Shown: piece after piece, positions 1 through 64,000 of the stretch
Position numbering within the stretch: the stretch's first letter is position 1
Layout of the letters: every line of letters starts with the position of its first letter
Source of the DNA: Candidatus Limnocylindria bacterium
GTDB lineage: Bacteria > Chloroflexota > Limnocylindria > QHBO01
Direction: 5' to 3'
NCBI GenBank assembly: GCA_036556695.1
Contig: DATBIY010000047.1
Location: 12,809-76,808, forward strand
Length of the DNA: 64,000 nt
Program-made: the position numbers and the translations under genes
Notes under the pieces: generated by a model
What the model saw: only the letters and a program-made list of their open reading frames with translations
Told to the model about the DNA's origin: nothing
Databases searched by the model: none

Positions 1-1
1 C

Positions 2-754
2 GTGTCGCTCACCGGCTCCGAACGAGCCGGCGCGGCGGTTGCCGAGATTGCCGGCCGCCACCTGAAGAAGGTCGTGCTGGAGCTGGGCGGCTCGGACCCC
101 TTCATCCTGCTCTCGACCAACGACCTGGACGCCACGGTGCAGCAGGCGATCGATGCACGGCTCGACAACAGCGGCCAATCCTGTAACGCGGCCAAGCGCT
201 TCATCGTGGCCGAGGAGCTGTACCAGCCCTTCCTGGAGAAGTTCACCGCCAAGCTGTCCGAGGTCGAGCCCGCAGATCCCACCTCCGAGGACGCCGCGCT
301 CGGTCCGCTGTCGTCGCTGAAGGCCGCCGAGATCCTGGACGAGCAGGTCAAGCGCGCCGTCGACCACGGCGCCAGGCTGGTCCACGGCGGCACGCGGCGC
401 GGCGCGTTCTTCCCGACGACCGTGCTCACCGACCTGACGCCCGATAACCCGGCCTCCAAGGAGGAGTTCTTCGGCCCGGTGGCGCAGGTCTACCGCGCAA
501 GGGACGAGGCCGATGCCGTCCGCATCGCCAACGACGTGCCCTACGGCCTGGGCTCGTACGTGTACACCACCGACCAGGAGCAGGCACTGCGCGTGGCCGA
601 CCAGATCGAGGCCGGAATGGTGTTCGTGAACGTCGTCCTCGCCGATGGCGCCGAGCTGCCATTCGGCGGCATCAAGCGCTCCGGCTCGGGTCGCGAGCTC
701 GGCCGCTTCGGTGCCGACGAGTTCACCAACAAGAAGCTGATCCGCATCGGCTGA
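2..754 (+). CDS. Aldehyde dehydrogenase family protein, C-terminal part; the 5' end lies outside the window. Succinate-semialdehyde dehydrogenase-like.
   Basis: ALDH-family residues visible in the translation (ELGGSDP, GQSCNAAKRF, EEFFGPV). The reading frame is open from the window edge. Confidence 0.85.
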   Translation: MSLTGSERAGAAVAEIAGRHLKKVVLELGGSDPFILLSTNDLDATVQQAIDARLDNSGQSCNAAKRFIVAEELYQPFLEKFTAKLSEVEPADPTSEDAALGPLSSLKAAEILDEQVKRAVDHGARLVHGGTRRGAFFPTTVLTDLTPDNPASKEEFFGPVAQVYRARDEADAVRIANDVPYGLGSYVYTTDQEQALRVADQIEAGMVFVNVVLADGAELPFGGIKRSGSGRELGRFGADEFTNKKLIRIG

Positions 755-776
755 ATACGCGATAGCATCGGCGGTG

Positions 777-1217
777 ATGGAAGGGGCTGCCGCCGCACCG
801 ACACCCCAGCTTCCGCGCGGCCGCACGCCGCCGTTGCCCGACGAGGAGGCGCGCGCGCTCTTTGAGCGCGGCGTGGCGCTGTTCAACGGCGTCCGCTACT
901 GGCACGCCCACGAGGCGTGGGAGACGCTGTGGCGCGCGGCGCCCGAGGACGAGCGCGACTTTTACCAGGGCCTGATCCAGGTCGCGGCCGGGCTGCTGCA
1001 CCTCCAGCGGCGCAACCTGCGCGGCGCGCGCAACAAGTTGCGCGAGGGCGTGGACAAGCTGCGCCGCTACCAGCCCACGCACAGCGGAATCCTGACCACC
1101 GAGCTCGTGCGCAGGGCCGAGCGCATCCTGGAGGACCTGGATGCCGGGCACGTGCCCTACCTCATCCCACCGGTGATTCGCTACGTCGAGCTGGACCAGC
1201 CCGACTTCGACCGCTAG
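777..1217 (+). CDS. DUF309-domain protein
   Basis: DUF309-like motifs: [11 protein letters not shown] and [16 protein letters not shown]. The ATG at 777 follows a GTG at 774; the upstream ALDH stop is at 752-754. Confidence 0.6.
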
Positions 1218-1221
1218 CCAG

Positions 1222-2619
1222 ATGGGGGACGCACAGGACGAGGTTCGGGTCGAGCACGACTCCATGGGCGATGTTCGCGTGCCGGCCTGGGCGCGCTGGG
1301 GCGCCACCACGCAGCGGGCCGTCGAGAACTTCCCGATCTCCGGGCAGCGCCTGGAGCGCGCGCACCTCGCCGCACTGGGCGCCATAAAGGCCGCGGCCGC
1401 CCGAATAAACGGCGAGATGGGCATCCTGGATCCGGAGGTGGCCGATGCCATCGCCGGTGCGGCTGGCGAGGTGGCCGATGGGCGCTGGGACGACCACTTT
1501 CCAATCGACGTGTTCCAGACCGGGTCGGGCACCAGCAGCAACATGAACGCCAACGAGGTCATCGCCTCGCTGGCCAGCGAGCGCCTGGGCCGGCCGGTCC
1601 ATCCCAACGACCACGTCAACGCCAGCCAGTCGAGCAATGACGTCTTCCCGTCGAGCATCCACCTGGCAGCGACCGCGGCGGTGGTGGACGACCTGCTGCC
1701 CGCGCTGGAGCACCTGGCGACGGCGCTCGAGGCGAAGCGCGACGAGTTCGCCGATGTCGTGAAATCGGGCCGCACGCACCTGATGGATGCCACGCCGGTC
1801 ACCCTGGGCCAGGAGTTCGGCGGCTACGCGGCGCAGGTCCGCGCCGGCGTCGAGCGCCTGAACGGCAGCCTGCCGCGGCTGGCCGAGCTGCCGCTGGGCG
1901 GGACGGCGGTCGGCACCGGCATCAACATGCCGCCCGGCTGGGCGGCACGCGTCATCGCCGACCTCGCGGCCGGCACCGGGCTGCCGCTGACCGAGGCGCG
2001 CGACCACTTCGAGGCGCAGGGCGCGCGCGACGGGCTGGTGGAGGCGTCCGGCCAGCTGCGCACCGTGGCGGTCAGCCTCTACAAGATCGCCAACGACCTG
2101 CGCTGGATGGGCTCGGGGCCGCGGGCCGGCCTGCGCGAGATCAACCTGCCGGACCTGCAGCCCGGCTCATCGATCATGCCCGGCAAGGTGAACCCGGTGA
2201 TCCCCGAGGCGGTGTGCATGGTCTGCGCGCAGGTGATCGGCAACGACGCCGCCATCGCCTTCGGCGGCGCGGCCGGCAATTTCGAGCTGAACGTCATGCT
2301 GCCGATGCTGGCGCGCAACATCCTGGAGTCGATCCGGCTGCTGGCCAGCGTCAGCCGCCTGTTGGCTGACCGATGCGTGGCCGGCATCACCGCCAACGCG
2401 GAGCGCGCCCGGGAGTACGCCGAGGGCTCGCCGTCCATCGTCACGCCGTTGAACCGCTACATCGGCTACGAGGAGGCCGCCAAGGTCGCGAAGCAGGCCC
2501 TGGCCGAGGGCAAGACCATCCGCCAGGTGGTGCTGGAGCGCGGTTATGTCGAGCAGGGCCAGCTGACCATGGAGCAGCTCGACGAGGCGCTGGACGTCAA
2601 GCGCATGACCGGGGCCTAA
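1222..2619 (+). CDS. fumC: Class II fumarate hydratase / aspartate ammonia-lyase family lyase, probably fumarase
   Basis: Carries the [12 protein letters not shown] signature and the [15 protein letters not shown] motif. Length is 465 aa. The start lies 4 nt after the DUF309 stop. Confidence 0.85.
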
Positions 2620-2995
2620 GCCGGGAACCGACTTCGCTCCGCGGCGGGAGACGCCGGGCCGGCGCCGCGCCTCGAGAGCGTGGCGGACGCCCTGCTCTGT
2701 CCTGAGAGTCACGTCTCCGGAGAGAAGCGAAGCGCCGCGGCCGTCACCGACCGCGGCGCTCCAGGACCGGCTTGGCAGAAGTGCCACTACTTCAGCCCCG
2801 TTACTACTCGTAAACGGAAACGCCTGCCAATCCGGGTCTTCGGTTGTACATGCAGGCTACGGGCCGTTCCCGGCGGCGGGCAGGGGCAGATGTCCCGGTC
2901 GGGCCGGGAAGCCGCGCCAGCGTACAATCGGCCTCCGAGCCTTCACGCATGACCGATGCGGGCGCTCCGCGCCCGGCAGCCGAGGAGAGTTCCGC

Positions 2996-4492
2996 GTGTC
3001 CACCTACCGCAACCTGATCGGCGACGAGTGGGTCGATGCCCGCTCCGGCGCCACCTTCACCAGCGTCAGCCCCGCCAACCACGACGAGGTGATCGGCGAG
3101 TTCCCGGCCTCCGGCCCGGCGGACGTGCAGGCCGCCGTGGACGCCGCCAGGGCGGCGTTTCCCGCCTGGTCGCTGATGCCCGCCCCGAAGCGGGGCGAGA
3201 TCCTGTTCAAGGTCGCGCGGCTGCTGGCCGAGCACAAAGAGGAGCTCAGCCGCCTCATGACGCGCGAGATGGGCAAGGTGCTCCCCGAGGCGCGCGGCGA
3301 CGTGCAGGAGGCCATCGACGTGGCCTACTACATGGCCGGCGAGGGGCGGCGCCTCTTCGGCCAGACGGTGCCGTCGGAGATGCCCGACAAGTTCGCCATG
3401 GCCATCCGGCGGCCCATCGGCGTGGTCGGCATCATCACGCCATGGAACTTCCCGGTGGCCATCCCGGCGTGGAAGCTCTTCCCGGCGCTGATCTGCGGCA
3501 ACACGGCGGTCATCAAGCCGGCGTCCGACACCCCGGCCTGCCTGGTGCGCTTCGTCGAGCTGCTGCGCGAGGGTGGCATTCCGGCCGGCGTGGTCAACGT
3601 GGTCACCGGCAGCGGAACCGATGTCGGCAACGCCATCGTCGACCACCCGGACGTGCGGGTCATCAGCTTCACCGGCCACACCGAGACCGGCGTGGAGATC
3701 AGCCGTCGTGCGGCCGAGACGCTGAAGCGCGTCAGCCTGGAGCTGGGTGGCAAGAATCCCATCGTCATCTGGGAGGACGCCGACCTGGACCTGGCGCTGG
3801 ACAGCGTGGTGTGGTCCGCCTTCGGCACCAGCGGCCAGCGCTGCACGGCGGCCAGCCGCGTCGTGGTCCATCGGTCGGTCCATGACCGCTTCGTGCAGAT
3901 GCTGCGCGACCGTGTGGGCAAGCTGGTGCTGGGAGACGGGCTGCAGGACACCACCGACGTAGGACCCGTGATCAACGACCGGGCCGTGGAGCGCATCGCC
4001 GCCTATTCGGTCATCGGCCGCGAGGAGGCCGAGCTGGTGATCGGCGGCGAGCCGGCCCGCGACGGCGAGCTGGCCAAGGGGTCCTTCTTCCAGCCGACCA
4101 TCTTTGCCGAGGTGCGACCCGATGCACGCATCGCCCAGGAGGAGATCTTCGGCCCGGTGACATCGGTCATTCCGGTGGACACCTGGGAGCAGACGGTGGA
4201 GGTGGTGAACGGCGTGAAGTACGGGCTCTCGACCTCGCTCTTCACGCGGGACATCAACCTGGCGTTCCGCAGCATTCGCGACTTCGAGTCTGGGATCGGC
4301 TACGTGAACCACGGCACCATCGGCGCCGAGGCGCACCTGCCGTTCGGTGGCGTCAAGGCCACCGGCAACGGTCACCGCGAGGTTGGCCAGGCCGCGCTGG
4401 ACTTCTTCAGCGAGTGGAAGAGCGTCTACATCGATTACTCCGGCAAGCTGCAGCGCGCACAGATCGACACGACCTTCGCCGACCAGGAGTAG
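2996..4492 (+). CDS. NAD(P)-dependent aldehyde dehydrogenase
   Basis: Full-length ALDH of 498 aa with the catalytic Cys and Glu motifs (ELGGKNP, GQRCTAASR). GTG start with a GAGGAGAG Shine-Dalgarno sequence upstream. Confidence 0.9.
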   Translation: MSTYRNLIGDEWVDARSGATFTSVSPANHDEVIGEFPASGPADVQAAVDAARAAFPAWSLMPAPKRGEILFKVARLLAEHKEELSRLMTREMGKVLPEARGDVQEAIDVAYYMAGEGRRLFGQTVPSEMPDKFAMAIRRPIGVVGIITPWNFPVAIPAWKLFPALICGNTAVIKPASDTPACLVRFVELLREGGIPAGVVNVVTGSGTDVGNAIVDHPDVRVISFTGHTETGVEISRRAAETLKRVSLELGGKNPIVIWEDADLDLALDSVVWSAFGTSGQRCTAASRVVVHRSVHDRFVQMLRDRVGKLVLGDGLQDTTDVGPVINDRAVERIAAYSVIGREEAELVIGGEPARDGELAKGSFFQPTIFAEVRPDARIAQEEIFGPVTSVIPVDTWEQTVEVVNGVKYGLSTSLFTRDINLAFRSIRDFESGIGYVNHGTIGAEAHLPFGGVKATGNGHREVGQAALDFFSEWKSVYIDYSGKLQRAQIDTTFADQE

Positions 4493-7400
4493 GGGAGGGG
4501 ACCATCGCCACGCCGACGACCGAGCCCGCAGCCTGGGAGGGCCAGGAGCGGAAGATCGTCACCATCCTGTTCGCCGATGTGACAGGCTCGACGGCGCTGG
4601 GCGACCAGCTGGACCCCGAGCGGCTGCGCGCCCTGCTGGGCGCCTACTTCCGCACCATGGCCTCGGTGGTCGAAGCGTGGGGCGGCTCGGTGGAGAAGTT
4701 CATCGGCGATGCGGTGATGGCCGTCTTCGGCGTCCCGAACGTCCGCGAGGATGACGCCGCACGTGCGCTGCATGCCGCGCTGGAGATGAGCGAGCGCCTG
4801 GTGGAGCTGAACCGGCAGCTGGCTCGGGATCACAACGTCACGCTCGAGATACGGACCGGGATCAACACCGGCGAGGTGGTGGCGCCGATGGGCGACGCGC
4901 CGAGCCAGCGCATCGTGGCCGGCGACGCGGTCAACGTCGCCGCGCGCCTGGAGCAGGCCGCGGAGCCGGGGACCATCCTGGTGGGCGAGCGAACGCACGC
5001 GGCCACCAGCACCGCCTTCGAGTTCGAGGGCCCGACGCCCCTCACCCTGAAGGGCAAGCCGGACCCGCTGCCGGCGTTCCGCCTGCTCCGCGCCAGCGGC
5101 GAGGCGCGCCGCGGCATTCCGGGCCTGCGGGCGCCCCTCATCGGGCGCGACGCCGAGCTCGCCACGCTGCTGGCCGCGCTGGACGAGACGATCGCCAGCG
5201 GCATGCCGCGGCTGGTGCTGGTCTACGGGCCGGCCGGCATCGGCAAGAGCCGGCTCTCCGCTGAGTTCCTTGCCGCGGCGCAGGCCCGGGTGCCCGATCT
5301 TCGCTTCCTGCGGGGCCGAAACCTGGCCGCCGGTGAGGGCGTCACCTACTGGGCGCTGGCCGAGATCGTGCGGGGCGCCTACGGCATCGGGCTGGACGAT
5401 CCTGCCGAGTCGGTCGCCGAGCGGATGCGCGCCGGTGTCGCCAGCACGCTTGCGGCACTCGCCCTGGATGCGGCCGAGTCTGAGCTCACCACCCAGGCGC
5501 TGGCGGCGACCATGGGCGTCAAGCTCGGCTCGGAAGGTCCATCGATCCACGCCGATGAGCTGGCGCGTGCCTGGACGCGCTTCGCCAGCGCCTTTGCGGC
5601 CGCCGGGCCGGCGGTGTGGCTGGTGGAGGATCTGCACTGGGCGGGGGCGCCGGCCCTGGAGATGCTCGAGCGCATCGCAAACCGGGCCACCGGCCCGCTG
5701 GTCATCCTGGCCACAGCGCGCCCCGAGTTCGTCGAGGCGCACCCGGGCTTCGGGGCCGCCGGCGGCGCGCCGCCCACGGCCGTCTCCCTGCGACCGCTGA
5801 CCGACCAGCAGGGAGGCGAGCTGGTCGAGCAGCTGCTCGCCGTGGCCGAGCTGCCCACGGCGCTCCGGGCCGAGATCCTGGGCAAGGCGGAGGGCAATCC
5901 CTTTTTCGTCGAGGAGATCGTGCGGCGGCTGATCGACGAGGGGTGTGCTGGTCCAGGAGGGAGATCATTGGCGAGCGACCGATGCGGCACGCACGGCGAC
6001 GATCCCCGACAGCATCTATGCGCTGCTGGCGGCTCGGGTTGACGCCCTGGCCGCAGGGGAGCGACGGGTGCTGCAGGAGGCCGCGGTCATCGGGCGCACC
6101 TTCTGGGCCGCCGCGGTCGCGCACGCCCTGCCAGGTGATGAGGTCGCCGAGTCGCTCGCGGTCCTCGAGCGCCGCGGCCTGGTCGTCGTGCGACCGACCA
6201 GCAGCCTCGGTGGGCAGGAGGAGTACGCCTTTCGTCATGCGCTGGTGCGGGAAGTCGCCTACGGCAGCCTTCCCAAAGCGCGCCGCGCGCGGGCACATGC
6301 CGAGGCCGGCGACTGGATCTTGGCCCTCGCCGCCGACCGTGGCGAGGAGTTCGCCGAGCTGATCGCCCACCACTTCGAGACGGCCATCGCGGGGGAGGAC
6401 GCCGACCTCGCCTGGCTGGAGGATGCCGGCGAGCGGGAAGCAGTGCGCGCCAAGGCGTACGCCTCACTCCTGGCCGCCGGTCGCGCCGCCCGCCGCACCT
6501 ACGCTCTGGCCCGAGCCGCCGAGCTCCACGGACGGGCGCTGGCACTGGCCGCCGACGACCTCGAACGAATGGCCGCCTACGAGCAGATCGGCCGGGACCA
6601 CGACCTGGCCTTCCACGGCGAGCTGGCGCTGGATGCCTACCGATCGGCGATCCAGATCGCACGGCGCAGCGATGGCCAGGAGGACGCACTGGCCCGGCTT
6701 GCGCGGCGCGCGAGCAGCCTGGCGTCGATGCGTGGCGGTTCCTTCCAGGTGGTCGTGGACCATGTCGAGATCGACGACCTGATCGGCGAGGGGCTGGATG
6801 CAGTGCGCGATCCTCGCGACCGGGCCGCGCTCCTCATCGCTCGCGCCGACATGGCCAGCCGCTGGTCCGTGCTCGACCAGCCCGATCCGCTCGGCATGGA
6901 CAAGCGCATGGCCGCCGCGGAGGAGGCTCGCGCCATCGCCGAGCAACTCCAGGATGCCGAGCTTGGGTTCGCCGCCGCGGACACCTTTGCCGACCTCAAG
7001 AACGTGATCGGCGACTACGGCGGGGCGGCGCGCGGTGTCGTGGCCGCATTGCCGCTGCTGGACCGCATCGAGGGTCGGGCCGCCAAGGCCCAGGCACTGT
7101 TCGAGGCGGCGCAGAACGTGCTGGTCACCGGCGACCCGGCAGGCGCGCTGCGGCTGGCCTACGCGTCGGCGGAGCTGGCCCGCCACATGTCGGCGCACGA
7201 CCAGATGCACGCCAGCGGGATGATCATGACTGCGGCCGACTGGATCGGCGACTGGGATCGCGTGGAGGCAGCCCTGGCGGAGCACCTCGCCAACATGGCA
7301 GAGGAGGGCAACGTCCGCTGTCTGCTGGTCCAGAGCGGACCAAACCGCGGCGCGCTAGTCGCGGCGCGGCGCGGAGACGCGGATGGTGCGCGAGCGTTGG

Positions 7401-7912
7401 TCGAGAGAGCCATCCCCTTCGAGGCCACACCCGGACCCATCCAGTCATCAGCCGCGGAGGTTCTGATCGCGGCCGGAGACCCGAACGCCGGGCTGGAGGT
7501 CGCGCGCGACGTGCTGGCTCGTGGTCCGCGCTGGCGACAGCCGGAGGCGGCGGTGGCCGAGATCCACGGGCTCGAGGCGCTGGGGGAGTGGGTTGCGCTC
7601 GGCGAGGCGGCGCTGGCTGCCCAAGACCTGCGATCAGCCGGCCCGCATGTGGAGGCCCACCTGGACAGGGCCATGGGCCGCAGCCTTATCGGACAGGGCC
7701 GCATCGAGGAGGGGGTGGAGCTGCTGCGGCGGGCGATCGCCATCTTCGACCGCGTACCCGTCGTCTTCGAGGCGGCCCGGACCCGAGAAGCCCTGGCCGA
7801 TGCCGTGCCCGCCCAGCGCGCTCAGCTGCTGGCGGCGGCGCTCGCCACATACCAGACACTGGGCGCCCACCCGCATGTGGAGCGGCTGCGCGACAGCCTG
7901 GACACCGGATAG
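4414..7912 (+). CDS. Large signal-transduction ATPase: class III adenylate/guanylate cyclase domain, then an AAA/STAND NTPase, then TPR-like repeats. It is interrupted by a +1 frameshift near 5944. The probable true start is ATC at 4504.
   Basis: Cyclase motifs are FADVTGSTAL and FIGDAVMAVFG. The P-loop is VYGPAGIGKS. The frame switches between ORF 4414..6042 and ORF 5945..7912 exactly where the conserved LIDEG-VLV-EGD sequence continues. High GC3 begins only after 4493. GGAGG at 4494-4498 is followed 5 nt later by an in-frame ATC. Confidence 0.75.
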
Positions 7913-7973
7913 CCGGCGGCGCTCGCCAGGTGCTTTGCACTGGGGCCGCCGGCGTGCCACGATCGGCGGCAGC

Positions 7974-8705
7974 ATGCGACTGCCCTACTTCCCGCTCCAC
8001 GTGGTCGTCTTCCCGCACCTGCCGCTGCCGATCCACGTCTTCGAGGAGCGCTATCGGCTGATGACCCATGACGTACTGGCCGACGGCTCGCCGTTCGCCG
8101 GCCGCTTCGTGGTGTCGATGATCACCGAGGGCTCGGATGTCGAGGAGCCGGGCGCCGCGCCGCCTACCGCGGAGCGCATCGGCACGATCGTCGAGGTGCG
8201 CAGTGCCGAGCGCTTCGACGACGGACGCTACGCACTGCTGGTGGTGGGGCTGGCACGCGCCGCGCTGGCCGCGGTCGACCAATCCGGTCCGTACGCCACG
8301 GTGGACGCCAGCCCGCTGCCCGAGGAGGCCGGTGATGCAGCGGGGGCGACCCGCCTGCTCCCCGCGGTGCAGGCAGCGCTGGATGCCTACCTGGAGACGG
8401 TGAAACGCTTCGTGGCCTCCGCCGCGTCCTTGGGAGCGGAATCGTCGGAGATCACCACCGTGGCTGCCTCACTGGACGAGGTGCTCAAGCCGATCCGCCT
8501 GCCGGATGACCCGATGGCCGCCAGTTACGCGGTCGGCGGGGTGCTGCAGATCGAGCTGACCCGCAAGCAGCAGCTGCTGGAGATGCCCGACGCCGCCACC
8601 CGGCTGCGCGCCGAGCTGGAGCTGCTGCGCAGAGAGGCGCGCCTGCTGTCGGATGGCGCCATGCCGCCGGTGGCCACCAGCGACCTGCACTACAACCCCA
8701 ACTAG
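7974..8705 (+). CDS. Stand-alone Lon protease N-terminal (substrate-binding) domain protein
   Basis: MRLPYFPLHVVVFPHLPLPIHVFEERY matches the LON N-domain consensus. The start is ATG 152 codons into ORF 7521..8705; upstream of it the translation is Arg/Pro/Ser-rich. Confidence 0.7.
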   Translation: MRLPYFPLHVVVFPHLPLPIHVFEERYRLMTHDVLADGSPFAGRFVVSMITEGSDVEEPGAAPPTAERIGTIVEVRSAERFDDGRYALLVVGLARAALAAVDQSGPYATVDASPLPEEAGDAAGATRLLPAVQAALDAYLETVKRFVASAASLGAESSEITTVAASLDEVLKPIRLPDDPMAASYAVGGVLQIELTRKQQLLEMPDAATRLRAELELLRREARLLSDGAMPPVATSDLHYNPN

Positions 8706-8721
8706 GAGCTCCCACCCCTCC

Positions 8722-9855
8722 ATGAGCCTGCTTCCGAGCCGCTCCTTCGTGCTGGTCGCGGTCATCGCCCTGCTGCTCAGCGCCTGCGCCGGCGAACCAT
8801 CGGCAACGCCCACCCCCAGCGCGCCCGTGTCGCTCCCGGCATCGCCGACGCCGGATGCCACCTTGGGTGCGACGGGCGAGCCGACTGCATCGCCACCGGC
8901 CAGTCCATCCACTCCGAGCGGGACCACCTACACCGTCCGGCCGGGTGACACGCTGTATTCGATCGCGCGCCGCTGGAGCACCACGGTCGGGCAGCTGCAG
9001 GCCTGGAACAGCACCACCTACCCCAGCCTCGCCACAGACCCGAACACGCTGCAGGCGGGATGGGTTCTGATCGTCAGCAGCGATCCCGGGGCAACGCCGC
9101 TACCCACCCCGGTGCCGACTCCGGCCGCCACGCCTCCACCCGTCTCCTCGGGCTGCCGCGCCGGCAACCGGGTCGCGGCTGGCAGCCAGCAGACCTTCTA
9201 CACCATCCCCAACGCGGGGAAGGCGGTGGCCCTGACCTTTGACATGGGCGGCCGCCTGGATCCGGGGGTCGACATCCTGAACCTGCTGATCGAGCAGAAG
9301 GTGTGCGCCACCCTCTTCCCGACCGGCGCCATGACCGATACGCCGCAGGGCAAGCAGGTGATGGCCATCGTGCGGGCGCATCCCGAGCTGTTCGAGATCG
9401 GCAACCACACCATGCACCACTGCGACCTGGTGCGCGGTGGCGGTGGCTCACCTTCCTCGGCGCCGTGCGCCGGCATCACTCCGACCGCCGACTTCATCCG
9501 GCGCGAGCTGACCGATGCCGCCGCCATCCTGGAGCGCGAGAGCGGCCAGCGCCCGGTGCCCTACTGGCGGCCGCCGTACGGCTCGATCAACAACGCCGTC
9601 CTGTCGGCTGCAGCCTCGGCCGGCTACACCAAGGCGTTCATGTGGGATATCGACACCATCGACTGGAAGCCCATCGAGCAGGGCGGTCCGACGGCGCAGC
9701 AGATCGCGACCAAGGTCATCACCCAGGCGCAGGGCGGCTCGAACGTGCTCATGCACCTCGGCGGCTACGAGACGCTCGACGCACTGCGCGTCATGATCCC
9801 TGGCCTGCGGGAGCGCGGCTTCCTGCTGACCTCGCTGAGCGACCTGCTCCAGTAG
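8722..9855 (+). CDS. Lipoprotein with a LysM domain and a polysaccharide deacetylase (NodB) domain
   Basis: Signal peptide plus LSAC lipobox. LysM motif YTVRPGDTLYSIARRW. NodB motifs TFDMGG, HTMHH and RPPYG. Confidence 0.8.
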   Translation: MSLLPSRSFVLVAVIALLLSACAGEPSATPTPSAPVSLPASPTPDATLGATGEPTASPPASPSTPSGTTYTVRPGDTLYSIARRWSTTVGQLQAWNSTTYPSLATDPNTLQAGWVLIVSSDPGATPLPTPVPTPAATPPPVSSGCRAGNRVAAGSQQTFYTIPNAGKAVALTFDMGGRLDPGVDILNLLIEQKVCATLFPTGAMTDTPQGKQVMAIVRAHPELFEIGNHTMHHCDLVRGGGGSPSSAPCAGITPTADFIRRELTDAAAILERESGQRPVPYWRPPYGSINNAVLSAAASAGYTKAFMWDIDTIDWKPIEQGGPTAQQIATKVITQAQGGSNVLMHLGGYETLDALRVMIPGLRERGFLLTSLSDLLQ

Positions 9856-9868
9856 CGCTCGCGGCCGG

Positions 9869-11239
9869 CTAGCCCCCGGTCTCGTCCATGCCCGGCTGCG
9901 GTCGTGCGGCGGCGGCCAGCGCATCGGCGAAGATCTCGACCGTTGTGTCGACCGCGGCGTCGTCCACCATCAGCGGCGGGCTGAAGCGGAGCGCTGCCTC
10001 GCCGCATTCCAGCACCAGCAGTCCTCGCTCGAAGGCTGCCTGCTGCACGGCGTTGGCGGCGTCGTGATCGGCGAATTCAACCGCCTGCATGAGGCCGATG
10101 CCGCGCACGTCCCGGACGCCCACGTGCTGCTCGGCCACCGTTTCGAGGCCGGCACGCAGGCGGGGCCCCTGGGTGGCGGCGTTCTCGATGAGCCCGCCCT
10201 CCAGCAGGTCCAGCGTGGCCAGTGCCGCCGCCGCGCACACCGGGTTGCCCGCGAAGGTCGAGCCGTGGGCGCCGGGCGGCCAGGTCCACAGCGAGTCGCG
10301 GCCGATGAAGGCGCCGATCGGCATGCCCGAGCCGATGCCCTTGGCGGTGGTCACGATGTCAGGCTCGATGCCGGTGTGCTGGATGCCCCACCAGCGGCCG
10401 GTGCGGCCCATGCCCGACTGGATCTCGTCGGCGATGAGCACGATGCCGTGCTCATCGCACAGCTCCCGCAGCCCGGCCATGAACGCGGTCGGCGCCGGGA
10501 AGTACCCGCCCTCGCCCTGGACGGGTTCGACCACGATGGCCGCCACGTCACTGGGCGAGATCTGGCGCCCCAGGATGGTGTGGCGCAGATGCTCCAGCTC
10601 GGCGCTGCCATCGCCACCCGAGCCCTCGCGCCACGAGCGGACACGCGGGAACGGCGCGTGGTGAACCATCGGCAGCAGCGGGCCGAAGCCGGCGCGCTGC
10701 TTGATCTTCGAGTTCGTCAGCGACAGGGCACCCAGCGTGCGACCGTGGAAGCCGCCCTCGAAGGCGATGATCCCCGGCCGATGGGTGTGGTATCGGGCCA
10801 GCTTGATGGCGCCCTCCACCGCCTCCGTGCCGGAGTTGGTCAGGAAGACGCGTGCCTTCTCGTTGAAGGGAGCGATGGCCGCCAGGCGCTCCATCAGCTC
10901 CAGGTAGCGCGGCTCGAAGAAGTCGGTGGCCGCGATGTGGATCAGCCGATCGGCCTGCTCCTGGATGGCGCGCACCACCGCCGGGTGGGCGTGGCCGGTG
11001 CTGGCCACCGCGATGCCGGCGGCGAAGTCCAGGAAAACGTTGCCGTCGACGTCGGTGACCGTGTAGCCGCTGCCCGTCTCGGCGACCAGCGGATAGGCGC
11101 GGGTGAGGCTGGGACTGGCGACGGCATCATCGCGGGCGATGATGGCCCTGGCCCGCGGGCCGGGCAGCTCGGTGGTGATCCGCGGCGCCGAGATGCGGGC
11201 AGCCGCGGCGGAAGTGGTCTCGATGCTCATCGGTACCAA
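9869..11239 (-). CDS. gabT: Class III aminotransferase, 4-aminobutyrate aminotransferase-like
   Basis: Class-III PLP fold residues (IAFEGGFHGRT and ADEIQSGMGRTG) and 456 aa length, typical of GabT. Confidence 0.85.
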   Translation of the reverse strand: MVPMSIETTSAAAARISAPRITTELPGPRARAIIARDDAVASPSLTRAYPLVAETGSGYTVTDVDGNVFLDFAAGIAVASTGHAHPAVVRAIQEQADRLIHIAATDFFEPRYLELMERLAAIAPFNEKARVFLTNSGTEAVEGAIKLARYHTHRPGIIAFEGGFHGRTLGALSLTNSKIKQRAGFGPLLPMVHHAPFPRVRSWREGSGGDGSAELEHLRHTILGRQISPSDVAAIVVEPVQGEGGYFPAPTAFMAGLRELCDEHGIVLIADEIQSGMGRTGRWWGIQHTGIEPDIVTTAKGIGSGMPIGAFIGRDSLWTWPPGAHGSTFAGNPVCAAAALATLDLLEGGLIENAATQGPRLRAGLETVAEQHVGVRDVRGIGLMQAVEFADHDAANAVQQAAFERGLLVLECGEAALRFSPPLMVDDAAVDTTVEIFADALAAAARPQPGMDETGG

Positions 11240-11307
11240 ACTCCGAAGCGGAGCGGCGCGTCCTGCCCGCGCCCCTGGCTAGATGGCGCGGATGGTAACA
11301 GCCTCAG

Positions 11308-12357
11308 TCACTGATCGGCCGGGTGCGGCACGCCGCTGGCCGCCCCGATGAGCCCCGGGCCGCGGTACACCAGCCCGGTCCACAGCTGCACCAGGTCCGC
11401 GCCGGCGGCGTAGGCGGCTGCCACGTCCGAGGGGTCGAAGATGCCGCCGGAGGCGATACGCGGCAGGCTCGGCGCCTGCTCATGGGCGCGCGCCACGGCG
11501 GCCAGCATGCCGTCCCGCAGCGCGCGGCCCGAAAGGCCGCCACTCTCGCCGCGACGCCGGCTGCGCAGCCGATCGCGCACCACGGTCGTGTTCGACAGGA
11601 TGAGCCCGTCCGCTGTCTTGACCAATGAGTCGAGCAGTGCGTCGAACACGGCCGGCGGCAGGTCGGGGGCCAGCTTCACGAACAGAGGCGGCGCCTGTCG
11701 CGGACCCTGCGCCGCGTCGCGCAGCGCGGCCAGCAGGTCAGCCAGGCGGCCGGGGTCCTGGAGGTCGCGCAAGCCGGCGGTGTTCGGCGAGCTGACGTTG
11801 ACCGCCACGTAGTCGGCCACCGGCGCCACCAGCCGGAAGGCCTCGACGTAGTCTCCGATGCTCGCCTCCGGCGGCGTCCCGACGCCGCGCCCGATGTTCA
11901 CCCCGACGACGAAGCCGTCCGGCAGGTGCGGCCGTGCCAGCATGACCTGCCGGGCCAGGGCAGCCGCCCCGGCGTTGTTGAACCCCATGCGGTTGACCAA
12001 CGCCTCGTCGGCCGGCAGGCGGTACAGGCGCGGCCGCGGGTTGCCCTCCTGGGCAAGCGGCGTGACGGTGCCCACCTCTGCGAAGCCGGCGCCCAGCGCC
12101 GCCCAACCCCGCAGCGCCAGCGCGTCCTTGTCAAAGCCGGCGCCGATGCCGACCCGCGACCTGAACCGCAGGCCGGCGATGTCCACGTCCCGGAACGACC
12201 GCGGCGCGCCGCCAACCAGGCGGAGCAGGCCGCGCCCGATGGGGTTGCCACCTGCCGTGCGCAGGCCGCGGATGGTCAGCCGATGGATCCGCTCCGGCTC
12301 GAAGGCGAACAGCAGCGGCCGGACGATCCGGTAGGCAACGGTTCGCCAGCCGCTCAC
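11308..12357 (-). CDS. pyrD: Dihydroorotate dehydrogenase (quinone), class 2
   Basis: N-terminal membrane-associated helix and GFDKD, NRMGFNN and SSPNT motifs. Length 349 aa. Confidence 0.9.
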   Translation of the reverse strand: MSGWRTVAYRIVRPLLFAFEPERIHRLTIRGLRTAGGNPIGRGLLRLVGGAPRSFRDVDIAGLRFRSRVGIGAGFDKDALALRGWAALGAGFAEVGTVTPLAQEGNPRPRLYRLPADEALVNRMGFNNAGAAALARQVMLARPHLPDGFVVGVNIGRGVGTPPEASIGDYVEAFRLVAPVADYVAVNVSSPNTAGLRDLQDPGRLADLLAALRDAAQGPRQAPPLFVKLAPDLPPAVFDALLDSLVKTADGLILSNTTVVRDRLRSRRRGESGGLSGRALRDGMLAAVARAHEQAPSLPRIASGGIFDPSDVAAAYAAGADLVQLWTGLVYRGPGLIGAASGVPHPADQ

Positions 12358-12800
12358 TCGTCGTGGGCGCGGGGAAAGGCCATCTCCAGCGGGCGAACGG
12401 TCGGCAGCGGCTCGCCGTCGGCATCGGTTTCAACGCCGGCCGGCGCCATGAACTCGTGCCAGACCTCGGTGCCGGCCGCGGGTGGGTCGTCCAGCTCCTT
12501 GATGGCCACGATGCCCTCGAAGCGGATCACGCCCTCCTGGCCGTCGGCTGTCTCGAACTCGTCCTCGTACTCGGCCGCCAGCTCAACCGCCCGGCCGAGC
12601 GCCGCCTCCTCGTCGTCGCCGTCGACCAGCACCACCCGGTCCTCGACGATGGCCTGCGCGCCGGTGTCACCGACCAGGTAGGCGTAGCGCAGCTGCACGC
12701 TGAACCAGCCGCTGGGATCGACGATCGGCTCGAGCTCGTCGAGCTCGTCGAGCCCGATCAGCGGGGCGGCTGCGTGGCCGTTGCGCGAGGGCTCGCTCAC
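12354..12800 (-). CDS. Hypothetical acidic protein (possibly DUF4288-like)
   Basis: Translationally coupled on both sides: the GTG start overlaps the pruA stop (GTGA) and the stop overlaps the pyrD start (ATGA). GC3 is high. No recognised catalytic motif. Confidence 0.5.
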   Translation of the reverse strand: MSEPSRNGHAAAPLIGLDELDELEPIVDPSGWFSVQLRYAYLVGDTGAQAIVEDRVVLVDGDDEEAALGRAVELAAEYEDEFETADGQEGVIRFEGIVAIKELDDPPAAGTEVWHEFMAPAGVETDADGEPLPTVRPLEMAFPRAHDE

Positions 12801-14392
12801 GCCGGGGGTGGCTCCTGGCCCATCACCGTCTGCGACTGCTCGCGCAGGAACTGCTGGACGTAGTACGGGCCCAGGCCGCTCTTGCCGGACGAGCCGGAGC
12901 CCTTCCAGCCGCCGAAGCTCTGGATGCCCGGCCACGCGCCGGTGGTTGCTCCGGCGCGGCGGTTCACGTACACCACGCCGGCCTGGATGGTGTCCAGGAA
13001 GCGGCGGATCTCGTTGTCGTCGTGGCTGAAGATGCCGGCCGTCAGGCCATACGGCGTGGAGTTGGCCTCCTGCAGCGCCTGGTCCAGCGAGTCGACCTCG
13101 CCCACGACCAGCAGCGGCACGAACAGCTCGTCATGGAAGAGCCGATGCGACAGCGGCAGGCCGGTGATCACCGTCGGGGTGGGGAAGTAGCCACGTTCGG
13201 TGTCCTGGTCATGCAGGACCTCGCCGCCCAGTGCCACGGACCCGCCGTCGCGTCGGGCCTCCTCGACGGCCGAGGTGAACTTCGACAGCGCCCGCTCGTT
13301 GATGACCGGGCCCATCCAGCGATCGCGCCGCGTCGGGTCGCCGACGGCGATGGTCTTGGCTTTCTCGACCAGCTTGTCGACGAACGCGCTGGCCACGCTG
13401 CGCTCGACGTAGACGCGGCTGTTGGCGCTGCACTTCTGTCCGTCGAAGCCGAAGGCGGAGCGCATCACGCCCTCGGCCGCCTCCTCAAGGTCAGCGGTGG
13501 CGGTGATGATCGCCGGGTTCTTGCCGCCCATCTCGGTGATGATCGGCCGCGGGTAGTCGCGCGTGAAGCCGGTGTACAGCTTCATGCCGACCTCGTACGA
13601 GCCGGTGAACACCATGCCGTCGATGTCGGGGCTCTCCTGCAGCTCGGCGCCGACCGTCTCGCCCGGGCCGGTGACCAGGTTGAAGACCCCGGCCGGCACA
13701 CCGGCGTCGCGCAGCACCTCTCCGAACTTGTACCCCAGCAGCGGCGCATCGGACGAGGGCTTGAGCACCACGGTGTTTCCGGCGATCAGGGCGCCGGCTG
13801 CCGGGCCGCCGGCCAGCGCCATCGGGAAGTTGAAGGGGCTGATCACCGCCCACACGCCGTGCGGCTTGAGGACGCTGCGGGTGTGCTCAGTCGGCGAGAG
13901 CGAGCCCATGGGCTTCACGAAGCCGTCGTTGCGCTCCATCTCGTCGCTGTAGTAGCGCAGCAGGTCAGCCGTTTCCTCGACGTCGCCCAGCGCCTCCAGC
14001 CGGTTCTTGCCGACCTCGAACGACATGAGCGCGGCGTACTCGAACTGGCGCTCGCTGATCAGGTCGGCGGCGCGGCGCATGATCTCCAGCCGTTTGCGCC
14101 AGCCGAGGTCGCGCCAGGCGGGAAAGGCTGCTCGGGCTTCGGCAATGGCGTCGCGCACGTCCTGCCGGCTGCCGACCGGGAAACGCGCGACCACGATCTC
14201 GCGGTCGATGGGCGAACGGTCCTCGAACTCCTCAGCCGCGCGGCGCTCCTCGCCGCCGATCAGCATCGGGTAGGACTGGCCGAGCTGCCCGCGAACACGC
14301 TCGACCGCTTCGTCGAACGCCGACTGCAGCTCCTCGTTGTCAGCCGAAAGGGTCGCGTAGGTGATCTTCATGCGCGGCGTGGTGGTCGCCAT
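12797..14392 (-). CDS. pruA: L-glutamate gamma-semialdehyde (1-pyrroline-5-carboxylate) dehydrogenase
   Basis: ALDH superfamily with RocA/PruA-type length and motifs (FTGSYEVG, GQKCSANSR). The start is placed at MATTTPRMKITYA, where a GGAGG Shine-Dalgarno sequence is present. Confidence 0.85.
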   Translation of the reverse strand: MATTTPRMKITYATLSADNEELQSAFDEAVERVRGQLGQSYPMLIGGEERRAAEEFEDRSPIDREIVVARFPVGSRQDVRDAIAEARAAFPAWRDLGWRKRLEIMRRAADLISERQFEYAALMSFEVGKNRLEALGDVEETADLLRYYSDEMERNDGFVKPMGSLSPTEHTRSVLKPHGVWAVISPFNFPMALAGGPAAGALIAGNTVVLKPSSDAPLLGYKFGEVLRDAGVPAGVFNLVTGPGETVGAELQESPDIDGMVFTGSYEVGMKLYTGFTRDYPRPIITEMGGKNPAIITATADLEEAAEGVMRSAFGFDGQKCSANSRVYVERSVASAFVDKLVEKAKTIAVGDPTRRDRWMGPVINERALSKFTSAVEEARRDGGSVALGGEVLHDQDTERGYFPTPTVITGLPLSHRLFHDELFVPLLVVGEVDSLDQALQEANSTPYGLTAGIFSHDDNEIRRFLDTIQAGVVYVNRRAGATTGAWPGIQSFGGWKGSGSSGKSGLGPYYVQQFLREQSQTVMGQEPPPA

Positions 14393-14627
14393 CAGAGCAT
14401 TGGCCTCCGCAGAAGGACTGGTGCCGCGTCGCGTGCAGGGCGGCGGGCCATGAGTGGGCGCCACGCATTATGGCACCGAGCAGCGGGCATGCCGAAGGCC
14501 AGGCTCCGGGGGGAGAAGAGCCTGGCCCTCGACGCGGGGATCATAGATGCATGGAATCGCGGCTGCAATCAAATTTGTGCACTGAATCCGCGAAGATTCG
14601 GTGCGCCGGTGCACGGATCGGCGGCGA

Positions 14628-15320
14628 TCAGGCCCGCGCCAGGTGGTAGAGCCCCAGGCGGACCTTGAGGCTCAGGGGGTGCGGGGCGGCCAGGAAAGCC
14701 CGGCCACGATCCCCGTACAGGCGTGGCAGCAGGTCCTCCGCCGTCTTCTCGTCGCCCAAATCCAGGCGGCTGTGCACCACCTTGATCTTGAAGCCGTTGC
14801 GCAGCCACCAGCCGGTCCGCCGCTGGGTAGCCTCCAGCGCCCGCTCGACGGCCTCGGGCTCCAGCAGCGGCACCACGTCGTCGCGTCCGTAGTAGCCGAT
14901 GACGACCAATCGACCGCCGGGTCGCAGCACACGCTGCACCTCGGCGATTGCAGGCAGCCAGCGGTCATCCGGCTCGATCTCGCCCGACAGTACGATGTCG
15001 ACCGCCCCGTCACGCAGCGGCAGCCGATTCACGCCGCCCTCGACGATGCGGATGTTGGGCTGGTGCATGGCGCCGGCACGCGCACGCGCCACGCGCAGCA
15101 GCTCGGGCTGCTGCTCGATGCCATACGTGCGGCCAGTTCGCCGCGCCAGCAGCAGCGGGTAATGGCCGATGCCGGTGCCCACGTCGGCAATGCGCTTGCC
15201 GGAGATGGGTGTAATCCGCTCCAGCGCGGCGAGCACCCGGCGCTCGGGGTCCATCACCTCGCCGAGGCGGGTGAGCAGCTCGGCATCCGGCTCGAGCGAG
15301 GCGGGAAGGATGGCGCGCAC
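14628..15320 (-). CDS. SAM-dependent methyltransferase
   Basis: Motif I reads IADVGTGIGH and the post-I acidic residue is present. It is the only non-low-complexity part of ORF 14628..15908. The GTG start lies 2 nt after the upstream lipoprotein stop. Confidence 0.75.
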   Translation of the reverse strand: MRAILPASLEPDAELLTRLGEVMDPERRVLAALERITPISGKRIADVGTGIGHYPLLLARRTGRTYGIEQQPELLRVARARAGAMHQPNIRIVEGGVNRLPLRDGAVDIVLSGEIEPDDRWLPAIAEVQRVLRPGGRLVVIGYYGRDDVVPLLEPEAVERALEATQRRTGWWLRNGFKIKVVHSRLDLGDEKTAEDLLPRLYGDRGRAFLAAPHPLSLKVRLGLYHLARA

Positions 15321-15322
15321 GA

Positions 15323-15973
15323 CTACGGAACGCTCGTGCGCAGCTCGGCCGGCGCGCCGTCGGGCAGCGACAGGATCGCCTCGTCGGCCAGCACCTGCAG
15401 GTCGAAGGCCAGCCCGCCGCCCACGCTGCGCGTCACCTGGATGGGGATTGTCAGCGTGGCGCCAGGCAGCAGCGGGCCCCAGCCCAGCGACGTCGTCCCG
15501 GCCGGCTCGCCCGACTCGCCGGGCCCTTCGACCCACTTGGTCCAGTCCTGCATCAGCGGCGGCCCGCCCTCCGCGATGCGCTGCTGCGAGGGTCGGAACG
15601 GGGCCAGGAACAGCGTGTCGCGCAGCGCAGTCGGCCAGCGCAGCACCAGCTCGCCCACCCGCCGGTCGGTCAGGTTGGTGACCGTCACCACGATCTGGCC
15701 CTCGTCGCCCGACAGCTGCGGGTCGACATCCACTCGCACGATTCGCTCGTCCTGGCGGCGCGGAAGATCCAGCGACAGGGGTGGCAGGGTGGGTGTCGCC
15801 GAAGGGCCCGCCGCGGTGGGTGACGGCGTGCCCACGCTGGCGGCGGTGGTCGGGCTGGGGCTGGCGGACGGCGAGGGGGACGGGCTGATCGAGGTGATCG
15901 GCGTGCACGCCGCCAGCAGCACACCTCCAATCAGCAGCCCGGCGCGCTGCCCCAGCTCAGCTGCGCGGGGCAC
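15323..15973 (-). CDS. Putative lipoprotein with a Pro/Ser/Thr-rich linker
   Basis: Signal peptide with an LLAAC lipobox. The GTG start overlaps the 3' end of the response-regulator gene. Confidence 0.65.
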   Translation of the reverse strand: MPRAAELGQRAGLLIGGVLLAACTPITSISPSPSPSASPSPTTAASVGTPSPTAAGPSATPTLPPLSLDLPRRQDERIVRVDVDPQLSGDEGQIVVTVTNLTDRRVGELVLRWPTALRDTLFLAPFRPSQQRIAEGGPPLMQDWTKWVEGPGESGEPAGTTSLGWGPLLPGATLTIPIQVTRSVGGGLAFDLQVLADEAILSLPDGAPAELRTSVP

Positions 15974-16634
15974 GGTCCAGCTCGGTGAGGCGGTTGCGGA
16001 TGGCGTAGGCGGCGGCCTGCGCGCGGCTGCTCAGCGACAGCTTGGCCAGCACGTTGCTGACGTAGTTGCGCACCGTCTTCTCCGCCAGGTCCATGGCATC
16101 TGCGATCTCGCGGTTGGACTCGCCCTCCGCCAGATGGGCCAGCACCCGCCGCTCCTGCTCGGTGAGGTCGGCGAAGGCGCCCGACTCCTCGGCATGGGCG
16201 GCCCGTCGCACTCGTTCCAGGACTGCGGCGGTCACCGCCGGGTCGAGCATCGAGTCACCGCGGGCGACCGTGCGGATGGCGTCCATGAGCTCTCGTGAGC
16301 CGATGCGCTTCAGCACGTAGCCGGAGGCGCCAGCGGCGATGGCCTCGAACAGCGCCTCTTCATCGGCATAGCTGGTGAGCATGACCACCGGAGTGCCCGG
16401 CGCCTCGGCGGTGATCTGCCGGCAGGCATCGGTCCCGGACCCGCCGGGCATGCGGATGTCGAGCACCACCACATCGGGATGCAGCGCGCGCGCCAGGCGC
16501 ACCGCCTCGTCGCCCGAGGCGGCCTGGCCCACGACCTTGAAGCCTTCCTGCCGGTCGAGCAGCGCCGAAAGGCCGATGCGCACCACCTCGTGGTCGTCGG
16601 CGATCAGGATGCGGATCGGTGGCTGCTCAGGCAT
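15957..16634 (-). CDS. NarL/LuxR-family two-component response regulator
   Basis: REC domain (ILIADDHEVVRIGL, phospho-acceptor D in VVVLDIRMP) followed by a LuxR-type HTH (LTEQERRVLAHLAEGESNREIA). Confidence 0.9.
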   Translation of the reverse strand: MPEQPPIRILIADDHEVVRIGLSALLDRQEGFKVVGQAASGDEAVRLARALHPDVVVLDIRMPGGSGTDACRQITAEAPGTPVVMLTSYADEEALFEAIAAGASGYVLKRIGSRELMDAIRTVARGDSMLDPAVTAAVLERVRRAAHAEESGAFADLTEQERRVLAHLAEGESNREIADAMDLAEKTVRNYVSNVLAKLSLSSRAQAAAYAIRNRLTELDRAPRS

Positions 16635-16658
16635 GCGGATCTTTCGCGGAAGCGAGCG

Positions 16659-18161
16659 TCAGGACGGCCGTCGCTGGGTGGCCACCGGCATGGTAAGCGT
16701 CAGGTCGGTGCCCTGTCCGGGTGCGCTCCGGATGGTGAGCTGGGCGTTCAGCAGCTCCGCGCGGCCCTGCAGGTTGCGCAGGCCATGTGCCTCCCGTCCG
16801 GAGCGCTGGGCACGGGCCTGCTCCGGGTCGAACCCCACGCCGTCGTCGCGGATCTCCAGGTGCAGCTGCTGGCGGTCGACCGACAGCAGGACGGTCACCT
16901 GCCTGGCGTGGGCGTGGCGCAGGATGTTGCTGAAGGCCTCGTGCACCGCCTGGCGCAGCTGCTCGGCCTGCTGCGCGGAGAGCTCGGCGCGGTACTCGCC
17001 GGAGACGCGCAGGTCCAGGCCGACGAGCGTGTTGGCGCGCAGCTCATCGGCCACCGCGCGCACGATCTCCTCTGCGTCGCGGGTCTCGAGCGACGCGCTG
17101 CGCAGGTCGAAGATGGTCGTCCGGATCTCGTCGCCGATGCGCTCCAGCTCGTCGAGCACGGTGCGAATCCGGGCGCGCGGCACCTCGTCGCCGGGCTGGA
17201 GCGCGGCGCTCGCCTCGTCCAGGTGCAGGCCGGCGGCGTAGACCGACTGAATGATGCCGTCGTGCAGGTCGCGGCCGATGCGCTCCCGCTCGCGCGCCAG
17301 CAGGTCGCGCCGCCGAGCCTCGGCCAGCGCGCGGTCCGTCTCCTGCTCGAACAGGTCGAGCGCCAGGATGATGGCCACCGCGATGAGCAGCCCCGCCACC
17401 GAGCGCAGCACCTCGATGGGGATGCCCAGCGTCTCCAGCAGCCAGGCGCTGTTCAGCGCGCTGGCCGGCGGGAAGGGGCCCGGCATGGGGATCAGCCCAC
17501 CGAGCACGGCATACACCGCGAACGCCGCGGCGGCGGTCCGCAGCCCCAGCACCACCGGGAAGCGGGCCACCGGCCGCACCTCGGCGGCGCTGGCCAGCAG
17601 GCTCCAGGCTGCCAGCGCGGCGCCCGGCAGCGCCAGCATCCAGCGCGCCAGTACGTCGCCGACCGCCAGCGGCGCGCCCACCTGGGCCAGCGCCTCGCCG
17701 ATGCGGCCCTCCGCCAGCCACGCTCCCGCGTCGGCCTGGAAGCCGGCGAAGGCCGCCGACACGGCGAGTGTGGCGCCGGCCCAGCCCAGGAACGCTGCCG
17801 CCGGCAGCAGCCGCAGACGCGGCAGGATGGGGACGTGGCTGACGGCCGCCAGCAGCTCCACGCCGAACTGCAGCAGCAGGGCGAAGGAGGCACCCTTGAT
17901 GATCAGCTGCAGCACCAGCAGCCCCTCGGTCACTGGCAGCGGCAGGTAGCCCGACTGGATGGGGATGAACAGGTAGCCCCACTCATGAAAGCCATGCAGG
18001 ATGCCGAACCCGGCGAGCCAGGGCAGCGAACGCGCCAGCGCCAGCCGGCTGCGCTTCGGCGACTGGAGGGCAATGGCCAGGCCCAGCACGAAGAACACCT
18101 GCCCGTAGACCGACAGGACGATGACTCGGTTGGTCTCGAACAGCTCGGTGAGGAACGTCAC
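16659..18161 (-). CDS. Sensor histidine kinase (HisKA_3 plus HATPase) with a polytopic N-terminal membrane domain
   Basis: The H-box reads RDLHDGIIQSVYAAGL. The ATPase N, G1 and G2 boxes are present. The start is placed at the GTG of VTFLTELFE, because residues 1-146 of ORF 16659..18599 are antisense to a bona fide gene on the opposite strand. Confidence 0.8.
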   Translation of the reverse strand: MTFLTELFETNRVIVLSVYGQVFFVLGLAIALQSPKRSRLALARSLPWLAGFGILHGFHEWGYLFIPIQSGYLPLPVTEGLLVLQLIIKGASFALLLQFGVELLAAVSHVPILPRLRLLPAAAFLGWAGATLAVSAAFAGFQADAGAWLAEGRIGEALAQVGAPLAVGDVLARWMLALPGAALAAWSLLASAAEVRPVARFPVVLGLRTAAAAFAVYAVLGGLIPMPGPFPPASALNSAWLLETLGIPIEVLRSVAGLLIAVAIILALDLFEQETDRALAEARRRDLLARERERIGRDLHDGIIQSVYAAGLHLDEASAALQPGDEVPRARIRTVLDELERIGDEIRTTIFDLRSASLETRDAEEIVRAVADELRANTLVGLDLRVSGEYRAELSAQQAEQLRQAVHEAFSNILRHAHARQVTVLLSVDRQQLHLEIRDDGVGFDPEQARAQRSGREAHGLRNLQGRAELLNAQLTIRSAPGQGTDLTLTMPVATQRRPS

Positions 18162-18204
18162 GCCAGGGCATCTTGGCACGGAGCGGGCTACGATCCCGCT
18201 ACCG

Positions 18205-18609
18205 ATGTGGAGTTCCGCCCCCTGGCCAGTGCGCCTGTGGATGATCTGGGCCTTCGTGCTGCTGGCCGAGAGCGGCCTGCTGCTGCCCAAGATCGTCGAG
18301 TTCACCGACTTCAGCGAGCGCGCGCCGTTCAGCCTGCTGGGCATCTTCATGATGGCCGAGATCGCGGCGCTGCTGTTCGGCATCACGGTCGTCATCCAGC
18401 GCAAGCGCATCGGCCACCGCTTCGCGCTCGGGATCGCCATCCTGGCGGTGCCCATGCTGGCCGGACTGCCACCGGCCCTGTTCGAGATGGCGCCCGCGGC
18501 AGCCAACGGCTGGTATGCGCTGACCGTGCCGCTGGGGCTGCTGATCAGCCTGGTCCTGGTGATCGCCCTGCTGCGGCCGTCGGCGCGCGGCTGGTTCATC
18601 GAGGATTGA
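18205..18609 (+). CDS. Small integral membrane protein (4 predicted TM helices), divergent from the sensor kinase
   Basis: Strong GC3 bias and hydrophobic helices (WMIWAFVLLAESGLLL, GIFMMAEIAALLFGITVVI). Confidence 0.65.
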   Translation: MWSSAPWPVRLWMIWAFVLLAESGLLLPKIVEFTDFSERAPFSLLGIFMMAEIAALLFGITVVIQRKRIGHRFALGIAILAVPMLAGLPPALFEMAPAAANGWYALTVPLGLLISLVLVIALLRPSARGWFIED

Positions 18610-18670
18610 GGGCGGTCGCTCCGCGGGCCGCTCCTATACTCGGCGTGTGACCGCCACCGCCACGCGCACC

Positions 18671-19693
18671 ATGCGGGCCCTGGCCAAGACCCGGCCCGCG
18701 CCCGGCGCCGAGCTCATCGAGCGCCCCGTGCCGGTGCCCGGCCCCGCTGAGGTGCTGCTGCGCATGGAGGCCGCCAGCATCTGCGGCACCGACGCGCACC
18801 TCTACAACTGGGATCCCTGGGCGGCCGAGAACCTGAAGCCGCCGGTGGTCCTTGGCCACGAGCTGGCCGGGCGCGTCGCCGCTGCCGGCAGCGGCGTCAG
18901 CCGTGTGCGCGAGGGCGACCTTGTCGGGGTGGAAAGCCACATCGTGTGCTGGGACTGCGCCCAGTGCCGCGCTGGCGCGATGCATCTGTGCCGCGACCTG
19001 AAGATCATCGGCGCCCACGTTGACGGCGGCTTCGCCGAGTACGTCGTCATCCCCGAGACGAACGCCATCGAGTCCAACGGCCTCGACCCGGCGGTGGTCG
19101 CCCTCCAGGAGCCGATGGGCAACGCCGTCCACGCGGCCTTCGTGGAGCCGATCGAGGGGCGCACCGTGGCGGTCACCGGCGCAGGTCCCATCGGCCTGCT
19201 GTCGGTGGCCATCGCGCGCGCCGCCGGAGCCGCCTGGGTAGTCGCCACCGACGTCGAGCCGTATCGGCTCGAGCTGGCGCGGACCATGGGCGCCGACCTG
19301 GCGCTCGACGCCCGCGACCCGGACACCGCCGATCGCATCGTGGCCGAGACCGGCGGCGACGGCGTGGAGGTGGTGCTCGAGATGAGCGGCTCGCAGGCCG
19401 CGCTCGACCAGGCGCTGCATTTCATCACCCGCGGCGGCCGCATCAGCCTGCTGGGCATCTTCGCCAGCCCGGTGCAGGTGCAGCTGTCGGACCTGGTCAT
19501 CCAGAAGGGCCTGCGCCTATACGGCGTCTATGGCCGCAGGATGTACGACACCTGGGAGCGCACCCAGGCCCTGCTGCGCAGCGGGCTGGACGTTTCTCCG
19601 GTGCTGACCCACCGCTTCGACCTGGCCGACTGGGAGCGCGGCTTCGAGCTCATCGCGTCGCGCCATGCCGGCAAGGTCGTCCTCATACCCTGA
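18671..19693 (+). CDS. tdh: L-threonine 3-dehydrogenase (Zn-dependent MDR family)
   Basis: GHELAG, CWDCAQC (structural Zn) and VTGAGPIG (Rossmann) motifs. Immediately followed by kbl. Confidence 0.9.
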
Positions 19694-19724
19694 GCTGCCC
19701 GCGACCAGGCGCGATAATGCCCGC

Positions 19725-20954
19725 ATGGAGACGGACGTCCTCAACTCGGTGAGCGCTCGCTCGCGCAACCCGCTCGCCTTCCTCGGGGGCGAGATCGACG
19801 AGCTCAAGGCCAAGGGCCTCTTCCGGCGGCTGCGGGTGGTGCAGTCGGAGCAGAAGAGCCGATGCGTCATCGACGGACGCGAGGTCATCACCCTTTCGAG
19901 CAACAACTACCTGGGGCTGAACACCCACCCGCGGCTGCGCCGGGCGGCGATCCAGGCGGTGGAGGAGTACGGCGCCGGATCGGGTGCGGTCCGCACCATC
20001 GCCGGCACGATGAGCCTGCACGAGCAGCTGGAAGCACGGCTCGCCGACTTCAAGCACGTCGAGGCGGTGCTCACCTTCCAGTCGGGCTTCACATGCAACA
20101 CCGGTGTCATTCCGATCCTGGCGCCGGAGGGCGCGGTCATCGTCTCCGACGGCCTCAATCACGCCAGCATCATCGACGGCATCCGGCTGACCAAGGCCGA
20201 ACGCAAGATCTTCCCGCACGCCGACATGGACGCCCTGCGCCGGGCGCTGCGCGAGGTGCGCGACGCGCCCGGCGGTGCCAACCGCACGGTGCTGGTCATC
20301 ACGGACGGCGTGTTCAGCATGGACGGGGACATCGCGCGGTTGCCCGAAATCGTCGAGGCGGCGGAGCAGGCCGATGCGATCGTCTACGTCGACGATGCCC
20401 ACGCCTCGGGCGTGCTGGGCCGCAACGGGCGCGGCAGCGTCGACCACTTCGACCTCCACGGCCGTGTGCATGTGCAGGTCGGCACGCTATCGAAGGCGAT
20501 CGGCGTGCTGGGTGGCTACGTCGCCGGCCCGGGGGTGCTGCGCACCGTGCTCGAGCACAGGGCTCGTCCGTTCCTGTTCTCGACCTCGCACCCGCCGGCC
20601 GTGGCGGCTGCCTGTCTGGCGGCCATCGACGTGCTGGAATCCGAGCCGGGGCTGATCGAGCGGCTATGGCAGAACGCCGGCTTCTTCAAGGACGGCCTGG
20701 CTCGGCTGGGCTTCGACATCGGCGCATCCGAGACGCCCATCACCCCGGTGATCGCCGGCTCCGGGGCGCTGGCCATGAAGCTCTCCGACCGGTTGTTCGA
20801 GGAGGGCGTCTTCGCCCAGGGCATCGGCTTCCCGACCGTGCCGGACGACCGATCGCGGGTGCGCACCATCGTCACTGCCGAGCACACGCGCGAGGAGCTG
20901 GAGGCCTGCCTGGCTGCCTTCGAAAAGGTCGGCCGCGAGCTCGCACTGATCTAG
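19725..20954 (+). CDS. kbl: 2-amino-3-ketobutyrate CoA ligase (glycine C-acetyltransferase)
   Basis: Alpha-oxoamine synthase family protein of 409 aa. PLP-lysine context TLSKAIG. Classic tdh-kbl operon. Confidence 0.9.
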
Positions 20955-21013
20955 CCTCGTGCTGCGGTGCCGGCGGGCACCTCGGCACTGGTCGCGATCG
21001 GACGCGGAAGCTA

Positions 21014-21043
21014 CCGAGCCTCCGGCTGCTGCCGGAGGCTCGG
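21014..21043. terminator. Bidirectional hairpin between the convergent kbl and SpaA-like genes
   Basis: Perfect inverted repeat CCGAGCCTCCGGC-tgctg-CCGGAGGCTCGG. No clear U-tract, which is common in high-GC genomes. Confidence 0.45.
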
Positions 21044-21061
21044 TGTCGCTGTTCCTTCGGT

Positions 21062-22108
21062 TCAGCGTGTGTGCCGCGTGGACCTCACATTGGCGTAGGC
21101 CAGGGTGCCGATGGAGGCCAGCAGGACGATCGCGAAGGCGAAGGTCGGCACTGGGCTGGGTCCGGGCGTGCCTCCCATGGCAGTGTCCGGCTGGCTCGGG
21201 GCCGGCGTGCCGGTCCCGCCCTGCACGGATCCCTCGGGGGTCGGCGTCGACGTCCCGCCGGCGACCGATCCTTCCGGAGTCGGCGTGGCGGTCGAGGCGC
21301 TCAGCGAGTTGGTGAACACCGCGTCCGGGCTGTTGCAGTCGCCGTCGTTGTCGACCTCGACCATCTGCGAGGCCGGCTGCCCGATCTCATAGCCTGGCGG
21401 GGCCTTGATCTCGGTGACCTGCCAGACCGAATCCTCGGGCAGGCCCAGGATGCAGAACATGCCGTTTTCATCGCTGGTGAACGTGCCGTCGATGCCATCG
21501 ACCGTGAAGACCGCGCCGGGCAGGCGATGGCCGTCCTGGTCGTTCTTCCGGATGTTGAGGCTGGCGTGGTCATCAGCGTTCGGAATGGTCGCGGTGGCCG
21601 TCGCCGTGCCGCTGGCCGGCGGAAGCACCAGGCAGAAGCTGATGTGGCTGATCGCCGGCTGCTGGCCGCCGCCGTTGTCCGGGGCGATCAGGTGGTCGTC
21701 GTGGCGGATGCCACCGTCGGACCGGGCCGAGTAGTCGTAGTTGTTGGCGTTGTCGCCGCCCTCGACCAAGACGTGCGCAGCCACGGCGTTGTCGACGTCG
21801 AAGGTGACGTACATGCCGTCGGTCTCGAGGATCTCGACGCGCACCGTGGTCGACCCGATGGTCGTCTGCTTCTGCTCGCCGGTCTCCACCTCGTTGGCGT
21901 CGTCCTCGAACTTGATCTCGGTCGTGCCGGTCGGGCAGCTGGGGTTGCCGGCGACGATCGTCGGCGTGACCTCCGGGTTCGGAGTGTCGTGATGCGCGAT
22001 CGCCGGGCTGATCATCAGCGCCAGCGACAGGCCCAGGGTGGCCAGCGCGGCGACGACGATGCCGACGCGGCTCACTCCTGAGCGAGCGTTGCTTCCTGTG
22101 GCAGCCAT
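21062..22108 (-). CDS. Secreted SpaA/prealbumin-fold (Cna-B-like) domain protein. It has tandem TPTPEGSVxGGTxTP repeats and a C-terminal hydrophobic segment followed by a basic tail.
   Basis: Signal peptide MAATGS...AIAHH with an AGAAACC ribosome-binding site. SpaA-like stretch NIRKNDQDGHRLPGAVFTV...VTEIKAPPGYEI. The C-terminus reads PSPVPTFAFAIVLLASIGTLAYANVRSTRHTR; no LPXTG motif is present. Confidence 0.7.
   Translation of the reverse strand: MAATGSNARSGVSRVGIVVAALATLGLSLALMISPAIAHHDTPNPEVTPTIVAGNPSCPTGTTEIKFEDDANEVETGEQKQTTIGSTTVRVEILETDGMYVTFDVDNAVAAHVLVEGGDNANNYDYSARSDGGIRHDDHLIAPDNGGGQQPAISHISFCLVLPPASGTATATATIPNADDHASLNIRKNDQDGHRLPGAVFTVDGIDGTFTSDENGMFCILGLPEDSVWQVTEIKAPPGYEIGQPASQMVEVDNDGDCNSPDAVFTNSLSASTATPTPEGSVAGGTSTPTPEGSVQGGTGTPAPSQPDTAMGGTPGPSPVPTFAFAIVLLASIGTLAYANVRSTRHTR
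21222..21299 (-). repeat. Tandem imperfect ~39-nt coding repeat, two copies, encoding TPTPEGSV(A/Q)GGT(S/G)TP
   Basis: Visible directly as repeated peptide units and repeated DNA of the form (a/c)cggatcc(c/t)tc(g/c)gg(g/a)gtcggcgt. Confidence 0.5.
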
Positions 22109-22362
22109 GAATTGGTTTCTCCCACTGTTCCGCGCGGTCACCTGTTGTTGCGATTCGGGCCTTGCCATCAGTGGGCCCCATTTCCGGCGGAGCACGAGGG
22201 TACACCGCAAGTACCGGGCCGCCTAGTACCCCCCTGGCTGGCCGGAGTGCGGGAGAGTGTGGTGCGTAACCGTCCGGTGCGGTACTTCAGGGGTAAGACC
22301 CGGTGCCTCGGCGCACCGCTCTGACGGGTGGGATCAACAGAGACTTGTCCGGCACGCGATAC

Positions 22363-23007
22363 TCAGCCGGTGCGGCCGCGCGCCTCCAGCAGGACGACCT
22401 GTGTCTCGTCCGGCAGCGACGAGCCGTGGACAACAGCCTTGGGCTGGCGCTGCGGCTCCCCGGCGCCCATCTCGTGGACGAACTTCTCGGGTCCCAGCAG
22501 GTCCTTCGAGCCGCCGTCTGTGGCGTAGTGCATGGGGATCACCAGTTTGGGGCTGACCTGGCTGACGACCTCGGCGGCCTCCGCCGGGGCGATGGTGAAC
22601 TGCCCGCCCGCCGGGACCAGCAGCACGTCGACCGGACCGATCTCCGCCAGCTGGTCCTCGGTGAGGAGATGCCCCAGGTCGCCCAGGTGGGCGATGTGCA
22701 CGCCGTCGATCTCGTAGACGAAGACGATGTTCTCGCCGCGCTCGGCGCCCCGGGCCCCGTCATGGAAGGTGCGCACGCCAGTGACCAGCACGCCGTGGTA
22801 CTCGTACTCGCCCGGCCGGGTCAGCGTCAGCCCGGCGGTGATGGAGCGCGTGTAGGAATGATCCGGGTGCGCGTGCGAGATGGTCAGCAGGTCTACGTCA
22901 TGCTTTCCGGCCACGAACCCGGTGTTGGGCGGGCAGGGGTCGGTAATGACGGTCGATTCGCGGCCCTTGAGCCTGAAGCAGGCGCGGCCGTACCACGTGA
23001 TTTCCAT
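22363..23007 (-). CDS. Metallo-beta-lactamase-fold hydrolase
   Basis: MBL motifs HAHPDH, VTGVRTFHDG and HIAHLGD. The rest of ORF 22363..24441 is antisense to the downstream peptidase gene. Confidence 0.8.
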   Translation of the reverse strand: MEITWYGRACFRLKGRESTVITDPCPPNTGFVAGKHDVDLLTISHAHPDHSYTRSITAGLTLTRPGEYEYHGVLVTGVRTFHDGARGAERGENIVFVYEIDGVHIAHLGDLGHLLTEDQLAEIGPVDVLLVPAGGQFTIAPAEAAEVVSQVSPKLVIPMHYATDGGSKDLLGPEKFVHEMGAGEPQRQPKAVVHGSSLPDETQVVLLEARGRTG

Positions 23008-23034
23008 GGGTGCCGTGAGTGTGACAGACAGCAC

Positions 23035-23068
23035 GAGAGCCGGTGCCCGCCCAATGACACCGGCTCTC
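23035..23068. promoter_or_regulatory. Perfect 11-bp inverted repeat GAGAGCCGGTG-N12-CACCGGCTCTC in the divergent promoter region between the MBL-hydrolase and metallopeptidase genes
   Basis: Seen directly in the sequence. It is followed by a polypurine tract GAAGGAGGGAGGGTGGAGG. Confidence 0.4.
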
Positions 23069-23220
23069 GAAGGAGGGAGGGTGGAGGTAGAAACCCGACT
23101 GGATCTCCAACTCGCACGGTGAACGGTAGAAGGCCGATGTGAATCCCCAACACGCGCCCGGCTTAAGAAACCTGAACCTTCGGCCCGGTCGACCGCCGGG
23201 CGATGCCACAATGGCCGGCA

Positions 23221-24486
23221 ATGAGATCCCTTGGCCTGCGGCTGTCCGCGCTGGCCACCATCCTCCTGGGGCTGGCCATCGTGGCCGTCCTCACCCTGCG
23301 GGCCATGGGCGCGCCGCTGGCCCTCGGACCGGCAACCACCGCCGTCGCCAGCCCATCGCCCACTTCGTCGGCCACGGCCAGCGCCTCGCAGGACGCGCTG
23401 CACGTGTTCGGCGAGATCGAGGACGAGGTATCGGCGCTGCGCGAGCTGCCCCCGGCCGACATCGGACCCCCGGACGTCATCAGCCGAGCACAGCTGGCCG
23501 ATGAGCTGGAGGAGGTCTTCGACGAGACCTGGACCGAGGAGCAGCTGGCTGCCGACAACCTGACGCTGCGGGCCATGGGGCTGCTGGCCGAGGAGCAGGA
23601 CATCCGCCAGCTGACCGAGTCCCTCTACGCCGACCAGGTGCTGGGCTTCTACGACTTCGAGGCGCGACGCATGGTGGTGGTCACCGACGCCGGGCTCACC
23701 GCCGAGGCGAAGATCACCTACGCCCACGAGTTCACGCACGCCATGCAGGACGCGGCCTTCGACATCGGAGCGGAGCGCGAGGGGCAGGCCGATGACGATG
23801 ACCCGGCGCTCGCGCGGCTCGCGCTGGAGGACGGAGACGCCACGCTGGCCATGGTGCGTTGGGCGCTGGACGGCAACCTGTCGCCGGACGAGATGGCCGG
23901 CATCGGCGCCACGCCGATCCCCGACATGAGCGCCATCCCGCCGTGGATGGTGCGCCAGCTCACCTTCCCCTACGAGTCGGGCGCGACCTTCGTGACCCAG
24001 CTGTGGGCGGCCGGTGGCTGGGACGCGGTGGACGCTGCCTACGACCAGCCGCCGGCCTCGACCGAACAGGTGCTCCATCCGGAGAAGTACCTGGCCGGCG
24101 AAGTGCCGCTCAACGTGCCGGAGCCGGACGTGGCCGGGCGGCTGGGTGCCGGCTGGCGCCAGGTGGAGGCGACCACCATCGGCGAGGCGATGGTCGGCAT
24201 CTGGCTCGAGCAGCTGGGAGCTGATCGCGACGAGGCGGACGCCGCCGCCCTGGGCTGGGGTGGCGATGAGCTGAGCGTGGCGCGCGGGCCTGACGGCACG
24301 TGGGCCATGGCCTGGCAGCTGGAATGGGACGCGCCGGTGCACGCCACCGAGTTCCTGGATCTGTATCAGCAGCTGCGCGGCGCGCTGCCGTTCGCGACCG
24401 ACGTGCAGTCGAGCGGCAACACGGGCGTCACGGTCGTCCACGCCTCGTCCGCCGACCTGGTAGACGAGGTGCTCGCGGGAAGCTGA
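23221..24486 (+). CDS. Membrane-anchored putative zinc metallopeptidase (HExxH)
   Basis: N-terminal signal anchor LSALATILLGLAIVAVL. HEFTH motif in YAHEFTHAMQD. High GC3 throughout. Confidence 0.65.
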   Translation: MRSLGLRLSALATILLGLAIVAVLTLRAMGAPLALGPATTAVASPSPTSSATASASQDALHVFGEIEDEVSALRELPPADIGPPDVISRAQLADELEEVFDETWTEEQLAADNLTLRAMGLLAEEQDIRQLTESLYADQVLGFYDFEARRMVVVTDAGLTAEAKITYAHEFTHAMQDAAFDIGAEREGQADDDDPALARLALEDGDATLAMVRWALDGNLSPDEMAGIGATPIPDMSAIPPWMVRQLTFPYESGATFVTQLWAAGGWDAVDAAYDQPPASTEQVLHPEKYLAGEVPLNVPEPDVAGRLGAGWRQVEATTIGEAMVGIWLEQLGADRDEADAAALGWGGDELSVARGPDGTWAMAWQLEWDAPVHATEFLDLYQQLRGALPFATDVQSSGNTGVTVVHASSADLVDEVLAGS

Positions 24487-24493
24487 GCGGCTC

Positions 24494-26158
24494 CTACATC
24501 GAGGTTGGCGCGCGGATGCCCAGCAGACCCAGCCCGTTGGCCAGGACCTGGCGGGTGGCGTCGGTCAGCGCCAGCCGCGCCTCCGACAGCCGCCGCTCGT
24601 CGGGGTCCTCGGAGAGTACGCGACAGTCCCGGTAGAACGCGCTGAACAGCTGAGCACTCTCCAGCAGGAAGCGAGTGATCTCGTGGGTCTCGCGGCGGGC
24701 GGCGGCATCGGCCACCACGTCCGGCAGGTCCAGCACACGGCGCAGGAGCGCCTGCTCGGCGGGGTGGTGGAGCAGGGCGGCGGCATGGGAGTCATCGGCC
24801 TCCACCGACGCGGCCTGACCATTGCGCAGGATGGAGCTGGCCCGGGCGTGCGCGTACTGAACGTAGTACACCGGGTTCTCTGCGCTCTCCTTCTTGGCCA
24901 GCTCGATGTCGAAGTCGATGCCGGTCTGCGGGGCGCGGGAGCCGAAGTACCAGCGCGCGGCGTCGGAGCCGATCTCGGCTAGCAGCTCATCCAGGCTGAT
25001 GAACTCGCCGGCCCGCTTGCTCATGCCGATCTCCTGGCCGTCGCGCACGAAGCGCACCCAGGCCATCAGCAACCAGTGCACGTGATCCGCCTGGAAGCCG
25101 AGCGCCTGGGCGGCGGCACGATTGCGCGCGACTGTGCCGTGGTGGTCCTCGCCCCACAGGTAGACCAGCTCGTCGAAGCCGCGGCTGAACTTCTCGGCCA
25201 GGTAGCCGATGTCGCTGGCGAAATACGTCGGCTGGCCGTTGCTGCGGATGACCACTCGATCCTTCTCGTCGCCGTACGCGCTGGAGCGGAACCAGGTGGC
25301 GCCGTCGGCCTCGTAGAGGTCACCGCTGGCGCGCAGCTGGTCTAGAGCGCGCGGGACCCAGCCCTCGTCGTGCAGCGAGCCCTCCGACGTCCAGACGTCG
25401 AACCGCACGCCCAGCTCCGCCAGGCTGGCCTCGATGCCGGCCCGGACGCGCTCCGACGCCCAGCGGCCCAGGACCTCGCCCGGATCGGCTCCCTCTGCGG
25501 CCGCTGCGGCCCAGAGCTCGTCCGGCACCTCGCGGACCATCTGGGTCACGTACTCGCCGTGGTAGCCGTCCTCCGTTGGCTCGCGTCCCTCGTGGCGCGC
25601 CTGCAGCGAGAGGCCGAGGTTGCGGACCTGCGCGTTGAAGTCGTTGAAGTAGTACTCGCGCACCACGTCGTGGCCGACGGCCTCCAGCACCCGGCTCAGC
25701 AGGTCGCCCACGAAGGCGCCACGCGCGTTGCCAACGGTCAGCGGCCCTGTGGGGTTGGCGCTCACGAACTCGACGTTGATGCGATGCGGCTCGGCGGCGC
25801 GCGCCATGCCGAAGGTTGCCCCCGCCTGCCGGATGGCGGCCACCTGGCCCGCGAGCCACGCCGGGTCGAGCTGGATGTTGAGGAAGCCGGGCGGCGCCAC
25901 GCTGGTGGCCAGCACCCCGTCGGGCGTGCCCAGTTCCGCGCGCAGCGCTTCGGCAATGGCCAGGGGGGAGCGGCGCAGCACCGGCGCCAGCTGCATGGCC
26001 GCGTTGCTGGCGAAGTCGCCGTGCTCCGCCCGGGAGGGCCGCTCGATGCCGACAGGCGGCAGCAACGCGCTCTCCGGCTGTGGCAGCGCGCCGGAGGAAA
26101 TGGCCCGGTCGCGGGCGGCGGCCACCGCCGCTCGCAGCGATTCGCGAATGCTGGTCAC
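24494..26158 (-). CDS. argS: Arginine--tRNA ligase
   Basis: Class-I tRNA-synthetase motifs FVSANPTGPLTVGNARGA (HIGH-like) and a KMSK-like motif. The GTG start overlaps the ftcD stop (GTGA). Confidence 0.9.
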   Translation of the reverse strand: MTSIRESLRAAVAAARDRAISSGALPQPESALLPPVGIERPSRAEHGDFASNAAMQLAPVLRRSPLAIAEALRAELGTPDGVLATSVAPPGFLNIQLDPAWLAGQVAAIRQAGATFGMARAAEPHRINVEFVSANPTGPLTVGNARGAFVGDLLSRVLEAVGHDVVREYYFNDFNAQVRNLGLSLQARHEGREPTEDGYHGEYVTQMVREVPDELWAAAAAEGADPGEVLGRWASERVRAGIEASLAELGVRFDVWTSEGSLHDEGWVPRALDQLRASGDLYEADGATWFRSSAYGDEKDRVVIRSNGQPTYFASDIGYLAEKFSRGFDELVYLWGEDHHGTVARNRAAAQALGFQADHVHWLLMAWVRFVRDGQEIGMSKRAGEFISLDELLAEIGSDAARWYFGSRAPQTGIDFDIELAKKESAENPVYYVQYAHARASSILRNGQAASVEADDSHAAALLHHPAEQALLRRVLDLPDVVADAAARRETHEITRFLLESAQLFSAFYRDCRVLSEDPDERRLSEARLALTDATRQVLANGLGLLGIRAPTSM

Positions 26159-27069
26159 GGGTTCTTCGCCAGGCGCAGCTCGAGCGCCTGGTCCGGCGAG
26201 AAGCTGCGCAGCCCCAGCGCGTCTTCCGCCACCTCGAGCAGCGCGCCGGTGGGGGCCAGGCCGATGAGCTCGCAGTGGTCGATATCGGTGCCGGCCTCGC
26301 GCGCCAGTCGGCTGATCTCGCGCACCACCCGGGCGATGCCGGTCTTCTCCCAATCGACCAGGTTCATGCTGACCTGCGCGCGCGTCGGCTCACCGGGGTT
26401 CTCCAGCAGCACTCCCATGGCCTGCACCGCCGGCAGGCCGCCGGAGGACTCGCGGATGGTCTGGGCGATGCGCCGGGCCAGCGCCAGGTCATCCGTGGCC
26501 AGGTTGACGTTGAAGGCGATCAGCGGCTTGCGGGCGCCCACGGCCACCGCCCCGCCCCGTGGGTGGAGGTGGCTTGGCCCGAAGTCCGGGTCCCGTTCGG
26601 GATTGCCGCCGATCTCGGCCTTCAGCCCCTCGTACTGGCCGCGCCGCACGTCGGCCAGCCGCCGCCGCTCGGGGCGCAGCGCAGCCTCGCCATAGAGGTA
26701 GACCGGGATGTCGAACAGCTTGGCGATCTGCTCGCCGAAGCGGCGCGCCAGGTCGACGCACTCCTCGATGCGGGTGCCGCCCAGCGGCACGAACGGCACG
26801 ACGTCGACGGCGCCGATGCGCGGGTGGGCGCCCTTGTGCTGCTCCATGTCGATCAGCTGGATTGCGCGCCCGACAGCCGCGGTGGCGGCACGGACCACCG
26901 ACTCGGCGGCGCCGGCAAAGGTGACCACGCTGCGGTTGTGGGTCTCGTCCCGCGAGTGGTCCAGCAGCGTCACGCCGTCGATCTGGCGAATGGCGCTCAC
27001 GATCTCCTCGACGACCTCCGGGCGGCGGCCCTCCGAGAAGTTCGGGACGCACTCGATCAGGCTGGCCAC
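26155..27069 (-). CDS. ftcD: Glutamate formimidoyltransferase (transferase domain only)
   Basis: N-terminus VASLIECVPNFSEGR is the hallmark of this family. Length ~304 aa. The GTG start is 24 nt downstream of the SIS-protein gene. Confidence 0.85.
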   Translation of the reverse strand: MASLIECVPNFSEGRRPEVVEEIVSAIRQIDGVTLLDHSRDETHNRSVVTFAGAAESVVRAATAAVGRAIQLIDMEQHKGAHPRIGAVDVVPFVPLGGTRIEECVDLARRFGEQIAKLFDIPVYLYGEAALRPERRRLADVRRGQYEGLKAEIGGNPERDPDFGPSHLHPRGGAVAVGARKPLIAFNVNLATDDLALARRIAQTIRESSGGLPAVQAMGVLLENPGEPTRAQVSMNLVDWEKTGIARVVREISRLAREAGTDIDHCELIGLAPTGALLEVAEDALGLRSFSPDQALELRLAKNP

Positions 27070-27092
27070 GCGGTGGATGTTAGCCCGGCCCC

Positions 27093-28283
27093 CTACGCGT
27101 CGGCCGCAGCCGCGTGGCGCGGGTCGTCGCGACCGATGGTGTCCGGGTTCGTGCCGCGCTCGCGAGCGAGGCGCTCCGTCAGTTGCTGCAGCGGGATCGC
27201 GGAGCCGATGAGCGATACCTCGACTCGCGGCAGCCGGCTGGTGACCGGTACGGCCAGGCGCCCGGCCGGCGTCAGGTCGCGCGGAATGTCGTCGCCCAGG
27301 TCGGCGGCGATGATGCCAGCCGCGGGCATGCCAATCGCGGCGGCAGAGCGCAGCACGGCGCGCGCCCGGTCCAGCAGCATCTCTCCCCGCTGCTCGGCGT
27401 CGGTGAGGATGATGACCAGCCCGGTGGTCGAGTCCGTGGCCGCCAGGTGCCCGTGTCGCAGCGTCTCGAGGTGGTGCGCCGTGCTGGGCAGGTGCACCCC
27501 TTCCTCCACCTTGAGGGCGAGCTCCCGCGCCGACGGGTAGTCGGCGCCGGAGCCCACAACCACGAGGCGCGTGCAGCCCGCCAGGATTGTCGCTGCTTCG
27601 CCGGCCGGATCGCCGTCCGCGGTGTCGAGCATGGCTCGCACGCTGATGGGGTCGACCGGTTGCGCGCGGATGGCCGCCGCCAGCGCCGTAGCCGCCAGCA
27701 TCGGCGACAGGTAGCCGATGGTGTGGCACCAACTCTGGTCCTGCTCGTGCGTCTGGACGACGACCTGCGCCAGCTGCGCACCGGGAGATCGGTCGCTCAC
27801 CGTGATGAGCGCCGTCTGGCAGCCGGCATCCCGCGCCTCGCGCAACGCCCCGTTGGTCGCCCAGGTGCCGCCCTCGTGCGACACGCCGACGAGCACGCCG
27901 CTGGACGAAGGACGGCCCAGCAGCTCGAAGGCCTGGGCGGAGCCGATGCGCGCGTCGCGCACCACTGCGTCGCGCAACGCCTCGCCGACGATGGCCACGC
28001 AGGCGATCGCCGCATGCTCGCTGGTGCCGCAGCCGGTGAAGATCACCGGTTCGCCAGCATCCGCTGCAGCTCGCAGGTCGGCGGCGAGGCGGCGCACGGT
28101 CTGGTCGTCGCGCAGCGCGGTCAGCAGCCGCTCGGCGAAGGCCGGTTCGGCGGCGATCATCTCGGTCATGGTGTACGGCGGCCCGTCGCGTGGCGCCGGC
28201 ATGCTGGAGGACTGCCACGGGTCGGGCGCGCCGGGCAGCGGCGCCAGCGGGTCGAAGGTCATGACGGCGATGCTACGCGGCAT
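27093..28283 (-). CDS. Double-SIS-domain sugar-phosphate isomerase/aminotransferase-like protein (GlmS C-terminal-like). The start is uncertain; an internal Met is likely.
   Basis: Two SIS domains: VIFTGCGTSEHAA (with the S/T-rich loop) and RLVVVGSGADYPSA. The maximal ORF would abut the divergent oxidase gene. Confidence 0.75.
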   Translation of the reverse strand: MPRSIAVMTFDPLAPLPGAPDPWQSSSMPAPRDGPPYTMTEMIAAEPAFAERLLTALRDDQTVRRLAADLRAAADAGEPVIFTGCGTSEHAAIACVAIVGEALRDAVVRDARIGSAQAFELLGRPSSSGVLVGVSHEGGTWATNGALREARDAGCQTALITVSDRSPGAQLAQVVVQTHEQDQSWCHTIGYLSPMLAATALAAAIRAQPVDPISVRAMLDTADGDPAGEAATILAGCTRLVVVGSGADYPSARELALKVEEGVHLPSTAHHLETLRHGHLAATDSTTGLVIILTDAEQRGEMLLDRARAVLRSAAAIGMPAAGIIAADLGDDIPRDLTPAGRLAVPVTSRLPRVEVSLIGSAIPLQQLTERLARERGTNPDTIGRDDPRHAAAADA

Positions 28284-28297
28284 CTATGCTCGGCCGC

Positions 28298-29410
28298 ATG
28301 GCATCCTCGACGGGCCTGCCCGTGCCGAACGACGCGCCGAAGGCCGGCTTCGAGGCGCCGCCAGTCGACGACCCGACGCTGATCAACGTCCTGGACTTCG
28401 AGGCGCGCGCCCTCGAGGTGCTGTCCGAGATGGCACTGAGCTACTACACCAGCGGCGCCGAGGACGAGCGCACGCTCCACGACAACCGCGCCGCCTTCAG
28501 CCGGCGCCGCTTCCTGCCGCGGGTGATGACCGATACCTCGCGCATCGACACCCGTGTGACCGTCTTCAACCGCGAGTGGCCGGTGCCGCTGTTCACCTGC
28601 CCCACAGCCCTGCATCGCATGGCGCATCCGGACGGAGAGCTGGCCACGGCCAGGGCGACGGCTGCTCGCGGCATCACCATGACCCTGTCGACCTCGGCCA
28701 GCACCGACATGGCCGAAGTCGCGGCCGTCGGCGGCGCGCGCTGGTTCCAGGTCTACCTGCTGGCCGACATGGGCGCGCGCCGCGCCCTCGTAGAGCGTGC
28801 CGTGGAGAACGGCAACGAGGCGCTGGTCATGACCGCCGACCTGCAGCGCCTCGGGCGCCGGGAGCGCGACATCCGCATCGGCTTCCAGCTGCCGTTCGAC
28901 ATCACCGTGCCCAACGTGGCGGTGGCCGCCGAGTCATCGCTCGACGCCGCGGCCGACCAGAGCTTCGTCGAGACGCTGACCTGGGACGACCTGGAGTGGC
29001 TGGCCGGCTTCAGCCTGCCGGTGATCCTCAAGGGAGTGCTGCATCCGGAGGACGCAGTGCGGGCGCTCGAGCGCGGGGCGGCGGCAGTCCAGGTCAGCAA
29101 CCACGGCGGCCGGCAGCTGGACGGCGCCATCGCCAGCCTGGACGCGCTGCCGGCGGTGGTGGATGCGGTGGCCGGTCGCGCGCCAATCCTGTTCGACGGT
29201 GGCGTCCGCCGGGGGACCGATGCGCTGATGGCGCTGGCGCTGGGCGCCACGGCGGTCGGCATCGGCCGTCCCATCCTGTGGGGCCTGGCTGTCGACGGCG
29301 AGGCCGGTGTCGGGCGCGTGCTCGACATCCTGTCCGCCGAGCTGGAGCACGTCATGGCCCTGGCCGGCGTGCCGAGTGTGGAGGACCTGACGCCGGAGCT
29401 GGTGGTCTAG
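28298..29410 (+). CDS. FMN-dependent alpha-hydroxy-acid dehydrogenase/oxidase (L-lactate dehydrogenase / glycolate oxidase family)
   Basis: Motifs [20 protein letters not shown] and GGVRRGTD are typical of the family. Confidence 0.85.
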
Positions 29411-31089
29411 CCGGCGTCCTCGGCCATCGGCACCCGCACGCCACGCTCGCGCGCGACCTCCAGCGCACGCGCGTACCCCGCGTCGGCATGGCGGATGACG
29501 CCCATCCCCGGGTCGGTGGTCAGCACCCGCTCCAGGCGAGCGGCGGCTTCCGGCGTGCCGTCGGCCACGACCACCATCCCGGCATGCAGCGAGTAGCCAA
29601 TCCCCACGCCGCCGCCGTGGTGGAAGCTGACCCAGGTGGCGCCGGCGGCCGTGTTCAGCAGCGCGTTGAGGATCGGCCAGTCGGCGATGGCGTCCGAGCC
29701 GTCGCGCATGCCCTCCGTCTCGCGGAAGGGGCTGGCGACAGAGCCGGCATCCAGGTGGTCGCGGCCGATGACGATCGGTGCGGCCAGCTCTCCGGACGCC
29801 ACCATCTCGTTGATGCGCAGCCCGGCCCGCGCCCGCTCCCCGTAGCCCAGCCAGCAGATTCGGGCCGGCAGGCCCTGGAACGGCACTTTCTGCTCGGCCA
29901 GGCGCAGCCATCGGTGCAGGCTGGCATCCTCGGGGAAGAGCTCCATGAGGGCCGCATCGGTCTTCAGGATGTCATCGGCCTCGCCGGACAGGGCGGCCCA
30001 GCGGAAGGGGCCCTTGCCCTCGCAGAACAGCGGCCGGATGAAGGCCGGCACGAATCCCGGGAAGTCAAAGGCGTTGTCGACGCCGGCTTCCTTCGCGAAG
30101 CTGCGGATGTTGTTGCCGTAGTCGAAGACCACGGAGCCCGACGCCTGGAAGGCCAGCATCGCCCGCACGTGCTTCGCCATGGAGTCGAGTGAGCGCCGGG
30201 TGTACTCCGCGGGGTCGCGCTCGCGCAGCTCGCGCGCTTCCTCCAGGCCGATACCTCCCGGCACATAGCCGTGCAGCGGGTCATGTGCGGAGGTCTGGTC
30301 CGTGACGAGGTCGGGATGCCAGCCGCGCTCGACGAGCTGCGGCTCGATGTCTGCCGCATTCGCAATGAGCGCGATGGAGCGCGCCTCGCCGTCGGCCCGC
30401 CAGGCGTCAACCCGGCGGACCGCCTCGTCCAGGTCGTCCGTCATCTCGTCGACGTAGCCGGCCGCATGCCGCCGCTCTGCACGGGCAAAATCCACCTCGA
30501 TGGCCAGGCAGGCGCCCTCGTTCATCGTCACGGCCAGCGGCTGCGCACCGCCCATGCCGCCCAGGCCCGCGGTGAGCGTGACCGTGCCCCTGAGGCTGCC
30601 ATTGAAATGCTGGCGCGCGGCCTCGGCGAAGGTCTCGTAGGTGCCCTGGATGATGCCCTGGGTGGCGATGTAGATCCAGCTTCCCGCCGTCATTTGGCCG
30701 TACATCGTCAACCCGGCGCGCTCCAGCTCGCGGAACTGCTCCCAGGTGCCCCAGTGCGGGACGAGGTTGGCGTTGGCGATGAGCACCCGCGGCGCGTCTT
30801 TCGTGGTTTTGAACACACCTACGGGCTTGCCGCTCTGGACCAGCAGCGTCTCGTCAGCTTCGAGCCGCTGGAGCTCCGTGACGATGGCGTCGAAGGCCGC
30901 CCAGCTGCGTGCCGCCCGGCCGGTGCCGCCGTAGACGATGAGGTGCTCCGGGTCCTCGGCCACCTCCGGGTCGAGGTTGTTCATCAGCATCCGCAGGGCG
31001 GCTTCCTGCTGCCAGCCCTTGGTGGACAGCTGCGTTCCACGCGGCGCACGCACGGTCCGCGGTCCGGATTCGGGAGCGGTGGCGGTCAC
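29407..31089 (-). CDS. hutU: Urocanate hydratase
   Basis: 560 aa with the [13 protein letters not shown] and [12 protein letters not shown] (NAD-binding) motifs. Its stop overlaps the convergent oxidase stop (cTAG). Confidence 0.95.
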
Positions 31090-31116
31090 CCGCCGATCAT
31101 ACGACCGCTGGGGAGG

Positions 31117-31764
31117 CTAGCTGTCCACCCGAATCGGGACCGCGAGGAATCGGGCTCCGTCGGCCTCGGCGATCTCCTGAACCTGAACCTCGCTCAGATC
31201 TACCGCGAAGCGCTTCTGGAGCGGTGCTGTGGCGACCTCACGGTCGGCCACCAGCTCGATCTGATAGGTGCCTGCCTGCAGCAGCCAGCCAGGTGGGCCT
31301 TGGAACAATGCCAGCGGATTCTGCGCCTGGTCGGGGGCCACCAGCATCGGAGCCGCGTCGCCAACGTACTCGTATGACAGGGCCTGGTCGACGGAGCTGA
31401 ACGAGAACTCACCCACCTCGTCCCATGCCAGCTCGGCGGTCGCACCGGACGGATCCGAGACCAGGAGGCGCATGCCACGGATGACCTCGACACGATCATT
31501 GTTGCCGGTGCTCACGAACGTGGGCTGAAGGTAGACGTACGCGTAGCCGTCGCTCGTCGCCTGTGCAAAGCGGACCTGGTCGGGAAGGATCAAGAGCACC
31601 GTGGGGTCGCGCGTGGCAATCACGATCGAGCCAATCGACAGGATCAGCGACAGAAGCGAGGCTGCCAGGGGGACCCAGCCCAGGGAGACAGCGCGCCGAA
31701 CTCGTGCCCGCACGGCGCCGTCGGATCGAGAAGCGTCGCGTGTCGGCAGATCCGTGCTGCTCAC
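31117..31764 (-). CDS. Membrane-anchored hypothetical protein inside the hut operon
   Basis: Single N-terminal TM helix (WVPLAASLLSLILSIGSIVIA) and a beta-rich ectodomain. Only 27 nt upstream of hutU. Confidence 0.55.
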   Translation of the reverse strand: MSSTDLPTRDASRSDGAVRARVRRAVSLGWVPLAASLLSLILSIGSIVIATRDPTVLLILPDQVRFAQATSDGYAYVYLQPTFVSTGNNDRVEVIRGMRLLVSDPSGATAELAWDEVGEFSFSSVDQALSYEYVGDAAPMLVAPDQAQNPLALFQGPPGWLLQAGTYQIELVADREVATAPLQKRFAVDLSEVQVQEIAEADGARFLAVPIRVDS

Positions 31765-31825
31765 GGCGGGGATGATACGGAGGACGGACCAGCGACCGAT
31801 CCACTCACCGCTCAGAGGGGAGCTG

Positions 31826-32554
31826 TCAGCTCACCCGAGTCAGGAAGAACGCCGTCGCGAAGCCAAGGACGGTGGCCAGGCCGACCAGCTCGCCGCCCTC
31901 GCCGAAGGCCTCCGGGATCATGGTGTCGACCAGCATGGTCAGAATCGCGCCCGCGGCGAAGGCCTGGATCAGCGGCACCCACACGGACGAGCCCATCTCG
32001 CCCAGCGCGCCGAAGCCGATGGCGGCGGCGGCAGCCGAGACGAGCCCCACCACCGCCCACAAACCGATGATCCAGCCGGGCCGGTGCCCCTCCCGTCGCA
32101 GGTCGACGGCCGCGGTCAGCCCCTCCGGCACGTTTGAGACCGCCACCGCGAAGAGGAACGGCAGGCTGACCGCGGCGCCCCCGAGCAGGGTCGAGCCGAG
32201 CACGATCGACTCGGGGATGCCGTCCAGCAGCGCACCGAGCACAATGGCCAGGCCGCTGTTCTCGACCTGCTTCATGCGCCCGCCGCGCCGCGCTCCGCCG
32301 GCCCGGGCCAGCCAGCGATCTCCGGCGTAGTAGGTCAGCGCACCGGCTCCCAGGCCGACAGCCACCGACAGCGTGCCGCCCACGCGGAACGCCTCCTCGG
32401 TGAGGTCGAAGGCCACGGCGCTGATCAGTGCCCCGACGCCAAAGGCCAGCACCAGTGCGACCACGCGCCGTGGGATGCGGAGCCACAGGCCGATGAGCGC
32501 GCCGGCCACCAGGGTCGAGGCGGCGGCCAGCCCCCACAGACCGGCCTCGAGCAT
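31826..32554 (-). CDS. ZIP-family divalent metal transporter (ZupT-like)
   Basis: GLAIVLGALLDGIPESIVLG and HNVPEG-like (SNVPEGL) signatures; 8 predicted TM helices. Confidence 0.85.
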   Translation of the reverse strand: MLEAGLWGLAAASTLVAGALIGLWLRIPRRVVALVLAFGVGALISAVAFDLTEEAFRVGGTLSVAVGLGAGALTYYAGDRWLARAGGARRGGRMKQVENSGLAIVLGALLDGIPESIVLGSTLLGGAAVSLPFLFAVAVSNVPEGLTAAVDLRREGHRPGWIIGLWAVVGLVSAAAAAIGFGALGEMGSSVWVPLIQAFAAGAILTMLVDTMIPEAFGEGGELVGLATVLGFATAFFLTRVS

Positions 32555-32561
32555 GGGAGCC

Positions 32562-33302
32562 TCAGTCCTCGCCGAACGGGTTGGGGCGCTTCGGCTTCTC
32601 GGGAAGCCGGAAGACGTCCTCCTCGGACGGCCCCTTGGGCAGCGGCAGGGGCCACTCGTCGCCCTCGTCGGGTCGCGCTGAGCGCGCCAGCAGGTCGCCC
32701 CAGCCCACCTCGCCGCCCTCGCCGCTCAGCTCTCGACGGTAGACCGGGTAGCGATCGTCGCCGGCGACGCGCGCGAAGCCGGCGGACTCGTACGTGGCGG
32801 CCGGACCGGGCGAGGGCAGCCAGGGATCGGCCACGCCCTCAAGATACGCCTCGACGGCGATGATTCCGCGGCGGTCCAGCTCGTCGCAGGCCGCGGCCAG
32901 CAGCTGGCGCGCGGCGCCGTCCCGGTCCGGGTGCGACTCCACGACCTGCAGGCAGGTGATGACCCATGGGGCGGGGGAGTCGGGCAGCTCCGGGTAGCGG
33001 TCGCGGATGACCTGCGCCCGGGGGTACGCGGAGATCGGCCCGAACTGGCACCAGCCCACCGCCAGGCGGTCGCCGTCGTCGCCGGTCTGCCAGGCCAGCA
33101 TCCCGTAGGCGCCGGCCGTGCGCTCGCCGGCCATCAGCCGCGAGAGCTTCAGCGAACGGGCCGCTTCCCCGTCCTCGGCCGAGCGGTGGCCGTCCAGCCG
33201 CTCCCAGTAGTCGCAGGTCTGGCAGCGCGCGCCGGGCTGGGCCGGCGCGGGGATATCGGCGAAGGAGTCCGGATCCAGGACGGTGAACAGCAGCTCGCTC
33301 AT
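32562..33302 (-). CDS. GNAT-like hypothetical protein with an acidic Pro-rich C-terminal tail, translationally coupled to hutH
   Basis: The ATG is 1 nt after the hutH stop (TGAaATG). A weak GNAT motif-A-like stretch reads HPDRDGAARQLL. Confidence 0.5.
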   Translation of the reverse strand: MSELLFTVLDPDSFADIPAPAQPGARCQTCDYWERLDGHRSAEDGEAARSLKLSRLMAGERTAGAYGMLAWQTGDDGDRLAVGWCQFGPISAYPRAQVIRDRYPELPDSPAPWVITCLQVVESHPDRDGAARQLLAAACDELDRRGIIAVEAYLEGVADPWLPSPGPAATYESAGFARVAGDDRYPVYRRELSGEGGEVGWGDLLARSARPDEGDEWPLPLPKGPSEEDVFRLPEKPKRPNPFGED

Positions 33303-33303
33303 T

Positions 33304-34821
33304 TCAGAAGGCCAGGCGTCCAGCCTGGAGCAGCTCGCGCGCCGCGGCGATGTCCGGTGCGGGTGGGCGGTCCTCGGCCAGGTGAGGCACCACCTCCCGG
33401 ATGGCGGCGTGGGCGCGGGCCACACCGTCGCCGGGGCGCATCGGCTCACGGAAATCCAGTCCCTGGGCGGCGCACAGCGCCTCGATGGCCAGCACCGCTT
33501 CCGCGCGGTCGACCACCTCGCGCAGGTGCAGTGCGCCGGTGGCGCCCATCGAGACGTGGTCCTCCTGGTTGGCGCTGGTCGGGATGGTGTCGACGCTGGC
33601 GGGATGGGCGAGCGTCTGCAGCTCGTTAACCAGGGCCGCGGCAGTGTACTGGGCGATCATCAGCCCGGACCGCAGCCCGGGCGCATCGGACAGGAAGGCC
33701 GGCAGGCCGGAGAGGTGCGCGTCCACCAGTCGCGCCGTGCGACGCTCGGAAATTGAGGCCAGCTCCGTGATCGCCGCCTTGGCGTAGTCGATGGCCAGGG
33801 CCAGCGGCTCGCCGTGGAAGTTGCCGCCGGAGATGACCTCGCCGGACGGGAAGACAAGCGGGTTGTCGGTGGCGGCGTTCATCTCGACGGCCAGCACGCG
33901 CTCCAGCTGGTCGAGCGCATCGCGCACCGCGCCGTGGACCTGTGGCATGCAGCGCAGCGAGTAGGCGTCCTGCACCTTGTGGCCGCTCGATGCATGCGAG
34001 GCGCCGATCTGCGAGCCGGCCAGCAGCTCGCGAAGGTGGGCCGCGACGGCCACCTGGCCGGGGTGCGGGCGGGCGGCCACCAGCTCTTCGGCGAAGGCGG
34101 CTGCGGTGCCTTCCATGGCCTCCACGCTCATCGCGCCGATGGCGTCGGCGCTGACTGCCAGCTGCCGCGCGTCGTGCAGCGCCAGCGCCGCCAGTGCGGC
34201 CATCAGCTGCGTCCCGTTCAACAGCGCCAGGCCCTCCTTGGCCTCCAGCTGCAGCGGCTCCAGCCTCGCGCGCTCGAGGGCCTGCGCCGATGGGCCCGGA
34301 CCGGCGTCGTCCAGGCGGGCCTCCCCTTCACCGATGACTGCCAGCGCCAGGTGGGCCAGCGGCGCCAGGTCTCCCGATGCGCCAACACTGCCGCGTGACG
34401 GGACCACCGGATGGACCTCGCCGTTCAGCATGCCGATCAGCAGCTCCACCACCTGCGGGCGAACGCCGGACAGGCCGATGGCCAGGGCGTTGGCCCGCAG
34501 CAGCAGCATGGCGCGCACCACCTCCACGGGAAGCGGCTCGCCGACGCCCGCCGCGTGCGAGCGCACCAGGTTGCGCTGCAGCTCGGCGGTCTGCTCCGGC
34601 TCGATGCGCACGGTGGACAGGTCGCCGAAGCCGGTGGTCACGCCGTACACCGTGCGCCCCTCGGCGACCAGCTGCTCGACCACGGCTCGGCTGGCGCGCA
34701 TGCGATCGATTGCATCCGGCTCGAGCGTCACCTGGCGGCGACGGCGGGCAACGGCGACGACGTCGTCAACCGTCAGGCCGGACCCGGTGAGCGGCAGCGG
34801 GGCGGTGCTGCTGTCCTGCGT
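33304..34821 (-). CDS. hutH: Histidine ammonia-lyase. The N-terminal ~30 conserved residues lie upstream of the first canonical start (GTG at 34731). The probable start is ACG at 34821, after a GGAAGGAGG sequence.
   Basis: MIO-forming GASGDLAP motif. The conserved N-terminus LTGSGLTVDDVVAVARR is encoded in frame upstream of the 34731 GTG, with no ATG, GTG or TTG available. Confidence 0.85.
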   Translation of the reverse strand, partial: TQDSSTAPLPLTGSGLTVDDVVAVARRRRQVTLEPDAIDRMRASRAVVEQLVAEGRTVYGVTTGFGDLSTVRIEPEQTAELQRNLVRSHAAGVGEPLPVEVVRAMLLLRANALAIGLSGVRPQVVELLIGMLNGEVHPVVPSRGSVGASGDLAPLAHLALAVIGEGEARLDDAGPGPSAQALERARLEPLQLEAKEGLALLNGTQLMAALAALALHDARQLAVSADAIGAMSVEAMEGTAAAFAEELVAARPHPGQVAVAAHLRELLAGSQIGASHASSGHKVQDAYSLRCMPQVHGAVRDALDQLERVLAVEMNAATDNPLVFPSGEVISGGNFHGEPLALAIDYAKAAITELASISERRTARLVDAHLSGLPAFLSDAPGLRSGLMIAQYTAAALVNELQTLAHPASVDTIPTSANQEDHVSMGATGALHLREVVDRAEAVLAIEALCAAQGLDFREPMRPGDGVARAHAAIREVVPHLAEDRPPAPDIAAARELLQAGRLAF

Positions 34822-34905
34822 CGCCGGCCTCCTTCCGGGTGATGCGCGCTGCGGATGCTCGCAGCGCGACCCGGATGAGCCGCCGGGCGAACCTATACTA
34901 CGAAC

Positions 34906-35796
34906 GTGCGACGCCTGCCGGACCCGACGAGCCGCCTGCTCGTCGCCGCTGACGGCAAGGATCGGCTGGGTGGGGCGGTTCCCAGCCCGGCAGCCGCCTT
35001 CCTGCTGACCCTCATCACCCTGCCGACCCTATTCTGGCTGGTGACCCTGAAGCGCACCACGCTGTTCACCCTCCCCGAGCAGTGGCTGATGGATAACCTG
35101 GTGCCGGCGGTGCGCAACTGGATGCAGGAGATGCTGCCGCCGGTGCACGGTTTGCTCCTGGCGCTCAGCGCGCTGGGCTCCGGCTGGTTCGTGACCGCCG
35201 GCTTCGCCCTGCTGGGGCTGCTGGCGCTGGCAAAGGGCCGCCGTGACCTGGCCCTGCTGCTGGCGGCGGGGACGCTGGCGTTCCCGATCGAGTGGGCGCT
35301 GAAATACTTCACTGCCATCCCGGCCGTCAGCCCGACCGAGCTGTTCACCGCCATCTTCAACGTCGGCGGCACCGGGCTGGACGACCTGGCCGACTTCCCG
35401 GCCGGCCACGCCCTGCGGGCGACCGTCTTCTACGGCCTGGTGGCCTTCTGCGTGGCCCGCCTGGCGCCGGACCGCCGGCAGGGGATCACCGCCTACCTGG
35501 TGGCGCTCATCCTGATCGGCGCCATCAGCCTGACCCGCATCTACCTTGGCGCCCATTTCCCGATCGACGTGCTGGGCGGCTGGATCGCCGGCGCGGCGCT
35601 GCTATCGGTGATCGTCTCAGTGCACGTGCTGGGCGTCGACGAGCGGCTGCGCGCCGCCGGCCACATCACCGCGCCGCCCGGCCAGCTGCAGCCGCATCGC
35701 GTGGCGGTGCCGCTGCACCACGCCTCCGAGACGGAAGCTCCGCCGCGCGACCGAAAGCTGGGGGATGCCGACGCCGCTGAGCCGACGCCGGGCTAG
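34906..35796 (+). CDS. PAP2-family phosphatase (BcrC/PgpB-like)
   Basis: PAP2 motifs FPAGHA (PSGH) and SLTRIYLGAHFPIDVLGG (SRX5HX3D). Multiple TM helices. Confidence 0.8.
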   Translation: MRRLPDPTSRLLVAADGKDRLGGAVPSPAAAFLLTLITLPTLFWLVTLKRTTLFTLPEQWLMDNLVPAVRNWMQEMLPPVHGLLLALSALGSGWFVTAGFALLGLLALAKGRRDLALLLAAGTLAFPIEWALKYFTAIPAVSPTELFTAIFNVGGTGLDDLADFPAGHALRATVFYGLVAFCVARLAPDRRQGITAYLVALILIGAISLTRIYLGAHFPIDVLGGWIAGAALLSVIVSVHVLGVDERLRAAGHITAPPGQLQPHRVAVPLHHASETEAPPRDRKLGDADAAEPTPG

Positions 35797-36464
35797 TGCT
35801 GGAGTTCATCGACCGGGTCATCATCCCGTTCTTCCTGAGCCTGTACGACGCGGTGGGCTACGTGGGCGTGGCCATCGCCATCGGCCTGGAGACCTTCATT
35901 CCCATCATTCCGTCGGAAGTCATCGTGCCGATGGCCGGCTGGAAGGTCAGCCAGTCAGCCGCGGACCCGAGCATCGTCGAGCCGCTGACCGGCGCCCCGT
36001 GGAGCTGGCTGGCGGTGCTGGTGGTGGCCACCGTCGGGGCGGTCGCCGGTTCGCTGGCCGGCTACCTGATCGGCGCATGGGGCGGCCGCCCGCTGCTCGA
36101 CCGCTGGGGTCGCTACGTGCACATCTACCCGGACGACCTGGACCGCGCCGACGCCTGGTTCGCCAAGTACGGCGACTGGGCGGTGTTCTTCGCACGGCTG
36201 GTGCCGCTGCTTCGGGCGCTGATCAACTATCCGGCCGGCGTGGCGCGCATGCCGCTTGGCCGCTTCCTGCTGTTCAGCACGCTGGGGTCGCTGCCCTGGA
36301 ACGCGGCGCTGCTGCTCGCCGGCTTCCTGCTGGGCGAGAACTACGAGCAGCTGTACGCGGCGGTGCGCCCGTTCGAGTACGTGATCTACGCCATCGTGAT
36401 CATCGGCGGCGCCTACGTGATCTACCGCTGGATACGGGGACGGGGCCGGCCGGCCGCCGCCTGA
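35796..36464 (+). CDS. DedA/TVP38-family membrane protein
   Basis: DedA signature VPLLRALINYPAGVARMPLGRFLLFSTLGSLPWN. The GTG start overlaps the PAP2 stop (TAGTG). Confidence 0.85.
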   Translation: MLEFIDRVIIPFFLSLYDAVGYVGVAIAIGLETFIPIIPSEVIVPMAGWKVSQSAADPSIVEPLTGAPWSWLAVLVVATVGAVAGSLAGYLIGAWGGRPLLDRWGRYVHIYPDDLDRADAWFAKYGDWAVFFARLVPLLRALINYPAGVARMPLGRFLLFSTLGSLPWNAALLLAGFLLGENYEQLYAAVRPFEYVIYAIVIIGGAYVIYRWIRGRGRPAAA

Positions 36465-36509
36465 GCAGGCGCTGTTTGACCCGCCTGTGTTGCGGTGGCA
36501 CGCTAGCCG

Positions 36510-36720
36510 AGTAACCGAACACATCCATCGTCTTCGGGGCGGGGTGAAAGTCCCCACCGGCGGTCGGCTCGGCAGCGAGCCAGCCCGCGAACCTCGACAG
36601 GCCCGGCGCCACGGAGCGCGGCACCGGGAGCACCTGGTGAGGCCGACCTGACCCGGCGAGCGCGAGGCTCGACGGCAGACAGGGCCGACGGTCACAGTCC
36701 GGAAGGGAGAAGGCGAGCGC
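36510..36720 (+). ncRNA. Candidate riboswitch/structured leader (cobalamin-like) upstream of the NitT/TauT ABC operon
   Basis: A 395-nt non-coding gap containing GGTGAAAGTCC (matching the cobalamin GGUGnAAnUCC element), CCCGC, and a B12-box-like AGTCCGGAAGG. It is G+C-rich with many inverted repeats. A TPP riboswitch is not excluded. Confidence 0.35.
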
Positions 36721-36859
36721 GAGGCGTTGTCCGACGCATCGGCCATGGCTTCGGCCTGCACGTTCGTGCTGGCCGACTTTCCCTGAACCGATGTCGCGGT
36801 GAGCGTCAACCGCCTGGCACGCCCCCTTGACGCTGGCCAGCAGTCATTCGAAGGAGCGC

Positions 36860-37654
36860 ATGCCACTCTCGGTCCGCATCCACGACCTGGAGGTCAGCTT
36901 TCCGGCTCCGGAAGGCCGGCTGACCGCCTTGCGCCTCTTCTCCCTGGACGTGCCGGCCGGTAGCTTCACGGTGATCATCGGGCCCAATGGATGCGGCAAA
37001 TCCACGCTGCTGCGGGCCCTCGCCGGGCTGCTGACCCCCGACTCCGGGCGCGTGGAGCTGCTGGACGGGGGAACGCGCCGGCAGCCGCGAGCCGGCGACC
37101 CGGACATCGGCATCGCCTTCCAGCAACCGCGCCTGCTGCCGTGGCTCAGCACGATCGACAACGTGGAGCTGCCGCTGGCGCTGGCTGGCGTGGCGCGCGA
37201 CGAGCGGCGTGACCGCGCGCTGGCTGGGCTGCGCCGGGTGGGCATTGCCGATGCCGCCCGCCTGCGCCCGGCCGAGCTGTCCGGCGGCATGGCCCAGCGC
37301 GCCGCGCTGGCGCGGGCGCTGGTCACCGACCCGCAGCTGCTCCTGTTGGACGAGCCCTTCAGCGCGCTCGATGCGCTGACGCGCGAGGCGTTCGACAGCG
37401 AGCTGCAGCGCCTGTGGCTGGAGCAGCGCCGCACCGTGCTGCTGGTCACCCACGCGGTGAGCGAGGCGGTGCGCCTGGCCGACCGGGTGGTGGTCATGAC
37501 CGCCCGTCCCGGTGCGGTGAGCCGCGTGGTGGAGGTCGACCTGTCGCGCCCTCGCGGCGTGGACGTGGACGCTGCGCAGCAGGAGGCCGACGTGCGGACG
37601 GCGCTGGCATCGGTCCATCCGCCTGAGCTGGCGCCCTGGAGCGCACAACCGTGA
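36860..37654 (+). CDS. ABC transporter ATP-binding protein (NitT/TauT family)
   Basis: Walker A GPNGCGKST, signature LSGGMAQR and Walker B LLLLDEPFSALD. AAGGAG ribosome-binding site 4 nt upstream of the ATG. Confidence 0.9.
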   Translation: MPLSVRIHDLEVSFPAPEGRLTALRLFSLDVPAGSFTVIIGPNGCGKSTLLRALAGLLTPDSGRVELLDGGTRRQPRAGDPDIGIAFQQPRLLPWLSTIDNVELPLALAGVARDERRDRALAGLRRVGIADAARLRPAELSGGMAQRAALARALVTDPQLLLLDEPFSALDALTREAFDSELQRLWLEQRRTVLLVTHAVSEAVRLADRVVVMTARPGAVSRVVEVDLSRPRGVDVDAAQQEADVRTALASVHPPELAPWSAQP

Positions 37655-38394
37655 GGCGGCTGGTGACGGCGGTCATCTCGCTGGCCGTGTTCCTGGCTGC
37701 CTGGAAGCTGCTGACCGGGCTGACCGGCACGCCTGACTACATCCTGCCGGCGCCCGAGGCCGTGGGTGAGCGCGCGGTGCGCGCCATCGGCTCCGGGATC
37801 CTGTGGGAGCACCTGTGGGCCACGCTGTCGGAGGTGGTGCTCGGCTTCGCGCTGGGTGCCGTGGCGGCGGGGGCTATTGGCGTGGCGCTCGGCAAGAGCG
37901 TGGTCATCGAGCGGGTGCTGTCTCCGTACATCGTCGCCGCCCAGGCGGTCCCGGTGCTGGCGCTGGCGCCGCTGCTGGACATCTGGTTCGGCGGCGGGCT
38001 GTTCGCCCGGGTGCTGGTGGTCGCGCTGATCGTCTTCTTCCCGATCGCCATCGCCACCATGGTCGGCATCCGTTCGGCCGACCCGGCGCTGCGCGAGATG
38101 CTGCGCAGCCTGGGCGCCACATCGGGCCAGCTAACCCTGCGGCTGGAGATTCCCTCGGCCCTGCCCGTCATCTTCGGCGGTCTGCGGGTCGGGGTGACGC
38201 TGGCCGTCATCGGCGCCGTGGTGTCCGAGTGGGTGAGCGCCGGCGTCGGGCTGGGGGTGCTGATCAACATCGCCGACCAGGGGCTGTTCGACACGCCCCT
38301 CATGTTTGTAGCCCTCGCCGCGCTGGCGATCATCGGCCTTGCCTTCTACAGCCTGGTCGTGCTCGTCGAGCGGCGGCTCATCCGTCCTGCTTGA
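37651..38394 (+). CDS. ABC transporter permease (SsuC/TauC-like)
   Basis: Six TM helices with an EAA-like loop (ATMVGIRSADPALREMLRSLGA). The GTG start overlaps the ATPase stop. Confidence 0.9.
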   Translation: MRRLVTAVISLAVFLAAWKLLTGLTGTPDYILPAPEAVGERAVRAIGSGILWEHLWATLSEVVLGFALGAVAAGAIGVALGKSVVIERVLSPYIVAAQAVPVLALAPLLDIWFGGGLFARVLVVALIVFFPIAIATMVGIRSADPALREMLRSLGATSGQLTLRLEIPSALPVIFGGLRVGVTLAVIGAVVSEWVSAGVGLGVLINIADQGLFDTPLMFVALAALAIIGLAFYSLVVLVERRLIRPA

Positions 38395-38403
38395 GGTAGA
38401 CCG

Positions 38404-39417
38404 ATGTCATCGCCGCGCCGCGCCCTCCCGTTGATACTCCTGGTGACCCTGCTGGTTGCCTGCACCCCGTCCTCGCAGTCGACGGCGTCGGCCAGCGCCG
38501 TCGCCTCCTCCGGCGGCCTGCGCTCGGTGCGTCTGCTGCTGGGCTTCCAGCCGGACGTGCAGTTCGCGCCGTTCTACATGGCGCAGCAGGCCGGCTACTT
38601 CCGCGACGCGGGACTGGAGGTGACCATCGAGTACAGCGACGACGTGCTGCGCCTGGTCGCGGACGGACAGGCACAGGTGGGTGTGGCCGATGCCACCGAC
38701 GTGATGATCGGCCGCACCGCCGGCATCCCCATCCGCTACGTCGCGACGCTGTACAAGCGCTTCCCGGTGGCGCTGATCGGGGCGCCGGAAACGGTGCCGG
38801 CGGATCCCGCGGACCTGGGCGGGCTGCGGATCGGCACCCCGGGACGCTTCGGCTCGTCGTGGCATGCCCTGGTGGCGCTGCTCGATGCCGGCGGGCTCAG
38901 CCCGGACGACGTCACCATCCGCGAGTACCCACAGTTCAACCAGGTGGAGGGGCTGCTCAACCGCGACGTGGACCTGATCACCGGCTTCGTGGCCAACGAG
39001 CCGCTGCGCCTGCGAGCCCAGGGCTTGGAGCCAGCGCTCATGACGGTCGACGAGTTCGCGCCGCTGCCCGGTCCGGGCGTCGTGGCTGGCGACGCGCTGC
39101 TGGAAGACGATCCAGAGCTGGTTGCGGCGTTTGCCGGCGCAGTCGTTCGCGCCCAGGAGGAGATCGCCGCGGACCCGGAACGCGGCATGGAGGCCGCCAT
39201 CGCCGAGGTCCCCGCCATCGCCGAGGACCGCGCAACTGCCCGCGCCGTGCTGAACGCGACCATCGAGGTATGGGATGCGCCGTTTTCCGGCGCGGTAATC
39301 CGCGACGTGTGGGACCAGGGCTACGAGACGATGCGTCGCCTGGCGTTCATCGATGGCTCGGTGCCGGTGGAGGACATGTACGACGTCACCGTCATGGGGG
39401 TGACGGACCCCCTCTAG
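38404..39417 (+). CDS. ABC substrate-binding lipoprotein, NMT1/THI5-like (SsuA/ThiY-like)
   Basis: Signal peptide with an LLVAC lipobox. NMT1-type fold residues. Confidence 0.8.
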   Translation: MSSPRRALPLILLVTLLVACTPSSQSTASASAVASSGGLRSVRLLLGFQPDVQFAPFYMAQQAGYFRDAGLEVTIEYSDDVLRLVADGQAQVGVADATDVMIGRTAGIPIRYVATLYKRFPVALIGAPETVPADPADLGGLRIGTPGRFGSSWHALVALLDAGGLSPDDVTIREYPQFNQVEGLLNRDVDLITGFVANEPLRLRAQGLEPALMTVDEFAPLPGPGVVAGDALLEDDPELVAAFAGAVVRAQEEIAADPERGMEAAIAEVPAIAEDRATARAVLNATIEVWDAPFSGAVIRDVWDQGYETMRRLAFIDGSVPVEDMYDVTVMGVTDPL

Positions 39418-39426
39418 GCGCTGCGC

Positions 39427-40335
39427 CTAGCGCTCGGTCGGCTGTTCGCTCCGCACCGGCATGGCCTCGGTCCACGGATCGCCATCGCCCACGCTGCGCT
39501 CGGCGGCCTGCACCGTCTGCTCCAGCAGCATCATGGTGGTCACCGGCCCGACGCCGCCCGGCACCGGGGTGATGGCGCGCACCACCGGGCGCAGCGCCGC
39601 GGTGTCGGCGTCGCCGACGATGCCGGCCGGGGTGGTGTTGATGCCGCAGTCGATGACCACCGCCGAGCGGTTGACCATCTCGGAGCGGATGAGGCCCGGC
39701 TGACCGGCGGCCGCCACAAGGATCTCGGCGCGACGCGTCTCGCGGGCGAGGTTGCGCGTACGCCGATGGGTGACCACCACGGTCGCGTCCGCCTGGAGCA
39801 GCAGGCCGGCGACCGGTCGCCCGACCACCGCCGAGCGTCCGACGACCACCGCACGCTTGCCGGCGACCGGGATCTGGTACGTGCGCAGGATGGCCATCAC
39901 CGCCAGCGCGGTGGCCGGCACGAAGGCACGGTCGCCGCGCGCCAGTCGTCCGGCATTCAGCGGGGTCGCGCCGTCGACGTCCTTGCCGGGGTCGATGAGC
40001 GCCACCACCGCCCCAGGATCGAGGTTGAGGGGCATCGGCTGGGCCAGCACGATCCCGCTGACCGACGGGTCGCGGTTCAGCGCGCCGATCCGTGCCGCCA
40101 GGTCGCTGAGCTGCACGCCCGCCGGCGGCACGATGTCGAGCGGCTCGATGCCGACGCTGCGCGCCGCCCGCGCCAGGCTGGCGGCATACACTGCCGAGGG
40201 GCCGCTCTCCTCGAAGCGCACCACAGCCAGCCGCGGCCGCGTTCCCGTTCGGTCCGCCAGGGTAGTTAGCCGCTCGCTCAGCTCACGCCAGATGCGCGAG
40301 GCGACCACCCGCCCGTCGAGCAGCTTCGCGCTCAC
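39427..40335 (-). CDS. folD: Bifunctional 5,10-methylene-THF dehydrogenase / 5,10-methenyl-THF cyclohydrolase
   Basis: The N-terminus [10 protein letters not shown] is FolD-typical and PGGVGPVT is the family signature. The start overlaps the upstream cyclodeaminase stop by 4 nt. Confidence 0.95.
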
Positions 40336-40985
40336 GAAGGCCTGATCCTCCGGTCGACCACGACCGTGGCCTCTTCCTCGGCCGCCGCAGCTAGCCTCGC
40401 CAGCCGCTCAAGCTCCGCCGGCGCGCTGGCACGGAGCGGCTCATCCGCCGCCAGGTAGGGCAGGTTGATCTGCACGTTCAGGATGGCGCCGCGCACCGCG
40501 GCTCTCGCCAGCAACGCCGCGACGCCGGCATCGCTGGCTGCGTTCGGGTTGCCGATGGGCGCGATGGCCCGCGCCAGCTCCACGACCTCGGCAGCCACCT
40601 GTGCGGCACGCAACGGCGCGTCGGCGGCCGCGACCATCGCGCGGGCCAGCTGTTGGCTGCGTGCCTGGCGCTGCTCGTCCGTCTCACGGGGCAGCCGGCG
40701 CGCCTCGACGACAGCGGCATACGCGCGCGAGTCCTCGTCGGCCAGGTCCAGCAGACGATCGCGCGCCTCGACGGCCGCGTCGCGGAGGCGCGTCAGCTCC
40801 TCGTGGTGATCGGCGGCATCCGGACGGCCGATGGTCAGCTCGGCGACCATCGAGACCAGGGACGCACCCATGGCGCCGGCCAGTGCGGCGGCCGATCCGC
40901 CGCCGGGAATCGGCTCGCGGGTGGCCAGGCGGTGGGTCAGCTCCCGGAGGGAAAGCTCATTCAGGCTGGTGGTCGGGTCCTCCAC
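40332..40985 (-). CDS. Formimidoyl-THF cyclodeaminase (FTCD C-terminal domain / FchA-like)
   Basis: The REPIPGGGSAAALAGAMGASLVSMVAELTIG motif is characteristic. GTG start at 40985. The upstream part of ORF 40332..41165 overlaps the small-protein gene. Confidence 0.8.
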   Translation of the reverse strand: MEDPTTSLNELSLRELTHRLATREPIPGGGSAAALAGAMGASLVSMVAELTIGRPDAADHHEELTRLRDAAVEARDRLLDLADEDSRAYAAVVEARRLPRETDEQRQARSQQLARAMVAAADAPLRAAQVAAEVVELARAIAPIGNPNAASDAGVAALLARAAVRGAILNVQINLPYLAADEPLRASAPAELERLARLAAAAEEEATVVVDRRIRPS

Positions 40986-41025
40986 TGGCGAGGGTCTCGT
41001 ACGCCTCGCCGCGGAGATTGTAGGG

Positions 41026-41286
41026 CTACGCCGCCTGGTCCAGCGCCTCCACGAACCAGCGACGCGCTCGGCCGTCGAAGACGAGCGAGGCCTGACCGGC
41101 ATCCGTCTCGACCAGGAAGGTGATGCGCGGGCCGCGATCCGCCGGATAGGCAGCCGTCTCGTCACGAACCGACTCGAGCCCGCGCACCGTGAGCTGGCGC
41201 TCTCCCATCTGGACGGAGAGCGGCCGCGCCTGCCGGCGATCCCAGCGGACGCGGGCGGGGGTGGGGGTGATCTTGGTGAGTGCCAT
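41026..41286 (-). CDS. Uncharacterised 86-aa protein, LexA-box controlled (candidate SOS-induced protein)
   Basis: High GC3, no TM helix. The ATG is preceded by a GGAG and by two SOS boxes flanking a TATAGT -10 element. Confidence 0.6.
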   Translation of the reverse strand: MALTKITPTPARVRWDRRQARPLSVQMGERQLTVRGLESVRDETAAYPADRGPRITFLVETDAGQASLVFDGRARRWFVEALDQAA

Positions 41287-41299
41287 GACCCTGGGCTCC

Positions 41300-41315
41300 A
41301 GAACAGGTGTTCGAA
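41300..41315. promoter_or_regulatory. LexA (SOS/Cheo-type) box aGAACAGGTGTTCGaa, 15 nt upstream of the small-protein start
   Basis: Perfect GAAC-N4-GTTC palindrome matching the Gram-positive/actinobacterial LexA consensus CGAAC-N4-GTTCG. Confidence 0.7.
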
Positions 41316-41330
41316 TAGGGCGCCACTATA

Positions 41331-41344
41331 CGAACAGGCGTTCT
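41331..41344. promoter_or_regulatory. Second LexA box CGAACAGGCGTTCT. Identical to the box upstream of lexA.
   Basis: Same 14-mer as at 44463-44476. A TATAGT -10-like hexamer sits between the two boxes on the minus strand. Confidence 0.7.
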
Positions 41345-41350
41345 AGTCTG

Positions 41351-42562
41351 TCAATCCTCAATTTCGGCCGATGGCGCGTCAGGCCGTTCGCCGAAATCCG
41401 GCCGACGACGGTCGCGGTGGCCCACCAGCCGCGCACGGGTGATGGCCTTCTCACCGAACCGCTCGCGCACCGCGTCGATCGACTGCGCGATGCGATCGGT
41501 CCGGTCCGGCGCGTCGAACAGGGTCAGCTGCTGAACGTTCGACAGGTTGATGGCCGTCAGGCCGATCAGTCGCACCGCGCGGTCGTCGTTCAGCGCCTTG
41601 CGCAGCAGGCTCACGCCCATCTCGTACAGCGGCTCAGAGTCGCGGACCTGGTGGCCCAGCGGCGCCTGGCGGGTGATGGTGTCGAAGCCCTCGTAGCGCA
41701 GCTTGAGCTGCACGGCGCCGGCGGCCAGGTCGTGGTGACGCAGCCGGCTGGCCACCGACTCCGCCAGGTCGAGCAGCGTCGCCTCCAGGCGGGCCGGGTC
41801 GGTGACGTCGTGGTCGAAGGTCAGCTCGTGGCCTACCGACTTCGGCGCCTGGCCGGAGCTGACGCGCGACGGGTCCACGCCCTGTGCGCGGAGGCGCAGG
41901 TCCAGCCCGTGGATCCCGAACCTGCGACGCAGCGTGCCTTCCGGCAGCGCCGCCAGCTGGCCGATGGTGGTCACGCCGTAGTCAGACAGCGCCTGCCGCG
42001 ACTGCGGACCCACGCCCCACAGCCTGGTCACCGGCAGCGGTGCCAGGAACTCCGCTTCGCCGCCGGGCGGCACCACCACCAGCGCGTCGGGCTTGCGCAG
42101 GTCGGACGCCACCTTGGCGCACAGCTTGTTGGTAGCCACGCCGACGCTGACCACGAGCCCCACCTCGTCGAGAACGCGCCGCTTGAGCTGACGCGCGATC
42201 GTCTCGCCGTTGCCAAAGGCCGCGCGGCTGGCGGTGACATCCATGAAGGCCTCGTCCAGGCTGATGGGCTCCACCAGCGGCGTGTAGCTGGCGAAGATGC
42301 GCATCACCTGGCGGCTCAGCTCGCGATAGCGGTCGAAGCGGCCGGGCAGGAAGACGCCACCGGGGCACAGCCGCTGGGCGGTGCGCAGCGGCATGGCGGA
42401 GTGCACCCCGAACCTGCGCGCTTCGTACGACGCGGCGCTGACCACGCCGCGCGCATTCGGGTCGCCGCCAACGATCACCGGCTTTCCCCGCAACGCGGGG
42501 TTGTCCAGGATCTCGACGCTGGCGTAGAAGGCGTCCAGGTCGGCATGCAGGATTGTGCGCAT
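41351..42562 (-). CDS. dinB: DNA polymerase IV (Y-family translesion polymerase)
   Basis: N-terminus ILHADLDAFYASVE with the catalytic aspartates. SLDEAFMDVT motif. The start is an internal ATG of ORF 41351..43162. Confidence 0.9.
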   Translation of the reverse strand: MRTILHADLDAFYASVEILDNPALRGKPVIVGGDPNARGVVSAASYEARRFGVHSAMPLRTAQRLCPGGVFLPGRFDRYRELSRQVMRIFASYTPLVEPISLDEAFMDVTASRAAFGNGETIARQLKRRVLDEVGLVVSVGVATNKLCAKVASDLRKPDALVVVPPGGEAEFLAPLPVTRLWGVGPQSRQALSDYGVTTIGQLAALPEGTLRRRFGIHGLDLRLRAQGVDPSRVSSGQAPKSVGHELTFDHDVTDPARLEATLLDLAESVASRLRHHDLAAGAVQLKLRYEGFDTITRQAPLGHQVRDSEPLYEMGVSLLRKALNDDRAVRLIGLTAINLSNVQQLTLFDAPDRTDRIAQSIDAVRERFGEKAITRARLVGHRDRRRPDFGERPDAPSAEIED

Positions 42563-42575
42563 GACCGCCGTCGGG

Positions 42576-43730
42576 TCAGTCGGTGCCGGGGTAGCGGGCA
42601 TAGACGCCCTGAGCCAGCGATGGCAGCAGCCGTGCGGCCTCAGCCTCGAGAGCATCGCGGTCGGTGCTCGACAGGCGCCCGAACGGCCGCAGCTCGGCGT
42701 GCACGCTGCCATCCGCCCGACGCCGTGGCAGCCACGTGCCGGCCACCATGCCGTCCAGCAGAAATGTCGGCAGCACATCGGCATTCTTGGTGATGACGGT
42801 GGACTGGTGCTCGGGCGGCAGGATGCGGCGCCGGTGCCTGGTCCCGAACGCCAGCAGCACGCTGTCCCAGCGCGCCAGCAACCGGGGCGGGACGGGAGTG
42901 TCCGGTGCCGGCCGGGGTGCATCGGCCAGGTCAACCAGCTCGCGGCCGTCCTCATCGCTGAAGCGCACCAGCCGGTCGCCGAGTGTCTGCAGCGCCGCGC
43001 GCCAGCGGCTGACCGAGCCGTAGCGGCCAATGTAGGCCAGCAGGTCGTCGACGCTGGCCGGCCCGAACGCGGCCAGGTACACCTCCGCCAGGTGAGCGGC
43101 GGCCCGATCCCAGTCGCTGGCGTCGTCGTCTGGGGGCCCGAGCACGTCAGCGGCCGCCACATACCGCTGCCGGCCGTACCGTTCGTCGTCGATGGGCGCG
43201 TGGACGAGCTGCACCGCGCCGCTGAAGTGGCGCCACAGGCCGCGATTGGGCAGCCGCAGCCCGTTCAGTTCACTGGCAAGAATCGCCTCGATCTCGGAGA
43301 TGCCGCGCGGCTGCTCGCGCATGGCGGCCAGCACCGCTCCATGCGCCGTGTCGATCTGGCGACCGAGCCGCGACGTCTGTGGATCCTCCTTGAAGAGAAG
43401 GCGCCATTGGCGCTGACGGATGGGCAGGCTGAGGGTCGACATCGGCCATAGGTCGTCTGCGGCAACGATATGCACCGTCATCCGCATCAGCGACGCGCGA
43501 ACCACTGACCTGCGCCGGCGCGCGGCAACCAGGTCGGGCGGAGGACGGTCAGGGCGGCGCCGGGTGTGCAGGGCCAGCGCCGGCCAGTCCGGATGCTGCG
43601 CCTGAATCGAGCCGATGCGGTGGACGAGTGCGCCGAGCGAGCGGTGCTCCAGCCCGCCGAGCAGCCCCTGCCGCGCCAGGGTGGCGCGGTTCAGCTCAGG
43701 CTGGCTGAGGACCTGCGACGTCGGCGGCAT
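42576..43730 (-). CDS. Winged-helix YcaQ/AlkZ-like protein (DUF1006), putative interstrand-crosslink DNA glycosylase
   Basis: N-terminal RATLARQGLL motif and family-typical length. Lies between lexA and dinB with intergenic gaps of 15 and 13 nt. Confidence 0.75.
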   Translation of the reverse strand: MPPTSQVLSQPELNRATLARQGLLGGLEHRSLGALVHRIGSIQAQHPDWPALALHTRRRPDRPPPDLVAARRRRSVVRASLMRMTVHIVAADDLWPMSTLSLPIRQRQWRLLFKEDPQTSRLGRQIDTAHGAVLAAMREQPRGISEIEAILASELNGLRLPNRGLWRHFSGAVQLVHAPIDDERYGRQRYVAAADVLGPPDDDASDWDRAAAHLAEVYLAAFGPASVDDLLAYIGRYGSVSRWRAALQTLGDRLVRFSDEDGRELVDLADAPRPAPDTPVPPRLLARWDSVLLAFGTRHRRRILPPEHQSTVITKNADVLPTFLLDGMVAGTWLPRRRADGSVHAELRPFGRLSSTDRDALEAEAARLLPSLAQGVYARYPGTD

Positions 43731-43745
43731 GTGCCAGTCCGGCGA

Positions 43746-44426
43746 TCAGCCGAGCTTGCGGATGACTCCGACGACCTTACCCTGGATCTGGACCTCGGTG
43801 GCGTAGATCGGTTCCATCTCCGCGTTGGCCGGCTGGAGGCGGATGCGGTCCTCTTCGCGGAAGAAGCGCTTGAGCGTGACGCCGTTGTCTTCCAGCAACG
43901 CAACCACGATGTCGCCGTCGCGCGCAGTGGCCTGCGGCTGCACCACGACGTAGTCGCCGTCGTCGATCAGCGCGTCGATCATGCTCTTGCCGCGAACCCG
44001 GAGCACGTAGCTGTCGTCGCGCGCCTGCATGGAGCGCGGCACGTCGAGGGACTCGGCGCCGTCAGCGTACGCCTCGATGGGCTGGCCGGCAGCGATCTCG
44101 CCGAGCACCGGCAGTGCCAGCACGTCGTGCTCGACCGGCATGCGGAAGGGGGTGATGCGGCCCATGCCCGCAGGCTGCCGTCGAGCCGGCTGCTCCGTCT
44201 CAGCCTCGGCCCGAGTGGTGAGCCGCAGGGCCCGAGAGGAGCGCGATCCGCGCTCGAGCATGCCTTCGCGCTCCAGGGCAATCAGGTGATGATGGACGGC
44301 CGATGGCGAGGCCAGCCCCACCGCGTCCGCGATCTCCCTGACCGACGGCGGGTAGCCGCGCTCGGCGACGGTCCGGGCGATGAACTCGACGATCTTCTGC
44401 TTGCGTTCGGCATCGTGCCGCGTCAT
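43746..44426 (-). CDS. lexA: LexA repressor
   Basis: N-terminal wHTH (PSVREIADAVGLASPSAVHHHL). Ala-Gly cleavage site. S24 peptidase Ser/Lys (VRGKSM). Confidence 0.95.
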   Translation of the reverse strand: MTRHDAERKQKIVEFIARTVAERGYPPSVREIADAVGLASPSAVHHHLIALEREGMLERGSRSSRALRLTTRAEAETEQPARRQPAGMGRITPFRMPVEHDVLALPVLGEIAAGQPIEAYADGAESLDVPRSMQARDDSYVLRVRGKSMIDALIDDGDYVVVQPQATARDGDIVVALLEDNGVTLKRFFREEDRIRLQPANAEMEPIYATEVQIQGKVVGVIRKLG

Positions 44427-44462
44427 GGCACGCCCTCTCTACAGCGGGTGCGCCGATGCTAG

Positions 44463-44476
44463 CGAACAGGCGTTCT
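44463..44476. promoter_or_regulatory. LexA box CGAACAGGCGTTCT in the divergent lexA / DUF1232 promoter region
   Basis: Palindrome 37 nt upstream of the lexA ATG and 67 nt upstream of the DUF1232 GTG. Confidence 0.75.
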
Positions 44477-44542
44477 ATTGTCAACCAAAATCCGACGCGC
44501 TGCTATCATCCGCGCTCACCCGACACCTGCGGAGGCCTTGGC

Positions 44543-45085
44543 GTGAACGTCACCGGCCGCCTGCGCTACCTGCGCCTGGCGCGTCTCATCTGGAAGCTCC
44601 CGACCTACGCGCGCGTGGTCTGGGGGCTGATGCGCGACCCGCGGACGCCACTGCCCCTGAAGGGCCTGCTGGCAGCCGGATTGGCGTACGTCGTCGTGCC
44701 ACTGGACCTGGTGCCCGACGCGGTCCCCATCCTGGGCCAGGCGGACGACCTGACGGTGCTGCTCCTGGTGCTGGACCTGTTCATCGCCAACGCGCCGCGC
44801 AAGGTGCGCGAGGAGCAGATGCGACGCGCGCACGACGGCACCGCGCAGCTGGACCGAGACCTGGCGCGGCTCCGCGCGCTGATGGGCGACCGCTACGACC
44901 AGATCCGCGACCGCCTTCCGGAGCTGCTGGAGCGCTACGGAGACCTGCGTGATTCGCGGGCGGTCAAGGGCCTGCTGCGCGACTGGCGGCTGCGCCGGCT
45001 GCGCGGCGCGGCCGACGCTGAAGATGAGCCGATGCCGCCGGCGGCGACCACGCCGCAGGGTGCACACGACGCCGGGTTGAACTGA
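44543..45085 (+). CDS. DUF1232 (YkvA-like) membrane protein
   Basis: Motif LLAAGLAYVVVPLDLVPDAVPILGQADD. GTG start with a GGAGG sequence 7 nt upstream. Confidence 0.7.
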   Translation: MNVTGRLRYLRLARLIWKLPTYARVVWGLMRDPRTPLPLKGLLAAGLAYVVVPLDLVPDAVPILGQADDLTVLLLVLDLFIANAPRKVREEQMRRAHDGTAQLDRDLARLRALMGDRYDQIRDRLPELLERYGDLRDSRAVKGLLRDWRLRRLRGAADAEDEPMPPAATTPQGAHDAGLN

Positions 45086-45118
45086 GCCGGGCGAGCTGAG
45101 AAGGGAACGCACCACCAC

Positions 45119-45565
45119 ATGAAGGTCATCCTCAAGCACGACGTGAAGGGCCTCGGCCGAGCCGGCGACGTGAAGGACGTAAAGGACGGCTACGCCCGAA
45201 ACTTTCTGCTGCCAAACGGCGCGGCGGTCAAGGCCGATACCGGCGCCCTGAAGAATTGGGAGCGCCATCGCGCCGAGCGCGAGGAGCGGGATCGAACGGA
45301 ACGCGAGGAAGCGGAAGCGACCGCCGAGAAGCTGCGCGCGCTGAAGATCCAGATCCCGGTCAAGGCCGGCGAGAAGAACCGCCTCTTCGGCTCGGTCACC
45401 AATCGCGAAATCGCCGAGTTCATCGGCCGCGAGGGCATCGACGTCGACCGGCACGCCATCCATCTGCGCGAGCCGATCAAGACCGTCGGCGACCACCGGG
45501 TCGAGGTGCGCCTGCTGTCGGGCGTCGAGGCACAGGTGACCGTGACGGTCGTCCCCGCTCCGTAA
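45119..45565 (+). CDS. rplI: 50S ribosomal protein L9
   Basis: MKVILKHDVKGLGRAGDVKDVKDGYARNFLLP is the canonical L9 N-terminus. Confidence 0.95.
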   Translation: MKVILKHDVKGLGRAGDVKDVKDGYARNFLLPNGAAVKADTGALKNWERHRAEREERDRTEREEAEATAEKLRALKIQIPVKAGEKNRLFGSVTNREIAEFIGREGIDVDRHAIHLREPIKTVGDHRVEVRLLSGVEAQVTVTVVPAP

Positions 45566-45963
45566 TGCAGGCCGCAGACGCCGCCCGGCGCTGGGCCGAC
45601 GTCTGGAAGCGCGCCTGGGAGGCGCGCGACAGCGAGGCGATCGTCGAGCTCTACCACCCCGACGTGGTGTTCTCGACGCAGCCCTTCCGCACCCCGTACC
45701 TGCGGCGCGCCGGCGTGCGCGAGTACGTCAGCCAGGCGTTCGCCGAAGAGCAGGGACCGCAAGTATGGGTCGGCCAGCCGATCGTCGAGGGTCAGCGGGC
45801 GGCCATCGAATGGTGGGCCGCGGTGACCGAGAACGGCCAGGAGATCACGTTGGCGGGGACATCGGTCCTGCGCTTCGACGCCGACGGGCTGGTGGTGGAG
45901 CAGCGCGATGCGTGGAACCAGGCCGATCGGCGCAGGGAGCCTCAAGAGGGCTGGGGCCGCTGA
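45565..45963 (+). CDS. SnoaL-like / NTF2-fold protein
   Basis: The start overlaps the rplI stop (TAATG). 132 aa with the conserved D/W/Y pattern of NTF2-like proteins. Confidence 0.6.
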   Translation: MQAADAARRWADVWKRAWEARDSEAIVELYHPDVVFSTQPFRTPYLRRAGVREYVSQAFAEEQGPQVWVGQPIVEGQRAAIEWWAAVTENGQEITLAGTSVLRFDADGLVVEQRDAWNQADRRREPQEGWGR

Positions 45964-45991
45964 TCGGCTGCCCGCAGAGGCGGGCGGGGAA

Positions 45992-46017
45992 GCGCGACAG
46001 CCAAGCTGTCGCGTTTC
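45992..46017 (+). terminator. Intrinsic terminator hairpin after rplI and the SnoaL gene
   Basis: GCGCGACAGC-caa-GCTGTCGCG followed by TTTC. Confidence 0.5.
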
Positions 46018-46223
46018 GGGCGGATGCTGCTCGCGTGTGGCGCAGATTGGGGATGCCGGCCTAATCCACAGGAACTGGCTGGTTATCCCCGACGACATTC
46101 GAAAGTTGTTGGCAACTCGGTCGCGGACGGAGGACAAATCGCGCCCCGTCGGCCGGCCGGTTCTATCGTCTGCGACAGGTCGCTTGACCCCTTGCCCGTC
46201 GTCCAGGCCGGTACCGAGATTCC

Positions 46224-47570
46224 ATGAGCATCGACAAGCTGGCGCCGCAGGCCGTCGAGGCCGAGCAGAGCGTTCTCGGTTCCATCCTGATCGACCCCGA
46301 TGCGATCCTGAAAGTCGCCGAGTTCCTGCGCCCGGCTGACTTCTACCGCCAGCAGCACTCCGATATCTACGAGGCCATGCTGGGCCTCCACGGCCAGCGT
46401 GAGCCCATCGACCTCGTCACCCTGGGGGAGGAGCTCGACCGGCGGGATCGGCTCGAGCCGGTGGGAGGGCCGGCATACCTCGCCTCGCTGATGAACGCCG
46501 TGCCCACGGCGGTGCACGTCGAGCACTACGGGCGCATCGTCGAGCGAAAGGCGGTGCTCCGCAATCTGATCGCGGCGGCCGGCAAGATCGCCGCCGTCGG
46601 CTACGAGGAGGCGAACGACGCCGAGGTCGCCATCGACCGGGCGGAGGGCATCCTCTTCGAGATCAGCCAGCACCGCACCGTCGGTGGCTTCGAGTCGCTG
46701 GCCACCCTGCTCGGACAGGCCTACGACCGCCTCGAGTACCTGCACGAGCATCGCGGCCAGATCCTGGGGATTCCGTCCGGCCTCTCGCAGCTGGACATGC
46801 TGCTCGGCGGCTTCCAGCCGTCGGACCTCATCATCCTGGCGGCGCGGCCCAGCGTCGGTAAGACCAGCCTGGCCCTGAACATCGCGCAGCACGCATCGGT
46901 CAGGGAAGGCAAGAAGGTCGGCCTCTTTTCCCTCGAGATGAGCAAGGAGCAGCTTGCCCTGCGCCTGCTCAGCGGCGAATCGGGCATCAACCCGCGCCCG
47001 TTGCAGACCGGGTTCGTGGACGAGACGGACTGGTCGAAGATCGCCCAGGTCATGAACGACATGCATGCCGCGCCGCTGTGGATCGACGACTCGCCGGTGC
47101 TGACCGTCATGGAGCTCCGCACCAAGGCGCGACGACTGGAGGCGGAGCAGCACGGCCTCGACCTGGTGATCGTCGACTACCTGCAGCTCATGCAGGGCTC
47201 GCTCAACCAGAAGGAGGCGAACCGGGTGCAGGAGGTCAGCGAGATCAGCCGCGGCCTGAAGCAGCTGGCCCGCGAGCTCAAGGTTCCGGTCATCGCCCTC
47301 TCGCAGCTGTCGCGCGGTGTCGAGCAACGCGGCACCCAGGAGCCGCGCCTCTCGGACCTCCGGGAATCGGGCTCGATCGAGCAGGACGCCGACGTGGTGA
47401 TCTTCCTGTACCGCGAAGGCGAGCAGAACCCGGACAGCGAGGTCGAGCTGCTGAAGGCCAAGGTGGCCAAGCACCGCAACGGGCCCATCGGCGAGGTGCC
47501 GCTGCAGTTCCGCAAGTCGAACACGCGCTTCTACACCATGACCCGCGAGGAGGCGGTGCAGGCCTACTGA
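46224..47570 (+). CDS. dnaB: Replicative DNA helicase
   Basis: DnaB N-domain followed by RecA-like Walker A ARPSVGKTS. 448 aa. No intein. Confidence 0.95.
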   Translation: MSIDKLAPQAVEAEQSVLGSILIDPDAILKVAEFLRPADFYRQQHSDIYEAMLGLHGQREPIDLVTLGEELDRRDRLEPVGGPAYLASLMNAVPTAVHVEHYGRIVERKAVLRNLIAAAGKIAAVGYEEANDAEVAIDRAEGILFEISQHRTVGGFESLATLLGQAYDRLEYLHEHRGQILGIPSGLSQLDMLLGGFQPSDLIILAARPSVGKTSLALNIAQHASVREGKKVGLFSLEMSKEQLALRLLSGESGINPRPLQTGFVDETDWSKIAQVMNDMHAAPLWIDDSPVLTVMELRTKARRLEAEQHGLDLVIVDYLQLMQGSLNQKEANRVQEVSEISRGLKQLARELKVPVIALSQLSRGVEQRGTQEPRLSDLRESGSIEQDADVVIFLYREGEQNPDSEVELLKAKVAKHRNGPIGEVPLQFRKSNTRFYTMTREEAVQAY

Positions 47571-47617
47571 GGCCGCGCGGCACGGTCAACCGCTCGCTCG
47601 GGTGTCGTCCAAACGTC

Positions 47618-47646
47618 TTTACACTCGTAGTACCCGCGTGTATCGT
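47618..47646 (+). promoter_or_regulatory. Sigma-70-like promoter TTTACA-N17-TATCGT upstream of the zinc-ribbon gene
   Basis: Hexamers and spacing read directly. Local GC content is lower than surrounding sequence. Confidence 0.3.
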
Positions 47647-47774
47647 CGCGCCCGAAACGTCCGGTCCGATGCTCGACCCCGGCTACCTGTCGCACGCTGT
47701 TGGCCCAGGCAGGGGAACAAGCAAACCGTCCACGGCCCAAGGGTCCGGGCGTGCGAACAGGAGGCAAGGGTAGG

Positions 47775-48083
47775 GTGTACGCCGACAAGACCATCCGCTG
47801 TCGCGACTGCGGGATGGACTTCGTCTTTTCAGCCGGCGAGCAGCAGTTCTACGCCGAGAAGGGACTTCTCAACGAACCCCAGCGCTGCCCAAGCTGCCGC
47901 GCCGTCGCCAAGCAGAACCGCGCGCTTGGCATCGGAAACGGCGGGGGCGGCGGTCAGCGGGAGATGCACGCCGCGGTCTGCGCCGAGTGCGGCGGACAGG
48001 CGCTGGTTCCGTTCCTGCCACGGAATGACCGCCCGGTTTACTGCTCGAGCTGCTTCGACAAGGTGCGCGCCACCAGGGCCTAG
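47775..48083 (+). CDS. Small zinc-ribbon protein with two CxxC...CxxC pairs
   Basis: Cys pairs CRDCG...CPSCR and CAECG...CSSCF. GTG start 12 nt after a GGAGG sequence. Confidence 0.55.
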   Translation: MYADKTIRCRDCGMDFVFSAGEQQFYAEKGLLNEPQRCPSCRAVAKQNRALGIGNGGGGGQREMHAAVCAECGGQALVPFLPRNDRPVYCSSCFDKVRATRA

Positions 48084-48108
48084 TTCCTTGGCGTCCACGC
48101 GACCGTGA

Positions 48109-48137
48109 ACGAGCGCCGCCAACGCGGCGCTCGTTTT
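48109..48137 (+). terminator. Intrinsic terminator after the zinc-ribbon gene
   Basis: ACGAGCGCCG-ccaacg-CGGCGCTCGT followed by TTTTG. Confidence 0.5.
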
Positions 48138-48187
48138 GCGTACCATGGCCTTCCCCGCACCAACCGTGAGGTCTGTCAAGTTCGCCC

Positions 48188-49504
48188 ATGTCCGTGACCG
48201 CCGTGGTCGGCGCCCAGTGGGGCGACGAGGGAAAGGGCAGGGTCGTCGACTACCTGGCCCACGAGGCCGACCTGGTGATCCGCTACGGCGGTGGCAACAA
48301 CGCCGGCCACACGGTGGTCAACGCGCACGGCCACTTCAAGCTGCACCTCATCCCGTCGGGCATCTTCCATCCCGGCACCCGGAACCTGCTGGGCAACGGG
48401 GTGGTCATCAACCCGCCGGCGCTGGTCACCGAACTCGATGGCCTGGCGGCGGCAGGCTTCGACGGGGTGAACCTGTTCATCGCCGATCGGGCGCACCTGG
48501 TGATGCCCTATCACGTGCTGATCGACCAGCTGGAGGAGCGGGAACGAGGGAGCGGCAAGCTCGGTACCACGAGCCGCGGTATCGGTCCGGCCTACGTCGA
48601 CAAGGTGGCCCGTCGCGGCATCCGGGTCATCGACCTGATGGAGGCCGATGCCTTCCGGGAGCGACTGCACCACGCCGTGCAGCGGGCACGGCGGCTGGTG
48701 GACGCGTACTTCGGGGCGGGCGGAGCGCACGACGAGATGCGCGAGGTGATCGAGGCGGCGCTCGACGAGGAGCGAATCGCAGAGGCGTACCTGGCGGCCG
48801 CAGAACGCCTGCGCCGGCACGTGGTCGATGGCCAGGCGATGGTCGACCAGGCGCTGGCCGAGGGGCAGCGCATCCTGCTGGAGGGACAGCTGGGCACGAT
48901 GCGCGACATCGACTGGGGCATCTATCCCTACGTCACCAGCTCCAGCCCGATCCCCGGCGGTGCCAGCCTTGGCGCCGGCCTGCCGGCGGTCGCGATCGAC
49001 CGGGTGCTGGGCGTGGCCAAGGCCTACACCACCGCCGTTGGCTCGGGGCCGGTCCCGACGGAGCTGATTGACGAGACCGGCGAGGCGCTGCGTGAGCGGG
49101 GCGCCGAGTACGGCACCTCCACCGGGCGGCCGCGACGCTGCGGCTGGTACGACGCCGTCGCGGTGCGCTTCAGCGTGCGCCTGGCCGGCTATTCGGCGAT
49201 TGCCTTGACCAAGCTGGACGTGCTGGACGGGTTCGAGCGGATCCGGCTGGCGACCGCCTACCGCGACCCGGCCGATGGGACCGTGTGGGATACGGTGCCC
49301 GCCTCGACATCGGTCTATGAGCGCCTGGAACCGGTGTACGAGGAGGCCGCCGGATGGCTCGAGGACACCACCGGCTGCCGGTCGTGGTCGGAGCTGCCGG
49401 CCGCGGCACGCGGCTACGTTGAACGGCTGGAGGAGCTTGCCAGAGTGCCGATCAGCCATGTCAGCGTGGGTCCGGAGCGCGCGCAGATGATCGTGCGTGG
49501 CTGA
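48188..49504 (+). CDS. purA: Adenylosuccinate synthetase
   Basis: QWGDEGKGR P-loop. GGGNNAGHTV and GIGPAY motifs. Confidence 0.95.
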   Translation: MSVTAVVGAQWGDEGKGRVVDYLAHEADLVIRYGGGNNAGHTVVNAHGHFKLHLIPSGIFHPGTRNLLGNGVVINPPALVTELDGLAAAGFDGVNLFIADRAHLVMPYHVLIDQLEERERGSGKLGTTSRGIGPAYVDKVARRGIRVIDLMEADAFRERLHHAVQRARRLVDAYFGAGGAHDEMREVIEAALDEERIAEAYLAAAERLRRHVVDGQAMVDQALAEGQRILLEGQLGTMRDIDWGIYPYVTSSSPIPGGASLGAGLPAVAIDRVLGVAKAYTTAVGSGPVPTELIDETGEALRERGAEYGTSTGRPRRCGWYDAVAVRFSVRLAGYSAIALTKLDVLDGFERIRLATAYRDPADGTVWDTVPASTSVYERLEPVYEEAAGWLEDTTGCRSWSELPAAARGYVERLEELARVPISHVSVGPERAQMIVRG

Positions 49505-49525
49505 GCGGGCTCGGAACATGCTGGA

Positions 49526-50434
49526 ATGGCAAGCATGAAGCTGGGCGCGATCGTGCCGCAGGGCTGGACGGGCGAATTCGATGGCTGGGACGCGGCGCGC
49601 GCCTGGTCGCGGACGGCGTCGGTGGCGCAGCAGGCGGAGCGACTCGGATTCGAGTCGATCTGGGTGTTCGACCATTTCCACACGGTTCCGCAGCCGACCG
49701 ACGAGATGACCTTCGAGTCGTTCACCACGCTGAGCGCGCTGGCCGCCATCACCGAGCGCGTGCGGCTGGGTCACGTGGTCATCTGCAACGGCTTCCGCAA
49801 CCCGGCGCTCACCGCGAAGATGGCCGCCACCCTGGACACCATCAGCGGCGGGCGCTTCGAGCTGGGCATCGGCGCGGGCTGGAAGCGCGAGGAGTGGCTG
49901 GCCTACGGCTACGAGTTCCCGGAGACGAAGGTGCGGCTGGCCATGCTGCGTGACGGGCTGGAGGTCATCACCCGCATGCTGGCTCCCGGCCGTGAGCGCG
50001 CGACGTACGAGGGCCAGCACGCGTCGGTGCGCGGGGCGATCAACCTGCCGCGCGGCGTGCAGCAGCCGCGCATCCCGATCATGGTTGGCGGCAACGGGCC
50101 CGAGGTCACCTGGCGGCTCGCCGCCCGCTTCGCCGACGAGCTGAACATCGACGGCATGTCACCAGCCGAGCTGCGCGACGCGCTGCCGGTTATCCTTGCC
50201 CGCTGCGAGGAGATTGACCGCGACCCGGCCAGTCTCTCGGTCAGCGTGCATGCCTGGTGGGGCGACCCGGCATGGTCCGGCTCCGGCGACGCGCGGATCG
50301 CCTACCTGGGCGAGCTCGCCGACCTGGGGATCAGCCGCGTCATCGGCCTGCTGCAGGCCAGCGCGGACAGCGACGAGGCGCTCGCCTCGCTGGCCGAGGA
50401 TGCGCGAGCAGCCGGAGTCTCGCTATCGGTCTAG
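49526..50434 (+). CDS. Luciferase-like monooxygenase (LLM) class, F420-dependent oxidoreductase
   Basis: TIM-barrel LLM motifs (LGFESIWVFDHF, GGRFELGIGAGW). Confidence 0.8.
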   Translation: MASMKLGAIVPQGWTGEFDGWDAARAWSRTASVAQQAERLGFESIWVFDHFHTVPQPTDEMTFESFTTLSALAAITERVRLGHVVICNGFRNPALTAKMAATLDTISGGRFELGIGAGWKREEWLAYGYEFPETKVRLAMLRDGLEVITRMLAPGRERATYEGQHASVRGAINLPRGVQQPRIPIMVGGNGPEVTWRLAARFADELNIDGMSPAELRDALPVILARCEEIDRDPASLSVSVHAWWGDPAWSGSGDARIAYLGELADLGISRVIGLLQASADSDEALASLAEDARAAGVSLSV

Positions 50435-50964
50435 CGCTTCGCCTGTCCTGGCTGCTCCTGGGCGCACTGCTCCTCGGCTGCTCCTCGCGGGTGACAGCCG
50501 GCCGCGCGCTCGACATTCCGGGTGCGGGCGTGGTGATCCCGGACGGCTGGAGCGGAGAGGCGACCGCCCCGGACGAGTGGCCGGCGGGCCGGACCATCGC
50601 GCTCATTGCGAACGGCTCGCTTTCCCCTGCCTGCGAAACGCGAGATGGCGAGAGGAGCTGCAGCGCGCCGGCGACAACCCTTGGCGATGGCGACCTGGTG
50701 GTGTGGTGGTTGACCACGACCTGTGCCGCCGCCGCCTGCGATCCGTCCAGCGGCCGCCCGCTGCTGGTTGGCGGCCGCGCGGCGGTGGAGACAAGCGACG
50801 TCCAAGCCTGCGACCCACTGCAGACGACCCGGCAGCGCGCGTTCGTCGTGACGGTCAGCCCGCAGCGCGTCGACGCGCTGGTGGTCTGCGAGCGCAACCC
50901 GGATGCGGCCACGTTGAACCAGCTGGACAACCTGCTGCAGGCCATCGACTGGCGCACGCCGTGA
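50425..50964 (+). CDS. Cys-rich putative lipoprotein. The start is uncertain; a candidate is ATC at 50425 after GGAG.
   Basis: Signal peptide LALRLSWLLLGALLLGCSS with an LLGC lipobox. There is no ATG, GTG or TTG between the upstream LLM stop and the signal peptide. Confidence 0.5.
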   Translation: MGLALRLSWLLLGALLLGCSSRVTAGRALDIPGAGVVIPDGWSGEATAPDEWPAGRTIALIANGSLSPACETRDGERSCSAPATTLGDGDLVVWWLTTTCAAAACDPSSGRPLLVGGRAAVETSDVQACDPLQTTRQRAFVVTVSPQRVDALVVCERNPDAATLNQLDNLLQAIDWRTP

Positions 50965-51025
50965 GCCGGCGGGCGATCGCTCGCCGCCGCTATACTCCGC
51001 CAAAGCCGCAGCTTCCCGGGCGCCG

Positions 51026-52198
51026 ATGATCGAACAGCCCACCCTGGCCATTCCCCTCCCTTCCTCCACTGACCGGCTGCGACGTGCCTACGGCTTCGAC
51101 GAGGTGGCCCTCGTCCCCGGCGCGGTGACCGTCGATCCCGGCGAGGTGGAGCTGGCTGTCGAGATCGGTGGCTTCCGGCTCGAGATCCCGTTCCTGGCCG
51201 CGGCCATGGACGCGGTGGCGGATGCGGATTTCGCGGTGCGCATGAACCGGCATGGCGGCGTGGCCTTCATCAATCTCGAGGGCCTCTACACCCGCTACGA
51301 GGACGCGGCGTCGATCATCCAGCAGGTCGCTGCTGCCGAAACCGGCGAGGCTGCTGCGCGCGTGCTGGCCGAGGCGTACGCGGCCCCGGTCCGCGGCGAG
51401 TTAATCGCCGCGCTGATCAAGAGGGTCAAGGCGCAGGGCGCACTGGCGGCGGTGGCCACCACCCCCGCGGCGGCGTGGGACCACGCCGCGCTGGCCGCGG
51501 ACGCGGGCGCCGACCTGTTCCTGGTGCAGTCGCAGGTCAGCAGCGCGCGTCACATCTCCACCTCGGGTCGAGTGCTGTCGCTCAGCGATCTGACCGGTGC
51601 GCTGCAGATGCCTGTCCTGGTCGGCAACACGGTCAGCGGCGACGCTGCCTACCAGCTCATGGAGCAGGGCGCGGCTGCAATCCTGGTCGGCGTGGGGCCA
51701 GGCGCAGCGTGCACCACTCGCGAGGTGCTCGGCATAGGCCTGCCGCAGGTGTCCGCCACGCTGGAAGTGGCAGCCGCGCGCGACCGCTACCTCGCCGGCA
51801 GCGGTCGCTTCGTGCCAATCATCACCGACGGCGGCATGAAGACCGGCGGCGACATCGCCAAGGCCATCGCCTCGGGAGCGGACGCGGTCATGCTCGGCTC
51901 ACCCTTCGCGGCGGCGCGCGAAGCACCCGGACTCGGCTTCAACTGGGGCATGGCGGCGCCATCGCCAACGCTGCCGCGCGGCACGCGCATCCGCATCGGC
52001 GAGCAGCTTCCGCTGGAGCAGATCCTGTTCGGACCGGCAACCACCACGCACGGCACGCAGAACCTGGTCGGCGCGCTGCGGCAGTCGATGGCCGCGCTTG
52101 GGGCACGGACCATCGAGGAGATGCACCACGTGGAGATGGTCATCGCCCCGGCCGTCGTCACCGAGGGCAAGTCCTGGCAGCTGGCCGGACGCGGATAG
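51026..52198 (+). CDS. IMP dehydrogenase family protein without CBS domains (GuaB3-like)
   Basis: IMPDH barrel motifs (GVGPGAACTTR, ITDGGMKTGGDIAKA). 390 aa, lacking the CBS pair. Confidence 0.85.
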   Translation: MIEQPTLAIPLPSSTDRLRRAYGFDEVALVPGAVTVDPGEVELAVEIGGFRLEIPFLAAAMDAVADADFAVRMNRHGGVAFINLEGLYTRYEDAASIIQQVAAAETGEAAARVLAEAYAAPVRGELIAALIKRVKAQGALAAVATTPAAAWDHAALAADAGADLFLVQSQVSSARHISTSGRVLSLSDLTGALQMPVLVGNTVSGDAAYQLMEQGAAAILVGVGPGAACTTREVLGIGLPQVSATLEVAAARDRYLAGSGRFVPIITDGGMKTGGDIAKAIASGADAVMLGSPFAAAREAPGLGFNWGMAAPSPTLPRGTRIRIGEQLPLEQILFGPATTTHGTQNLVGALRQSMAALGARTIEEMHHVEMVIAPAVVTEGKSWQLAGRG

Positions 52199-52208
52199 AC
52201 CAGGCGGC

Positions 52209-52622
52209 GTGAAGATCCAGCGACCGAACGAGCGGCGGCCCGAGGCAGGCGATCCAGCCCATTTCACCGGCCGCGCCTGGCTTTCGGGCATGCTGGCGCC
52301 CGAGGCGCCCGACCACATGAACGTGGTGGAGGTCACATTCGAGCCCGGCGCACGCAGCGACTGGCACACCCATCCCGGCGGCCAGGTGCTGCTGCCGCTG
52401 AGCGGCCGCGGCCGCATCCGCTCGGAGGGCGGCCGCCTGGAGCGCATGCAGGTTGGTGACGCGCTGTGGATCCCGGCCGGCGAGCGCCACTGGCATGGCG
52501 CAGACCCCGACTCGTTCCTGGTGCAGCTGTCCGTCACCATCGGAGCCGATGGGACGGCCTGGGACGACGAGCGGGTGACCGACGAGGAGTACCTGGGCAC
52601 CGCCCAGCCCGCAGGCGACTGA
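52209..52622 (+). CDS. Cupin-domain protein
   Basis: Cupin motifs HTHPGGQVLL and WIPAGERHW. GTG start 10 nt after the guaB3-like gene's stop. Confidence 0.7.
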   Translation: MKIQRPNERRPEAGDPAHFTGRAWLSGMLAPEAPDHMNVVEVTFEPGARSDWHTHPGGQVLLPLSGRGRIRSEGGRLERMQVGDALWIPAGERHWHGADPDSFLVQLSVTIGADGTAWDDERVTDEEYLGTAQPAGD

Positions 52623-52628
52623 CACGCC

Positions 52629-53696
52629 GTGCGGGCTTCCATGACTGCGCCCGTCCTCTCCACCCGCGCGCTGAACCGTGCATTGCTGGCGCGTCAGGGG
52701 CTGCTGCAGCGGTTCAGTGGGTCCATGGAGGCGGCGGTGCAGCAGGTTGGCGGACTGCAGACGCAGGTGAGCCGATCGGGCTACATCGGCCTGTGGACCA
52801 GGCTTGAGGGCCTGACCCGTGACGCCTACACCCGAGCACTGTCGGAGCGTCGCCTGGTCCAGGGCACGCTCCTGCGGGTCACCATCCACACCGTCACCGC
52901 GGCTGACTACTGGCCGATGACCGAGGCGGTGCGCCGCGAGCGGCGCAAGTGGTGGCTGCGCACCGCGCGCGGCAGTCGAACCGACGCGGACATGGAGCGC
53001 ATGGCCGAGGCCGCGCGTGAGGAGCTGGCCGGCGGTCCGCTGCCGCTGCGCGAGCTGCGGGCGCGCATTGCGGCGCGTGGCCACGAAGTGGACTCGACCG
53101 GTGGCCTGGGCCTGTGGCTGGACATGGTCCGCGTGCCGCCACCCGGCACATGGGACCGGCCGCGTGCGGACCTGTACGGCCTGGCCGACGATTGGCTACC
53201 GAAGCCGAAGGGCACCACTGAGGCCGGCGGCCAGGAGCTGGTGCTGCGCCGCTACCTCGCCGCCTTCGGACCGGCCAACCTGGCCGATGCCTCGAACTGG
53301 GCCGGCCTGACGGTCGCCGCACTGAAGGAGGTGGCGGAGCGGCTGAGGTTGCGCCGCTTCTGCGACCAGCAGGGCCGCGAGCTGCTGGACCTGCCCGACG
53401 CGCCGCTGCCGGACCCTGACACCCCTGCGCCGCCACGCTTCCTGCCGTCCTTCGACGCCACGCTGCTCATCCAGGCGCGTCGCACCCAGATCCTTCCCGA
53501 GGAGTTCCGGCCGTTCATCTTCAACGTCAAGACGCCGCAGTCGTGGAACACATTCCTGCTGGACGGGCAGGTGGCCGGGACCTGGACCTATGCCGACGGC
53601 ACGGTGGCCCTGGAACCGCTGCGCAGCCTCGACCGGTCGGAGCGGCGAAGCCTGGACGAGGAGCTGGAGCGGCTGCGCGGGTTCTTGTTCGGCTGA
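52629..53696 (+). CDS. Second YcaQ/AlkZ-like winged-helix protein (paralog of 42576..43730)
   Basis: RALLARQGLL N-terminal motif and shared C-terminal blocks (PRFLPSFD, NTFLLDGQVAGTW versus PRLLARWD, PTFLLDGMVAGTW). Confidence 0.75.
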   Translation: MRASMTAPVLSTRALNRALLARQGLLQRFSGSMEAAVQQVGGLQTQVSRSGYIGLWTRLEGLTRDAYTRALSERRLVQGTLLRVTIHTVTAADYWPMTEAVRRERRKWWLRTARGSRTDADMERMAEAAREELAGGPLPLRELRARIAARGHEVDSTGGLGLWLDMVRVPPPGTWDRPRADLYGLADDWLPKPKGTTEAGGQELVLRRYLAAFGPANLADASNWAGLTVAALKEVAERLRLRRFCDQQGRELLDLPDAPLPDPDTPAPPRFLPSFDATLLIQARRTQILPEEFRPFIFNVKTPQSWNTFLLDGQVAGTWTYADGTVALEPLRSLDRSERRSLDEELERLRGFLFG

Positions 53697-53715
53697 GCGG
53701 GACTAGCATGGCGCC

Positions 53716-54096
53716 ATGGACAGAGCAGCGGTCCAGGACTGGCTGGACAGGTACATCGAAGCCTGGCGCGCGAACCAACGAGAGCCGATCGTCGCGCTCT
53801 TCACCGATGACGTGGTCTACCGCTTCGCGCCGTACGGCGACAAGCACCTGCGGCGCGGCGTCGGCGCGGTGGTGGACGAGTGGCTGAGCGAGCCGGACGC
53901 CCCGGGCAGCTGGGAAGCACACTACGAACCGTACGCGATCGACGGCGACCGGGCGGTGGCCACCGGCTGGAGCAGCTACGCCGCCACTGAGACGGCGCCG
54001 GCGCGCCGCTTCCACAACGTGTTTTTGATGCGCTTCGCCCCAGACGGCCGCTGCGCCGAGTTCACCGAGCTCTACATGCGCGAGCAGCCAGATTAG
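53716..54096 (+). CDS. SnoaL-like / NTF2-fold protein
   Basis: WLDRYIEAWRANQREPIVALFTDDVVYRF is NTF2-like. Confidence 0.6.
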   Translation: MDRAAVQDWLDRYIEAWRANQREPIVALFTDDVVYRFAPYGDKHLRRGVGAVVDEWLSEPDAPGSWEAHYEPYAIDGDRAVATGWSSYAATETAPARRFHNVFLMRFAPDGRCAEFTELYMREQPD

Positions 54097-54590
54097 GCCA
54101 GGGGCCAGACCACCTCGGTCCTCAGCCGAGACGGGCTTTCGACCTCCGACGGATCATCGACGTACGACTCCCACGGGCCGGCGCCCTCCTCGTGCCCGTT
54201 GGCGTGGATCCAGTCGTGCAGCCGGTCGTACACCGCGCTGAGGCCGTCATAGGCGCCGTAATGCACCGTCGCCGCGGCGTTGCCGCCGGGGAGCTCCGAG
54301 GCGCCAAGCTCGCCGGCCTCGCACTCCGCCAGCGGCCGCAGCCCGCCAAGCGGGGCGGCCACGGGGATGCCGATCTCGACGTCGACGCGCTCCGGCCCGA
54401 ACTCGTGGTAGCGCCCGTACGGCGGACCGGCCGGCTCGCCGCCGCGGTTGGCGATGGTGTCGGCCACGTTCGGCAGGTGGTAGTCGAACAGCTCGCCCAG
54501 ATCCAGCTCGCTGATGGGACGCTGCACACGCACCGCCACCGAGGGCTGCGGCGTGAGCTCGACGATGCGGGTCTCGTCGGATTCGTTCAT
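54093..54590 (-). CDS. GyrI-like small-molecule-binding domain protein
   Basis: Internal Met start. GyrI-like beta-alpha-beta repeats ([14 protein letters not shown]...[18 protein letters not shown]). Confidence 0.6.
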
Positions 54591-54700
54591 TTCGCTCCAG
54601 GCTCCATCACGCGGCGTGCCAGGCCAGCGTAGCGAACCTGCGCGGCCACGCCAGGGCTGGCTACACTCTGGGCAGCCGCCAGTTCCAGACCGAGGGCCGA

Positions 54701-56425
54701 TTGACCGAGAACCGGGAGCAGCAGGCATCGTCGCTGCCACGTGCCGACGGGCGCGGCCGGACGGTCCACGGCGAGCCGGCCAACGCCGGCCATCGGGTCC
54801 TGGCCCCTGACGACGCCGAGGTCGAGGCCTACCTGGAGCAGGCGCTCCACGCGCCGCCCCCGGAGCGGCCAGCCGGCGACGCGGCCGGCCCGGAGACGGT
54901 CATCGTCCTTGACTTTGGCAGTCAGTTCGCGCAGCTCATCGCCAGACGGGTGCGCGAGCTGAACGTCTATTCCGAGCTGCTTCCTCACGACACGCCCTGG
55001 GCGGAGATCGAGCGCCGGGCGCCGAAGGCCATCATCCTGTCGGGCGGTCCGTCATCGGTCTATGACGCCGATGCGCCGAGGGCGGATGCGGCCATCTGGT
55101 CGGGCCGCATCCCGGTTCTGGGCATCTGCTACGGCCTGCAGCTGATGGCACACGAGCTGGGCGGCGAGGTCGCGCCCAGCGACAGGCGCGAGTACGGGCC
55201 GGCATCGGTGCAGATCACCACCGAGGACGGGCTGTTCCGCGGGATCGACCGCGAGCAGCCGGTGTGGATGAGCCACGGCGACTCGATCCTGCGGCCGCCC
55301 GAGGGCTTCCTGCCAACCGCCCAGAGCGAGTCCACCGCCTACGCCGGCCTCTACGACCCCGAGCGGCGCCTGTACGGCATCCAGTTCCACCCGGAGGTCG
55401 CGCACACGCCGCGCGGCCGCGACATCCTGCGCAACTTCGTGGTCGACATCGCCGGCGCCAGCCAGTCGTGGACGCCGGCCAGCTTCGTGGAGACCACCAT
55501 CGCCGACATCCGGCAGCGCGTCGGGACGGGCCGCGCCATCTGCGCGCTGTCGGGCGGAGTGGATTCGGCGGTGGCCGCCACGCTGGTGCATCGGGCAATC
55601 GGCGACCAGCTGACCTGCATCTACGTCGATCACGGGCTGATGCGCAAGCGCGAGTCCGAGCTGCTGCGCACCACCTTCGCCGAGCACCTTGGCATGCAGC
55701 TGGTGATGGTCGACGGCCGGCACCGATTCCTCCAGCGCCTCGCGGGAGTGGAGGACCCGGAGGAGAAGCGCCGCATCATCGGCGACGAGTTCATCCGGGT
55801 CTTCGAGGAGGAGGCCGGCAAGCTCGGCCAGATCGACTTCCTGGTGCAGGGCACCCTCTATCCCGATGTCATCGAGTCGAAGACCGCCGAGACCAAGGCA
55901 GCCGCCAAGATCAAGACCCACCACAACGTCGGCGGCCTGCCGGCCGACCTGCGCTTCAGCCTGATCGAGCCGCTGCGCTACCTGTTCAAGGACGAGGTCC
56001 GCCGGGTGGGCAGCGAGCTCGGCCTTCCGGAGCCGATGGTGCTGCGCCAGCCGTTCCCGGGCCCCGGCCTCGCCATCCGGATCATCGGCGAGGTCAGCGC
56101 CGAGCGGCTGGAGACGCTGCGCGAGGCGGACTGGATCGTGATCGACGAGATCAAGGCCGCCGGCCTGTATCGGTCCCTGTGGCAGTCGTTCGCCATCCTC
56201 ACCCCGGTGCGCAGCGTGGGGGTGATGGGGGATGGCCGGACCTACGCCAACGTGGTGGCCATCCGCGCCGTGACCAGTGACGACGGCATGACGGCCGATT
56301 GGGCGCGCCTGCCGTACGAGGTGCTGGCCAGGATCTCGTCGCGCATCGTCAACGAGGTTCGCGGCGTGAACCGCGTGGTCTACGACATCAGCTCCAAGCC
56401 GCCCGCCACCATCGAGTGGGAGTAG
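54701..56425 (+). CDS. guaA: GMP synthase (glutamine-hydrolysing)
   Basis: GATase ([10 protein letters not shown] with Cys), ATP-PPase SGGVDSAV and the C-terminal dimerisation domain. TTG start with a 66-aa Pro/Ala-rich extension. An alternative start is ATC at 54902 after GGAG. Confidence 0.9.
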
Positions 56426-56440
56426 CGCCGGCCTGGATCT

Positions 56441-56983
56441 CTAGGCCGAGATCCGCTCCACCGCGTCGCCGACGCGGACGACGCCCCCGTCCACGACCCG
56501 TGTGTTGACGCCGCGCAGTCGGCGCTCGCGCCAATGGCGCCAGTTCACCCAGCGCAGCGCGTCCTGGCCGAAGCGGCCGCTGAACTTGCTGCAGCCGGTG
56601 TGCGGGGTGGCGGACACTTCCAGCACCGCCTCGCCGACCCGCAGGCGCGAGCCGACCGGCAGGTTCTCCAGGCTGATGTCGTAGTCGACCAGGATGTTGT
56701 CGCCGGCCTCGTGCAGCGGCTGCACGCCGGCGGCTACCAGCTCCGCGACCGTGGCGTTCATCAGCGTCACCTGCGACTCCCGATCCGGATCGCGATCGAG
56801 GGCCAGTGACCAACGGTCGCCCTCGAGGCCGCGCTCGACGGTGATTTGCACGGCATTCGGCGTCTCGTGAACGCCGGGCTCGCGGCGGACGGTCAGCAGC
56901 CGCACGGTGCCGTGGTCGCGCGGTGGCTCGCTGGCCGCCGACCACAGGGCCTCGAGCTCGTCGAAGGTGCGCATGGCCGGCAT
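56441..56983 (-). CDS. MOSC-domain protein (YcbX/YiiM-like)
   Basis: Conserved Cys in HTGCSKF. 180 aa. The remainder of ORF 56441..57790 is antisense to the UPF0182 gene on the opposite strand. Confidence 0.8.
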   Translation of the reverse strand: MPAMRTFDELEALWSAASEPPRDHGTVRLLTVRREPGVHETPNAVQITVERGLEGDRWSLALDRDPDRESQVTLMNATVAELVAAGVQPLHEAGDNILVDYDISLENLPVGSRLRVGEAVLEVSATPHTGCSKFSGRFGQDALRWVNWRHWRERRLRGVNTRVVDGGVVRVGDAVERISA

Positions 56984-57022
56984 TCTACGGAACGGCGGCT
57001 CGGCCGCTAGCATGCACACCCG

Positions 57023-59962
57023 ATGTCCACGTGGTTCGACAAGCTCCTCGAGGAGCTGCAGCGCAGGCAGGCGGAGCAGGACGCCCGGCGCGAGGGCAGG
57101 CCGATTCCGCGCGCTCGCCGCACGAACGGCGGGGCGAACGGCGGAGACGGACAACCGCCGGGCGAACCGCGCACCGTGCTGTTCCCGCGGCGCAGCGGCG
57201 ATGGCGGAACGCCGGTTCGCCGCTGGGTCCTCATCGGCCTGCTGGTGGTGGCTGCCCTGTTCCTGCTTGGCATCGTCGGACGGGTCGTCGACCTGCTGAC
57301 CGACCTGCAGTGGTACGGCGCGCTGGGCCGTACCGAGGTGATGACCACCCGGCTGTGGGCACAGGTGGCGCTGTTCGGCATCGGATTCCTGGCCTTTGCC
57401 ATCCCGGCCATGGCCAGCATCTGGCTGGCGCGCCGCATCGCGCCGCAGGTGCCCATCCGCCGCATCGGCCAGTTCGAGATCCCGGATGCCTCGCGGGCCA
57501 TCACCATCGGTCTGGTGGCAATCGGCGCCTTCCTGGCGCTGATATCGGCGGGTGCCTGGAGCGCGAGCTGGCAGACGGTGCTGCTGTGGGCCAATGGCTC
57601 CGACTTCGGCAGGGTCGACCCGAACTTCGGCCGCGACATCGGCTTCTACGTCTTCGACCTGCCGTTCCTGCGCTTCGTGCAGGGCTGGGGCATCGCCGCG
57701 CTCATCGGCATCCTGCTGCTCAGCCTGGGCGCCTATGCGGCCGGAGCGCTGCGCTGGCAGTTCCGCCTGACCGCCCCGGTGCGGGCGCACATCTCGATCC
57801 TGGGCGCCCTGCTGCTGCTCCTCATCGCCGCCGGCTACCAGCTCGACATCCCGGAGCTGTCGTACTCGACCTCCGGCTACGAGTCGATCCAGGCCGCAAC
57901 CTACACCGACATGAATGCCCAGGTCCCGGCCTACGTGATCCTGACCTTCGTGGCCGTGGCGGCCGCCGTGCTGCTTCTGCTGAACATCTGGTTCCGCACC
58001 CTATGGGCGCTGGTCCTGGCCGGCGGCGCCTGGTTCGCCCTCTCGATCCTGGTGGGTGGCCTGTATCCGGCCTACGTCCAGAACTTCCAGGTCAACCCCA
58101 ACGAGCTGAACGTCGAGCGGCCGTACATCGCCAGGCACATCGGCTCAACGCGCGAGGCGTTCGGGCTCGACTCGATCGAGCTGCGCGAGTTCAGCGGCGA
58201 GCAGTCCCTTAACGAGGCGGTGTTCGACGAGGACGCCGCGACCATCGAAAACCTGCGGCTGTGGGACTACCGGCCGCTGCTGACGACTGTGCGCCAGGAC
58301 CAGATCCTGCGGCGCTACTACGAGTTCCTGGACGTCGACATCGATCGCTACGAGATCAACGGCGAGCAGCGCCAGATCATGCTCAGCGCCCGGGAGCTGG
58401 ACGTCGAGCAGCTGGCCGACGCGGCGCGCACCTGGACCAACGAGACCCTGGTCTACACCCATGGCTACGGCATCACCGCCGTGCCGGTCGACGGCGTCAG
58501 CGCGCAGGGCCAGCCCGATTACCTGGTCAGCGGCATCAACCGCGAACCGCAGCTGCCGGTTGGCCAGCCGCGCATCTATTTCGGCGAGGCGACCGATACC
58601 TACGTCGTCACCAACACCAACACCGCCGAGTTCGACTACCCGCTGGAGGAGTCATCGGAGGCGGGAGCCACCACCGTGTGGCAGGGCACCACGGGTGTCA
58701 GCATCGGCAACCCGTTCAGCCGGCTGCTCTACGCGCTGCGCTTCGGCGACCTCAACCTGCTGATCAGCAACCAGCTGACCGGCGACTCGCAGATCCTGTT
58801 CCGGCGCTCGCTGGCCGAGCGGGTGCCGCAGCTGGCGCCGTTCCTCCACTACGACCACGACCCCTACATCGTCAGCGCAGGCGAGCGGCTCTACTGGGTC
58901 TGGGACGCGTACACCGCGACCGATCGCTACCCGAACGCGCAGCCGCTGGACGACGGGGCCTTTGCCGGCGCCAACTACGTGCGCAACAGCGTCAAGGTGG
59001 TGGTGGACGCCTACGACGGCACGGTTCGCTTCTTCGTGGCCGATCCGGCCGAGCCCATCCTGGCCGCCTGGGCGCGCATCTTCCCGTCGCTGTTCGAGCC
59101 GATGTCGGCCATGCCGCAAGAGCTGGAGGCGCACCTGCGCTTCCCGGAGGACCTTTTCATCGCGCAGAACATGGCGTACCGGCTGTACCACCTGCCGGCC
59201 ACCGAGAACGGAGCGACGAACTTCTACAACCAGGAGGACCGCTGGGCGATCCCCGACGACGTGGTGACCGGCTCGGGCCAGCCCATGGAGCCGTACTACG
59301 TGATCATGCGCATCCCCGGCGAGGACGAGGCGGAGTTCGTGCTCATCCAGCCGCTGGTGCCCGAGCAGCGGCCGAACATGATCGCCTGGACCGCGGCGCG
59401 CATGGACCCGGGGGTGTACGGGCAGCGTATCGCCTTCCACTTCCCGAATGACACCTCGACCGACGGCCCGGCGCTGGTGGAGGCGCGGATCGACCAGAAC
59501 GACGCGATCGCCGCCCAGTTCGGCGTCTGGCAGCGGTCCGGCTCGTCCATCATCCGCGGCAACCTGCTGGTGCTGCCGCTCGGCGAGGACGGCCTGGTCT
59601 ACGTGGAGCCGATCTTCCTGCAGGCAAGCGGCGCGCCGTTCCCCGAGTTCGTGCGGGTCATCATGGTCGGCAACAACCGGGTCGCCTTCGCCGAGAACGT
59701 GGAGGACGCCATCGAGCAGATCCTGGGCGGCCAGGCGCCGCCGACGCCCGGCGGCCCGGGCGGACTGCCGGAGGACGTTGCCGGCCTGGTGACGGAGGCG
59801 CAGCGCCTGTTCGACGAGGCGCAGGCCGCGCTGGCCGCGGGCGACCTGGGCACCTACCAGGAGCGGCTGAACGAGCTGGAGCCCATTTTGGAGCGGCTGG
59901 GCGAGCTGACCGGCGCCTCGCCACAGCCATCGCCCAGCGCCGCCCCCAGCGCATCGCCGTAG
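57023..59962 (+). CDS. UPF0182-family large membrane protein (~980 aa)
   Basis: About seven N-terminal TM helices, a large extracytoplasmic domain and a Pro/Ser-rich tail. Architecture is typical of UPF0182 (COG1615). Confidence 0.85.
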   Translation: MSTWFDKLLEELQRRQAEQDARREGRPIPRARRTNGGANGGDGQPPGEPRTVLFPRRSGDGGTPVRRWVLIGLLVVAALFLLGIVGRVVDLLTDLQWYGALGRTEVMTTRLWAQVALFGIGFLAFAIPAMASIWLARRIAPQVPIRRIGQFEIPDASRAITIGLVAIGAFLALISAGAWSASWQTVLLWANGSDFGRVDPNFGRDIGFYVFDLPFLRFVQGWGIAALIGILLLSLGAYAAGALRWQFRLTAPVRAHISILGALLLLLIAAGYQLDIPELSYSTSGYESIQAATYTDMNAQVPAYVILTFVAVAAAVLLLLNIWFRTLWALVLAGGAWFALSILVGGLYPAYVQNFQVNPNELNVERPYIARHIGSTREAFGLDSIELREFSGEQSLNEAVFDEDAATIENLRLWDYRPLLTTVRQDQILRRYYEFLDVDIDRYEINGEQRQIMLSARELDVEQLADAARTWTNETLVYTHGYGITAVPVDGVSAQGQPDYLVSGINREPQLPVGQPRIYFGEATDTYVVTNTNTAEFDYPLEESSEAGATTVWQGTTGVSIGNPFSRLLYALRFGDLNLLISNQLTGDSQILFRRSLAERVPQLAPFLHYDHDPYIVSAGERLYWVWDAYTATDRYPNAQPLDDGAFAGANYVRNSVKVVVDAYDGTVRFFVADPAEPILAAWARIFPSLFEPMSAMPQELEAHLRFPEDLFIAQNMAYRLYHLPATENGATNFYNQEDRWAIPDDVVTGSGQPMEPYYVIMRIPGEDEAEFVLIQPLVPEQRPNMIAWTAARMDPGVYGQRIAFHFPNDTSTDGPALVEARIDQNDAIAAQFGVWQRSGSSIIRGNLLVLPLGEDGLVYVEPIFLQASGAPFPEFVRVIMVGNNRVAFAENVEDAIEQILGGQAPPTPGGPGGLPEDVAGLVTEAQRLFDEAQAALAAGDLGTYQERLNELEPILERLGELTGASPQPSPSAAPSASP

Positions 59963-59965
59963 CGG

Positions 59966-61243
59966 GTGGACATCCTGGTCCTGGGGTCGGGCGCGCGGGA
60001 GCACGCGCTGGCCTGGCGGCTGTCGCGCGACGAGGGCGTGCGGCGCGTGCGCATCGCGCCCGGCAACGCTGGCACGCCGGCGGTGGCCGACACGGTCGCC
60101 GGCCTGGACCCGCTGGACCCGGCAGCGGTCGCCCGCTACGCGGCCCGCGAGCGCTGCGACATGGTGGTGATCGGCCCAGATGCATCGGTGGCCGCCGGCG
60201 TGGCCGATGCGTTGGAGACTGCCTCGGTGCCGGTTTTCGGCCCGTCACGGGCGGCCGCCCGGCTGGAGTGGTCCAAGGCGTTCGCCAAGGAACAGCTGCA
60301 GCGTGCCGGCGTGCCAACCGCACCCTCGGCCACCTTCCACGACGCGGATGACGCGCTGGCCCACGCCCGGACACTCGACCGGCCGCCGGTGGTCAAGGCC
60401 GATTGGCTGGCGGCCGGCAAGGGAGTGGTGGTGGCGGAAGATCTCGAGGAGGCGGAGCGCGCCATCCGCGTGCTGCTGGACGGCGCGATGCCCGGCGCGC
60501 TGCTGGTGCTGGAGGAGCGGCTGGTTGGCCGCGAGGTATCGGCCTTCGCTCTGGTCTCAGGTGAAGCTGTCGTGCCGCTGGGCGCGGCATGCGACTACAA
60601 GCGGCTGGGCGACGGTGACATCGGTCCCAACACCGGTGGCATGGGCGCCTATACGCCGGTGCCCTGGTTCGGAGCGCGCGAGCTGGAGGAGGCGGTGGCC
60701 ACCGTGTTCGAGCCGATCGCCTGGCGCATGGCTCGCGACCGCAGTCCGTATCGCGGCGTGCTCTATGCCGGCCTGATGCTGACCGACCGCGGGCCGATGG
60801 TGCTCGAGTTCAACGCCCGCTTCGGCGATCCGGAAGCGCAGGTCCTGCTGCCGATGCTCGACGGTGAGCTGGCGACCGCCATGCTGGGCGTGGCCAGCGG
60901 CGATCGCGGACAGATGGAAGGCGCACTGGTCGGTCGCCCCGGCGCCGCCGTGGGCGTGGTGCTGGCCTCCGAGGGATATCCGGATTCGCCGGTCACCGGC
61001 CGCCTGCTGCAGGGAACCGATCCGGCGGGGCGGGAGGACGGCGGGCCGGTGCTCTGCTTCCATGCCGGCACGCGCGCCGCGCCGGGCGGCGTCGAGTCGG
61101 CCGGCGGCCGGGTGGCGACCTTCGTCGGCCTGGGCGACGAGTTGGCGGTCGCGCGGGAAGCGGCCTACGCGGCCATCGCGGCGGCCGACCTGGACGGTGG
61201 CCAGTACCGCACCGACATCGCACAGCGCGAGGTCGGCGCATGA
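59966..61243 (+). CDS. purD: Phosphoribosylamine--glycine ligase
   Basis: N-terminus ILVLGSGAREHALAW and ATP-grasp motifs. 425 aa. Confidence 0.95.
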   Translation: MDILVLGSGAREHALAWRLSRDEGVRRVRIAPGNAGTPAVADTVAGLDPLDPAAVARYAARERCDMVVIGPDASVAAGVADALETASVPVFGPSRAAARLEWSKAFAKEQLQRAGVPTAPSATFHDADDALAHARTLDRPPVVKADWLAAGKGVVVAEDLEEAERAIRVLLDGAMPGALLVLEERLVGREVSAFALVSGEAVVPLGAACDYKRLGDGDIGPNTGGMGAYTPVPWFGARELEEAVATVFEPIAWRMARDRSPYRGVLYAGLMLTDRGPMVLEFNARFGDPEAQVLLPMLDGELATAMLGVASGDRGQMEGALVGRPGAAVGVVLASEGYPDSPVTGRLLQGTDPAGREDGGPVLCFHAGTRAAPGGVESAGGRVATFVGLGDELAVAREAAYAAIAAADLDGGQYRTDIAQREVGA

Positions 61244-62181
61244 GGCCTTTCCGCTTCCTGGCGGGCGCCAGCGAGCCGATGAGCGCGCGCGAGTTCGCCG
61301 AACGTGTGCGGCGCGCCGAGGCACTCGGCTTCGACACGCTGGTCTTCCCCGACCACGTCGTTCCGCAGCTGGCCCCGGCGCCCGCCATGGCCATGGTCGC
61401 CGCGCTGTCCGACACGCTGCGGGTCGCCCCGTTCGTGATCAACAACGATCTCCGCCACCCGGCGGTGCTGGGCCACGACCTGGCCACCGTCGACCTGCTG
61501 TCCGACGGGCGGCTGGACGTGGCCATCGGCGCCGGATGGAACCTGCGCGAGTACCGCGCCATGGGCATGGCCTACGACCCACCGGCGGTCCGCATCAGCC
61601 GCCTGGCCGAGGCCGTGACCGTGCTGAAGGGCTACTTCGGCGACGAGCCGTTCAGCTTCGCCGGCGAGCACTACACCATCAGCATGCTGGACGGGCAGCC
61701 GAAGCCGATCCAGCGGCCGCACCCGCCGTTCATGATCGGCGGCGGCGGGCGCCGGGTGCTGCAGCTGGCCGCGCGGGAGGCGCAGATCGTCAGCCTGGCG
61801 CCGCGCGCCGGCCGCGACGGTCGCGGCGAGAACGCCAGCATCAGCTGGGAGGCGACCGTCGAGAAGGTGGGCTGGGTGCGCGAGGCGGCCGGCGCGCGCT
61901 TTGCCGAGCTGGAGCTGAACGTCTACCCGTCGCGCGTCTCGCCGCGCATCACCGACGACGCGCGCAGCGCTCTGCGCGAGGCGGCGGACGAGATCGGCCA
62001 GCGCTTCGGCGTGCGCCCGGACGAGGAGATGCTGCGGGGCTCGCCTCACATCTGGATCGGGTCGCTGGACGAGCTGACCGACAAGGCGCTGCGCCTTCGC
62101 GCGGAGCTGGGGATCACCTCGCTGATGCTGGGCGAGGTGGACGAGCTGGCGCCGCTGGTCAGGCGCCTCGCGTCAAGCTAG
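61240..62181 (+). CDS. LLM-class F420-dependent oxidoreductase (second copy)
   Basis: LGFDTLVFPDH and GRLDVAIGAGW motifs. The start overlaps the purD stop. Confidence 0.8.
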   Translation: MRPFRFLAGASEPMSAREFAERVRRAEALGFDTLVFPDHVVPQLAPAPAMAMVAALSDTLRVAPFVINNDLRHPAVLGHDLATVDLLSDGRLDVAIGAGWNLREYRAMGMAYDPPAVRISRLAEAVTVLKGYFGDEPFSFAGEHYTISMLDGQPKPIQRPHPPFMIGGGGRRVLQLAAREAQIVSLAPRAGRDGRGENASISWEATVEKVGWVREAAGARFAELELNVYPSRVSPRITDDARSALREAADEIGQRFGVRPDEEMLRGSPHIWIGSLDELTDKALRLRAELGITSLMLGEVDELAPLVRRLASS

Positions 62182-62380
62182 GCCAGCGGATAGGCTTCGG
62201 AGCCGCCAGGCAACATACTTTTGGGCCAGGTATTGACAGGACTTCTGGCTGCGACGATTCTTCGCACCCCGAACGCCAGGGTGGCGCCGGGAGAGGGGAA
62301 CTTCCCGAGCAGGCGAGGAACGTCATGGGCGCTCGACGACGGAGGTCGTGTGCCGCGTGCATCGGCGTGGGTGGTCGACG

Positions 62381-64000
62381 GTGACAGCCTTCAGCGCCAT
62401 CACCGGCTGGTCATCGCGCTTTGCGCTGCTGATCCTGGGGCTTGTCGCCGCGGTCATCATCGTCGGCGCAACGCAGCTGAACAGCGTGTCGGTTGATGCG
62501 GTCCCCGAGTTCAACCCGCCGTTCGTCGAGGTCCAGACCGAGGCGCTCGGGCTGTCCGCCGAAGAGGTGGAGCAGCTGATCACGGTGCCGCTGGAGGCGG
62601 ACCTGCTCAACGGGGTCGCGTGGCTCGACTCGATCCACTCCCGCTCCATCAGCGGCCTCTCGTCGATCACGCTGACCTTCGAGCCCGGGACGGACGTGAT
62701 GCGAGCGCGCCAGATGGTGTCGGAGCGCCTGACCCAGGCCCACGCCCTGCCGAACGTCTCCCGACCGCCGGTCATGCTCGAGCCGATGTCGTCGGCCAGC
62801 CGAGTGATGATGATTGGCATCGCGTCCGACGACCTGTCGCTGATCGAGCAGTCGGTGCTGGCGAGATGGACGCTTAGGCCGCGGCTGCTGGGCGTACCCG
62901 GCGTGGCCAACGTGGCGATCTGGGGGCAGCGCGAGCGGCAGCTCCAGGTGCTGGTGGATCCGGCTCGCCTGTCCGCGCACGAGACGACGCTCGAAGACAT
63001 CATCAAGACCACGGGCAACTCGCTGTGGGTCTCGCCGCTGACGTTCCTGGAGGCCTCCACGCCTGGCACCGGAGGGTTCATCGAGACGCCCAACCAGCGG
63101 CTCGGTGTGCAGCACGTGCTGCCGATCACCTCGGCGACGGACCTCGGTCGCGTGGTCGTGGAACGCGACGACGCGGCCGCCGGCGACGCCACGCTCCGAC
63201 TGCGGGACGTGGCCGACGTGGTCGAGGACCACCAGCCCCTGATCGGGGACGCCATCATCGACGGCCAGCCCGGGCTCTTGCTGGTGGTCGAGAAATTCCC
63301 AAATGCCAATACACTGGAAGTGACTGCCGCCCTGGACGCGGCGCTCGATGCGCTGGCGCCGGGCTTGCCGGGCATTGAGCTTGACCGCACGGTCTACCGC
63401 CCGGCGGAGTACGTGACGGACGCGATGGTGAACGTGGCGCTGGCAGCCGCCATCGGCTTCCTGCTGGCCTTCGCCGTGCTCGCCATCCTGCTGTACAGCC
63501 TTCGCGCCGCGGTGGTTGCCGGCCTGGGTCTGGCAGCGGCCATGGTCGTCGGGGCCCTGGTCCTGCACCTCCTGGGTGTGACCTTCAACGTCGTGGTGCT
63601 GACCGGGTTGGCGCTCGCGCTGGCTGTCGTCGTGGACGACATGGTGACGGCGGTCCACGAGACGCTGTATGGGCCCGCCGACACCGCCGTGTTCGACGCA
63701 CGGCGCCTTGGTGCCTACGCGTTGGTCATCGCCCTGATCGCCATCGTCCCGGCCTTCTTCATCCCAGGCGAGGCGCACGCGTTCGCCCCGGCCCTCGCCG
63801 GCGCCTACGCGGTGGCGGCCGTGGCGTCGACCGCGGTCGTCCTCACCGTGGTACCGGCGCTCTCCCGGCTGCTGCTGTCCGCCGACGGTGAGCGTCGCCG
63901 CTCGCCGGCACGTGCCTGGCTGGTGACGCGCTACCGCACGATCCTGCAGCGCCTGGTTGACCGCCGTCGCTCCGCTCTGGGGTTCGCGACAGCGGTCACC
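62381..64000 (+). CDS. RND-family efflux transporter permease (CzcA/CusA-like); 3' end outside the window
   Basis: N-terminal TM1 followed by a periplasmic loop (PEFNPPFVEVQTEALGLSAEEVEQLITVPLE) and TM helices 2-6. Open to the window edge. GTG start is approximate to within 1 nt. Confidence 0.8.
   Translation, partial: MTAFSAITGWSSRFALLILGLVAAVIIVGATQLNSVSVDAVPEFNPPFVEVQTEALGLSAEEVEQLITVPLEADLLNGVAWLDSIHSRSISGLSSITLTFEPGTDVMRARQMVSERLTQAHALPNVSRPPVMLEPMSSASRVMMIGIASDDLSLIEQSVLARWTLRPRLLGVPGVANVAIWGQRERQLQVLVDPARLSAHETTLEDIIKTTGNSLWVSPLTFLEASTPGTGGFIETPNQRLGVQHVLPITSATDLGRVVVERDDAAAGDATLRLRDVADVVEDHQPLIGDAIIDGQPGLLLVVEKFPNANTLEVTAALDAALDALAPGLPGIELDRTVYRPAEYVTDAMVNVALAAAIGFLLAFAVLAILLYSLRAAVVAGLGLAAAMVVGALVLHLLGVTFNVVVLTGLALALAVVVDDMVTAVHETLYGPADTAVFDARRLGAYALVIALIAIVPAFFIPGEAHAFAPALAGAYAVAAVASTAVVLTVVPALSRLLLSADGERRRSPARAWLVTRYRTILQRLVDRRRSALGFATAVT

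What the first reader, a model, noticed from the sequence alone, without database searches (positions are those of the whole stretch)
40332..41350. Two tandem LexA boxes drive an uncharacterised 86-aa protein, with a formimino-THF cyclodeaminase and folD co-directional immediately downstream
The 64-nt gap between the dinB stop and the small ORF's start holds two GAAC-N4-GTTC palindromes: aGAACAGGTGTTCGaa at 41300-41315 and CGAACAGGCGTTCT at 41331-41344. On the coding strand a TATAGT -10-like hexamer lies between them. This is the geometry of a tightly repressed SOS promoter. The 86-aa product is MALTKITPTPARVRWDRRQ...FVEALDQAA. It has coding-type GC3 but no TM segment and no motif I recognise. 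It does not look like the known SOS division inhibitors (YneA/ChiZ carry LysM and a TM; SulA is unrelated), nor like DinI. Forty nucleotides downstream, with no obvious terminator, comes the FTCD-type cyclodeaminase. folD then overlaps that gene by 4 nt. DNA damage may therefore co-induce a new small effector together with one-carbon-folate enzymes, plausibly feeding 5,10-methylene-THF to thymidylate synthesis. A LexA-controlled folD operon is not something I know as established.
Basis: partly seen in the sequence, partly recalled or inferred. Interest (0 to 1): 0.62.

Follow-up and report, generated by a model that had tools for sequence, protein, structure and literature searches.

The report
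LexA-repressed small SOS gene beside dinB
A strong promoter carrying two LexA repressor sites controls a small protein of unknown function that is conserved across one class of uncultured soil and freshwater bacteria, while the folate genes just downstream have their own promoter and are probably not part of a designed DNA-damage operon.

Summary
Two perfect GAAC-N4-GTTC palindromes (41332-41343, 41301-41312) sit in a near-consensus promoter (TTGACA-18-TATAGT) in front of an 86-aa ORF. An identical operator lies in the promoter of lexA itself, 3 kb upstream. The window has 4 such palindromes against 0.32 expected.

In 66 species-level relatives (class Limnocylindria, Chloroflexota), every one keeps TTGAC plus a perfect box 4-5 nt after it. 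Of these, 53 keep a second box, mostly about 31 bp downstream.

The ORF is a real gene: dN/dS is about 0.23, length is fixed, and the AlphaFold2 model is confident (pLDDT 89.5, all-beta). It has no Pfam or NCBIfam hit and no fold relative. It is basic (pI 10.5) and ends in a conserved Ala-Ala, which suggests a degradation tag. It lies next to dinB in almost every relative.

The proposed LexA-folD operon is not supported as a design. A conserved TACAAT -10 element precedes the cyclodeaminase gene in 53 loci and is leaderless in 14. In 32 species another gene lies between the small gene and the folate genes, an opposite-strand formyltransferase in nearly all. The folate genes essentially never carry LexA boxes. 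Read-through in this particular genome remains possible.

Verdict: a new lineage-specific SOS gene under ordinary LexA control. Moderate interest.

The parts
44456..44484 (-). lexA promoter (TTGACA-17-TAGCAT) with one LexA box at 44464-44475 in the spacer
43746..44426 (-). lexA (226 aa; LexA_DNA_bind + Peptidase_S24)
42576..43730 (-). AlkZ-like DNA glycosylase gene, 15 nt after lexA
41351..42562 (-). dinB (Y-family polymerase; IMS, IMS_HHH, IMS_C domains), 13 nt after the AlkZ-like gene
41349..41354 (-). -35 hexamer TTGACA of the small gene's promoter; overlaps the dinB stop codon
   Evidence: TTGAC present in 66/66 related loci
41332..41343 (.). LexA box 1 (GAACGCCTGTTC on the - strand) in the 18-nt promoter spacer; identical to the operator in the lexA promoter
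41325..41330 (-). -10 hexamer TATAGT
41301..41312 (.). LexA box 2 (GAACACCTGTTC on the - strand), 31 bp centre to centre from box 1. Its position in the early transcribed region, just after the start site, is inferred.
41296..41299 (-). Shine-Dalgarno GGAG, 9 nt before the ATG; relatives have GAAGGAG
41026..41286 (-). 86-aa basic all-beta protein of unknown function, ending in Ala-Ala (coordinates include the stop codon)
41017..41022 (-). TACAAT, the conserved -10 element of the FTCD_C-folD genes' own promoter
40980..41016 (-). Stable stem-loop (-25 kcal/mol, z -4.2) that includes the FTCD_C GTG start; no U tract follows, so it is not a canonical terminator
40332..40985 (-). FTCD_C-domain cyclodeaminase / FchA-like cyclohydrolase gene (217 aa, GTG start)
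39427..40335 (-). folD (302 aa), overlapping the previous gene by 4 nt

Best explanation
Window 41287-41354 is a LexA-repressed sigma-70-type promoter. It drives a stand-alone SOS gene (41286-41026) that belongs to the lexA / AlkZ-like / dinB damage cluster of a Limnocylindria (Chloroflexota) genome.

How the promoter works (inferred from position):
- One LexA dimer on box 1 fills the -35/-10 spacer and blocks RNA polymerase binding.
- A second dimer on box 2, about three helical turns downstream, lies on the early transcribed region. It should block promoter escape and also read-through from dinB.
- With two perfect operators against one at lexA, the gene should be silent without damage and switch on later or at higher damage than lexA and dinB.

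The product is a 9.7-kDa, basic (pI 10.5), six-stranded all-beta cytoplasmic protein. Its C-terminus ends in Ala-Ala in nearly all full-length family members, even though the tail before it varies in length. I read this as an ssrA-like tag for ClpXP-type proteolysis, which would clear the protein quickly once LexA re-forms (inferred).

Its molecular target is not shown. My estimates:
- about 0.35: a damage checkpoint protein, a SulA-like arrest of division or replication;
- about 0.30: a modulator of the neighbouring Pol IV (DinB);
- about 0.35: something else.

The FTCD_C and folD genes downstream form a separate unit with their own conserved TACAAT promoter. In this genome the absence of the formyltransferase gene seen in many relatives puts that promoter 3 nt after the small gene's stop codon, so any SOS effect on folD would be incidental read-through.
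For: Regulation:
- 4 palindromes in the window against 0.32 expected.
- An 11/12 consensus promoter contains box 1, and the only other promoter-like site in 5.4 kb is lexA's, with the same operator.
- All 66 species-level loci with upstream sequence have TTGAC and a perfect box, starting 4-5 nt after the -35 in 61.
- 53 have a second box downstream, spaced 30-32 bp in 41 of them.
- Of 215 perfect boxes in 803 kb of related loci, 130 lie upstream of the small gene and 62 upstream of lexA.

Real gene:
- 285 close and 1178 wider homologues, all named ones from Limnocylindria or Chloroflexota.
- Mean pairwise difference of 0.46 at third codon positions against 0.17 at the first two, and median dN/dS 0.23.
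- AlphaFold2 pLDDT 89.5 and pTM 0.77.

Stand-alone unit:
- It keeps its two-box promoter when dinB is absent (L071) or is separated by opposite-strand inserts (L012, L015, L016, L049, L086).

Degradation tag:
- Ala-Ala ends 120 of 120 close homologues and 54 of 104 cluster representatives, including nearly all full-length ones with tails of different length.
- The background is 2.6% of 663 gene-like ORFs from these genomes.

Folate genes separate.
Against: - There is no experimental evidence of any kind: no LexA binding data, no transcript data, no protein data.
- The class has no tractable cultured model that I know of (own knowledge, not checked).
- The protein's function is pure inference. 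It has no domain, no fold relative and no informative fusions; the apparent fusions are gene-calling run-ons with IMS_C or FTCD_C.
- Adjacency to dinB is weak evidence for a functional link, because the whole region is syntenic across the class and the evidently separate FTCD_C gene is also usually adjacent.
- Ala is abundant in these high-GC proteomes. ClpXP recognition of a bare Ala-Ala end is extrapolated from E. coli.
- In the L059-L070 clade there is only one box within the promoter, so dual operators are not universal.
Confidence: 0.78

Rival explanations
1. The two-box promoter drives a three-gene operon (small gene, cyclodeaminase, folD), so that DNA damage co-induces one-carbon folate enzymes to supply 5,10-methylene-THF for thymidylate synthesis.
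For: - In this genome the genes are co-directional, with a 40-nt gap and no U-tract terminator.
- FTCD_C and folD overlap by 4 nt.
- The internal TACAAT has no recognisable -35.
- The small gene and the FTCD_C gene are directly adjacent in 39 of 71 related species.
Against: - A conserved TACAAT (or GAGAAT) -10 precedes the FTCD_C gene in nearly all loci, independent of the upstream gene. It lies 7-9 nt from the ATG in 14 loci, or about 25 counting the GAGAAT variant, which indicates leaderless transcripts that start there.
- In 32 species another gene lies between the two, an opposite-strand formyltransferase in nearly all. The FTCD_C gene there has no LexA box.
- In L074 the folate genes are elsewhere.
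- L060-L069 carry a long GC-rich hairpin after the small gene.
- In the window, a -25 kcal/mol hairpin would bury the FTCD_C start codon in read-through RNA.
Confidence: 0.15
2. The small protein is an accessory or regulatory partner of the adjacent Y-family polymerase DinB. It would be functionally comparable to UmuD' for UmuC or ImuA for ImuB, made late in the SOS response and removed by proteolysis.
For: - It lies immediately downstream of dinB in nearly all related loci that include the upstream region, across 35-100% protein identity.
- Its -35 overlaps the dinB stop codon, so derepressed dinB transcription runs into it.
- The precedent of Y-family polymerases encoded with small partners in SOS operons comes from established knowledge. 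UmuD is also a ClpXP substrate.
Against: - DinB works without such a partner in other bacteria, and this family is confined to one class.
- The gene has its own promoter and survives without dinB next to it in L071.
- It has no S24 or UmuD-like domain or fold.
- The QASLVF stretch resembles a clamp-binding motif, but it is a buried beta-strand and is not conserved.
- Synteny is conserved for unrelated neighbours too.
Confidence: 0.3
3. The small ORF is not translated. The conserved element is only a promoter/operator plus an untranslated leader or a small RNA.
For: There is no domain hit and no experimental evidence of the protein.
Against: - Fixed 86-87 codon length and a conserved GAAGGAG ribosome-binding site.
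- A substitution excess at third codon positions and dN/dS of 0.23.
- A confident all-beta model.
- Invariant residues across 35%-identity relatives.
Confidence: 0.02

Closest known systems
LexA/SOS operators of the GAAC-N4-GTTC type (Firmicutes and Actinobacteria, with variants reported in Chloroflexi; PMC4951493)
   Same: - The same 12-bp palindrome.
- It is placed over the promoter.
- It is also present at lexA itself (autoregulation).
- Tandem operators on tightly held genes have precedents: the E. coli lexA promoter has two operators (abstract of PMC9210283, listed), and recN, the colicin genes and B. subtilis yneA are further examples from my own knowledge.
   Different: This is a different lineage (class Limnocylindria), where to my knowledge the regulon has not been described; no paper in the library links the class to the SOS response. 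Binding by the cognate LexA is untested.
SOS-induced checkpoint proteins (SulA, YneA, DivS, ChiZ, SidA)
   Same: - Small, lineage-specific and tightly LexA-repressed.
- Encoded in or next to the lexA locus.
- Expected to be unstable.
- Like SulA, this protein is cytoplasmic.
   Different: - No sequence or domain relation.
- No TM segment or LysM domain, unlike YneA, DivS and ChiZ.
- A different, all-beta fold with no PDB relative.
- An effect on cell division is entirely untested.
UmuD/UmuD' and ImuA (partners of Y-family polymerases)
   Same: - Encoded next to a Y-family polymerase gene.
- Under LexA control.
- Beta-rich and small.
- Probably controlled by proteolysis.
   Different: - No S24 peptidase or RecA-like domain.
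- The gene lies downstream of the polymerase gene and has its own promoter.
- The polymerase is DinB rather than UmuC or ImuB.
Pfam DUF6504 (PF20114)
   Same: It is the only Pfam family hit by more than one family member: 3 of 26 diverse members, best E 1.7e-4 over about 63 residues. Its size is similar, at about 100 aa.
   Different: - All hits fall below the gathering score (22.3 against 24.2 bits), and the window protein itself gives no hit.
- DUF6504 is itself uncharacterised, and no paper in the searched library mentions it.
fchA/FTCD_C-folD one-carbon gene pairs
   Same: An FTCD_C-domain protein translationally coupled to bifunctional FolD. In many relatives the pair is divergent from a formyltransferase gene. 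This is an ordinary folate cluster.
   Different: Only its position, directly downstream of an SOS gene, is unusual. No LexA box is associated with it.

Membership tests
LexA (SOS) regulon, GAAC-N4-GTTC operator type | Perfect palindromic operator that is present more often than chance would give | tested here: met
   4 in the window against 0.32 expected; 0 of 100 shuffles reach 4
LexA (SOS) regulon, GAAC-N4-GTTC operator type | Operator overlaps core promoter elements | tested here: met
   Box 1 lies in the 18-nt spacer of TTGACA/TATAGT, and box 2 starts 13 nt after the -10
LexA (SOS) regulon, GAAC-N4-GTTC operator type | The same motif is present at the genome's own lexA gene | tested here: met
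   An identical TAGAACGCCTGTTCG lies in the lexA promoter spacer. 62 of the related loci carry a box upstream of lexA.
LexA (SOS) regulon, GAAC-N4-GTTC operator type | Operator conserved upstream of orthologues | tested here: met
   66/66 loci have at least one perfect box and 53 have two after the -35
LexA (SOS) regulon, GAAC-N4-GTTC operator type | LexA binding and damage induction | not testable with these tools
   Needs EMSA or footprinting and expression data
Operon small gene-FTCD_C-folD | Co-directional genes with no terminator between them | tested here: met
   40-nt gap; no U-tract terminator
Operon small gene-FTCD_C-folD | No internal promoter | tested here: not met
   A conserved TACAAT lies at 41022-41017. 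It is present in 53 loci and leaderless in 14.
Operon small gene-FTCD_C-folD | Gene order conserved in relatives | tested here: not met
   In 32 of 71 species another gene lies between the two, an opposite-strand formyltransferase in nearly all. In L074 the folate genes are elsewhere.
Pfam DUF6504 (PF20114) | Score at or above the gathering threshold (24.2 bits) | tested here: not met
   The window protein has no hit. The best family member scores 22.3 bits, E 1.7e-4; 3 of 26 members give sub-threshold hits.
SulA / YneA / DinI / UmuD | Family domain (SulA; LysM plus a TM segment; DinI; Peptidase_S24) or the matching fold | tested here: not met
ssrA-like C-terminal degradation tag (ClpXP C-motif 1) | Conserved C-terminal Ala-Ala-COOH | tested here: met
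   120/120 close homologues and nearly all full-length representatives despite variable tails; background is 2.6%
ssrA-like C-terminal degradation tag (ClpXP C-motif 1) | ClpXP-dependent degradation | not testable with these tools
   Needs stability assays with an Ala-Ala to Asp-Asp variant

The most novel reading that the evidence does not exclude
The 86-aa protein founds a new family and fold of SOS effector. It would be a cytoplasmic, ClpXP-timed damage checkpoint or Pol IV regulator specific to Limnocylindria, distantly related to DUF6504. That would give a first functional handle on that domain of unknown function. In this strain, the loss of the formyltransferase gene would additionally let SOS transcription run into the FTCD_C-folD genes.
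Probability: 0.3. Interest if true: 0.6.

Novelty: new member of a known kind. Interest (0 to 1): 0.35.

Why it matters
- **New regulon information.** To my knowledge the SOS regulon of Limnocylindria, an abundant uncultured soil and freshwater class of Chloroflexota, has not been described. This locus gives its operator sequence and promoter architecture. It also identifies a class-wide LexA target besides lexA itself.
- **Comparable proteins elsewhere.** Tightly repressed, short-lived small SOS proteins in other bacteria have turned out to be checkpoint proteins, toxins or polymerase managers. A new, structurally unmatched one next to dinB is therefore a reasonable candidate for heterologous study.
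- **The caution.** The attractive idea of a LexA-folD operon comes from local gene order and should not be carried forward as a regulatory principle.

Tried and rejected
- **Rfam scan.** A scan of 39300-44700 at E up to 1 gave one sub-threshold chance hit and nothing at the promoter or the FTCD_C leader.
- **Consensus fold of the FTCD_C leader.** RNAalifold on 30 leaders predicted no pairs. Only an ACGAGG Shine-Dalgarno-like block is conserved, so a riboswitch was rejected.
- **tRNA/tmRNA scan.** I ran this to read the lineage's ssrA tag. The window has none.
- **PDB sequence search** with the family profile found nothing.
- **tblastn against plasmids.** I used the most DUF6504-like member, hoping to reach annotated DUF6504 loci. 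It returned only chance hits.
- **Apparent domain fusions.** The long representatives with IMS_C or FTCD_C domains are run-on gene calls across neighbours, not true fusions. One carries a subtilase N-terminus and was not followed.
- **Clamp-binding motif.** QASLVF was rejected because it is a core beta-strand and is not conserved.
- **SiwR 'DinB' paper (PMC10693628).** It concerns the unrelated DinB/YfiT metalloenzyme superfamily.
- **Fourth palindrome.** The one at 57207 lies inside a UPF0182 coding sequence and is treated as chance.
Full report
**What is in the sequence**

All genes discussed here lie on the minus strand. In order they are:
- lexA (44426-43746);
- an AlkZ-like glycosylase gene (43730-42576);
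- dinB (42562-41351);
- a 64-nt gap;
- an 86-codon ORF (41286-41026);
- a 40-nt gap;
- an FTCD_C-domain gene (40985-40332, GTG start);
- folD (40335-39427), which overlaps the previous gene by 4 nt.

The 64-nt gap reads TTGACA-gacta-GAACGCCTGTTC-g-TATAGT-ggcgccctattc-GAACACCTGTTC-t-GGAG-cccagggtc-ATG.

GAAC-N4-GTTC occurs four times in the window against 0.32 expected:
- Two copies lie in this gap.
- A third, the same 12-mer as box 1, lies in the spacer of the lexA promoter, TTGACA-17-TAGCAT.
- The fourth lies inside a UPF0182 coding sequence and is probably chance.

A consensus scan of 5.4 kb found only two promoter-like sites, these two, against 0.2 expected.

**Conservation of the regulatory architecture**

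The ORF's product is identical to a hypothetical protein annotated in 'Candidatus Limnocylindria bacterium' MAGs. That taxon is a class of the phylum Chloroflexota. A scan of one genome per species returned 80 loci with 35-90% protein identity.

Of the 66 loci that include upstream sequence:
- All have TTGAC and at least one perfect box.
- The box starts 4-5 nt after the -35 in 61 of them.
- 53 have a second perfect box downstream of the -35, spaced 30-32 bp centre to centre in 41. That is about three helical turns.

One clade (L059-L070) has a single box inside the promoter and a -10 hexamer 6 nt from the ATG, which suggests a leaderless mRNA.

Across 803 kb of related loci there are 215 perfect boxes. 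Of these, 130 lie upstream of the small gene and 62 upstream of lexA. Most of the remainder are upstream-of-small boxes that my window rule mislabelled. Only one lies upstream of the FTCD_C gene.

GAAC-N4-GTTC is the established LexA motif of Firmicutes and Actinobacteria, with variants reported for Chloroflexi (PMC4951493).

The small gene is therefore a class-wide LexA target. That conclusion rests on inference from sequence. No binding data exist.

**The gene is real and stands alone**

- **Selection.** Forty ungapped orthologous coding sequences differ at 0.46 of third positions against 0.17 of first and second positions. Median dN/dS is 0.23.
- **Conservation.** Length is fixed at 86-87 codons, and a GAAGGAG ribosome-binding site is conserved.
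- **Structure.** AlphaFold2 gives a confident six-stranded all-beta model, with pLDDT 89.5 and pTM 0.77.
- **Position.** The gene lies just downstream of dinB in nearly all loci.
- **Independence.** It keeps its own two-box promoter where opposite-strand genes have been inserted between it and dinB: an EamA transporter and others, in L012, L015, L016, L049 and L086. It also keeps the promoter where a transaldolase gene lies upstream instead, in L071.

**What the protein is**

- **No known domain.** There is no Pfam or NCBIfam hit.
- **A narrow family.** A profile search of 1.84 billion representative proteins found only 104 clusters. A wider search found 1178 proteins, and the named ones are from Limnocylindria or Limnocylindrales.
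- **DUF6504.** The only recurring weak signal is Pfam DUF6504, hit by 3 of 26 diverse members with a best E of 1.7e-4, below the gathering score. That family is uncharacterised, and no paper in the library mentions it.
- **Composition.** The protein is basic (13 Arg, pI 10.5), hydrophilic and 9.7 kDa.
- **Conserved residues.** Family-wide invariant residues cluster in the beta3-beta4 loop (R41-x-E43, A46, G52-P53-R54) and at W77.
- **C-terminus.** The protein ends in Ala-Ala in 120 of 120 close homologues. The same is true of nearly all full-length distant representatives, although the tail before it varies from 0 to about 30 residues. Only 2.6% of 663 gene-like ORFs from these genomes end that way.

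The last two alanines and the free carboxylate are the key determinants of the ssrA tag for ClpX, and several E. coli SOS proteins such as RecN and UmuD' are ClpXP substrates. Both points come from established knowledge and were not checked here. I therefore infer a C-terminal degradation tag that limits the protein's lifetime.

**Likely mechanism**

Shown by sequence and comparison:
- A strong promoter occupied by two LexA sites. One lies between -35 and -10, and the other lies on the early transcript on the same face of the helix.
- lexA / AlkZ-like / dinB form a tight co-directional cluster (gaps of 15 and 13 nt) behind a single-operator promoter.

Inferred:
- The small gene is held more tightly than lexA and dinB and is induced later or at higher damage.
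- Box 2 also blocks read-through from dinB while LexA is present.
- The product is removed quickly after the response ends.

Small size, lineage restriction, location in the lexA cluster, tight repression and probable instability together resemble the SOS checkpoint proteins (SulA, YneA, DivS, ChiZ, SidA). These are mutually unrelated and specific to their lineages. The same features also fit a manager of the neighbouring Y-family polymerase, as with UmuD or ImuA.

The two roles cannot be separated with the present data. I put them at about 0.35 and 0.30.

**The folate genes**

Comparative data argue against that as a designed unit:
1. The motif (G/C)TACAAT lies upstream of the FTCD_C gene in 53 loci. 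The window copy is at 41022-41017, 3 nt after the small gene's stop codon.
2. In 14 loci the motif ends 7-9 nt before the ATG. In the Limnocylindrales clade a GAGAAT variant sits at the same distance. This is the geometry of leaderless transcripts that begin at the FTCD_C start codon.
3. In 32 of 71 species another gene separates the small gene from the FTCD_C gene. In nearly all of them it is a formyltransferase gene of about 282 aa on the opposite strand. Of these 32 loci, 30 carry the same TCTAGCCCGTACAAT 75-85 nt upstream of the FTCD_C gene.
4. The folate genes have no LexA boxes in any lineage, with one exception that looks like chance.
5. In L074 the folate genes lie elsewhere.
6. L060-L069 have a long GC-rich hairpin after the small gene.

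The FTCD_C-folD pair, often with a divergent formyltransferase gene, is therefore an ordinary one-carbon cluster with its own promoter that happens to lie next to the SOS cluster.

In the window genome the formyltransferase gene is absent and no U-tract terminator separates the units. Some damage-induced read-through is therefore possible. However, a -25 kcal/mol stem-loop (41016-40980, z -4.2) would pair the FTCD_C GTG start in such read-through RNA. Its outer stem lies upstream of the predicted TACAAT start site, so native transcripts would escape it. This last point is inference, and the outer stem is not conserved in L008.

**Verdict**

- **Observation.** Confirmed, and stronger than stated: there is a perfect -35, the same operator sits at lexA, and the architecture is conserved across the class.
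- **Interpretation.** Partly right. A new LexA-controlled small protein is supported. A LexA-folD operon is not.
- **Novelty.** A new, lineage-specific member of the SOS regulon under canonical control.
- **Interest.** Moderate (0.35). It rests mainly on the unknown, structurally unmatched protein with a probable degradation tag next to dinB.

Noticed in passing
window 42576-44484: lexA, an AlkZ-like (PF06224) DNA glycosylase gene and dinB look like one LexA-autoregulated operon, with gaps of 15 and 13 nt and a single box in the lexA promoter. The AlkZ-like gene is present in only about half of the related loci.
   Followed up: partly
L059-L070 (about 5976-6001 and 6346-6365); L075-L086 (about 6270-6290): Both the small gene (TATTCT, 6 nt, ATG) and the FTCD_C gene (TACAAT or GAGAAT, 7-9 nt, ATG) appear to be leaderless in these clades. 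This suggests leaderless translation is common in Limnocylindria.
   Followed up: partly
L009-L049, about 6260-7150 in locus coordinates: A formyltransferase gene (Formyl_trans_N/C) of about 282 aa is present or absent between the small gene and the FTCD_C gene. Where present, it is convergent with the small gene, with stop codons only about 4 nt apart, and divergent from the FTCD_C gene. Both states occur among the window's closest relatives.
   Followed up: partly
window 57207-57218: A fourth perfect GAAC-N4-GTTC lies about 185 nt inside a UPF0182 membrane-protein coding sequence. It has no promoter context and lacks the usual TA/TC flank, so it is probably a chance occurrence.
   Followed up: yes
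window 40980-41016: A very stable stem-loop (-25 kcal/mol, z -4.2) includes the GTG start of the FTCD_C gene. No U tract follows it, and the outer part of the stem is not conserved in the closest relative without the formyltransferase gene (L008).
   Followed up: partly
L019, L023, L040, L049, L053, L063, L070: These loci carry the Limnocylindria-type lexA-dinB-small gene cluster but sit in MAGs labelled Dormiibacterota, Methylomirabilota, Zixiibacteriota, Steroidobacteraceae, Pleomorphomonadaceae or Vicinamibacterales. The contigs are probably mis-binned.
   Followed up: no
proteins P0153, P0202: These are predicted proteins in which an FTCD_C N-terminus is joined to the C-terminal half of the small protein. 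They could be assembly or gene-calling chimeras, or local rearrangements.
   Followed up: no
window 44456-45085 (+ strand): A DUF1232 gene is transcribed divergently from lexA. The single lexA operator lies about 70 nt upstream of its likely start, so it may or may not share LexA control.
   Followed up: no
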